Source: Eledone cirrhosa
Taxonomy: Eukaryota
Assembly: GCA_964016885.1 (NCBI GenBank)
Contig: OZ024742.1
Location: 42,718,001-42,782,000 of the forward strand
Length of the DNA stretch: 64,000 bases
Direction: 5' to 3'
Shown: piece by piece, positions 1 to 64,000 of the stretch
Layout: every line of letters starts with the position of its first letter
How positions within the stretch are numbered: the stretch's first letter is position 1
Position numbers and translations under genes: made by a program
The notes under the pieces: model-generated
Database searches by the model: none
What the model was told of the DNA's origin: nothing
The model's input: only the letters and a program-made list of their open reading frames with translations

Positions 1-104
1 AGACACACACACACACATACAGTACAGACACACACCACACACGCACACATACAGTACAGACACACACCACACACACACACATACAGTACAGACACACACC
101 ACAT
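1..104. repeat. Degenerate (CA)n minisatellite built on CATACAGTACAGACACACACCACACAC units
   Basis: Unit seen directly three times; it is the reverse complement of the TG-rich array at 560-1300. Confidence 0.9.
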
Positions 105-183
105 ATCACCCGGTCTGCGAATTGAACTCACAACTTTTCGATTGCAAGGCCAATGCTCTAACCACTAAGCCATGTGCCTCCAT
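105..183 (-). mobile_element. Head fragment of tRNA-derived SINE family A
   Basis: Reverse complement matches 2530-2607 (GGAGGCACATGG(C/A)TTAGTGGTTAGAGCATTGGCCTTGCAATCG...GAGTTCAATTC). Confidence 0.85.
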
Positions 184-234
184 ATATATATATATATATA
201 TATTAAACGATGATGATGATGATGATGATGATGA

Positions 235-279
<45 letters not shown>

Positions 280-559
280 TATGTACACGCACACGCATAT
301 ATGTATACAGACGTACAGTAGTATGTATATATATATATATACCTACATACATACTACATACATACTCCCACATGTATATTACATGTCAGAGAAACTACTT
401 CCAATTCAACACCAAACTCATATGGATAGGTGATGTCAGAACTGTCCCTGTTCTTTGAACACGTCACAAGCTGGTCCCTGTTGCTGTGAAGTCAACCATT
501 AACTCATAATGTTATCTTCCATATAACACATGTGATGCTTCAGTGAGCACACAGATTCA

Positions 560-1300
560 TGTTTATATGTGTGTGTGTTGCGTAGTATGGTGTGGTGTGT
601 GTCTGTACTCTGTGTGTGTGTGGTGTGTGGTGTGTGTCTGTACTGTATGTGTGTGTGGTGTGTGGTGTGTGTCTGTACTGTGTGTGTGTGTGTGTGGTGT
701 GTGGTGTGTGTCTGTACTGTATGTGTGTAGTGTAGTATGGTGTGGTGTAGTGTCTGTATGTGTGTGTGTACTGTATGTGTGTGTGGTGTATCTGTGTGGT
801 GTGTGGTGTGTATGTGTGTGTGGTGTATGTCTGTACTGTATGTGTGTGTGGTGTCAGTATGTGTGTGGTGTATGTGTGAGTGTGGTGCATGTGTGTGTGT
901 GTGGTGTATATGTGTGTGGTGTATGTGTGTGTGGTATATGTGTGTGGTGTATGTGTGTGCGGTGTATGTGTGTGTATGTATGGTATGCTGTGTATGAGAG
1001 TGTGTGTGTGTAGTGGGCTGTCTGTGTGTGTATATAAGTATGGTATGCTGTGTATGAGAGTGTGTGTGTGTGTAGTGGGCTGTCTGTGTGTGTATGTAAG
1101 TATGGTATGGTGTGTGTGTGTGTGTAGTGGGATGTATGTGTGTATATGTAAGTATGGTATGCTGTGTATGAGAGTGTGTGTGTGTAGTGGGCTGTCTGTG
1201 TATGAGTGTGTACATTGATGTGTTTATTTGTACATGTGTGTGTGAAGGGTATGTGTGCATCAGATGTATGTGTGTGTGAAGGGTATGTGTGTATCACATG
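560..1300. repeat. Compound (TG)n/GTGTCTGTACTGT minisatellite
   Basis: Seen directly; source of the spurious Cys/Val- and His/Thr-rich ORFs. Confidence 0.95.
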
Positions 1301-1349
1301 TATGAATGTACCTTTAAAATGAATGTATCTTTTAAAAAATAGCTTCTTA

Positions 1350-1522
1350 ATAATTGTTTCTACTTTTGGCACAAGGCCAGTAAATACCCAGTACATTACT
1401 GGTACTTTATTTTATCGACCCTGTAAGGATGAAAGGCAAAGTTAACCTCGGCGGGATTTGAACTCAGATCGTAAAGGGACGTAACTCTTTGCATCAATGA
1501 TACTGATACTGACAATCCACCG
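1350..1522 (-). mobile_element. SINE family B (Nin-domain-like)
   Basis: Minus strand reads GAGTTCAAATCCCGCCGAGGTTAACTTTGCCTTTCATCCTTACAGGGTCGATAAAATAAAGTACCAG (B box plus Nin-like core). Other copies at ~9697-9887(-), 16070-16267(+), 27455-27582(+), 30140-30360(+), 43643-43750(+), 46925-47110(+), 54578-54687(-). Confidence 0.8.
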
Positions 1523-2529
1523 AAATAATTAATAATTTTAGTAAATTTCCCCAAAATTCTTCATTAATTGAAATATGGCGTATGTCATTAGAAATATGGT
1601 AATGGAAGGGTTAAGTACTACTAGACAGCTGCCTGGCATTGCCTGGGAAATAATACATTAGCTATTTGCCATTTTATTGAACTAGAATTTTTTCAACATG
1701 CTGACGCATGTAATGAGTTATATGGATATAAATGTGCAAACACAGACACACTTACAAAAATACACACTCACAGACATACATTCACACAAACACACACATA
1801 CATTTACATAAACACACATGTACACATACACTCACACACAGCGTAGCAAATGAAACGCCAGCCGCTGTTTTGCTATAGTTTTTCACCATCTCTTCCTTCC
1901 TTCCTTTTACACATATACATTCACACAAACACACACCCATACATTGTATGAAGGACGGATGGTCAGAAGTCGCCCAAATTTATATATAGATGGAATCATG
2001 GGAATTCTGCCTGAATGTATGATAACAGAAACAATATTTTACTTGTTTCAGTCATTAGATTGGAGCATCCCCTTGAAAGGATCTATTCAACCCTAAACCA
2101 ACCAGCCATTATATTTTCAAGACTGGTACAGATTTCATCAAACTCTTTTTATGAAACTTAATTATCGGAGATAAACAAACAATCAATGTAAACACAGACA
2201 TGAACATACATATTCACTTCCCTAACATTTGTGTATTATTCTATGTACTATACATACACCTTTGACGAGTTGTAGTGCACCTGAGCACTTTACACAATAA
2301 TTTCATTATTATTATATATATATAAAATATGTACCAGTAAAGAACTGGGGGTCAATGTGATCGACTTTCCCCTCCCCCACAAAACGTTGACCTTGTGCCT
2401 AAATTAAAAATCATTGTGATTGTTATCATCATCATCACCATCATCATCATTATTTTTATTGTTGTTGTAATTGTTGTTGTGGTGTTTTGGCTGTTCCGTA
2501 GACATCTGGCTAATTTTCAAAATGATGAT

Positions 2530-2868
2530 GGAGGCACATGGATTAGTGGTTAGAGCATTGGCCTTGCAATCGAAATGTTGTGAGTTCAATTCTCAGACCG
2601 GGTGATGTGTTGTTTCCTTGAGCAAGACACTTTATTTCACATTGCTCCAGTTTACTCAGCTGTAGAAATGAGATGATAGGGACTGGGGTCCCTATCATTC
2701 CACTGCAAAGTGGTCGTGGAGGTGCCACGGCAAAAAAGCACCCAGCACTCACTGTAAATGAGGTTGGTGTTAGGAAGGGCATCCAGCTGTAGAAATCATG
2801 CCAGAATCAGTTCCCGTCCCACCCTTGCAAGCAGGGAAAAAGAGGACGTAAAATGAAAATGAAATGAT
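2530..2868 (+). mobile_element. Full-length SINE family A: tRNA-like head (GCA/Cys-like anticodon loop), CORE-like block, internal hairpin, ~49-bp unit, RTE-like tail ending (ATG)n
   Basis: A box TGGATTAGTGG and B box GAGTTCAATTC; CORE-like TCCTTGAGCAAGACACTTTATTTCAC; near-identical copies at 12517-12945(-), 13210-13548(+) and 20479-20827(-). Confidence 0.9.
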
Positions 2869-3034
2869 ATTAGTACCTGTTCTGTGTAATTGTAATTAAA
2901 TCACTCCCTCCTAATTGATAACTGATGCTGTACACCAGGTCCGAACACAGAAGAGCCAAACTCCCACTGTCATCACCTTCTCTCGCCCTCCCCATATCTC
3001 ACTATTATGAGCAAATGGGGTCCCACGTGCTGGT

Positions 3035-3410
3035 CACCCCATGGCTGACAGAATGGAGAAGGCCTTTCCCTGGAGAATGGTAAGGGAGATGAGCCATTCC
3101 ATCTTGCTAGGCTCACACCTGCTGCTAGCCAGCTCAGTGCCTATAGTAGTAAGTAGAGAGGTAGCCCTAGGGCCAAGGACACCAGATGTCTCCACTGCTA
3201 GGGGCTCAACTGCAAGCCTGTTGGAGAGCGACTGATAGTTGGAGAGTTTACTCTCCATAGCCTGAAGTGCAGCAGAACCTGGGTTAGTTGCAGACTGCAC
3301 CAGGTTGCTGCTGGAGAATGTGTTGCTGCAAGTGGCATCCCAGATGAGGGGTTTAACCACTGCGGAACGGGAAGATGGTCATGCCGTCTGGCCTTTTGCC
3401 ATCCCCTTAT
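3035..3410 (-). mobile_element. Fragment of CRE-like non-LTR retrotransposon, C-terminal restriction-like endonuclease domain (frameshifted)
   Basis: Translation GDGKRPDGMTIFPFRSG / KPLIWDATC...AALQAMESKLSNY...EPLAVETSGVLGP...ISLTILQGKAFSIL fits the RPDG..WD.T..K..Y..P.A.ET.G..G..QRGNA pattern of CRE-clade RLE domains. Confidence 0.8.
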
Positions 3411-3509
3411 TATTAAGAAAATAGAATATAAGTTTCTCTCTCTCTCTCCCTCTCGCTGCCACTCTTACAATCACTATTTCTATCTATCTATACATCTCGT
3501 TACCGTTCT

Positions 3510-3570
3510 ATTGGGCCAGCCTCTCTTCCCGCCAGTCAGACAAAATTACATCATAGGAGACGCCATTTTG
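3510..3570. promoter_or_regulatory. Possible promoter motif cluster (CCAAT, E2F-like, YY1-like)
   Basis: ATTGG at 3510, TTCCCGCC at 3526 and CGCCATTTT at 3561, within 60 bp of non-repetitive sequence; no linked gene identified. Confidence 0.3.
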
Positions 3571-3869
3571 AATTAGCTACCAGACATAAAATCTGAAATC
3601 ATTGTTTTGCTATGATTATTTTACAATGCACCAGTACCCAACACTCGTCCCCAATGTATTCCTTCATTTTATTTCATTTTGTCTTATTTTTAGAGATCAT
3701 TTTTTAATTTTTTTTTTATATATTATCTGCCAAACTTTCTTGCCTTTTTTTTTATTTTGCTTTAATTTTTAAAAACTTTTTCATTGTTTACAAGAGAAAC
3801 AGAAGACAGATAGAATGTTGAAACATAAACAGATTAAATGGCTCCACTTTTAACCTTTTTTTCTGAATT

Positions 3870-4040
3870 GGTATGGCTGTGTGGTTTAGGAGTTTGCTTT
3901 GCAAGCACATGCTTTGTGTTCAGTCCTACTCCACTACACTGCACCTTGGGCAAGTATCTTTTACTATAGTCCCAGGTTAACAAATGCTTTGTAGGTAAAA
4001 TACGTGATAGAAGGAAACTGCAGAAGCCCATTGGATATAT
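3870..4040 (+). mobile_element. SINE family C (tRNA head, CORE-like CACCTTGGGCAAGT, ...GGAAACTGCAGAAGCCC tail), diverged
   Basis: Related copies at ~42360-42520(-), 48885-49125(+), 60150-60430(+) and 62985-63120(+). Confidence 0.7.
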
Positions 4041-4049
4041 AGATATATA

Positions 4050-4367
4050 AAGCCGAAGCTGAAGCATATAGACAATATGCACCCACCCCCTCCCACTGCA
4101 AAGTGGTCGTGGAGGTGCCACAGCAAAAAAGCACCCAGCCCACACTGTAAAGTGGACGTGTAGGCGCCACAGAAAAAAAGCACCCAGCACTCACTAAGTG
4201 AGGTTGGTGTTAGGAAGGGCATCCAGCTGTAGAAATCAAGCCAGAATCAGTTCCCGTATGAGCAAGGCATGGTCAGCCGACTGGACACTGCCCACAACAG
4301 GACAACCCATCTAACCCATGCTAGCGTGGAAGAACGGACGTAAAACGGTGACGATGATGATGATGAT
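4050..4367 (+). mobile_element. SINE family A-related 3' module (two internal units, alternative tail)
   Basis: Shares AAAGTGGTCGTGGAGGTGCCAC...GGTTGGTGTTAGGAAGGGCATCCAGCTGTAGAAATC with the 2530-2868 copy. Confidence 0.85.
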
Positions 4368-4796
4368 ATATATATATATATATATATCACCATGATCATC
4401 ATCATCATCATCATCATCATCATTATCATCATCATCATTTAACATCCCTTTTTTTTCTTGCTAGCAAAGGTTGGATGAGTTGTCACAGACCAAGTTATTA
4501 CTTAATTGAACTGCTGACCTTGCAGACAGGCCAAGGGTTGGATCCCACTTACATACATTCCAACACTTTACAAAATGCACTGAGTACATTTCCTCATGGA
4601 ACCAGCACTAGGGAGGTTGTCATATCTTAGACAAAATTGAATAGTCCTCTCAGCACTTTGTTTGGCAAATTTTTTATGGCTAGATACCCTTCCTATCACC
4701 AACCACTTTACAGGGTGTACCGAGTGCATTTTATTGTGTTACTGACAATATCCGATACGAAAGGGGTGGTGTGATTTCAGATAGAGTAGGGTATAC

Positions 4797-5112
4797 ATCA
4801 TCATCATCATCACCGTTTTACGTCCATTCTTCCACGTTAGCATGGGTTAGACGAGTTTTCCTGTTGTGGGCAATGCCAGGTCAGGTGACCGTGTCTTGCT
4901 CATACAGAACTGATTTGGGCTTGATTTCTACAGCTGGATGCCCTTCCTAAAACCAACTTCATTTACAGTGAGTGCTGGGTGCTTTTTACCATGGCACCTA
5001 CATGACAATTTTACAGTGTGAACTGGGTGCTTTTTTGTTGTGACACCTACATGACCACTTTACAGTGGGTAGTGGGAGGGGGAATACTGTCTATATGCTT
5101 CAGCTTCGGCTT
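4797..5112 (-). mobile_element. SINE family A-related 3' module, inverted relative to 4050-4367
   Basis: Reverse-complement homology extends to TATGCTTCAGCTTCGGCTT (~5094-5112), matching AAGCCGAAGCTGAAGCATA at 4050. Confidence 0.85.
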
Positions 5113-5519
5113 GTAACCATGAGAAGTCAGGTCTTCTGTATTAACAGTGAAAGGGAAAATAGTTACTAAGGAGCAATGGTGGAAAGGGAGCATGTGTGTG
5201 CACGTATCTATACTTTATATATACGTGTGCGTATCTGTATCATTGTCTATGTTTATGTCTGTGTCTGTGTTGATATTCCATAACCTTGCTTTTCAACAAA
5301 TAGAGATTGATAAATAAATACCAGACTTGGAAAAACTAGGTATTATGACAATATGATTGACTTTAAGGCTGTACTCCAGCATGGCCACAGTCTAATGACT
5401 GAAACTAATAAAAGAATAAAAGAACATTCTAGAAAGGTTTCTGTGAAGGAAAGTAATGGTGATGTGTCAGCAATAAAGTAACCTTGTCATGCAGTAAGAT
5501 CGCTGAGTTAAAATCCAGG

Positions 5520-5660
5520 TCACATTTTTATGCTGGCAGGCGAGTTTTTTCCATTATTGCATGTCACCAATCCATGCAGTTCTTTGCCATCACAGTCATG
5601 AGGTTCAGCTTCCTAAGGTCATTCCATGTCTTCCTAAGTCTATCTCTTCCATGTTGTTTG
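5520..5660 (-). mobile_element. RTE LINE 3' end remnant
   Basis: Minus-strand translation HGRDRLRKTWNDLRKLNLMTVMAKNCMDW*HAI resembles the RTE C-terminal RGRPRKTW..DL..L.L...MA.DR..WR motif. Confidence 0.6.
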
Positions 5661-5804
5661 ATGACATATTAAGCCGGTCCCTGTTGTTGTTATGTCGACC
5701 ATTAACTGATAGTTATCTTTAATATAACAGATGTAATGGTTCAGTAAGCACACCAGTTGATGGGTGTTTATGTGCATTTCTTCATACAAATATCATCTAT
5801 ATGT

Positions 5805-5978
5805 CAGACTTGTCAGCTCTCCCTGTCTGATGGGGAGATCTCCCACCCAATCTGGGGTGGGTGAGAGATGTCTTCTCTTGTGAAAATGGGTATAGCTTTC
5901 ATTATGTAAAATCTCCCCATTTGGGCACTTTTTTTTCATGGTACTCCCTAGTTGGTTTTTGAGAGGTTGACAAGTCTA
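5805..5978. mobile_element. MITE, ~174 bp (hAT-like TIRs)
   Basis: CAGACTTGTCAGCTCTC ... GAGAGGTTGACAAGTCTA imperfect terminal inverted repeats; TSD not clear. Confidence 0.6.
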
Positions 5979-6212
5979 ATACATATCATAGTCTTCTCTC
6001 TTGCGCACTGCATTAGACCACTCTTATGCTAAGTTTTTCTCTCAGCTCACTTATGCTATATCATTCATGCACACTAACATTACACATCTATCATTCTTGT
6101 TGATTTGAAATAGATAGAGCTGATAATTGCAGTACTCTGTCTGAGCCTGAGTAACCTAAGTGCTGGAGCCTCCACTGCTATCTATCTATCTATTTATCTA
6201 TCCAACTATCTA

Positions 6213-6233
6213 CCCTTGTGGCAAATAAAGAAA

Positions 6234-6290
<57 letters not shown>

Positions 6291-6760
6291 CCCTGCTTTC
6301 ATGTCTTGTAATGTCCCATTACTTGTGTGCCCTTGTGGCAAATAAAGAAATCTATCTATTTATCTATCTATCTATTTATCTTATGTATCTATTTATCTAT
6401 CTATTTATTTATCTTATGTATCTTTACATAAGCCTGTAGGTGGAAAAGAGGAAGGAACGAGGGAGCACCCCCTCTCTGTGCTCCTGAGGAAAAGGGTTGC
6501 ACACTTTTTTCGGGGGTGTGTGTGACCCCCCAAGGCACCTCCTCTCTATTGAGGATTTTGTTATAAATTTTATTTTTTGTTATATTTTATAACAAAATCC
6601 TCTATTGAGGATTTTGTTATAATTCTATTTTTTGTTATATTTTATTTTATTTTTATATATTGTTATTGCCTCCTCCCTATTGAGGACGCCTTGTTTTGTA
6701 AACTCCCCCCATTGTACTTGTCCCACTTTTGATGCCCTTGTGGCAAATAAAAGAAACATA
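6213..6760 (+). repeat. Three stacked retroelement 3' ends (CCCTTGTGGCAAATAAA + TCTA/TC microsatellite)
   Basis: Identical motif at ~6213, ~6330 and ~6735, each followed by simple repeat. Confidence 0.7.
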
Positions 6761-7306
6761 TCTATTTATCTTATGTATCCAACTATCTCTCTCTCTCTCT
6801 CCCTCTCTCTATATATATATCTATCTCTATATCTATCTATCTGTCTGTCTATCCATTTAACTATTCACCCATTCTACTGTCCAACTATCTGTTTGTCAGT
6901 CAGTTTTATTTGTTTGTCACTCTTCATTGTCTCCACCACCAGTAAATTAAGCAAAGGTTCACTCCTTCTCTTTTCATCCTCCCCCACTGCTCTCTTACCC
7001 CTGCTCCAATCCAATCTATCTAGTGCCAAGAGACAGTTTAGGTCAGACAAAGTAGGGTAGTGTGGTGGCTGTGTTTGCTATTGTGCCAATGAAGAGGTTA
7101 AAGGTCAGACGGTGTTTCTTTACTAATTAGAACTGGGAACCAGCAACAATATATTAGTTGTTCTGTATTCACTCTCTGTCTATCCATCTACCTATCCATC
7201 CATCTATCTATCTATCTTTCTGTCTATCTATTTATCTATCTGTCTGCTGCCTGTCTGTCTATCTATCTATCTATCTGTCTCACTATATATATATATACAT
7301 ATATAT

Positions 7307-7565
7307 AATTGAGATGAGCGGAACAAGTAAACTTTAAACATTCTTTTAAAATAAATTAAAATACAATTTAAATATTCACCTATCCAAATTGCTTTTACCG
7401 ATGGTTTCGCCTCACAAATGATTGGAAATTCAAAGAACTTCCAATGGAAAGATCGGCTCTTCAGAAAGCTATTTCCATTACATAGGACGTAACATCCCAT
7501 AGCAAGCAAAATGCATCGCCAACTGCCAATGACCTACATGTGAACTGGTCGTCTAGTGAAAGAAT
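7307..7565 (-). mobile_element. Penelope-like pLTR/retrozyme-like fragment carrying a hammerhead ribozyme
   Basis: Homologous to 43895-44131, including the shared GCTCATCTCAATT(TA)n terminus. Confidence 0.7.
7386..7474 (-). ncRNA. Type I hammerhead ribozyme with extended stem II
   Basis: Minus strand: GCUUU-CUGAAGA-GCC...AUUGGAAGUUC uuu GAAUUUCCAAU...GGC-GAAA-CC auc GG-UA-AAAGC. All core nucleotides present, G10.1-C11.1 pair, GUA cleavage triplet, stem I closes. Confidence 0.85.
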
Positions 7566-7574
7566 ATATATATC

Positions 7575-7918
7575 CTTGAGCAAGAGTTTACTCAGCTGTA
7601 GAAATGAGATGATAGGGACTGGGGTCCCTATCATTCCACTGCAAAGTGGTCGTGGAGGTGCCACGGCAAAAAAGCACCCAGCCCACACTGTAAAGTGGAC
7701 GTGTAGGCCCCACGGAAAATAAAGCACCCAGCACTCACTGTAAATGAGGTTGGTGTTAGGAAGGGCATCCAGCTGTAGAAATCAAGCCAGAATCAGTTCC
7801 CATATGAGCAAGACAAGGTCAGCCGACCAGACACTGCCCACAACAAGACAATCCGTCTAACCCATGCTAGCGTGGAAGAACGGACGTAAAACGGTGATGA
7901 TGATGATGATGATGATGA
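7575..7918 (+). mobile_element. SINE family A, 5'-truncated (two internal units, alternative tail)
   Basis: Direct homology to 2617-2800 and 4245-4365. Confidence 0.85.
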
Positions 7919-7919
7919 T

Positions 7920-8282
7920 ATACTGCATGTCATTCCAGTGTGTACCAGTTGACACTATTGTCTGACCACAGCTGTTTATGCCTGCTGATATAGATAGATA
8001 AATATATAAATCATCATCATCATCATCATTATCATCATAGTTGTTTTTACATCCGCTCTTCCACACTTGCATGTATATATATATATAAATGTATATATAT
8101 ATATAAATGTATATATATATATAAATGTATATATATATATAAATACATGCAAGAGCAGATGTAAAAACAATGATGATGATAATGATGATGATTTATATAT
8201 TTATCTATCTATATCAGCAGGCATAAACAGCTGTGGTCAGACAATAGTGTCAACTGGTGCACACTGGAATGACATGCAGTAT
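7920..8282. repeat. Long near-perfect inverted repeat (~140-155 bp arms) with (TA)n spacer
   Basis: ATACTGCATGTCATTCCAGTGTGTACCAGTTGACACTATTGTCTGACCACAGCTG... is mirrored by ...CAGCTGTGGTCAGACAATAGTGTCAACTGGTGCACACTGGAATGACATGCAGTAT. Confidence 0.95.
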
Positions 8283-8432
8283 GACAACAACAACAATAAC
8301 AACAAAAGTGATAAAAGCTACACCTACAACAACAATAATAACTGCAAAACAAAAAGAGCATCAACATCATCAACAACATCAGAAACAGCAACAACAATAA
8401 CCACCACAACACCTCATACTTGTCCATCTTAA

Positions 8433-8719
8433 CCCTTTAGCATTTACATTACTCTCTACATACTATTGTATTTTCATGGTAAAGGCTTTATTTCACATAG
8501 TTATCTTACATAATATCAAATCTATGAGATTTTGATATTATTTATTTTGAGAACAATACCTTAACATAAGTATGAGCAGCTGATTTAAACAGTAAGACGT
8601 GAGAAAATTATGGTTAGATACAGCCAGTTTAATGTCAGTATGAGTGGCTGGTTACAGCCGGTTTCAACAGAAAGAGGTGAGAATTATGACCAGATACAGC
8701 CAGTTTAAATGCTAAAGGG
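8433..8719. mobile_element. piggyBac-type MITE
   Basis: TTAA|CCCTTTAGCATTTA ... TAAATGCTAAAGGG|TTAA: 14-bp TIR with TTAA TSD. Confidence 0.85.
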
Positions 8720-10537
8720 TTAATCTCCAACTCATATTTTCATTTCCAAACACAATTGAGGTGCCTTGGGACAAAACACATCTTCCTAATGACAGGGAGG
8801 ACTCCTAGTTGTGTCAAGAACACAACCTCTCCAGTGCTGTGCCATGATAAAATGCACCCAAAACACTCTGTAAACTGATTGGTATTAGGAAGGAATTCAG
8901 TTATAGAAACCATATCAAGGTCAAGAGGACTTTTGGTTGTGTCAAGGACACAACCTCCCTAGGGTTGATGACATTATAAAATGCACCCTGTACCTTCTGT
9001 AAAAATCCTTGCAAAAAAAAAAGAAATGAATGTGTAAGCAAGACATGGTCATAGGAGAATCTTGGCGGATAGTACTCTGATTAAAAACTAATGTGGTCTG
9101 TCCCATGCCAGCATGAAAAAATGGATGTTAAACAATAATGATTATGATGAGGATGATAAGGAAAATCATGAGGATGATGATGATGATAATTGTGATGATT
9201 CTTTATCCTTTTTATTTTCATTTCTCTTTTTTTTCATTTTTCTTTTTGTACTTCTTTTTCTTCTTTTACTTCTTTTATTTTCTTTCTTTTTATTGTGAAA
9301 ACAATGAACTGCTCACACTTCCAGCTATAATAACTAGAAATAGACAGTACTCTTGGTAGGTAAAGGAAGACATGGGAAGAGAGGGAGGTGGACTTATTGT
9401 TTTAAAATGGTCTGCCTGTTTGGATCTTAGAGATTAGGTAAATGGTGTTAGTGGTATGTTGGTCATAAATGAAGGGGTGTGGCTTTGTGGTTAGGGTATT
9501 CAGCTCACAATTATATAGTTGGGACTTCGGTTCCCAGTGGCACATTGTGTCCTTGAGCAAGACACATTGCTTTAGTCCACTCAGTTGGCAAAAGGTGAGT
9601 TGTACTTATAATTCAAAGTTATGTCACACACAATATCACACTGAATTTCTTTGAGAATTACATGAGCCCTTTTGTTACCATATTCCTAATAAAATATAAT
9701 TGTTTCTACTTTTGACACAAGGCCAGCTATTACCCCAGTACATTACTGGTACTTTATTTTATCGACCCCATAAGGATGAAAGGCAAAGTTAACCTCGGAG
9801 GGATTTGAACTCAGGCCGTAAAAGGCCATAACTCTATGCTGCAAATCATGACGTCCGACCCTCTCCCGATGCTGACAATCCACCGCCCTATGATTTTCTA
9901 TTAATTTTTCAAATAATCAAGAATTTCAAGGGATTTTGTAAAACAACTAACATTTGCATGATTAAACTGGTATTTGAAATGTAACAAAACTCTTACATAA
10001 AATTATCATGGACAGTTTAAATTAAAATATGAACACTTTAAAACAAATGGCTTTGCATCAGCAATTCTGTGGTTAGTGTCTCAGGAAAGAGTTACTGGAC
10101 AGATTTTACGGGCTGAAACCAACCAGCAGGAGACCCAGCGGTAGACCCCGAGCAAGATGGTTGGATAACATCCATGAGCTTGGCTAGTCATACTTGGAGA
10201 TCCAGCCAGATCAGTTGGAGACGGTTGCTTCTGACAAGACCCGCTGGAAGGAGTGTTTGATAACTCTGCCCCCACGACCTTCTTAGGAATAAGTGGGCAA
10301 AGAAGAAGAAGAAGGTTTTGTATCATAGAATAAGGAGTGGTTTCAGGCAGGTTGATATAAAAAAGATTATGGGTAAACGTGCCTATGGAATGCTTGGCCA
10401 CTTGCATGTTAATTTCATTAAAAGCTCTTTTATTGAACTAATCAACTGGAACATTTGTTGTCAGAACTGATGGAGGTCAAACACATACATATTACACTAC
10501 CTTTACTGCCTCTGAGTTTCAAATTCTTTATTTTCAG

Positions 10538-10824
10538 TTCAACCAGTGATGTCATCCAAGATGAAGCCACATCGTAATTCAGGCCGCAGAATTGTTGTCG
10601 GTGAGCCTATACATGATATACCTGAGGCGAAACTCTACCATTTGCTGCCTTATGAAGCTGTAGAAAATACAAACACACCTGAAAGACAGGCCTACAGGTT
10701 CAAAGTCTTCTATGACTCCAAGTTTATACCACATAAGAAGAAAACGGGGCATCACAGGAGATCTAGGAACAAGATAGGATTACCTTCCTTGAAAAGCATG
10801 CATTCTCATCGTAATAGAAGATGA
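10538..10824 (+). CDS. Putative terminal coding exon of an unidentified gene (basic C-terminus)
   Basis: Strong acceptor TTCTTTATTTTCAG ending at 10537, then ~95 open codons of non-repetitive sequence (QPVMSSKMKPHRNSGRRIVVGEPIHDIPEAKLYHLLPYEAV...RNRR*). No homolog recognised and no upstream exons identified. Confidence 0.45.
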
Positions 10825-10990
10825 TGGGATGGCAGAAAGACGTGTGCTGGTGGCGACAGTGATATGAGAGAGGAGAAGTCGTGTATAAGTATAAGAGACA
10901 GGGAAAATAATAGAAACTGAGAAACAGAATATGGTTGTGAGGCTGGATGAAACAAATTAAAACAAAAGAGAATATACATGTAAACAAACA

Positions 10991-11028
<38 letters not shown>

Positions 11029-11391
11029 TATGTGTGTGTGTGAGATAGATAGATAGATAGAGAGAGAGGGAGAGAGAGAGAAATATGGGCAGAATGCAAT
11101 AATGAAAGAATATGAACAATAACAACAAGAACAAGACTTTTTGTAATTTTTGTTGTTTTTTTGTCTTTTTTCCAAAATTGATTTCACATATAAACTTGAT
11201 TCACATCATTAAACAACAACATCATCATCATCATCATCATCAACAACAACAACAATGATGACAACAACGACGATGAATACAGTAACAAAACCAAACATGG
11301 CACCAGCACTGACAACAACAACAAAATAAACCAGAAATACAATGCCACAAAGCAAATCATCTGTGTTAGTTTTATTGCTGTTAGTAATTCT

Positions 11392-11428
11392 GTTGCTATG
11401 GCAACATTCGTGTTGTTGCCATGGTAAC
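11392..11428. promoter_or_regulatory. Two tandem RFX X-box motifs
   Basis: GTTGCTATGGCAAC (11392-11405) and GTTGCCATGGTAAC (11415-11428); both match GTTRCYATGGYAAC. Confidence 0.65.
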
Positions 11429-12516
11429 TGGAAACAACTAAAACATGTGGAAATAAAATGTTTTTCATCCATCTGTGTTTTATTTACTGTTGTACTATAC
11501 AATAACAGACTGGACAAACTAACATAATGAACGGACTTTGTCATACTATTAATATAGACTTTCTTTTTTTGTATGTCAGTCCGAACTGAGGAAACAATGT
11601 TTCCATTGGTCTTTCCAATTGCTAATACTATCTACCCGTCATAACTCCAGGTAGAAGGAGCAACGTGAAATAAAGTGTCTTTCTCAAGGACATAACGCAT
11701 CGCCTGGTCCGGGAATCGAACTCACAACCTCACAATTGTGAATTCATCTCTCTAGTCGCTCAACCACATGCCATGTATATATGTATATATATGACAAACT
11801 GGAATGACTGCTTGGATATTTGGCTGAAACTCTTGTGAATTGTTGTTTGTCCATAACAGGACTCAGGCAAGTGGTATACTATCCCTCCAGGTTCTAAGAT
11901 GAAAAACTCTGAGCTTTCCTCTTTGTTGCTTCATCTTCATGATTTTTCTACAGAGCACCAGATTGGCAGCTAGGTCTCATCCATTTACAGTTGAAATTCC
12001 TAAATGAAATTGCAAATTTTATTTTAATAGTTTCTTCCCTTGCACATCTTGACTATGGAATATTCTTCCAGCTTCTTGCTTTCTTGACCAATAACTTCAA
12101 TTTGAAAAAATTTGAAAGCAACTCCAAGCGTCATTTTCTCCCTTATTGAATTATGTTCTCTCAGTTTGTCTTTCTCCTTTCTCAGTAGCCCTTGCATTTT
12201 AGTGGCTTTATTGCCTTGGAGAGCAAAGAAAAAAAAAGCAACTCACGAAAACTCAACTAAATATTACTTTATTTACCCTAATGTGTTATTGAGTATTTTT
12301 CACTCCTTTTCATTTTGCTCTAGGCTGATCATTTAGTTATATAAATAGAGAGAAGGATAGAAAAAGGAAAGGAGTCAATTGTCAGATCTGACCCAGGAAA
12401 GAATTTGGCAATAGGAGCAATGTGAAATAAAGTTTGATTCTTAGTTCAGGAATGAAACCCAAGGACTTATAATGAGTTCAACACCCTAACTACTACCTTT
12501 ACAATATATATATATA

Positions 12517-12945
12517 TCATCATTGTCATCATCATTTCATTTTACGTCCGCTTTTCCCTGCTTGCAAGAGAGGGACGGGAACTGATTCTGGCTGGAATTC
12601 TACAGCTGGATGCCCTTCCTAACACCAACCTCGTTTACAGTGAGTGCTGGGTGCTTTTTTTTCCGTGGTGCCTACACGTCCACTTTACAGTGTGGGCTGG
12701 GTGCTTTTTTGCCGTGGCACCTCCACGACCACTTTTCAGTGGAATGATAGGGACCCCAGTCCTATCAGCTGTAGAAATGAGATGATAGGACTGGGGTCCC
12801 TATCATTTCTACAGCTGAGTAAACTGGAGCAATGTGAAATAAAGTGTCTTGCTCAAGGAAACAACACATCACCCGGTCTGAGAATTGAACTCACAACCTT
12901 TCGATTGCAAGGCCAATGCTCTAACCATTAAGCCATGTGCCTCCA
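12517..12945 (-). mobile_element. Full-length SINE family A with internal inverted duplication
   Basis: Reverse-complement match to 2530-2868, with two internal units and an extra inverted segment at 12766-12806. Confidence 0.9.
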
Positions 12946-12989
12946 TCATATATATATGTCTATGTATGTATGTATGTTTATTCATTTAT

Positions 12990-13170
12990 AAAAAGTGAGT
13001 CTTGTTACTCTGGAGTTTCACCAGTTTATCACTGACTCATCAGACAAGGACATCTTTTTGAATGACTCTGATAAGATAAACAGGTGAAACTCTAAAGCAA
13101 TAAGACTCACTTTTTAGCCTTAATATAAATGAATATTAAAACTCTACTCCGATATTAAGTACTCCTTTCT
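12990..13170. mobile_element. Head-to-head pair of Penelope-like pLTR fragments
   Basis: AAAAAGTGAGTCTTGTTACTCTGGAGTTTCACCAGTTTATC vs GATAAACAGGTGAAACTCTAAAGCAATAAGACTCACTTTTT. The right arm carries a degenerate core (CTGATAAG..GAAA) and a longer tail related to 28650-28680. Confidence 0.65.
13001..13048 (-). ncRNA. Type I hammerhead ribozyme (minimal, near-palindromic stem III)
   Basis: Minus strand: CUUGU-CUGAUGA-GUCAGU gauaa ACUGGU-GAA-ACUC ca GAGU-A-ACAAG. Stems I and II pair and the triplet is GUA. Stem III loop is very short, which suggests dimeric folding. Confidence 0.75.
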
Positions 13171-13209
13171 CTCAGCCGTCATCCACATACAGATATATGT
13201 ATATATACA

Positions 13210-13548
13210 TGGAGGCACATGGATTAGTGGTTAGAGCATTGGCCCTGCAATCGAAAGGTTGTGAGTTCAATTCTCGGATCGGGTGATGTGTTGTTTCCTT
13301 GAGCAAGACACTTTATTTCACATTGCTCCAGTTTACTCAGCTGTAGAAATGAGATGATAGGACTGGGGTCCCTATCATTCCACTGCAAAATTGATGTGTA
13401 GGTGCCACGGAAAAAAAGCACCCAACACTCACTGTATATGAGGTTGGTGTTAGGAAGGGCATCCAGCTGTAGAAATCAAGCCAGAATCAGTTCCCGTCCC
13501 ATCCTTGCAAGCAGGGGAAAAGTGGACGTAAAATGATGATGATGATGA
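13210..13548 (+). mobile_element. Full-length SINE family A
   Basis: Near-identical to 2530-2868. Confidence 0.9.
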
Positions 13549-13870
13549 TATATATATATATATATATACAAGAAAGTACGTCCATAGAATCATTTGATAA
13601 AATATATACAGTATTTACTCTCCCAACCAGCATAATCAACCACACAAAAAATCAATTAAACAAGGCTATAAGATTAAAAGGCACCTATGAAGAAACAATA
13701 GATAAATAAACGATGGCTATCTTATTCGTGATCAACAGCCACAGAATATTTACCCAGTATTTCTGATTGTTGATTATTTAATTAATTAATTCGTCATTGA
13801 GCCAAATCGTGAATGGTTGCCAAAACCACATATATATATCTATGACTCTGTCTAGTTTATGTATATGTAA

Positions 13871-13924
<54 letters not shown>

Positions 13925-14433
13925 ATTCACTTCCATCCTGACATCACTAGCCCCGTTTTTTCCTCATGTGCTTTTTCATAAATACACATGAAGGCGAACT
14001 AGCCAGTTTTAGAATTCCTTTTTTCGGACTATATTACTGTGAGAGCCCTGGTTTTCTGTTGAACTCTGCTGATGAATGATATTCCAACCGTGACCATCTC
14101 CACTGAAAGTTTTCATGAAATAGTCTTTTAAGACTATACAGAGCATTTGATGTTATTCCAAATTGAAGGATAAGTGTTTCAAACTTTGTTTTATCATGAG
14201 TTAAAGGTCTATAGATTTTTCCATGGATTTTACTAAATTCTGTGGATGAATTTGTATCCTGATTCTCTTTTGAGATGAGTTTGAGTTATTTTTCCTAAAT
14301 CTTTCGTTAACTACTTTTCCCATCTTGACGCTATAGTCGCATATATGTTATAGAATGCCGTTAGCTTCTTGCTAAAACAATCTCTATACGTCTCATTTAT
14401 ATATATATATATATATATAAGCAGTTACAGCAG

Positions 14434-14493
14434 TGACATATATAGGTATTTCAGTTTCGTTGGCTTGTTTATCCCAACTCATTCAGCCTGTCA
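14434..14493 (-). ncRNA. Degenerate hammerhead ribozyme in the 3' region of the Penelope ORF
   Basis: Minus strand: UGACAGG-CUGAaUGA-GUUGG gauaaacaag CCAAC-GAAA-CUGAAA-UA-CCU[auauau]GUCA. Perfect stem II and bulged stem I, but a 1-nt core insertion and weak stem III. Confidence 0.55.
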
Positions 14494-14719
14494 TAATAAA
14501 AAAGATAGCTTCTACCCATGAAAATTTTAGAAAGTATAGGAGAGTTCTAAGAGTGGGTAATCCCCAAATTATCCTATAATTAGACAAATACTTTTAAAAT
14601 TGTGTAAAGGGGAAGGGAGGTAACTATAAAAAAAAATCTAAGGTAAGCAGCTTGTGTTTCAGAAGGAGCCAAGGGTTAATTTAAAAAGTCTAAAAAATTT
14701 TAATCCAGTGTACACCATA

Positions 14720-15380
14720 TTTCAGAACAAATTTTGCTCCATGAGGACAGCAATTAAAACAGTCAATCTGTGCATTTAAACAATGTTTCCTTAAAGAGAG
14801 TTATGTGAGTACATTCCACTTTTCAGAGCTACACAGCTTAGAAAATTTCGCCTCATTGACATAGGGGTGGATTTTTCCAGTGTACTCCATTTAATGGAGA
14901 ATGCTGTGCCATTATCTTTAAGGTTCCACATGTGGTCTGTGAGCTGAGTGGTATATTTTTGTCAGGATGTGTGAAGGTCATTTTGTGGTTCAGGAAACGG
15001 GTTTTCAACTGGCTCTCAGACATTCCTACATAAGTTCAGGCTTCTGTTTGGTGGTTCTGGTTGGAGGAGGTCACTTCTGCTTCATATATCACTGCTGGAG
15101 TGTTGTGACGTTGTTCTAGGGGGCTTGCCTTTGGCCTTCTGTATGAGTATCTGTAAAGTGGAAAGCTTTTGCAATTGTTGGTGATGTTGGATTTCATGCT
15201 TTTGGTACATGAGTAGCCTATTTTCACTGTGTGGCAGTTAAATATTCATCAGTATTTATGGCCTACAGAGATGTGTGAATCTAAGAGTGGCTAAGAATGT
15301 TCTACCTACATTAGTTTTAACATTGAGAACAAATGGTGGCATAAATCACTTGATGGCGCTATTTCTAGATTTTTTTCTTG
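14720..15380 (-). mobile_element. Penelope-like element remnant: linker plus GIY-YIG endonuclease (stops and frameshifts)
   Basis: Translation ...K*FMPPFVLNVKTNVGRTFL / GHKY**IFNCHTVKIGYSCTKSM...PLEQRHNTPAVIYEAEV...YVGMSESQLKTRFLNHKMTF...TQLTDHMWNLKD...FSIKW...KLCSSEK...LN...CPH matches PLE GIY-YIG motifs. Confidence 0.9.
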
Positions 15381-16792
15381 CTAGATATAGGGTGGTAATC
15401 TGGCGATCTTACTTTCCAAATCACAGCGGAATATTAGGGGCCTGATTATGTCAACGGCAAGACAACCTCTCTAGTGCTGGTGAGCTACATGATAAACATA
15501 TCCACTACATGCTGTAAAGTGATTGGTAATAAGAGGGGCATCCAACGATAGAAAGCTTACAAAAAAAAAAGATAGGTAGGGAGGAGCCTTCAGCTGTATC
15601 AAGGACATAACAACGTCCTTAACGTTGGTAATCTACATGATAAACACACCCAATACACTTTGGGATGCAGCAAATTGACACAGGATGAGTTTAGCCTTTC
15701 AGCATATTACACAAATAAAGAAAAAAAAAAAGAAAACTGCTACTAACCAAAGTGCATCAAGTGAAACGGAAGAGAGATAGAAACTACATGGTAGCTTAAT
15801 CTTTAGGAGGCTGAATATTTTTATGAATTGCTTCCCTTGTCACTATGTTATGTATTAAGGGGAGATTACTCTATCGGCGACTTATGTGGCTGACAGCGCC
15901 AAGAGGGTTAACCTAAGGTGAATAAAATAGAAAGGAGGGAAATAGAAAAAAGAAGAAATATTTAGACTACAGTCAAGCATACAGACAGGCGAAGAAAAAA
16001 TTACATGTAGGCATAGAAATGATAGGAAGGGGGATAGAGTAAGACAGACCGGGCAGTGTAACATCTACTATTTGAGTGGCAGTATCAATAGAGTGCCGGA
16101 CACCATGCTTTGCATGTTCTCTGTTCTAATCCCACTGAGGCTAGCTTTGCCTTTCATCCTTACGGAGTTAATAAAATAAAGCACCAGTAATGCACTGGGT
16201 TCGATTTAATCAACTTTCCCTTCTCCTTCAAATTGCTGGCTGTGTGCCTAAAGTAGAAACAATTATTTGAGAGGTTCAAAAACGTTTACATGGCTAAGAT
16301 TGTCGAATATGAACCAAAACAGCAGGGGCGGGGATAAGTTGTGCATATGACGGTGCTTCAATGTGTGTGAGTGTGAGTGAGAGAGAGAGAGGGGGGAGTG
16401 TGTATTAATTTATTCAAAAGTGACATACTTATTTCTCACCAATGTTGTATTTATGTTTCAACAAGAGAAAAGATAAAAATATTCTCAGAAGACAGTGAAA
16501 CAGTAAAACAGTGGAACAAACAACTCTAGCAAATTTCTGGCAATTCCAGTGATGTTCCTTGTTGAAGTCTGATATCAAAGATTGCTCCAGAACTTCTTAG
16601 ATAAATTTATTAGGGACAAGTTCATTAATGCTGAAATTAAAATAAAGATGAAAATAAATAAACAAATATACTCATATTCATATATATATATATATATATA
16701 TATATAGTAATAATAATAAATTTGAAGACTAAAATCCAAAGAGGGCTTAATAAGGATAAATATATATCAAATATATAAGAACCATAGAGCAA

Positions 16793-16929
16793 ATATTTAT
16801 TAAAATAACAGATTAAAGTTTAAGCAAAGAATCGCTGCTTTCACCCTTAACGGGATCTTCTGAAGATCCCATTAAGGGTGAAAGCAGCGATTCTTTGCTT
16901 AAACTTTAATCTGTTATTTTAATAAATAT
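16793..16929. repeat. 137-bp near-perfect palindrome (68-bp arms, 1-nt centre, 1 mismatch), probably an inverted PLE junction
   Basis: Centre GGGATCTTC-T-GAAGATCCC at 16861; contains CTGAAGA-TCCCATTAAGGGT-GAAA. Confidence 0.95.
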
Positions 16930-16945
16930 ATATATATATATATTC

Positions 16946-17000
<55 letters not shown>

Positions 17001-17529
17001 TATATGTATGTATGTATTCATTGTGTGTGTGTGTGTGCCTATATGTATGTATGTGTGTATGTATATATATACATATGTGTGTGTGTGTATGTATATTTGT
17101 GAGTATGTATGAGTATTCATACATATAGCTCATATATATGTGTGTGTGTGTGTGTGTGAGAGTGTGTGTGTGTGTAATTATCAGCTTCCAATGTGAAGAT
17201 GGTAATATTGTAGGTGTGATAAGGATCAGAGAGTGGGTGTCCAATGAGGGGGACGTAAGTAACTGATTAAGTTTGTTGGGGTGTGGTTGTAGTGAAGCCG
17301 AGGGATGTTTGGAAGTAAATGAAGATTAAAAGGATGTTTGTTTGCTATTGTTGTCCTCCTTTTTATATTTGTTACATGTTTTGTTTGTTTTTATCTTTTT
17401 GATAGTTTTGAAAAGAAAACTCAGAAATGATAAAAAGAAATTCGCATGGATAACATTACTGTTTATATTAGCCTTTATATCTGTAGTTGTCGCTTTTTCT
17501 TTCTTTCTCACTCTGTATTTCTTTCTTAT

Positions 17530-17770
17530 ATCATCATCATCGTTTAACGTCCATGTTCCACGCTTGCATGGGTTTGGACGGGAGTTTTCCCAATTGAGGC
17601 AAGAGTGGTTGTCTTGCTCGCATAGGACTGTCTGGCGGGTTTTCTACAGCTGGATGCCCTTCCTAACACCAACCACATTTACAGTGTGGGGCTGGGAGGT
17701 TTTTACCGTGTTACCTACACGGCCACATTACAGCGTGGACTGTGTTTTTTTTTGTCGTGACACCTACACG
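17530..17770 (-). mobile_element. Diverged SINE family A-related 3' module
   Basis: TTTCTACAGCTGGATGCCCTTCCTAACACCAACC plus internal units. Confidence 0.75.
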
Positions 17771-18024
17771 ACCTCATTTGTTTCGGACTGGATGTTGTGG
17801 CACCAACATAACTTTACATTGAAAGGGGCGGTGTGGATGGGGTGGGGTTGGTGTGACGGGGCGTATTTTGTTGGAGATGCCTACTGACTGTAGTAGGTTT
17901 ACTTTGTATTTAGGCAAGGCGGGTCTTCTCTATTACTGAGTACCGCCAAAGATCTCGGTCCAGTGACATTGTCTTGGAGAGGTGTAAGTGTGTGAGGAAT
18001 ATATATATATATATATCACAGATT

Positions 18025-18135
18025 CATTAAGGAGATGACAAAGAAATGTGGCGAGTGGAGAGATGCGTGCTGAGAAAGACCCGTCCAATCCATGCAAGTG
18101 TGAGAAAATGGATATAAAAACGCAGATGGTGATGA
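18025..18135 (+). mobile_element. RTE LINE extreme 3' end with tail shared by SINE A
   Basis: KEMTKKCGEWRDA followed by CCATGCAAGTGTGAGAAAATGGATATAAAAACG...GATGAT. Confidence 0.55.
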
Positions 18136-18224
18136 TATATGAACCCCATCTTTGTATTACTTCTACTCTTTGTACCTCTACTTTTTATTCCTGTACTCCT
18201 GATGAAGGAATAGTGTCCAATATG

Positions 18225-18272
<48 letters not shown>

Positions 18273-18639
18273 ATAGTGGTGGTTTTGGTAGCTGTGTTGA
18301 TAGTAGTAGTAGTGGTGGTGATAATAGTAATAGTAATGGTGGTGGTGGTGGTGGTAGTAGTAGTAGGAGGAGGAGATTTTAGACAAACTCTCCCAGTCAT
18401 TCCAAAAGACAATAGGATTGATCAAATCTGAGACTGTTTGAAAAAAGTAGACACTTTGGACTTCTATCAAAGTTTTTAGCTTGCTACAAACATGAGGGCA
18501 TATGTTGGTGGAGAAGAGCATTTCGTCCTGAATCTATTAATGCTTGGGGATGGAAGACTTCTTCTAGATAGAAAGGGAGCTATTGATATAAGTCCCATAG
18601 GCACGGTGGTGGAATCATTATTCTTGTGACTTGCATGTT

Positions 18640-19212
18640 TGCAAGTCACAAGTGGCTGAGTGAAAGGGCTATATTAGCCCCAAATGTGACTGTGAAATTG
18701 GTAAATCAAGAGCAGTTAAAAAGAATTCCAAAGGTTTCAAGGCTCTATCGATCTGTCAACACTGTACAGGAACAGTTTCAAGCTGTCAATTACCCAACAA
18801 AGTCCCTCACCTGTTTAGAAACATCAGGAATGCTTCCACATGTCCTTCACCTGTTATTGAGGAATCTGAACCCACCAAGGCTATGCAACAGCACTCAATT
18901 GGTTGTAAAAAGTATGTATCCACATGTGATTCAAGCCACCATTTCAACAGGATGTGGTAGGGGAGAGGATGTGTTCATTGCAAGAATTCTTCTTATCCCC
19001 ACTGATGTCCCATTTCAATTCAAATGACTTCAATTTCCAGTGGGTCTTAGTTTTGCCATGACCATCAATGAATCACAAGGACAGACATTTTCGGTTGCTA
19101 GTTTACATGTTGAAGAGCACTACTCCACCCATGGTCAGCTTTACGGTTGATGTTCAAGAGTAGAAAGTCAGAAAAATCTTTACATCTATGCACCAGATGG
19201 AAAAACAACAAA
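18640..19212 (+). mobile_element. Helitron Rep/Hel PIF1-like helicase C-terminal fragment (pseudogenised)
   Basis: WLSERAILAP...LLRNLNPPRLCNSTQLVVK...VIQATISTGCGRGEDVFIARILLIPTDVPFQFK*LQFPVGLSFAMTINESQGQT...HGQLY..CSRV, the characteristic Helitron helicase motifs. Confidence 0.9.
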
Positions 19213-19990
19213 AATTGAATGGACGTAAAACGGTGATGATGATGATGATGATGATATATAGCATTATAGTTAATCTGAGTTTTAATTACACATGTAATCA
19301 GCATGATTACTCTAGAATAAATTGTATAGTATTTTTTCACTGCTTTTTCAGCGAGGGAAAGATTACCCACTTTAGTTCCCCCCTCCCCCTATCGACTGGT
19401 GGAAGTAAGGTATCCTCAAACCAGAGACCTGGCCTAGATGCTTGCAACAGACTGGATTCTGTTAAACATTTCCAAGGGCCAGGTGGTAGTGCTAAACTGG
19501 GCGATTGTTTTCCACCCATAATGTATGAAGCTAAATAAGATACAGTTAGGTAAAAATTTCGATTTTTCAATTGTTATATATAGCCTTTTTATACCGCCAC
19601 CTACTCATTTGAAAACAAACCTTTCTATGCTGTTTCCTGGCCTTTTACAAAAGTTGGTATAGGGGAGGGAACTCCTATTAAAATTGTATTAACATATTTT
19701 TTAATAAATTCTTATACGGTATTTTACTTCAATTAAATTATATATTGTTTATAATTTAAAGAAGTAACATTTTTAAAAAGGGTAGGAAATAATAGGAAAA
19801 AAAACGGGAGATGACCTTACATACTACAATAGAAAATATTGATTTTTATCTAAAATGTTTAAGAAAAGACAAAACATTCGCTGGCTGCAGATCAAACAAT
19901 CCATTTATATTCTAGCTGTTAAGTGTCAGATTAAGAATGTAAACCTCTAGGTTTCTGTTAATGTGGCAAAATGGTGAGATAACAATTTAA

Positions 19991-20200
19991 CCTTTTCATT
20001 ACCATATTTCTGATAAAAGGCTCTGCCTATGATTTTCAATTAATTTTGAAAATTCTAAATAATTTGGAGAATTTAGTTATTGAACAAACTTCTTAAGTTG
20101 GTGTTTAAAATATTACTTAATAAAGGTTCTTACATAGAATTATGATGGAAGGTGTTTATAAACACTTTAAAATGCATCAGAGAGGGTGGTATCGATAGGG
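19991..20200. mobile_element. piggyBac-type MITE, second subfamily
   Basis: TTAA|CCTTTTCATTACC ... GGTATCGATAGGG|TTAA. Related copies near 1520-1613, 9670, 41551-41770, 48585-48692, 51701-51945, 54313 and 61628. Confidence 0.65.
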
Positions 20201-20478
20201 TTAAAGAAAAATGAAATTTACTTTAACACTTCAAACAAGTAACTATTTTGAAATATGTTTCTCCCAAAACATCAAAGACAGATGTTATGAATCTGGAAAA
20301 TTGTTACCGACCAGTTACCTCTAGTATATAGTAGTTTTACTTTTTGTCATAGTATGTGTTATGATAAATTACTAGTCATTTGCTATATGTTAATCTCTAA
20401 TATTGATTGTTGGATGAGTGTTGGAATAACACAAAGCATTCTATCCAATGTTCTAATAAATCATCACCTTTATACTCT

Positions 20479-20827
20479 ATCATCATCATCATCATCATTT
20501 CATTTTACGTCTGCTTTTTCCCTGCTTGCAAGGGTGGGACGGGAACTGATTCTGGCTTGATTTCTACAGCTGGATGCCCTTCCTAACACCAACCTCATTT
20601 ACAGTGAGTGCTGGGTGCTTTTTTGCCGTGGCACCTCCACGACCACTTTGCAATGGAATGATATGGACCCTAGTCCCTATCATCTCATTTCTACAACTGA
20701 GTAAACTGGAGCAATGTGAAATAAAGAGTCTTGCTCAAGGAAACAACACATCACCCGGTCTGAGAATTGAATTCACAACCTTTCGATTGCAAGGCCAATG
20801 CTCTAACCACTAAGCCATGTGCCTCCA
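20479..20827 (-). mobile_element. Full-length SINE family A
   Basis: Reverse-complement near-identity with 2530-2868. Confidence 0.9.
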
Positions 20828-21599
20828 TACATATAGAAAAAATCCTTAAGCTATCTTTTAACTGCCAAAAGTGATATATTGCAAAAAGAAAGCAGAAAAA
20901 TAGATGAGGGGTAAAACTTTACACTCTTGACTGGACAGTATATTTCGGATGCACCCTATGATAGAAGAATTGCCTTAGAGAACAGCCAGAAATACCTGCT
21001 ACATCAGCCATTCCACCCTGTGGGTCTCCTTCTTTGAGCTTGATACCCTTCTTCTGATTTAGCAGAGGAAAAACACAGTCATGGGACCAAGGACACCAGA
21101 GGTCTCAATGGCAATTAGCTCAAAAAAGAAATGTGTCAGTGAATGCCTGGCATTTAAGTATTTTCCACTCCTCTGATTTCATTTTAGTTAGGCACAAAGA
21201 ATATATTTTAATGGAGAAGGCACAGGAATTTGAGACAGCGATGGACAAAAATGCTTCAGAGGACAGAGACCAGCGGCCAGTGGTCAACAGAAAGACAATC
21301 CACAAGGTGGGTGACAGGCAGATGAAATATAGGAAAGAGTGAAAGAGGAGTAGGACAAGTAGAAGTGCACTAGCACACCTAAGTGACTGGAAGAAGGAAA
21401 TAAAGAAAGGCGATGTACAAGACAAGTTTACACACACATATCTTCACCCTCATCAGATCTCAAACCAGCAAAATGGTTTCGCACGATTTAATTAAGAGTA
21501 CCATTTTAAAAAGCTGGACCATATAACAGAAAAATAAATCTATCTGCTGGTATGATGTGTGTATGATAACACACACATCATGTTATCTCCACAGTGATA

Positions 21600-24075
21600 A
21601 TGCAGATTCCAGGAGCTTTGAGGTTGTTGAACATCTTCATGGCAGCTCTGACATCATTGAGGGTGACAGGATCGAATCTGCAAGTGTTGTTGGCTGCAGC
21701 TGTGTGCAGTGATGGTTAGGTAAGGTTTGATTGGGATGGGTGGGTGATGAAGAAGAAAGCTAAAGTGTTCCTTCCAGCATTCGAGGCAAGTGCTTTCTGT
21801 AGTGATGATGATGTAATTGATATCCTTCAAAAAGACTGTCTTAATCCAGGGACTGACATAGGCTCTGCGGAGTGTGTTGAACACCTGGCTGAGGTTGTTG
21901 TTCCTTGCTGCTGCCTCCAGGTGCTCGGCGTCTTCTGCTCAGAACCTCTCCTGGTCATCCATTACAGCTTTGTTGCATATCCAGTTAAGGTGGCGGTATT
22001 AATTTATGTTACCTCTCAGGTGAGCCTTTTGGAGACAGTTGATTATCTCCAGTGTCTGCACTGAAATCCAGGGCTGTCTGGGAAGATGTCTTGAGTTTAC
22101 TAGGACATCTCACACAGACTGGATGACGCTTGATTTAAAGATCTAGTTGTCAGCCTCATACTTGGCCACGGTGCTGAAGCGATTGCCAATGGAGCACACA
22201 AATGTAGTGTTGATGATGGGATTACGGAGACATGAGTCAAGGCCGGGCTGGTACTTGGTGCCAGGGTCTGCCTGCAACTTCAGATTCAGTGTCTCAAGCC
22301 AGCAACCGATGGTCAGTATTGCCAAGTTGAGCTTGCTAAGTTGAGCTTGTAGTGGAACTACGTCGCACCTCGCAATAGCAACATTTTCATATGTAATAAG
22401 GTCAAACTGACCAATGGGAAGTTGCGTATGAATACATGGTCAATCTCACTCTCGCTCTCTGGTGAAAAACCTCAGACAGCACTGGAGAGACCTGACAGAC
22501 CGAGCTGACCAGGAGATGATACGGACACGCGAAGAATTATTGCAAAATGACTCCTACATTCCTTTTTGACAAATAAAATTATATTTATAGAGGATTGAGC
22601 GTTAAAGAGCTATTTATTTATATCCTGGAAGTCAGAAGCATTTACTACCGATGAGAAGCTACCAACTCTTCGATTAAGGTATTTCAATTATATCGCTTAT
22701 AAATAAGATCCTTCAAAGACTGATAACATGCAATTGTAAGTGTAGATAATATTTAACCCCTCATCCTATCTATAAGCTTCTCTGTAGACCCAGCAGTTAG
22801 TGATACGACCTTCAGTGGCAGAAGATGATGATGTTGTTGATTGCCTTCCAGGTATAGCTGTCTGGACTGTACCAAGTCTAATGTTGGATGAATTTGCAGG
22901 GGAACCAGGGGTCAGTGATATAGAGATTATTGTAGCGCCACAGGTGATTACCATTGTCATTGATGGATGGCTTAGCAAAGGTTGTGTCAATGGGCTGGGT
23001 CTGCAATGGGTTGTTTGGAGCGAACCTGGCAGAAGAAGAGATGGTAGTATTTGCGTCCGTCAAGATGGTCGTGATGTCATGGGCTGAGATTTGTCCTAAA
23101 ACCTGTTGGAGCTGATCATAATAGTCGTCCTTGAGATGTCTGGAGGGGCATAGGCAACAACGATAGTCATCTTCCTGTGTCAGTGGAGAAAATGCGCAGA
23201 CAGCAATTGGTTGCTTACAGGGTTCCAGCTGATGACTTGTGAATGTGCTTGGACATGGCCAGTACCATACTGCTGAGGCCCGTCCGGTCTCCACGGCCAC
23301 TCCAGATGACGCAGTGGTCTCCTGCGATGAATTCGCCACTGCCAGACCCACCGCGTCTCACAGAGTCCCGCCAGTATGATGTTATAGTGCAGGGGTGTGC
23401 AACAGGCAGCCCGTGGGCCACAATCTGGCCTGCCAGAGTGGCCCACAATGACTGTTTTTAATTTTTACCTCATTTCAAATTTTTTTCGTAACCATAATAC
23501 AATTTTCTGTTAGTTGACCTATACTAAAGGGCTTCACTGATAGAGTTACCTGTGTTATAATTTCCCAGTTACATGTTATGGAAAGAAGTTGAGGTGAATC
23601 TTTGGAATAGTACTTAATAAATATTAATGGCCCTAATAGTTGTTCCAATGTTCAAAACTGGCCCGCCAATGGAATATGTTGCACACCTCTGTTATAGTGA
23701 GATAGCTCTTGGGACAGCAGAGTGGCTGCTCAAGGGCGAGGGAGCGGCAGGACGTTCCACGTGGCAAAACGAATTTTGTAGCGTAAGTCAATTTCTCGTT
23801 GAGGGCAGGGTCTGTTCTGATGTTGGGCAGTCTGGTTTCTTCTGGTTGCTTTCGTAACAGGTTGATGGTTCTTCCGAGCGGGTTGTTGGCCCTCCGCAGA
23901 ATAGTCAAATGATGGGGCTGCCAACATGGCGGAGAGCCGACACGCCGCGGGTCACCGTTGGTCTAGAGCTTCCTAAAGAGACCTGCCCTTCTCGGGTGAC
24001 CCTACCTGGACCAAAGCTCCAGACGGTAACACTCTTTCGGATTTATGGAACACACAAGCCCCCTCGCCACAAGGA
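21600..24075 (-). mobile_element. Decayed RTE-clade LINE 5' half (5'UTR plus APE endonuclease), interrupted twice
   Basis: KIRFATWNVL; ELSHYNIILAGLCETRW (restored after removing the MITE); VAYAP; KDDYYDQLQQVL...ILTDAN; INDNG; ITNCWVYREA; QLGNTDHRLL. These are APE motifs in order, with insertions at ~22345-22775 and 23390-23691. Confidence 0.85.
23390..23691. mobile_element. hAT (Charlie-like) MITE, 302 bp, nested in the RTE
   Basis: TIRs CAGGGGTGTGCAACA / TGTTGCACACCTCTG (14/15); perfect 8-bp TSD TTATAGTG at 23382-23389 and 23692-23699. Confidence 0.92.
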
Positions 24076-24556
24076 GGTATATATATACGCGTGTGTGTTT
24101 GTGTGTGTGCGTGCGTGTGTATTTACGTTTGTGTCTTTATATTCCATAAACTTAACGGGTGCGACAAAAAAAGTGATCGATAAAATAAATAAGACTTGAA
24201 ATTAATATGATCAACTACCAAAGCGGTGCCCATCTATTGACTGAAATTAGTAAATAAAAAAAAAAAAAAGTGTGTACACGTTGTGTATCATAAGTTAATA
24301 AGTAAATTACAACAGTATTTGTTTGTGACATTTCTCCTTTCACTCTCAGGAAAGCTACTTTGAATGGGCAATAGAATTTGGAGACTGTATTACAAAAACA
24401 ATAATAATAATTTCTTTTGGAACGAATTCAAATTATGTCGTATAGGGATATCACACAGGCATGCAAACATACACGTCGAATTATATTTATTTCACATAAT
24501 TATATATATATATAAGCCAGTCAGAGTATAGCTTAAAGCTTTCTCTGTTAATGTAT

Positions 24557-24599
<43 letters not shown>

Positions 24600-24622
24600 T
24601 CAATATATATGTGTGTATGTCA

Positions 24623-24667
<45 letters not shown>

Positions 24668-24723
24668 TATATACATACACAGACATATATATAAATATAT
24701 GTGTATATATATACATACACACA

Positions 24724-24799
24724 TAGGGTGTCCCCAAAAATGTATACACACTTTGATTAGAATGCTATTGAAGTGTGTATAAATTTTTTGTACACTCTA
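24724..24799. mobile_element. ~78-bp Tc1/mariner-type micro-MITE
   Basis: AGGGTGTCCCCAAAAATGTATACACACTT ... AAGTGTGTATAAATTTTTTGTACACTCT; other copies at 43231-43308 and 44540-44618. Confidence 0.8.
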
Positions 24800-25379
24800 T
24801 ATATATAAATGCAAAACTATATATATGTATTCATATATATATATATATCTATCTATATAGATAGATATATATATATATAAAATAATTATATTTACTGCGG
24901 CTTTATGTGTGGCAGGGGGGATAATCCTGACGTACGTAATATTTGAACGTTGTACGTGTGTAGACCGGAAGTTAATTTTAAGAGTAGTAAGGAGAGAGAA
25001 CGGAAGTAGTATTGAGAAAGAAGGGAAGTGCGTAAAGGTGTGTGGTGTGATGTTTGCTGATAGGTAGCCATCATTATATTCATAAAGAGCTGGACATTTT
25101 AACTTTTGTTTTACTCAAACGTGGGCACCAATACTGTAGGGTACACGAAACAGGACACAAAAAAAAAAAGAAAAAAGCAGACGGAGGTACTCGCACTAGG
25201 ATATATATATAGCTACCTTTTTCTTTCCTACCACTACTGCCTATGCAAAAGGATCGCTGAGCTCTTTAGAAAGGATATTGAAAAAAAAAAAACAAAAAAA
25301 AAACTGAAAACCAAAGCCTAACAATATAGGGGCATTTAATAGAAATTGAGGTGGAAATTGCTGGACTTAATTAACTGTT

Positions 25380-25973
25380 GAGTGATATAAGACTAACGGA
25401 CAGACGTAGAGGAGAGGCAAGCAAGATAATGTCGAAGAAGTAGAAAAGCGCCAAATCTTCGTTCGTTTCAAGTTTTTTCCCTTTAAACTAAATATCTCAT
25501 GGACTGTATGTGTGTGGCGCTTGTCTGGTGTGTAGAGAGTTGATTCTCCTCCGTAATACAAGAGGAGCCACATAACATGCATAGCTTAACGTTTGTGTGA
25601 GACAGTCTATTGGTTCTGCGCATATATATGTAACACATTTGTGTGGGTTTGTTTTGTTCCTAAAGTCACTAAAACAAAAAGAGACGAAAAAAGTCATTTT
25701 TGAAGTAAAAGAGAATTCTGAAGGTAGGACATTGAAATTATTTCATCTGTTAAAAAGTAAGATGGCCGTTACTGATAACAAAATCAAAATGTTCTAGATA
25801 TCAGCTTCACATACATTAGTTGTACCTTGAAGTTTCTCATTCCAGCTCCCATCCTGATACAGACGCATTTATATTTATTTTGTTTTAAGAGGTGAAAAAG
25901 ACCGCTCAAAGCGACTCAAATTGTTATATCTGATCTAAGTAGTGTCGGGTAATTTAGCACAAGTTTAAATTGT
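25380..25973 (+). promoter_or_regulatory. Putative promoter/5'UTR of the SR gene with a possible 5'UTR intron (25724-25889)
   Basis: CpG-richer unique DNA; TATAAG at 25386; AAG|GTAGGA donor at 25724; T-rich acceptor ending TTTTAAG at 25889. Confidence 0.35.
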
Positions 25974-26711
25974 ATGCCCCGATATCGAGACACAATGCTA
26001 GATTGTAAAGTTTACGTTGGGGATCTTCCCCGTGATGCATCAGAAAAAGAGTTGGAACGGTCTTTTCGCCACTACGGTCCACTGAAAAGCGTGTGGGTAG
26101 CTCGAAACCCGGCTGGCTTTGCCTTCGTTGAGTACGAAGACCCGCGCGATGCCGAGGATGCGATCCGCGCCCTCGATGGCAAGACGATGTGCGGGGTTCG
26201 GGTCCGCGTGGAACACTCCACGGGCAAAGTGCGACCAAAGCCATGGTCGCGCGGTGGTGGCGGGGGAGGTGGTGGTGGTGGTGGAGGCGGTCGTGGTCCT
26301 TCTAGGCCTCGGCGTCCGTTTAACCCCGAGGACCGATGCTACGAATGTGGCGAAAGGGGACACTACGCCTACGAGTGTAACCGCTACAACCGAAGGCGGA
26401 GATCGACCGGTGGTGGTATGGGTGGTGGTCCCGGAGGTGGCGGTGGATTTGGAGGTGGAGGCGGCGGCTTCGGTGGTGGTAGTGGTGGTGGTCACGGAGT
26501 TGGTTCGTCAGGTCGATCGAGAGGTGGAGGTGGTGGACGAAGAAGCTACAGTCGAAGTCGAAGCCGTAGTAGTAGTCGTAGCCGAAGTCGCAGTCCCAGG
26601 AGTCGCACTAAGTCACGTAGTCGCAGCTTCTCGCCACAGTCTAGGTCATCCCACTCGCCTCTGAGTCGGGGTAGGGACAGTCCTCTGGCCAGGAACGGCA
26701 CAGACGACTAA
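25974..26711 (+). CDS. SRSF7: Serine/arginine-rich splicing factor, SRSF3/SRSF7 family (SRSF7/9G8-like, with zinc knuckle); single-exon CDS, 245 aa
   Basis: [11 protein letters not shown]...[45 protein letters not shown]; CCHC knuckle [14 protein letters not shown]; RS domain [18 protein letters not shown]; ORF intact. SRSF7 rather than SRSF3 is inferred from the knuckle. Confidence 0.95.
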
Positions 26712-28488
26712 ATTCATCTCCACCACTCATATATATATATACATATATATATATATATTTAGTTAATTGTAGCCTTCTCAACCTTATTCACATAAGTCAG
26801 TCATACTACCAGCACCACCAACCTCGCCTCGCTCAATTTCCTTCCCCTATAACTAACTACTATTTACAATCTCTTCCACACACTCGTCTACATATAACCG
26901 CTCTCACCTACCTTTTTTTAAAAATCCTCAGTAATTTTTAATTCATTTTCTCCCAAATTTTCTAATTAAAAAAAACAAAACTAATTTGATATAAGGTATT
27001 AACTATTTTTCATTGGTAATTATTCCACGATAAAAGTAAGAATTTCCGATAATAATGATAATTGCTGCTTTTTTATGAGGAACAAGGTTGCACCGTGTTC
27101 TCGTAAACCTTTACATTATTTACGGTCTTGTGATGTTTGTTCTATTCTCTCGTAGATTTGTAACCTAAATGAAGTAGGTGTTCTTGCATCAACCGAGAAT
27201 AGAAAACAAAATCGCTTGCTGCGACTCTAACGAGTTCGTGCCGAGTATGTTTACTATTCCCTGGTTGGAACCACTTTATCTATGTCGCTGATACGCACTT
27301 GAGAAATGCATGAACATCACATCTTCATTCACCCATCTTGTAGCTGTAGTCGCGTCACTTCACCGAATGTTGCTGTTGTCCTTGAGAAAAGCATGAATGT
27401 CGCAGCAGCTTCTCTTTTCACCTCTTTCATTAGATAAGGTCCTTGTGGCTATGTAAGCAGTATTGTCAGAATCGTTAGACCGTCGGACAAAATGCCATGT
27501 GGTATTTAGTTACGGCCCTTTACGTTCTGAGTTCAAATCCCGCCGAGGTTAACTTACACTTTCAGCCTTCTGCAGTTGATAAATCATCTGCACATTGGAA
27601 GATGTATCTGAAAAATATGTTATGGAGGAACAAAGTCGGTGGGAGGGCAAAATCCTATATTGAAATGAAAATAAAATGAGCCAATTTATTGTGACATGTT
27701 TTGATTAAATGATAGTAATTAAAGGAATGAAAAAAAAAGCTTCCGTAAATGAGTTTTATATTTGTTCGTGACTACACATTTTCCTTTTTTTTTTCATTCA
27801 ATTCTCTTTCGTTATAATCAAAACATCCGGTACATCGGGTCGGCTGGTTCTACTTCCACTTCAATATGGAATGCTTATCGGATTTTGCTATTATGCCCTA
27901 TAGGTCATATATACACTGGTACTACCTCTTCCCTATAAATATATAGCCAAAGTTATAGCAAGGAGTTTCACAAACAGTTGACCGCCAGACTGAGTCTCGT
28001 GGATAGTTGGACTCATAATCATAACGGGCGGTGTATTGTATAATTGAGTAAGACACTTCATTTCATGTTTTTCATGATGGGACTGAGGTTTCTATCATTA
28101 AACATTCAAGAAACCTCTGAGATGCTACCCAATAAAAGGTCAACTAAGCTTGCATAGGAGCGAGTGAGCTGTGAAATTTCATTTTCATGTCAATCTACCC
28201 CGCCGTGAACTTTGTCTTCGATTTTTCCGTGATATAAAGTACTGAGGTTGATTTAATCGACTATATTCCCATACTTCACCCCCATAAATATTAGAGGCCA
28301 AAAGAGCTGCTGAAGTAAATTGGAAAGTACCACCAGTTAAGCGAGTCTGTTAACCTATCTTTACTCTATCAATCTTATATGCAGTGTATAGTGTGTGTCT
28401 GTATACATATATATATATATACACACACACAAATGATACCATGTACCTATTTTAAGCTTGATATATATGTACAAACTGACTCCCAATG

Positions 28489-28529
<41 letters not shown>

Positions 28530-28639
28530 GTGTGTATGTATATATATATATATGTTACTAGTAAGACCATTATTCAACTTAGTACTCCATACTTAAGGAA
28601 AGTATAATGTAAATATTAGTATAGGATAGGAAATCGACG

Positions 28640-28750
28640 CTGGGGAGAATAAGTACTCAATACCATAGTAGAAATTAAGTTTTATAAAGGTGGAATCAGT
28701 TGCCTGTCTGATGAGTAACAGGCCACTGGCTCACCCTTAATGAAACTCTC
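28640..28750. mobile_element. Penelope-like pLTR relic with internally deleted hammerhead
   Basis: CCTGT-CTGATGA-GTA-ACAGG at 28703-28722; AAGTACTCAATACCATAGTAGA is an inverted relative of the 13143-13163 tail. Confidence 0.5.
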
Positions 28751-28766
28751 TCTCTCCCCCTCTCTC

Positions 28767-28805
<39 letters not shown>

Positions 28806-29297
28806 GACATTAATTTCTCAGCTAATTTTTAATCACATTAATAAATGTATTAATTGTAATTAAAATAATAGATATTCACCTCTTTCTCTATCATCACTCA
28901 AACAATTAAAACAGAAAAAAACACCTATAATACTGAAGGTATATGTCAGAAAGAGGAGAGGGGAACAATAATCTCTTTACATTTGATTTTAGTTGCTGCT
29001 GCTGCTTTTTATAACCACCATTAAGAGCTTAATTGCCATACCATACTAGTTAATGGCTAACTCCTTATTCCCATTTATTTTTCAATTGAATAAACCTGCG
29101 GCATGTGCTGTCTTGGGCAAGACAATAGAAAGCAGCTAACTATTTGAAACAAATTTGCCCTCTTTTTCATTAGCAGTACCTTTTCCATCCTTGACCTGTG
29201 CCACCACTACCACCACCACCACCACCACTTGTCCCAACATCCTAAAAGTCATGATTCTCTGGATTATTGAATTATTAACTCATTAGCAATCTGTACC

Positions 29298-29712
29298 ACA
29301 TTAGCAAGACCTTGAAAAATGCAAAACATTATGACTGCATCATATTAAAAATTAAAGTCTTTAATTTAGTTTATTGCAAATTTTCAGGACAATCTATCTA
29401 CTAGTAAGTATACTATGAACAATTGAGTTAACAAACCTTTTTTTTTTAAAATATATTTTCTTTTAAATCATTACAGGATTTTAAGAGTTTCTTAACGTCC
29501 TGTACTGCATGAAACTGCATTAGCAAGACATTCTTGAAAAGTACAAAACAGCACTATGACTGCATCACATTAAAAATTAGTCTTTACTCTAATACTGCAA
29601 ATTTTCATAACAATCTGTATACTAGTAAAAATACTATAAACATTTGAATTATCTCGCCCCAATTATTTTTTGAGATATTTTCTCCTAAATCATTACAGAA
29701 TGTTAAGAGTTA
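29298..29712. repeat. Diverged tandem duplication, ~220-bp period
   Basis: CATTAGCAAGAC..TTGAAAA..CAAAACA..ATGACTGCATCA.ATTAAAAATTA...TGCAAATTTTCA..ACAATCT...ACTAGTAA...TAAATCATTACAG...TTAAGAGTT occurs twice. Confidence 0.85.
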
Positions 29713-31551
29713 ATGTAAAATAGCTCTCCTATCTTCCTATCTCTGGTGATGATCTAACCGTCATCATTAAGACCAACAGAAGCAACAACTTATACTTGAA
29801 CTTGTCTGCTCCATTTTGAAATTCAGTAACGGCTCTTCTGAAATACAACAGATTTCTTCCATATTAGTAATAATCTTGGTTGAACACATTGATATAACTT
29901 CCTACCTATTATTTGTCAAGACAAAGAAGAGAAAGACACCTAAAAAAATCCATTGTTTTGGCTTGGCAGTGGACAAAGTGTGAGAAGAGAACACAGTTTA
30001 AATCCGGTTTGAAACCACATCACCTTTTTAATACATTCAATGAAATTTTAAATGCCACAGTTTCCCTCCATTTTAATTCAAATAATTAATGATTTGTAAC
30101 TCTTAAAAAAAAAAAAAAATCATTGTTATTGTCATTATTAGGGCAATGGATTTACAGAATCATTAGAGCATTGGACAAATGCTTTGCCGTATTTGTTCCA
30201 GTTCTCTATCTTCTGAGTTCAAATCCTGCCATGACCAACTTTGCTTTTCATTCTTCTGTGGTAGATAAAATAAAGTACCAGTCAATTACTGGGTCAATTA
30301 AAGTGACTTTCTGCTCACCCAAACTACTGGCCTTGTCTAAATCTGAAACAATTATTATTATTGGGATAAACAGATATCAAGGGGCTGTATTTCTACATTC
30401 TATCTGCTGCTTTACAATATCTGGTTCATATTCTGGCAATTTGGACGTTTTTTTAAAAACTTTTTCTATTACCGTCTCTCCTGGAGATGGCAATGTGTAA
30501 ACTATTGGAGATTTGAAGCTAAATTGATTGCCTATAACTGATTTCTACCACCTCAAGAAAATCCTGATACTTCCATCAACACATCTGTCCTTCTCTGAGG
30601 AACAGGTGAATAAAATGCGTGTAAGTTAGGTTTGGAAATGTTAGCTCAGTTTGGTAATCCTGCAAGAATTGAAGCCATTTTGAATTCTGGTGTGAAAGAG
30701 AGTTTGCCCACAGGCATGGCTTCCTCCTACTCATCATCATCATTATCAGTAGTAGCACTGACTGATGGCTGGCAATTACACAGTAGCAACATATCTCCTC
30801 TTCTTCTGTTGGTGACAACTGTAGACAGGAACAACTGCAATAAACAGTGGCAACATCAACACTGTGCCACTGCCACAACTTTAGCACCATCTGTACCACT
30901 TCTGTAGCAGCAGCAATATGAAGACCAGACCAACAGAAGCAACAGCGGCAGCAATACCAATAGCAGCAGTGGCAGCAACACCAATAGCAGCAGCGGCAGC
31001 AACACCAGTAGCAGCAGCAGCAATTAATGCAGCTCCATGTAGTGAGAAGTAACAACTGCAGCAGCAACATTAAGTGTAACAGCAACAGCAGCATCATCAT
31101 GCAACTGTAACTAAAACATCATCATCATCAACAAACAACATTATAGTAAAAACAACACTCCTGGATCATTTGTGTATGTATTCTATTTCTTTTGTTTTTG
31201 TTGATGTTGATGATGTATATAAATTGTCTTCTGTTCATTATTGTGTGATTTTTAAAAAATGTTTAATTGGTTGTTGGTTTCACATTAAACCAACTGAATA
31301 TCTAATCTATATATGTGTGTGTATATATATATAAAAAGTATATATATATGTGTGTGTAAATATATATGTGTGTGTATATATATATGGTATATAAATAAAA
31401 TGTGATCAAAATTTAAGTGTAGTACATTACATTACCAGTGTGGCTAACTTCTATGTCAATGTTCTAAGTAAAATAATTGTATATATATATATATATATAT
31501 ATATAATATGTGTGTGTGTGTGTGTGTATAGCTCTCTTTTGCTTAATATTG

Positions 31552-31587
<36 letters not shown>

Positions 31588-32164
31588 CACTAATATGCAT
31601 ACAAATGACTACAAGGTTGCCTGTGTATGTGATAAACATACATGCTTTCTGTGTATTATGCATTGGTGTGGGAGTATATATATATATATATATATATGTA
31701 TATAATATATACACACACACACACACACTATTTCATGTACACGTGTATATAGGCATTGTAAGTATTACATCAATATACACATGCATACATATATATTTAC
31801 AGACATGCACTAAGTAGTTTATGTATACACAAATGTATGTATAATGTGTCTATAATGTGACCGAACCATAAACAATATTGCATGTAATTTACTATTACTT
31901 CTGCTATTATAAATGTTTACCTAGATTTATTTTGCTTAGTTTTTAAGGAAAATCCATGAGTTTGTGTTTTTTCTTATTATTTGAGAAATTGTAATGTTTC
32001 AATATTGTTTGTTAGGGTATACATAACCCAGTATAAAGTATGACTAGATAATATTGCTTCATCTTTTCAATTTATACATTTTGGTTGAATTTTAATGATT
32101 TCACATATGACATTTGGACTGTGGTGTGTGTATTGTACTTGTATGCTTTGCGTGTGTGTGTGAA

Positions 32165-41015
<8,851 letters not shown>

Positions 41016-41304
41016 TATATCTGTGTGTGTTGATTGTGCTATGGTCAAGTTTGATACATTATGAAAAAAATGGTAAAACCAGAAATATGGGGTGACATTT
41101 TAGATTTATTCTGTGGAGAAACAAATAAAAGTTAAATTATTTAACACAGAACTATATTATAAAATGTTTTATTTATGTATTTCTTGATGCTTTTATATAT
41201 TCCTATTGATAAACTTTTAACTACCATCCATAATTATGTATCTTATTTGTATCTGCCTCACCCAGAAGTAGATTGTAGGGTACATTTGTGTGTGGTCTTC
41301 TGAA

Positions 41305-41497
41305 GCAGTTAGGTACCAGTGAGCAAACCAGATTTCTTGGCTGTCTGGAACCAGATTTCCTGGGTGTTACAGTAGATTACATAGAAGCAATTTGGTATCA
41401 GTGAGCAAACCAGATTTCTTGGGTGTCACAGTAGATTACATAGAAGCAATTTGGTAACACAGAGCAAACCAGATTTCCTACCGCTCACAGTAGATTA
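41305..41497. repeat. Minisatellite, ~3 copies of a ~60-bp unit
   Basis: GAGCAAACCAGATTTC...ACAGTAGATTACATAGAAGCAATTTGGTA repeated. Confidence 0.85.
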
Positions 41498-42639
41498 AAC
41501 AATGCAAAGGAAAGTTAGCAAAAAGAAGTCCTTGGTCCCCTCTATTTTATTTAAACCACTTTGATACCAACCTGCTCAAAACTTGCTTTTTATCTATGAA
41601 AGAACACCCATTTTAAACTAAACTCTTCCAACATAATTTGATATAAAATACTTTTGTTAGGTTATGTTACAAATACAACCTTAATGAAATAATTTTAGTA
41701 AGTCCCTTAAAAATTTTCATTAATTAATCAAAATACAGTGTATTTCATTGGAAATATGGTAATGAAAGGAATTTGTTGGTGTGGTTAAAATGTAGATCAT
41801 GGAACATGTAGGTAATAACAGACTCAGATTAACAGGGATTTGAGATCTTTGGAAGATAACCTCAAATTTTGTGACTGAGGGTTAATTGGAGCAATTTGTT
41901 TAGACTGCAAGTTGTCTTGTGTGTGCTAATATCAAGTGGTTGGTATAGCATATGGCAGTAAGATTGGTCTTTTCACTATCCATGAGATATCACCACAAAG
42001 CTGGTACATTGCTCTGACTCGTGTCATCTCTGGATAGTTATTTGGTTTTTAAATTTAAATCTCAGTAAATATAGGTCAATGTAGAGTGAAGTGTCCAAAG
42101 TAGAGAGGTATTATAGATTATCACAAAACAAATTATTATAAAACACATTATTTCACTAAACACTTCCATTCTTGTTATAGGGCACAGATCAGCAAACTAT
42201 GAACTGGGTTTCATTGAATTCTTTTTCTTTATTCTTTTACTGGTTTCAGTCATTAGATTGACCATGCTGGGACATCGTCTTGATCATATAAATTTTATTT
42301 TATTATGTTGAACCTCAGTTACTTGACATAAAGACATGGACATGCATACAATCAGATTTATTATAGATTTCCACATAGTTTCCATCTTTCAAATTTCACT
42401 GACAAGGCATTGGTCAATCAAAGACTATAGTTGACACTTGATCAAGTTGCCATGTAGTAGCATTGAAGCTGAAACTATATGATTAGGAAGTGCACTTCTT
42501 AACCATACAGCCATGCCTGAATAGAAAATTATGTTTTCCTTATCAATCTTTCATTAATGAACAATAAAATTTAGTATTGATGTGGTCTCCTGAATAAATG
42601 TTTTTATATTAAAATAGAAAATGTTTAGCTGAGTGCCTT

Positions 42640-42775
42640 AATGGTGACCAGTTCCTCCTCTAAATTGAGGGTGATGGCACTCAAGTTTGTGGCCTTAGTG
42701 ATGAGGTTGGCTCTGGAGAAAGTGTCACATGTGGTGTCCCAGATGAGTGGCTCATCCCCCTCGAGCAGGGAAAGG
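42640..42775 (-). mobile_element. Second CRE-like RLE fragment
   Basis: PLIWDTTCDTFSRANLITKATN, homologous to PLIWDATCSNTFSSSNLVQSATN at ~3280-3350. A third piece (IAIETSGVLGP) lies at ~21080-21118. Confidence 0.7.
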
Positions 42776-43230
42776 AAAGGTGTTATTAGTTCGTCTGGTT
42801 ATTTGCTGTCATCACATTAGAGGCAATCAAGCATCAGTTGTAATGGGGGAAACTGGCAGCTTCAAAGCTCCGTAATGACGTCGTTCTGGGATATATAATA
42901 AGTATATATATATATATATTCAGAACCTCAAATGTAACAATCTCATCATTAGTCTGGCAGGGATATCCAACGATCTTATACATCTCTTGTTCTAATCACC
43001 CCCCCTCCCCCGAGCCCCACACGTGCCTTTTCTTTTCTCGTCACTCTAAATACTAATTACTTTTACCATCAGAAGAGAGAGAAAAAAGGGGGTCGGGGCA
43101 AATGTTACCAGAAAGAAAAAGGAAAGCACCCACTAAGTGAATTTAGTAACTAGAAGAAAAAATATTAGTTGTTCGTCCTGGCCACATGGTGACATTGATA
43201 CGTTTGTGTGTGTGTATACATATGTATATA

Positions 43231-43308
43231 CAGGGTGTCCTCCAAAATGTATACACACTTCAACAGTATTCTAATCAAAGTGTGTATACATTTTTGGGGG
43301 ATACCCTG
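43231..43308. mobile_element. ~78-bp micro-MITE
   Basis: TA|CAGGGTGTCCTCCAAAATGTATACACACTT ... AAGTGTGTATACATTTTTGGGGGATACCCTG. Confidence 0.85.
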
Positions 43309-43749
43309 TGTGTGAATATATATATATATATATATATAGGTTTTTAGAATCCAATATCAATAAATAGACCAGGATTTTTTCATTCTGATGATCGAAAGCA
43401 AAATTTTTTGCTTTTAAGAAACCACTGGTAAATGGAATAATTGCCTTATGTTGTTTATTACATAACTAAATATATATATACATATATATATATATATGTA
43501 CTAAAGTGGGTTAACACGACACCGCAAAGGGTGGTATGACATTTCCTGGTTTGATGAGCCACCAAGCAACATCAACACGTTTTTACCAATGTTTTTTTTT
43601 TTTTCTAAGTGGTCGTACTTGGACACTAGTTGGCTTCCATTATCCCGCCGAGGTTGACTTTGCCTTTCATCCTTACGGGATCGATGAAATAAAGTATCAG
43701 TAATACACTTGGATAATTGCTGGCCTTGTGCCGAAAGTAGAAACAATTA

Positions 43750-43792
<43 letters not shown>

Positions 43793-43894
43793 AGGTAAAT
43801 ATCTCTCTGGGTACTAAGTACGCATAAAGATATATAGGGTGTCTATAATATAATTGTTCGATGATACTAATTTGAAATACCAGAACTATAAAAC

Positions 43895-44131
43895 TTGAGA
43901 TGAGCAGAACAAACAAACATTAAACAATTCCTTAAAAAAATTAAAAAATGATCCTATAGAGTGGTAATAGCTATCTGATGAACTTTACTTTTCCGTTAGA
44001 AATTCTCTGAATTTAGAATTTCTAATCTTTTGTAAAGAGAAACCGCCGGTAATAGCATTATGAACAGGTAGATATTTAAATCATTTTTTAAGGGGATTGT
44101 TTAATGTTTGTTTGTTCTGCTCATCTCAATT
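43895..44131 (+). mobile_element. Penelope-like/retrozyme-like module: hammerhead flanked by ~45-bp inverted repeats
   Basis: TTGAGATGAGCAGAACAAACAAACATTAAACAATTCCTTAAAAAA ... TTTTTTAAGGGGATTGTTTAATGTTTGTTTGTTCTGCTCATCTCAA. Confidence 0.75.
43966..44060 (+). ncRNA. Type I hammerhead ribozyme with extended stem II
   Basis: GCUAU-CUGAUGA-aCUUUAC...UUAGAAAUUCU(loop)AGAAUUUCUAA...GUAAAGa-GAAA-CC gcc GG-UA-AUAGC. Predicted cleavage after 44051; 10.1/11.1 is A-A (non-canonical). Confidence 0.8.
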
Positions 44132-44539
44132 ATATATATATATGTATGTATATATATATTTACAAGTGAAGCGCTACCTAGGTTTCAAGATCCAGTTATG
44201 ACCCACCTCCGTAGACTGCACGTGTAGGAGTGATCGAAACTGTGACCTCAGTTATCGGGAGCTAGTACGAGTTTTCTGCATATTCATTGTTCTGTCTCGG
44301 TAACAATCTCAGTCTAACCACATCTCATGTTGCACATGTTCTCTCTTATAACACATTGTGTATCACCCCATTCCCCTTCGGGTTATTTTAATAGGTGTAC
44401 TAGTTTGTGTGTGTGTAAGGTCTCGTTTGCTAGCGGTAGCAGCAATATCACTTACTGTCGCGAACGTTACAATAGATCGAGTTGCCTGGCCTGGCCTTCA
44501 TTTTTTATTAGTCTTATTTTTATTAATAAAAAATATGAC

Positions 44540-44616
44540 AAGATGTTCCCCCCCAAAAATGTATGCACACTTCAACAGCATTCTAATAAATGTGTATACC
44601 TTTTTGGGGGACACCG

Positions 44617-44618
<2 letters not shown>
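44540..44618. mobile_element. ~78-bp micro-MITE, diverged
   Basis: Same internal CTTCAACAGCATTCTAAT core and TIRs as 43231-43308. Confidence 0.75.
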
Positions 44619-44668
<50 letters not shown>

Positions 44669-47159
44669 GTGTGTGTGTAAATGGACCTTATTTGTAACTC
44701 AAAAGATCATATTAAGGGTACATGTCTAGAATGCTCAGCCACTTAAATGTCAATTCTACGAGCAGGCTGTTTGGTTGATCTAACTAAATATAAATATGTG
44801 CAGGTTTGGAGAAACACATTTCAGTATATGAGCTGTGTGTATTGAATTTATGTGAACACAACGGCTTCAGTGTACGTTGAAGCTGTTAACTTTGTTAGCA
44901 TAAATTAAAAATTCCTAACTAGCTCGACGGTTCTAAAAATAGATTGATTTTACAGACACATAATCGTCATTTTAACGTTCGTTTTCTATGCCGGCATGAG
45001 TTGGATGAAGTATGTAAGAATATGACGGAAGGCACAGTGGTAGCTACACTTACACATATATTAACCGATAACCAGGTCAGATCAGGGAGCCAGTATCCAT
45101 TATAAGCATTTAACATAAAACAAAATAAAATGCTTTTTTGTCCCATTAATTTAGGAAAGGGAAACAATTAATATTTAAAATCCCGTATAGCTGGAGTAAC
45201 TTTTATTTTAAACCAAGTGAAGGGATTTCCCACCACCCACTTCTTTCTCTTTTTTGTATTGATATATTTGAAGCCTGTACAAAAATGAAACTTTTTCGAT
45301 GCTGAAATTTAGTGCCGCTAAGCTAAGAGTAAGGAAAAAATTTATGCAACGTCACACTCAATGGAGCTGGACGAAATAAAGCTACAAGCAATCTAAATAG
45401 CTTGCAGGTCAATATTTTTTCGTACGTAAATTAATAGATATTTAAAACGAAAGGGCTTAGTAAAAAATTGAAAATTAATTAAATAAATTCGAGCTGTATG
45501 AAATAAAATATTACAGCTACTCTTCACTTAACCACCAGGTTCCGTTCCTCCGCTCTGGTCGTAAAACCAGGTTCTAGTTCAATAAAACGTAGGAAAAAAA
45601 CGTAATAAGGAATTTGTTAGATAAATGATATACAAAAATACGTAATATAAAAAAAATTGCAATTCCAAAAGTATATTATGTATGGTCGTTAAATGAGGAG
45701 CGACTGCATATGACTGGATTACAGAATATTCTAATCTTTACACGTGAGTCTATAAATACATTTCATAGAGAAATGTAGACACACGTACGTATATATTACT
45801 ATAGTTTCGATGATGTTAATGCTATTTGCTTGTTAATCCTACTCCTACCTCTCTCCTTTACTACACTCTCCCTCTCCCATCTCCGTAATTACATTTTACT
45901 TCTACTCCTCTCTTTCTCTGATTCAGTATTTTCTGTCGGTCATTGCCATTAAGTATTATTACACTACTACTAATCTCACTTCTAGCGCTATCTCTCTCTT
46001 CCCAGTAGTCTCTTTATATCTCGCATTAAAATAGTCAACAAACCATGTTAAGGGAAAAGGCATGTACTTCACAGCTCCTCTTTTCTCTTTATTTCCTTCT
46101 AAGTCGGAGATTGCTTGTTAGACACGACTACTACTACTAAGTCATTGTTGGCTAGTCAACCAACATGGTTGCTTATAAAACTATTTTTAACTATACCCAT
46201 GTCTGTTGCACTGTCAACGAATATTCACCCCCCCCCCCCCCTCCCCCACAAGCCCTGCTGGATTTTTTATCAACCACAATGATCTCTTCCTTGAATTGGT
46301 GCTTATGTATTCTTTTTTTCTATATTTCCAATGAAAGGTATTGCCTGGATAGATTTAGTAATACACTTAATCATTAAATCATAGAACAAGGTAGTTTGGC
46401 ATAAAAATACTTGAGAGAAAACTACTGGATAGAACACCAATGTGGGGGCCACTGGTTGATTGGCTTGCTTGAAATAGCAGAGAAATCTCCATCAAATCAT
46501 ACCCTATAATTTATATATAAATTAACGATTTTATTTAATATTTACAATTTGCACGTAGGCAGATTTCTCTGGAAATAGGGTTGGGGGTGCTGAGGGTATT
46601 ATGTGGCTGTAAGGGGCCTCCAAGTGTTTGAGAACCTCTGGTCTATGGTGTTGGGTCCTCCATTGGTTTCAATCATAAGCACTGTTGTTCAATCTGATGC
46701 TAATTAAAACGTTTTAATTAAAATTTCCTTGAACATAGTAGTTGCTCATATGGTTGAAGAGTATCTTGGGAATAGAATTTGGTAGATGGAAACTGCAGAA
46801 GTCTGTCATATACATGTCATCGTTTTTGCGTCCAGTTTTCCATGCTGACATATATATACGCAGAGCGAATTGTAGGAAGTGACATAATGCATACAGACAT
46901 ATTATAAGGGCGCAACGTTATATGTAGTGGATTGGCAGTATCGGTAGAGGGTCGGATGTCATGTTTTGACGCATAGTTACGGCCCTTTCCATTTTGAGTT
47001 CAAATCCCGCCGAGGTCAACTTTGCCTTTCATCCTTACGGGGTCGATAAAATAAAGTACCAGTAATGTACTGGGTAATTGCTGGCCTTGTGCCAAAAGTA
47101 GAAACAGTTATATGTAAGTATCTATCTAAAAAGCGAAAGACTAAGAATTATAGAGAGAG

Positions 47160-47340
47160 ATCGCTAAATCGCCTAATGCAGTCCCTAGGGCATTGGAAAT
47201 TTGAAATTTTCTTTGCTTAGATAACTCCCTGAAACATAAGTATTACATGTGTAAAGTTTGAAAACAGTCGGTTGGGTGCTTCTCTAGTTTTAGGGATTCA
47301 AACTCACACAGACAGACATCCTCAGTTTTATATATATAGA
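47160..47340 (-). mobile_element. Non-autonomous Helitron 5' end
   Basis: Minus strand A|TCTATATATATAAAACTGAGGATGTCTGTCTGTGTG: TC start after A, typical of a Helitron terminus. A similar end may lie at ~1990. Confidence 0.55.
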
Positions 47341-50300
47341 TAACATGCTGGTTCAGCAAAGAAAGATTGTTAAAATAAGTACTGGAGTTGATATAAACCA
47401 AAAAAATCCTTTTACTGCAGTGCCCAGCATGACCACAGTCTAATGACTTAAATCAGTAAAAGAGTAAAAGAAGGAATATTTGTTTTAGCTATGTTAGTGT
47501 ATAGATATAGTTAACATATTATCTAACATGTCCAGATTACAGTTTGTTTGCACTCCGGCAAATTGGTTATTTTCTATGAAAGCTGTCACTTTTCATGTAA
47601 AAAGTTGTGTTTTGAGTGTTGTAGATTACTTTTATTGGCACATTCAGCTCCAATTGCTCTTTCATAACATTAATTTCACAGCAACATATGGTGAAGTGAA
47701 ATGGTGTTGGTTGGTGTTGGGCTTCATCTAGAGAAGGAAGGAAAATGCTATATCACTTTGTGTTTATGCCCATATATCATCAACATTGCTGTTTTGCATG
47801 TTTTTCCATGCTTGTATATGTCACACTGTTGCAGAGCCCATTGTAAGCGTGCTTGTTGTTAGGGCTTTAAGATGAGCTTTCGTTTTGCCATGTGACGGGT
47901 TATAGACAGCTATGGACTTTGCTGTGATTTCCACACCAGTTTGTTGGACAAATTGTTGCTACAATAAATGGCTGACAATGGTAGGTTGGGCTAGTGACAT
48001 TCCTACCAGCTGTCTACCCTCTTTTGTGGGAAAAAATTGTATTCAGTGAGGAAGTGCCGTTACACAAATTCCTGTTCTAGGAGGTATGTATGTAGGGAAC
48101 ATACAGGCACAATTCAAGCTGTTGGTTCTTCTGTAGTGATTTGAGAAACCTGAGGCCAACAGTTTGTATGTCTACAACAAATGCATGACACTTTAAACAG
48201 TGATCAGTGTGTGAGACTGTTAAAAAGGAGCTCTGCTGCTAGTCTTCAATGGATGGCAGCAATTACATTCTAGCAGAAAAATACAAGTTGTCACGTCTCT
48301 AGATTAACATGTGAGTAGTTTCATACAGAACGCCATTGTAATTGAATGGACAAAGTTCAAATAGTCTGATTGAAAACTTGTAGTCTTGCTTCTAAAGTAT
48401 GCTTGAACAATATGCAGTTACAGACTGGTAATGAGGTTATGGAATGAAATGCCTAAGGATTTTATGGCAAATTAGGTCAATTTGATTCCTAATTAACTTT
48501 AAGAGGGACCCTATATATACTTTAAAAAATCGTATTTCTGTTTTTTGAAAATGAGAGGTGCCTAGTTTCCCAGATGTGTATACTAACCCTTTTTGTACCA
48601 AGCTGCCAGATACTAGCCCTGCTTCTATGATATAAACCTGTTTATTTTAGATACCAGATTAATAAGTTACTAAATGCTTCCAAAAGGGTTAATAATCCTG
48701 CCATTAATTAGTAATTATTATTGTTAATCTATGACTATTATTCATCCAGTTTATAAATTAATTTATTCACCAGTTGAATGGATTTCACACTAGCTGTAAT
48801 AATTAAAATGTTTAAACATTTCCCCCTCTCCCGAAATAACTAGAGGTTATCTTTCATATTTCTGTTTTTATTTATTTTTGATTAAGAAGTACGCTTCGCA
48901 AGCACGCAGTTTGGGGTTCAGTTCCACTGTGTGACACCTTAGGCAAAGTGTCTGTTACTATAGCCACAAACTGTCTAATTTGGTTAATTACAAAAGCCCA
49001 TTCTGTGTGTGTGTTTCATTATTTAGTGGTTTAATAAAAAAGAGATTGAGAAATAAGTTCTAAGGTCAGACTAAATGATGCTTAAGCATGACCTCAGTTT
49101 AATGACTGAAAACAGTAAAAGAATATATTTTTCTCCTAATTACTCTCAGTAGAACATATACATACTACCAATTAGTAAATGTTGTTCCAGTAGTAGTAGT
49201 AACTGATATATAACAATATATATCCTTGTACATGCGTCTGTATTCTACCTGGCACAAGCTGGACAAATTGTCACTGTCCAACATTGTTTCTATGACTGGA
49301 TGCTCCTCTCAGTACCAGACACTTTACAGGGAGTGTACTGGGTGACTTTGTGGCACCTGCACTACCACTTTACTGAGTGTGCTTGGTGTATTTCATCACA
49401 ACACTAGAATCTACATACACACCTACCTACATATATATAGGGTCTGTTTTTTTTTTTTCAGTGTTTGATTCTATTGTGTATACATTCAATATTTGTTTTT
49501 TTTTGTGTTCTTTCTATTAAGAAATTGTATTTTTTCCCTCATTTAAAATGAATGACTGACTTAATTTAAAAAAAAAAAGCAACTGGTGTATGTTGTGCTG
49601 ATATAATTACTGCAGCTACATATTCTAAGTTGATTTAAAATTCTCTACCAGGGAGGTGTTTACAGTCTGTCAGCCCTACCACAGCAGTGAACCTGTTGTC
49701 GTTACTACCACCACCACCCCTATCATCTCCGCAGCTCTGTGGGAGCATCTTTCTTCATCTTCATCTTTGTTTCAACTTCGGCAATGACTGGTATCTGGTA
49801 GTTTTGACCTGCATCTTTTGTTTCAACTTGGCTACATTGGGGAAGTCAAGACCACTGTCGCAGACGAGATAAACAAACAAAAAAACAAAGTCTCTTTTCA
49901 TCTGGCATCGATATACTTTTTTTTCTTTCTTTTCTCTTTTTTCTCTTTTTCTACTTTTTTCTTTTTTTTTAAAACTTGGTATCAACATGGCAGGTGTTCC
50001 ATCAGCAGCAGCAACATCAACCACTCTCATCACAACAACAACATCAATAGCAACAACCACAACCACCACCACCACCACCCACTTTCTGTTATGGATGTTT
50101 TAGTGTTGGGTTTAGCGTAACATCACCACAGCCACCATCATCACTGTTACTACTACTACTACTACTACTACTACAGCCACCATCATCACTGTTACTACTA
50201 CTACTTCTACTACTACTTCTACTACTGCTGTTGTTATTGCCAATACAACAGGCATCTACTACAACTGCAACTACTGCTACAGCTACAGAGCCAGCATCAG

Positions 50301-50570
50301 CACCACCCCCATTGCATCTCCATAGCACTGTGGAACTCTCCAATTATTGAGTCAATATTGCTTAAGCGGTGTCAACATATGGCTTGCTTTTGCTTGTGGA
50401 GGGGTGAGCCACAAGCAGCCAGGTAGTTCAGCGATGGTGGGGAGGAGGAGGTAAGATGTCCACAACACCACCACCACCACTGCCATCACCACCATCAACA
50501 ACAACAGCAGCAGCAACAACCAACAACAACAAAGCTCCCCCACCCTCTAAATGCTTGAGCAGAGTTGAAT

Positions 50571-50760
50571 GGGCTTAGTCATCATCATCAATATTAACAT
50601 CATCAACAACAACGGGCTTAGTCTTCATCATCAACAACAATAACATCATCAGCATAACATTATCAACAACAGCAACAGCAGGAATGGGGCTTAGTCAACA
50701 TCAACAGCAGCAACAACGGGCTTAGTCATCATCATCATCAACAACAACAACTACAACAGC
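50571..50760 (+). repeat. Four GGGCTTAGTC-(ATC/AAC)n modules
   Basis: GGGCTTAGTC at 50571, 50614, 50687 and 50718. Confidence 0.9.
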
Positions 50761-51079
50761 AATCATCAGTGCTTCCCTCTTAAGTTGCACCCGTCTGTAG
50801 CAAGTTTTTCATCCCAACATCTCCTCTATTGTGGTCAGCACAGTTCCTTCATCGGCCTGTCTCAGGTTTCTTATCAGCTCAGTTGCCCCCTTAACTCCTC
50901 ACGTGTAGACAGCGTCATGCCTGTAAAAGATTTTTGCCAAGACTCTTTCATTCATAAGCATGTGTAGTATATATAAACACACGAACAAACACACATACAC
51001 ACACACGTGTGTGTGTGTACACTTGAGTCTTGTTTGGTGTGTGGACTGGACTGTATGCTGTGTTGCATACGCGGCTACC

Positions 51080-51298
51080 TCTGCAAACATCGGTTCAACA
51101 AGCTTCAACCGGCTGGCAGCATTGCCAATCTTCGAAGTGAGTCCTTGTCCTTTGTTTCCTAGTGGACAGAGTACCCTAGTCTTCTGCAAACATCGGTTCT
51201 ACAAGCTTCAACCGGCTGGCAGCATTGTCAATCTTCAAAGTGAGTCCTCATCTTCCTTCATCAGGTCCTTTGTTTCCTAGTGGACAGTGTGCCCTAGT
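51080..51298 (+). repeat. Tandem duplication of ~100 bp
   Basis: CTGCAAACATCGGTTC.ACAAGCTTCAACCGGCTGGCAGCATTG.CAATCTTC.AAGTGAGTCCT...TTTGTTTCCTAGTGGACAG.GT.CCCTAGT occurs twice. Confidence 0.92.
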
Positions 51299-54200
51299 TC
51301 CCACCTGCTATGCATTGGTTTCTTCTACTACTAGTGTTACTTCAGCCATCAAGTTCTCCATTTTAAGGGGCAACTTTCAGGTAAGATAAGATTTTGTTTA
51401 TCTCTATAATTCGATCTATCCACCTACATACCTGTCTATCTATCTATTTATCACTACATGTCTGTTTGCCAATATCTATCTATCTATCTATCCATCCATC
51501 CATTTTAAGATGCCTTATTCTAATTTCTTTAAATTAACATACTGTATGAAAATTTTCAAAATTGAAATTTTATTTTATTTACTTATTTTATATTTTTCCC
51601 ATTTTAATTGAAACTTTATTTTAATTCTGTATATTTCTGTCCTCGCTCCTCTTATATTTAGGGTTAGGGATGTTATTGCTGCTTTGGGACTATTGTCTTT
51701 TTAACCCTTTTGATACCAAACCACTTAAAACTGCCTCTGTTTTTGATATAAAATTACTTGTTTTAAACTGTTCATATTTATATCAAAATCTTCCAGCATA
51801 ATTGTTTGTAAAAACGTTTTAAGCAGTTACAAACATAAGTTTGATAATGAAATAGTTATTTTATTAAATTCTTCCAAATTCTCGATTGTCTTCAAAATTA
51901 AATGAAACATTAGTATCTTTCATTAGAAATATGACTATAAAAGTGTGAACAAAGATACAAGACAATATCAGTAACAACATTCAATGATCCTGACTTTGTT
52001 CATCATTTTACATCTGCTTTCCATGCTGGCATGGGTTAGACAAATAGCTATTATCCATGACTAGATAGGTCAGAGACCTTATCTTGTTCATGTGTTCCAT
52101 ACTTGGCATGGTTTCTATGGTTGGATGCTCTTTCTATTGATAATCACCTTACAGAGTCTACTGGATGCATGTTTTCATGGCACCAGCACTAGAGAGGTTG
52201 TCATTTGCTTGGCCAGAATGGAGAGTTCTCTCTACTTTTTCTCCAATTCAATCACCGACCACTTTACAGTGTACTTGTTGCATTAACACTAGAAAGGTTG
52301 TCCTATATTTATTTTTTGTATTATGGTTTTCAAATATTGCTAGATATAGTCCCTTGTCCTTTTACAAGCTGCTTGCTTGATTGATATATCTTTGTTTGGC
52401 ATTCTATCCAGCAAGTGTTTTAATCTCTCTCTATGTGTGTGTAATGTATGTATATAAAATGGTGCCTGGATTTGCACCTGGAAAATTCCTCTCCAAGGTG
52501 CAAGCCCGAGCAAAGGGTCTTGTGGAAGACCCAGTTGCACTGATATTAGATGTTGGGAAAGGGAAAGGCCGATACAGCTTGGCACCAGTGCTGTCACAAA
52601 CAAGTTCTACCTCATATAGTGTACATATGATGTTCAAGGTAAAGGCACTGGCCGATACACCTTGGCACCAATGTTGCTGCAAGCGAATTATTCCTTCCTC
52701 CATGGTTTGGACAAAATCTTTGCTGGCCAGACACCCTTCCTGACATCAACCCATACATGTATGTATAAAATTATATTGGAAGATTTTAATTTAAATTGGA
52801 ACCTTTTAAAATGGGTGGTTTTGTTTCATAGAACCAGAGCTAGTTTTGACTTGGTTTCTACAGTGGAACTCCCCTTCTTAATGTCACCCAGTATGACTAC
52901 CTTATAGGGGGGACTGGGTGCTTTTTGCTGTGGCATCAGCACCGAGGTGGCATTAATACGAATGCGAAGTGTATCATACCACTGGGAGAGGAAGTTTGTG
53001 TCGTGGAGGGGGCCTTGAAGAGAGTTGTGTCAGGTGGTATATTGTGAGGTGTAGCTGGATGTTCACACTGACATGGGTTAATTGCTGGCAAGCTTATTAA
53101 TCATACTATAATGCTAATGTGAAGGTTAATGGCTAAGTTGTTGGTTCAATTGCAAATTTTTTGGGTCAAATCCCAGGCTGGTTGGCACATTGTCTTTGAA
53201 CAAGATATTTCATTTCACATTGCTCCATTTCTCCACTCAGCTGAAAATGAGTACCAGTAGAAGCTGGGGGTTAACTATGCAATGGACTGGTTTCCACTGC
53301 AGGTAGAAGTCATGTATTCTGTCACTTAGCACCACATCAGACTGGCCTGATGAGCCTCTTGGGCAAAGAAAGACTTCAATACAGTTGTTGCAGCTCATAC
53401 TTATGCAGGTTTAGCTGGTTCTCTACGATGTTGCATAGGAGGTTTTTTTAATATGGGCTGCAGTACTATATTTAAAAGAATATATATATAAGAATGACAT
53501 GACTTGCTCAAGAGAATGTCACCCAATCCAAGAATTGAACCCAGGAATTTTAAGATTGAGTACAACGCCCTAACCACAGCCTTCAAAGCAGTGCTTACCA
53601 GCTGTGAAATATGAATCAAAATCTGTATTTGTCTGTCTGTCCTGTGTACAAGCCTGAGTGTTCATATTTGCTTATATAATAATGATGCTGATGATAATCA
53701 CGACACCCCTTTACACACATTCACCTACAAAATGTACACATTGTCAACATACAAGCTCCAGCAGAGAATCTCTCCTTCTCTCTGCTGTCTAGCTAACTAA
53801 CGGGTGATGGGGCGCCTTGTAGGGTAGGAGTACAGCTGGTGGGTTTGGGTCTGGTGTAAAGATATATCTCTGTCAACAAGTTATGAATAGCTCACTGTCT
53901 GTCGTTCACCAGAAATATGTTATTACATAGTCTTGTATGCTGTTGATTAATGCTACAGAGAGGAGGAGGAGGTTGGGGTATAGTCACTAGCTTAACTTTG
54001 TTGTGCTTTCCTATGGCTTAAACACACACACACACACTCATATAGGTTTGATTGTGCAAATAGGAGAAAAAAAATTCAATACATGGGTAGAGTGATGTAT
54101 GATATGATACAGCAGCCAAGCTATAGTAATGAGCCTACTGTGTTTGAAAATATGTATTAATCATAAAATCACTGGCCCATGAGCCCCTAGTATAGCTTTG

Positions 54201-55172
54201 CAGGTGTGTGTGTGTTTCAAAATTACAGACCTTAGCAAAGTCATTTGATTATAACTTAGGCTCATCTATGAAAATAAAAAAAACGTACTATCTGTAAAGG
54301 CAAATTACAAGCTTAACCCTTTCATTAATTAATGAAGAATTTCGAGAGATTTACTAAAATTATTAACTACTACATTAAGTAAGATAGTAACTTAATGTAA
54401 GGTTCTTATAGAAAATTGTTGAAAGATTATTTATATGTATGTATATATATTCGGTCTCCAAGTGTACTTACCCAATTTATTCAATTATAATGGTAGTATA
54501 GCATTAACAAGTATATTTTTGAATATACCAATGCTTCCTAAGCTAACCTATATATACACACACAAACATACACTAAATAATTGTGTCTACTTTTGGCACA
54601 AGGCCAGCAATTACCCAGTGTATTACTGGTGCTTTATTTTATCGACCCCATAAGGATGAAAGGCAAAGTTAACCTCGGCGGGATTTAATGCCTGCTTGAA
54701 AAACACATTATGCAGTGTTTGGCTTGGCTCCTGCTCCTACATGCATATCCTACATATATACTAACTCCCATATACACATTTATACAGTCTCTACATGTAC
54801 ATCTTTATATCCTCTATCGTTGTTAGTTGATGTGCAACCTTTAAATTTATATATAAAATTCACGCTGGGAAACATTTGTTACTCTCCTCTCCACTCTTTC
54901 TCTTTTTCTCTCCTGTAATTAGTGTCACCTCCATTTTGTGAACTTTGTTAAAATTTGAGAGAGAGAGTGTTATTCGAGAAGTTACTTGCTTGTGCTTTAG
55001 AATGTGCAATGTGTTGGTGGGAGCACTGGAACCTGGAACAATGTTCATAACTACCTTTTTTAGAGTTCCTAACTTTGTCATAGATGCCAGGTGGAGAGAA
55101 AGAGGGGTGACTCCATCTTATTTAATTAATCTCAACTGTTACTTAGACTTTTGTTGGTTGTTAGGTGTACTG

Positions 55173-55299
55173 TAGTTGTGGTTTAGCCTGTGGTCAGTTT
55201 AGCTGAAACACAGTTGTGGTTTAGCCTGTGGTCAGTTTAGCTGAAACGCAGTTGTGGTTTAGCCTGTGGTTAGTCTAGATGAAACATAATTGTGGTTTT
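55173..55299. repeat. 38-bp minisatellite, ~3.3 copies
   Basis: AGTTGTGGTTTAGCCTGTGGTCAGTTTAGCTGAAACAC repeated contiguously. Confidence 0.9.
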
Positions 55300-55549
55300 G
55301 AAAAAAAAATGCCCAGGCACATGAGCCATTCCTTTAGTATAAACATTGAGGTGAATAGTTGAAGACACAATCAAGTCAGATTTTATACCTCATCCTTGCA
55401 TATATAGTTTTTGCCGTTGGAGTTGTGACTGGTTGACAATATCTGTGTCAGATGTCTGTGAGTACCATGCATAGGTGGCCCTGACACTTGCTGACAGAGA
55501 TCAAACCAATTAAAATTTAGTGTAGATGTTTATATTGTAAGTAAAGGTA

Positions 55550-55830
55550 TGTTTGGTTAGATATTCAGCTCACAATCATAAGGCTGAGTTTTGATCCCTG
55601 TAAACACATTGTCTCCTTGAGCAAGACAACTTATTTCATATTGTTCCAGGCTGGAAAAAATGAACTGTACATTCAAAGAGCCAACCTTGTTGCATAGTGC
55701 CATGCTGAATCTCCCTGAGATGTACATTATGCATGCATATCTGGAATGCCTAGCCACTTGCATGTTAATTTCACAAGCAAGGTGTTGATCGAATCAGCTG
55801 GAATAATCATTAGGACCAAGGGATATTCAA
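55550..55830 (+). mobile_element. SINE family D (tRNA head, CORE-like block, ...AGCCACTTGCATGTTAATTTCAC tail)
   Basis: Related parts at 9470-9665, 10365-10480 and 44710-44785. Confidence 0.65.
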
Positions 55831-57894
55831 CATACACATTTTGTAGATGTGTATATTTTAAATGTATATCTTGTGAATACTCTGTTGAGGTGAATGATCT
55901 AAACAATATACATTTTAAAAGGTCTGTGTCAAACCTGACATTCAAATTGGTTGTCTTGGTTGTTTGTGTGTGTGAATATATGTGTAACCTGTAGTGAGGT
56001 ATGTTATTTAAAATCTGTCTGGTGTTTGTATTTCTATAACTGAACACTGCTGTTGTTTATAATTTTACTACTATAGTCTAAAGAACTGGGTGACATTGAT
56101 TGGTGAAGGTTAGGTCATTTGCTGTGGTTGTATAAAACTGTTTTGTGACATGTAATGAAGATTAGGTACACACACATGATTGCCCAATATTGTATACCCT
56201 GTGCAGACTTAGAGAAGCTGCAGTAAACCTATTTGGTCACCCTAAACGCAAAGACATTTAAAAACATAAAAATATGCTAATCTAAAACCCCATGGTGGGA
56301 TACTAAAGTTAAATTTGAACTAAATATCTTTTACAAGAGTGGGTAAAGTGTGTGTTTGTTTGAGAGTAACCATGCCATTGTGAGGGTTGTCATACCATCG
56401 TGGGAGTGGCTGTATTGTGAGCTGATGTTTGAGTGTTGGAGTGAAGATAGGATCTTCTATAAAACTCCACTCACATACCTGGGTGTCTGTATTCAGCACA
56501 TTGTCTAATATGTCCTTAAGTTAAAGTGTGTCTACAATGTATCACTATATAAAACTCAATGGGTGTGATGGTCATGGTTGGACTATCTTTGATGAAAAGT
56601 CTGCTCAATTGGAACTGAACTGTGACTAAACAGCAACATAAACTTGTCATCATTTAACTTTAATATTTTCTGCCATCATAGACGAAATCACTATTTAATC
56701 AGGCTCTTTTCAGGCGAGTGGGGCAAAATCTTGTTTAGACTACAGAATATACTGAATGTATTTTACCTTAACACCAACACTAAAGTTGTCATGACTTTGA
56801 CAGCTGATGTTGATGATATATAATATATTTCGTTTCTGAATTTGTTTAGCAAGATTCTTTATCTGAAAATGTGTGTTGAAACCGATATTGTTATGCTTTG
56901 GGAGGGTCATGTTGCCAACATGACCCTCCCAAAGCATAACAAATAGACCCCACAACTTACAGTGGATACCTGTGTGTGTGTGTATATATATATATCTATA
57001 AAATAATGTATATAAAAATAAATAAAACAAAGTGTTGTAGTTTGCTTGAAGTATTGCTGAATAAGAAATACAAATTTAGATAAGTTTAAATATTTGGAAG
57101 CTCGACAATGCGTGCGAGATTAAAAGTGCCAAGTTAATAGGAGTTATAGAGAATAAAAGGACTGAGAAAAGAGTGAGAACGGTAGAATTTTACCATAGTA
57201 ATTTTATTGATCTGAAATATTTTCGGATTTACCATCCATTATCAAGAGAATCCGTGAGCAGTAATTATATCACTAACTTCCTTGCTCCCTGTTGTGGGTG
57301 TCTGTATACATCTATCTGTTGTGTGTATAAACACAGAGATCCTTAAACAATTGGCACTTGGCTCCCAGGGAAGGAATCCAAACTGAGGAAGAATAACATA
57401 CATTGTGTATATCAAATGAAATATCAATATACACAACTAGAAGTATACACAATCACAAATATAATCACAAATTTATAGTTCACTAAAACTTTGCTAGGAC
57501 TATAAGATTAATGAAGTTTTGTAAAGCTTGCACATGTTAATATGGTGCTTGGATGAAACATTACTAAATGACAGTTCCAAATGGGAGGAATGGAAGAGAC
57601 CTGAGATTGCAAAGGGAGGAATGAGAACCTTTGGTCTAAAAAACAGGTAAGTAAAAGAATGCAGTGAAAATCAAGCTTGGTCTCAAATTTCAGATGAAAA
57701 CGACAGTCATCAGATTGAGCTCTTCACACAGAGAAGACCAAAACAAGAAAAAAAGAAAAAAATATTTTTAATACCTTTTTTTTTTAAATTAAAGATAATT
57801 GAAACTATTAATTTGTTTGGTATTTTTTGTTTTGTTTTTACCTTTATTTATTTATGTGTGTGTGTGTGTTGTTAGTGTGTATGAATAATGTAGC

Positions 57895-58180
57895 ATGGAT
57901 GAGCTGAGAGAATACCTGACCATAAAAGGCATTAGATGTAATGTGCAAGAGAGAGGATATTGCCAGTATGGACATGTGATGATGATCATTGGTGAAGAAA
58001 TGTCTGGAGCTCCCAATCAAAGGAAGTTGCAAAATTGGAAGACCTTAGCAAAGGTGATGAGAACTGATCTCAACATGCCAAACCTCACAAAGGAGATGGT
58101 GAAGGAACGAGTGAAATGAAGTTGTTCTTGATAAGACATGTCCCAACACATCAAGCATGAAAAAACATGTAAAATGATGG
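57895..58180 (+). mobile_element. RTE LINE 3' end remnant with tail
   Basis: IRCNVQERG..YGHVM...KTLAKVMRTDLNMPNLTKEMVKER followed by CAAGCATGAAAAAACATGTAAAATGATG. Confidence 0.65.
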
Positions 58181-58187
58181 TTGTATA

Positions 58188-59384
58188 TACTCAGAGGTGC
58201 TGAAAAGTTCCTGGCTTTGGGTGAAAGAAAATACAGGAGGATCAGTTAATTATGATTTTATTCAACATACTCCCCCTCTCAGATTCACACACTTATTGCA
58301 GCAGTCCTTCAGTTTTTCTAAGCCCTGTAGAAAGAACTGAGAAGTTTGGACCTCCATCCAGGTCTCTGTAGCAGCGATCACTTCCGAATCAGTGTGAAAT
58401 TTTCTTTGCTTGAGATGTTTCTTCAGTTGTGGAAAGAGGTGGGTGGTCTTGCAATTTGAAGCCAAAGTTACGTATTTTCTGTAGAGTTTCATGTGCTGGT
58501 GCATTATGTCAAAAAAAAAAAAAAAAGAAAAGACACTACAGCTCAGCTTTCCATGGCATTTCTGCTTCAAAGCTTCATGCAGTTTGTCCAACAGAGACAT
58601 GTAGTATTCTGCATTGATGGTGCGATCCTTTGGCAGGTATTTTGAGGAGTAGTCCATCTTTATCCCAGAATCTTTCCAGCTGACTCTTGGGTCTGAAACT
58701 ACTTGGGATATGGTGAATCACTGTGGTGCCACTCTATTGAGTGCTGCTTGGTGTGGGGATCATAATGATGAAGCCACCTTTCATCCATGATGACTAAATA
58801 CGCCATAAAATAAGCCTCTCCCACTGCAAACCAGTGAAAAATCACCTTCAATGTTATCACTGATGCACTTTTGATCTGTGTTCAGGCATTTTGGTACTCA
58901 TTTTGCAAAAAGCTTTCCCATGTCCAGAATGTTGTAGCCAACTTTTTTGCAAGAAACCCTCCAGTCTCATCTATGACTTGAGCTGAAACCCGGTGGTCCT
59001 CGAGAATCATGATGTGCACAGCGTTGGCTGTCCTGACCATGGTTCATCTGAAACCTTGAAATGACTAGTCCGAAACCTTGACACTCAGATTTTCAGTGTG
59101 GAGTAAGATGGGTAGCCATCTTTCATCTCACCATGGGTTTCTGCCACTCCTTTGCCTTGCAAGAAGAGGAACTTTATGACCGCCCATGCTTCAATTTTAC
59201 CAAAATACACTAGGAGCTGCCATCATGCATTAAAGCTGCAAAAAAAGAAACTGATATATTGTATACCATCATGATTTTTTGCAGATCTTCTTCTAAATAG
59301 TTGTCCTACTTCTCCTGTAAAGGTAACAACTCTATCTTTTTGTGATACCCCTAAAGCCAAGCACTTTTCAGTCCCCCCCCCTTT
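58188..59384 (-). mobile_element. Mariner element, ~1.2 kb, with decayed transposase
   Basis: TIRs GGTGCTGAAAAGTTCCTGGCTTTGGG / CCCTAAAGCCAAGCACTTTTCAGTCCC; translation YLPKDRTINAEYYMSLLDKL...LFPQLKKHLKQRKFHTDSEVIAATETW...FFLQGLEKL...KCVNLRG. Confidence 0.9.
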
Positions 59385-59699
59385 ATTGTTTAAGAGTTGA
59401 CTAGATGGAATAAATAGTTAAGGAATTACTATTAAGGTGGTAAGTTCAATCCTCACTTGAAGCAATGAGCTGGTCTCTTGAAGTGAATGATATTTTTGTA
59501 GTAAAATTTTACCATTGTGCTTAGATGCTAGCCTGTTTCACATGTTACTGGAATCTTTCGTGGGATATACTTTAATTGCTTAAGGAAGGACTCATTGGAA
59601 TAATGTCCTAAATGCACTGTCTGAAAATAAGATGTGTTGGTTATAGCTGAAATATTTTCCATGTTTAGGTCTATCTGCATGGTCATGGCTATACAGTAG

Positions 59700-59862
59700 G
59701 ATAGATATGTCTGATCACAGCTAAACATTATTATGGATATGTCTGGTCAAGGCTAAACAATAACATAATTGTTTGGTCAGAGCTAGACTTTTATGGTAGA
59801 TCTGTGTCTGGGTAGAGCTAAACAATTTGTGATAGGTCAGTCTGTCTGGTTACAGCTAAACA
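59700..59862. repeat. Degenerate ~30-bp tandem repeat (TGTCTGGTCACAGCTAAACA-like, ~5 copies)
   Basis: Seen directly. Confidence 0.7.
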
Positions 59863-59994
59863 ATAGCAGCAGCTATAATACTAACTACAACAGTGGTAGC
59901 AGTAGCAATAATAGCTGTAGCAACAACTTTGGTGTATTATTTATATACAATAGAAGGCAAAAATCATGTAGATGATGTCAGAGTAGAGATACTA

Positions 59995-60008
59995 GTTACT
60001 ATGGTAAC
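59995..60008. promoter_or_regulatory. RFX X-box-like motif
   Basis: GTTACTATGGTAAC. Confidence 0.4.
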
Positions 60009-60808
60009 TGGATTACATCATCACTGCATCTGTTTGCAGTGAAATGCACAAAAACAGACAATAGCTTGCACCAAAGAAGCTTTTTGTTTTGTCCTAGTTC
60101 AACCCTGACCTTTGATCATAGCTATTCAAGCTATAGTTAAAGAGTTCATGTTGTAAGCACATGGTTTCAGGTTCAATCCCACTGACATCAGGCATGTGTT
60201 TTCTACCATAGTATAAAGATTGTCAAACCCTTTGAGTGAAATTTGGTAGATGGAAACTGCAGACGTTTGTCATGTATGTGTGTATTATAAATTATATATA
60301 TTTGTCTATGTTCCATAACCTAACAGCTTACCAAAAAGAGATTGATGAAATAAGTATTTGGGTTGATATGATCAACTTCAAGGCAATCCTCCAGCATTGC
60401 CAGTCTGGTGACTAAAACTGGATAAAGAATAAAAATCAATATTCTCTGTAACACCATTTACCAGAGTTAATACCCCATAATTTAGTATTGGTGAGTGAAC
60501 AGTAGTGAAAATGCAGGCTTAGTAATTTTCCTTGTGGTCAGGGCAAGAAGCGTCAAAATCAGATTGCCAAACTAAATTGAAATTATTTTATTTGGAAAAT
60601 AGCATATATTGACTTTCAACATCAATAACTCCATTGTGAAGTAACTGTGTTAACCACATAAACATCATTAGGAAGCCAGGCAATATAGCTGAAGGGTTAA
60701 CCACTACATAATATCTTGGGTTATTTTAATCCTTGTGGAAAATGTCAGGAAAGCTTATATCTATAATCCAAATGTCCAAACTAATCACATGCTGTTGATG
60801 CAGCTTAA

Positions 60809-60953
60809 CCCTTTAGTATTTAAACTGGCCAGAATTTTATCACCTGTCTGTTCAAACCGGTCGCTCATGCTGATAAGGTATTGTTTTCAATATTAAAAAG
60901 CTTTTACCATGAAAATATAATAGTAAATATAGAGTAATGTAAATGCTAAAGGG
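60809..60953. mobile_element. piggyBac-type MITE (short form of 8433-8719)
   Basis: TTAA|CCCTTTAGTATTTA ... TAAATGCTAAAGGG|TTAA. Confidence 0.85.
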
Positions 60954-61140
60954 TTAAAACATGTCTGTTGAATGCACATCACCATTACTAAAGAGTCACC
61001 CTGCTTGCTAAAAATAGCAGCCAAATCCCCCCCCCCCCTCATCACAACCCGTCTTTAAAAAAAAAAATCAGTCATATTATATAATGTAGTTCAATATGAG
61101 ATAGTTATAGTTGGAATACCTTTGATTATACGTTAGTTAA

Positions 61141-61280
61141 CCCTTTACCATTCAAACCAGCCACACATACTGGTATTAACATATTGTTCTCAAAATAAAT
61201 CCCATTGATTCAATATGTAAGATAAAGCCATTACTTTGAAAATACAATAGTACATATAGAATAATGTAAATGCTAAAGGG
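61141..61280. mobile_element. piggyBac-type MITE (short form)
   Basis: TTAA|CCCTTTACCATTCA ... TAAATGCTAAAGGG|TTAA; a partial copy lies at 62638-62800. Confidence 0.8.
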
Positions 61281-64000
61281 TTAACCTGGGACCTAACAGC
61301 AAGACATGTGCATGTGGCTCTCTGGTTATTAAGTCAATAGCCTGTCCTTTGTCATTCTTTTTAAGTCCAATTTTCTATGCTAGTATACCTTGGCCAAGAC
61401 TGATCACTTCAACAATCTATGTAGATCTGTAACTGACAGGTAACCATGGTTTTTTTTATTTTGGCATAATCAGTGTGACTGTGATAAGGTTGGTACAATC
61501 TGACTAGCTTCTATACAGTTTTCATCTATCCTATTTCACTGGTAAGTTTGGGCTCCCCCAGCCATTCTTCTGTCTACATTTAAACATTGATTGAATAGAC
61601 CTTAAAATCTCCCTCAAAATATTCTATTTAACCCATTTGATAATAAATGGCCATCTAAAACAGGTCCTGGTTCTCTATTAGAAAACTTTGTTTTAAAGTG
61701 TTTATATTTATCTAAAAACCTTCCATCATTAATATAAGAATCTTTGTTAAGTTCAAAACAGCAACTTTATCAAGTTATTTTACCAAATTCTGGTTTACTT
61801 TAAAAAAAAATTATAGTCAGTGTCTTTCATTAAAAATAATTTACCAAATGTGTTAATTATATATTCCTAATTCCTCAAACTTCTTATTTTGAAAACGATT
61901 AGAAAATCATTGGCCGTCTTTCATTTATTCTCAAATGTTTTCCATTTATCAAGAGTTCTTTGGTTTAATATAGTAACTGATGAATTATGAGTCTTTGTTG
62001 AGGAAAGTTTTAACATGTAAGTAGCTTAGTCAGATGAATGGCTTAATAAACACAGATCTGAGCAAGAGATAACTGTAACCCCCAAATTGCCAGCCTGACA
62101 AAAAAACCCAACAAACAAGTTCAACATTAAATCAAGGCTTCTCGAGCTTTCCTTTCACATCATATACATATTTCTGTGCTGTAAAGATGGTACTAATACT
62201 GTTTAAAATGTTCCTAGGTAGTAGCTTGGCAGGAAGTAAACCAATCAAGTAAATATTAAAAACAATAATTCAATGAGATGGGTGATTGCTTATATTTTAC
62301 AATAACTCAAACCATAGCTCTATATTTGGAGGCATATCAGGTTAGCTGGTCATCAACACCAAAAGGAAATGTGCATAATTACCAAATTTTTTAATATCAT
62401 GGGTGGTCACACTTTGAGATGCCGTTCTAGATGACAAAATAATTGCTCCAACAAATTTCATTTATGCAAATATTTGAAAAACAACTAATTGACAATTTAT
62501 TATGAAATGAAATAAAAAGCAAACTATTTAAGGCCATTTTTCCTGTTAAAATAGGTATTAGCTATGTAGGCCCCATGATACACATCCATTTAATGCTATC
62601 TTCTCTGGCTTTCATTTTCCTTTACTTCCTTCCTTAACCCATTAGCATTTAAACCGGCTGTATCCGGCCCGAATTCTCTCACCTGTTCAAACTGGCCATT
62701 CATATTGATGTTAAGGAATGGTTCTCAAAATAAATGAAAATCTCATAAGATTTGATGTGAGATAAAGCTTTACAATAGTAAATATAGAATAATGTAAATC
62801 ACTAGCTTGGTTCTTATCGCTCATCCTTTCTCAACATGACTAAAGCAGCCTTCACATCTCTGCATTTATATACATGTTTTGCTTCCATAAATTATGGCAC
62901 ATCTCTCACATGTAGCATATACCTTCATGTTCGGTTTCAACAATACACCTTTCTTCATTAGCTGTAAACCAAAATTAGAAATCACAGGTATGGCTGTGTA
63001 GTCAAGGAGTTCAGTTTCAGTCCCGCTGCCTAGCACCTAGGGCAAGTATCTTTCCTATAGACTGATGACCAATTCCCATGAGTGAAATTTGTAGATGCAA
63101 ACAAGAAGCGTTTATATACATACTGTTGTAGGGAAAAAACCCTAAACATCTCCGCATAACTAAAAGTGGACTAGGCGAACTGTCAGGAGACTGTGTACAC
63201 GGAGTCTCGTAGGGATCTCATTGGTAATTCGAAATTACACCTGGTGAATACTTTGGTTTTACTTTCGTCCGTACAGATATACCAACATGTGTAACACCCC
63301 ATTATAACACATATATATATGTCTATTAATGTCCTATAACTTGGTGGTTTGACAAAAAATATGAATAATATAAAGTACTGTACTTGAAAAAAGAAGTACT
63401 TTAAGGTGGTCCCTAGCATGGCCTCAGTCCAATGAAAGATCAATAATAAAATAAAAAAAAAACAAAAAAAAAAAAACTGCATATATATGGTCATGAAGAT
63501 TGCTAGGAACAAAATCAATTTAAATGAGATGCAGTTAGGCTTTATGCCCTCTTTCTGGTAAGACAACTGCAGTACTTAGCTATAAGTAAGCCACTATACC
63601 TGGCATTTGTAGAACTTTGACATGGTCTCCCGCCATGTAGTATGTTGAGTTAGGTGCAAACAAATGGTTTGTGAGGGCTGTGCAAACCATGTATAAAAGT
63701 GTAATGAGTAAGGGCTCAGTACTCAGTTCATTTGTTTAATCATTGGCCTTTAAGCCATCACTGAGAAGTTTAAATGTGGCACTCCAAGCATTGCAGAACC
63801 TAGAGTTGAAAAGCCTACAAATAAACTTAGCAACTATAAAAATAGGACAACAAAGACCTGCAATGCTACATAGCAGTAAAAAGAACTTGACATAAGAGGG
63901 ATGTTGTGTGCAAGTGAGAAGAGTACATTGATATGGGTACATAAAGAAATCCCAGTGGCTGGAAGCTGTGGAAGAGACAGACCAACCTTAAGACATGACA

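What the first reader, a model, noticed from the sequence alone, without database searches (positions are those of the whole stretch)
7386..7474. Most canonical hammerhead copy, likely active, on the minus strand
Seen: complete core CUGAAGA/GAAA, canonical G10.1-C11.1 pair, GUA triplet, and a stem I of 5 bp extending another 4 bp past an A-A mismatch (AAAU/AUUU). Inference: the best candidate for catalytic activity. It would cut any minus-strand transcript between 7396 and 7395.
Basis: partly seen in the sequence, partly recalled or inferred. Interest (0 to 1): 0.75.

Follow-up and report, generated by a model that had tools for sequence, protein, structure and literature searches.

The report
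Decayed hammerhead in truncated retrozyme copy
This is a real hammerhead (self-cutting RNA) motif, but it sits in a single cut-off copy of a common ribozyme-bearing repeat and has a mutation that likely weakens the two-copy fold the family appears to use, so it is an ordinary member and probably not the best candidate for activity.

Summary
The motif is present as described: a type I hammerhead on the minus strand, predicted cut between 7396 and 7395. It lies in a solo, 5'-truncated, ~265-nt copy (7562-~7298) of a non-coding repeat with 457-483-nt units. One family pattern has 1,353 exact genome matches, including a near-identical 19+9-unit array. Copies end at two fixed sites in (TA)n and form inverted pairs: a non-LTR retrozyme with Penelope-type footprints. 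Stems I and II covary across subfamilies. The 'most canonical, likely active' reading is weak. The family keeps a palindromic stem III (ACCGNCGGU); this copy has ACCAUCGGU (52 matches versus 1,353; arisen repeatedly), and its predicted self-duplex falls from -11.3 to -3.9 kcal/mol. G10.1-C11.1 occurs in only 5 of 24 representatives. The AAAU/AUUU extension is not conserved (53% paired); those bases may instead form a GGAAA/UUUCC pseudoknot. No transcription was shown. A younger hammerhead at 14057-14150 (+) is a better candidate. The scan has noted similar retrozyme families elsewhere in this genome.

The parts
7298..7562 (-). Solo, 5'-truncated copy of a ~482-nt retrozyme-like repeat unit (unit positions ~286 to ~94 counted from the cut site, 31-nt internal deletion near 7530), with (AT)n on the 5' side and (TA)n on the 3' side
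   Evidence: nearest relatives 93% identical
7472..7476 (-).
   Evidence: 97.5% of cells paired in 24 representatives, 1 double change; genome counts GG/CC 1496, AG/CC 33, GG/CT 41, AG/CT 4; inferred
7465..7469 (-). Stem I, 5' strand GCUUU
   Evidence: 92.5% paired; one pair reads G-C 8, A-U 7, U-A 4, U-G 1, unpaired 4 of 24
7458..7464 (-). Catalytic core CUGAAGA (C3-A9)
   Evidence: sequence; invariant but for position 7 in alignment A1
7409..7457 (-). Two-part stem II: basal helix 7457-7451/7415-7409 (here with G.A, A.G, U.U), internal loop UUUCC/CAUUU, apical 11-bp hairpin 7445-7435/7431-7421
   Evidence: 6 of 7 basal pairs and 4 of 11 apical pairs have changes on both sides
7397..7408 (-). 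GAAA core strand and stem III ACCAUCGGU; 7402 is A where the family has G
7395..7396 (-). Predicted cleavage site after A17 of the GUA triplet
   Evidence: established hammerhead numbering; not assayed
7391..7395 (-). Stem I, 3' strand AAAGC
7298..7313 (-). Fixed 3' end of the insertion (unit site ~94) running into (TA)n
   Evidence: 41 of 71 family segments end at unit 92-94
43779..44136 (.). Second family insertion, other subfamily (~70% identical), two opposed arms ending at unit sites 205 and 94; hammerhead at ~43952-44070 (+) keeps the palindrome ACCGCCGGU but has A.A at 10.1/11.1

Best explanation
The 7474-7386 motif is the type I hammerhead of a non-coding tandem-unit repeat family, and this copy is a solo, 5'-truncated insertion that likely cleaves poorly because it has lost the stem III palindrome that the family is inferred to use for two-copy folding. 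Shown: the motif, the family, the arrays, the fixed 3' ends in (TA)n, the inverted arms, covariation of stems I and II, and the rarity and repeated origin of the 7402 variant. Inferred: arrays are transcribed as multimers; neighbouring hammerheads pair through ACCGNCGGU to build an 8-bp stem III and cut out unit-length RNA; that RNA is likely circularised; a Penelope-like RT/GIY-YIG protein acting in trans nicks AT-rich DNA and starts reverse transcription at one of two internal sites about 94 and 205 nt after the cut site. The window copy would be a short product of that step that has drifted since.
For: Family: 49 matches, 2,063 first-look candidates, 40 scored; 1,353 exact pattern matches, reversed control 0. 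Array: 19 + 9 opposed units, 456-457 nt, the 16 equal-length units of 18 compared differ by 0-2 bases. Ends: 60 of 71 segments end at unit 92-94 (41) or 197-208 (19), 5' ends are scattered, segments up to 693 nt exceed one unit; 9 of 15 loci with opposed arms have one arm at each site (counted by hand). Covariation score 0.226 versus 0.144 shuffled (0 of 500) and at most 0.080 when slid. In 97 distinct motifs the stem III centre varies (U 60, C 26, A 3) around an intact palindrome in 89. Other hammerhead families near PLE loci also have palindromic or near-palindromic stem III. Self-duplex -11.3 (family) versus -3.9 (window), mixed -8.3 kcal/mol. One young unit folds as a circle at -120.0 versus -90.2 +/- 5.4 kcal/mol for 40 shuffles. 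A PLE-type GIY-YIG family is abundant (298 matches, 150 of 30,938 candidates scored). Papers: PMC4209133, PMC7229834, PMC11167929, PMC8557442, 10.64898/2026.07.22.740005.
Against: No cleavage or expression data. Coral and mussel retrozyme hammerheads with short helix III cleave from single-unit constructs (0.8 and 0.1 per min; PMC7229834 passages and section 14), and the 7402 change lies in the loop of the monomer fold, so it may matter little for a monomer. Nearest-neighbour models rate the monomer fold equally low for window and family copies (0.0016 versus 0.0015) and ignore pseudoknots. No sequence link between this unit and the pseudo-LTRs of the 30 PLE loci fetched (one locus, L129, holds a family copy nearby). 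5' ends are not enriched at the cut site. In the one PLE studied in vitro, cleavage was not needed for insertion (PMC11167929, part 2).
Confidence: 0.78

Rival explanations
1. The family works as a monomer stabilised by the GGAAA/UUUCC pseudoknot; this copy keeps core, pseudoknot and G10.1-C11.1 and is a competent ribozyme that would cut read-through minus-strand RNA.
For: Core, stem I, three stem III pairs and both pseudoknot strands are intact; changes at 7436/7430 keep their pair; invertebrate retrozyme monomers cleave (PMC7229834); about 40% of hammerheads are predicted to use a stem I-II pseudoknot (PMC3088659 passages).
Against: Palindrome kept across all subfamilies; stem III hairpin +0.4 kcal/mol; the pseudoknot has no compensated subfamily (4 double changes, 0.9 expected, Fisher p 0.02, confounded by copy age); no transcript shown.
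Confidence: 0.15
2. The copy is a solo pseudo-LTR fragment of an autonomous Penelope-like element rather than of a non-autonomous retrozyme.
For: Same insertion footprints; palindromic stem III is typical of PLE hammerheads (PMC4209133); an intron-like GT...AG stretch follows the hammerhead in this subfamily.
Against: Units follow each other directly with no ORF between; the one 3.9-kb-spaced cluster checked was a duplicated LINE fragment; the 3' AG is absent in the youngest subfamily.
Confidence: 0.05
3. A DNA-level satellite or chance motif with no RNA-level selection.
For: No Rfam match; folding z only -1.59.
Against: Compensatory changes in stems I and II around an invariant core; dispersed copies with fixed 3' ends.
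Confidence: 0.02

Closest known systems
Metazoan non-LTR retrozymes (Cervera and de la Pena 2020, PMC7229834; Li, Clavereau and Pollet 2026, 10.64898/2026.07.22.740005)
   Same: Non-coding tandem units, one type I hammerhead each, GC about 35%, monomers to long multimers, highly self-paired unit.
   Different: Unit 457-483 nt (above the 170-400 nt of the 2020 paper, inside the 51-972 of the preprint); 49-51-nt two-part stem II; 10.1-11.1 mostly mismatched; circular RNA and expression not shown. This copy is a sub-unit fragment and would not count as 'active' under the preprint's two-unit rule.
Penelope-like element pseudo-LTR hammerheads (PMC4209133; PMC11167929; PMC8557442)
   Same: Type I, short palindromic stem III, 5-bp stem I, long stem II; 5' truncation, inverted 5' copies, AT-rich or (TA)n targets, two fixed 3' ends.
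   Different: No RT or GIY-YIG ORF in the unit; the two ends are about 110 nt apart rather than 30-40; no partner element identified; G10.1-C11.1 is described as highly conserved in PLE motifs but is not here.
Pseudoknot-stabilised hammerheads (Perreault et al. 2011, PMC3088659) and axolotl HHR_Amex2 (PMC7229834)
   Same: Candidate 5-bp pairing between the stem I side and stem II side; Amex2 also has a U.U mismatch at the base of stem II.
   Different: Here the partner is an internal loop of a long stem II; support is conservation, not clear covariation.

Membership tests
Type I hammerhead ribozyme | Core CUGANGA / GAAA / NUH around a three-way junction | tested here: met
Type I hammerhead ribozyme | Stems I-III form, open end at stem I | tested here: met
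   stems I and II covary, stem III invariant; stem III is marginal as a hairpin
Type I hammerhead ribozyme | Stem I-stem II tertiary contact | tested here: inconclusive
   candidate pseudoknot 97.5% paired, weak covariation
Type I hammerhead ribozyme | Self-cleavage | not testable with these tools
   needs an assay
Type I hammerhead ribozyme | Match to an Rfam hammerhead model | tested here: not met
   not a defining feature, the long stem II probably explains it (inference)
Non-LTR retrozyme | Tandem non-coding units with one type I hammerhead each | tested here: met
   family level: 19+9-unit array and other multimers; this copy itself is a sub-unit fragment
Non-LTR retrozyme | No coding capacity between hammerheads | tested here: met
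   units abut directly; no ORF of 100 codons over the copy
Non-LTR retrozyme | Expressed as linear and circular unit-length RNA | not testable with these tools
   no RNA holder listed
Autonomous Penelope-like element | RT and GIY-YIG ORF between pseudo-LTRs | tested here: not met
   only fetched loci were examined
Autonomous Penelope-like element | Insertion footprints: 5' truncation, inverted arm, fixed tail ends, AT-rich target | tested here: met

The most novel reading that the evidence does not exclude
The family (not this copy) carries a distinct hammerhead architecture: a dimer-forming palindromic stem III, a long two-part stem II whose internal loop locks onto the stem I side by a 5-bp pseudoknot, and free mismatch at 10.1-11.1. 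Its 457-nt circular RNA is copied round and round from two fixed start sites by a Penelope-like enzyme, giving two-armed arrays of up to 28 units in one event.
Probability: 0.3. Interest if true: 0.5.

Novelty: new member of a known kind. Interest (0 to 1): 0.24.

Why it matters
For this copy: little; it is one ageing insertion among well over a thousand. It shows that looking canonical as a monomer is a poor guide to activity in palindromic type I hammerheads. For the family: young near-identical arrays and naturally varied subfamilies give ready constructs to test dimer dependence, the pseudoknot, tolerance of a 10.1-11.1 mismatch, and Penelope-driven copying of circular RNA. Five literature searches listed no paper on cephalopod retrozymes by title or abstract; the library is incomplete.

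Tried and rejected
Rfam: no hammerhead match. Expression: no RNA holder listed; three contig sets from one sample, kind not on record, were laid and show only that family sequence is present, nothing on RNA ends. Full-length PLE at the four copies spaced 3.9 kb (C2:144.357-144.369 Mb): rejected, a duplicated LINE ORF1/endonuclease fragment with a 101-nt family piece. Sequence link to PLE pseudo-LTRs: none in 30 loci of one PLE family; other PLE families were not examined. Conserved intron after the hammerhead: 5' GT kept, 3' AG absent in the youngest subfamily; left as weak. 5' ends at the cut site as a footprint of cleavage: 7 of 71 within 35 nt, about 10 expected (counted). The A variant as a propagating sub-lineage: rejected on 4 of 43 rows; the mirror change at the same CpG has 5 matches against 13, so CpG decay fits only roughly. 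Host gene: 20 window ORFs scanned against Pfam gave no gene over the locus; short exons were not searched. Lunse et al. on dimer cleavage is not held; known only from its title and citation in PMC6765202. Sequence look-up in earlier findings gave nothing. Supplements of the papers were not opened; they may list mollusc hammerhead sequences.

Full report
Observation. A descriptor scan found three type I hammerhead motifs in the window: 7476-7384 (-), 13055-12994 (-) and 14057-14150 (+); under the strict setting 1 of 100 shuffled windows had a hit. The predicted cut is between 7396 and 7395. Stem III is three pairs with a triloop, and the minimum-energy fold does not form it. Rfam has no matching model.

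What it belongs to. A DNA search of the own genome (3.0 Gb) gave 49 matches from 40 scored of 2,063 candidates, the best non-self at 93%. Longer copies show a repeat unit of about 482 nt whose sequence downstream of the hammerhead returns upstream of it. Mapping 71 segments (14 duplicate loci left out) on that unit showed scattered 5' ends and two fixed 3' ends running into (TA)n: 41 at unit positions 92-94 and 19 at 197-208 after the cut site (ends uncertain by a few bases because the unit itself has TTTTATA there; loci were chosen for holding the hammerhead). Of 15 loci with opposed arms, 9 have one arm ending at each site (hand count), including a second insertion in this window at 43779-44136. 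The window copy covers about 265 nt (7562 to ~7298), has a 31-nt deletion and holds one hammerhead. The pattern CTGANGA-N40-70-GAAACCGNCGGTA has 1,353 exact matches and its reversed control none. One subfamily forms a head-to-head array of 19 + 9 units of 456-457 nt that differ by 0-2 bases, with the two outer ends at the same two sites. One such unit folds as a circle 5.5 standard deviations below 40 shuffles. No ORF lies between units.

Structure under selection. In 24 hand-picked subfamily representatives (alignment A1) stem I is 92.5% paired with one pair read as G-C, A-U or U-A; 6 of 7 basal and 4 of 11 apical stem II pairs change on both sides; stem III is invariant; the covariation score is 0.226 against 0.144 for shuffles (0 of 500) and at most 0.080 for slid registers (relatedness inflates such scores). 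G10.1-C11.1 is present in 5 of 24 and unpaired in 17 of 24; among 97 distinct motifs it is G-C 38, A.C 24, U.U 18 (sample biased to the two window subfamilies); the youngest array has U.U. The AAAU/AUUU extension is 52.8% paired. The same 5' bases belong to a conserved GGAAA (7476-7472) that is complementary to UUUCC (7450-7446) in the internal loop of stem II: 97.5% paired with one double change. Genome counts for its outer pair are 1,496 G/C, 33 A/C, 41 G/U and 4 A/U, against 0.9 expected for the last. This is a plausible pseudoknot, not a proven one.

Why this copy is a poor candidate. The family's stem III strand is the odd palindrome ACCGNCGGU with a free centre (89 of 97 motifs intact), and other hammerhead families in this genome also show palindromic or near-palindromic stem III. 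Published work links this to dimeric cleavage (PMC4209133 parts 1-2 of 4 read; PMC6765202 and PMC3088659 passages). The window has ACCAUCGGU: 52 matches against 1,353 (two of the 52 look unrelated), 13 against 132 within the subfamily. The four A copies among 43 rows need three changes on a tree built without stem III and are rejected as one clade (p-AU 0.00013), so the change is recurrent decay, likely at a CpG. The predicted self-duplex drops from -11.3 to -3.9 kcal/mol, -8.3 with an intact partner, while the hairpin is +0.4 either way. The copy differs from the majority of 29 relatives at 17 of 267 positions, 9 of them shared by at most 5 relatives. A profile search finds no second family hammerhead on its strand in the window. 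Against this reading: coral and mussel retrozyme monomers do cleave (PMC7229834, passages and section 14 read), the change is in the monomer's loop, the model gives window and family copies the same low monomer fraction (0.0016, 0.0015), and the changes at 7436 and 7430 keep their pair. Monomer activity stays open. By comparison the unrelated motif at 14057-14150 (+) belongs to a very young ~630-nt tandem family (39 of 39 other scored matches 99% identical), differs by one base next to stem I from the 11 copies compared, and has a -5.3 kcal/mol stem III, though its modelled active fraction is also low (0.002).

Mechanism. Inferred: multimeric transcripts from arrays fold neighbouring hammerheads into dimers, release unit-length RNA, which is likely ligated to a circle, and a Penelope-like protein reverse-transcribes it from two internal sites at nicks in AT-rich DNA. 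The footprints match those described for PLEs (PMC8557442 passages; PMC11167929 parts 1-2 of 4, which shows AT-rich cleavage, two internal start sites, and also that ribozyme cleavage was not needed in vitro). A PLE-type GIY-YIG family is abundant here (the domain name rests on my recall of the motif, Pfam gave no hit), but no sequence link to this unit was found in 30 loci. Uncleaved multimers or template jumping could also give more-than-unit copies. No RNA data were available.

Comparison and novelty. The family meets the genomic tests for a metazoan non-LTR retrozyme (PMC7229834; preprint 10.64898/2026.07.22.740005, parts 1-2 of 5 read) and fails the ORF test for an autonomous PLE. Searches for octopus or cephalopod with hammerhead or retrozyme listed no paper describing such a family. 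Earlier notes of this scan report many similar families in this genome (975 notes fit the look-up; unchecked), none by sequence for this stretch. Verdict: real motif, new member of a known kind, this copy ordinary and partly decayed; interest 0.24.

Noticed in passing
window 14057-14150 (+), element ~13916-14419: Type I hammerhead with a 7-bp stem III plus tetraloop and AUA triplet, in a very young ~630-nt tandem family (99% identical copies, dimers to tetramers); a better activity candidate than the finding.
   Followed up: partly
window 13055-12994 (-): Third, unrelated type I hammerhead: G.U at 10.1/11.1, near-palindromic stem III.
   Followed up: partly
window 43779-44136: Two-armed insertion of another subfamily of the same family, with a 7-nt insertion in the apical loop and a changed GGAAA.
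   Followed up: yes
L094/L095 (G000:C1:156.425-156.439 Mb): 19 + 9 near-identical 457-nt units head to head, both outer ends at the family's fixed sites; best source of test constructs.
   Followed up: partly
window 25974-26711 (+): Uninterrupted 245-codon ORF with RRM, zinc knuckle and an RS-rich tail, resembling an SR splicing factor (name recalled); possibly a retrocopy.
   Followed up: no
window 32164-41013: 8.8-kb AT-dinucleotide-rich array with about 9% GC and a flip of GC skew near 38 kb.
   Followed up: no
window 7898-8032 and 8170-8304: 135-nt inverted repeat, 91% complementary, flanking an (AT)-rich tandem stretch.
   Followed up: no
window 58262-58657 (-): Transposase_1 (partial DDE) fragment.
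   Followed up: no
L061/L062 (G000:C2:144.357-144.372 Mb): Tandem ~3.9-kb duplications of a LINE-type ORF1 plus endonuclease fragment, each with a 101-nt family piece; a GIY-YIG-like fragment lies upstream.
   Followed up: partly
L116-L140: Several further hammerhead families with palindromic or near-palindromic stem III occur within 1.5 kb of PLE-type hits (14 motifs printed from 30 loci).
   Followed up: no
window 7379-7290 (-): Intron-like stretch (GT after AG, pyrimidine-rich end) directly after the hammerhead; the 3' AG is present in older subfamilies, coincides with the first fixed 3' end, and is absent in the youngest.
   Followed up: partly
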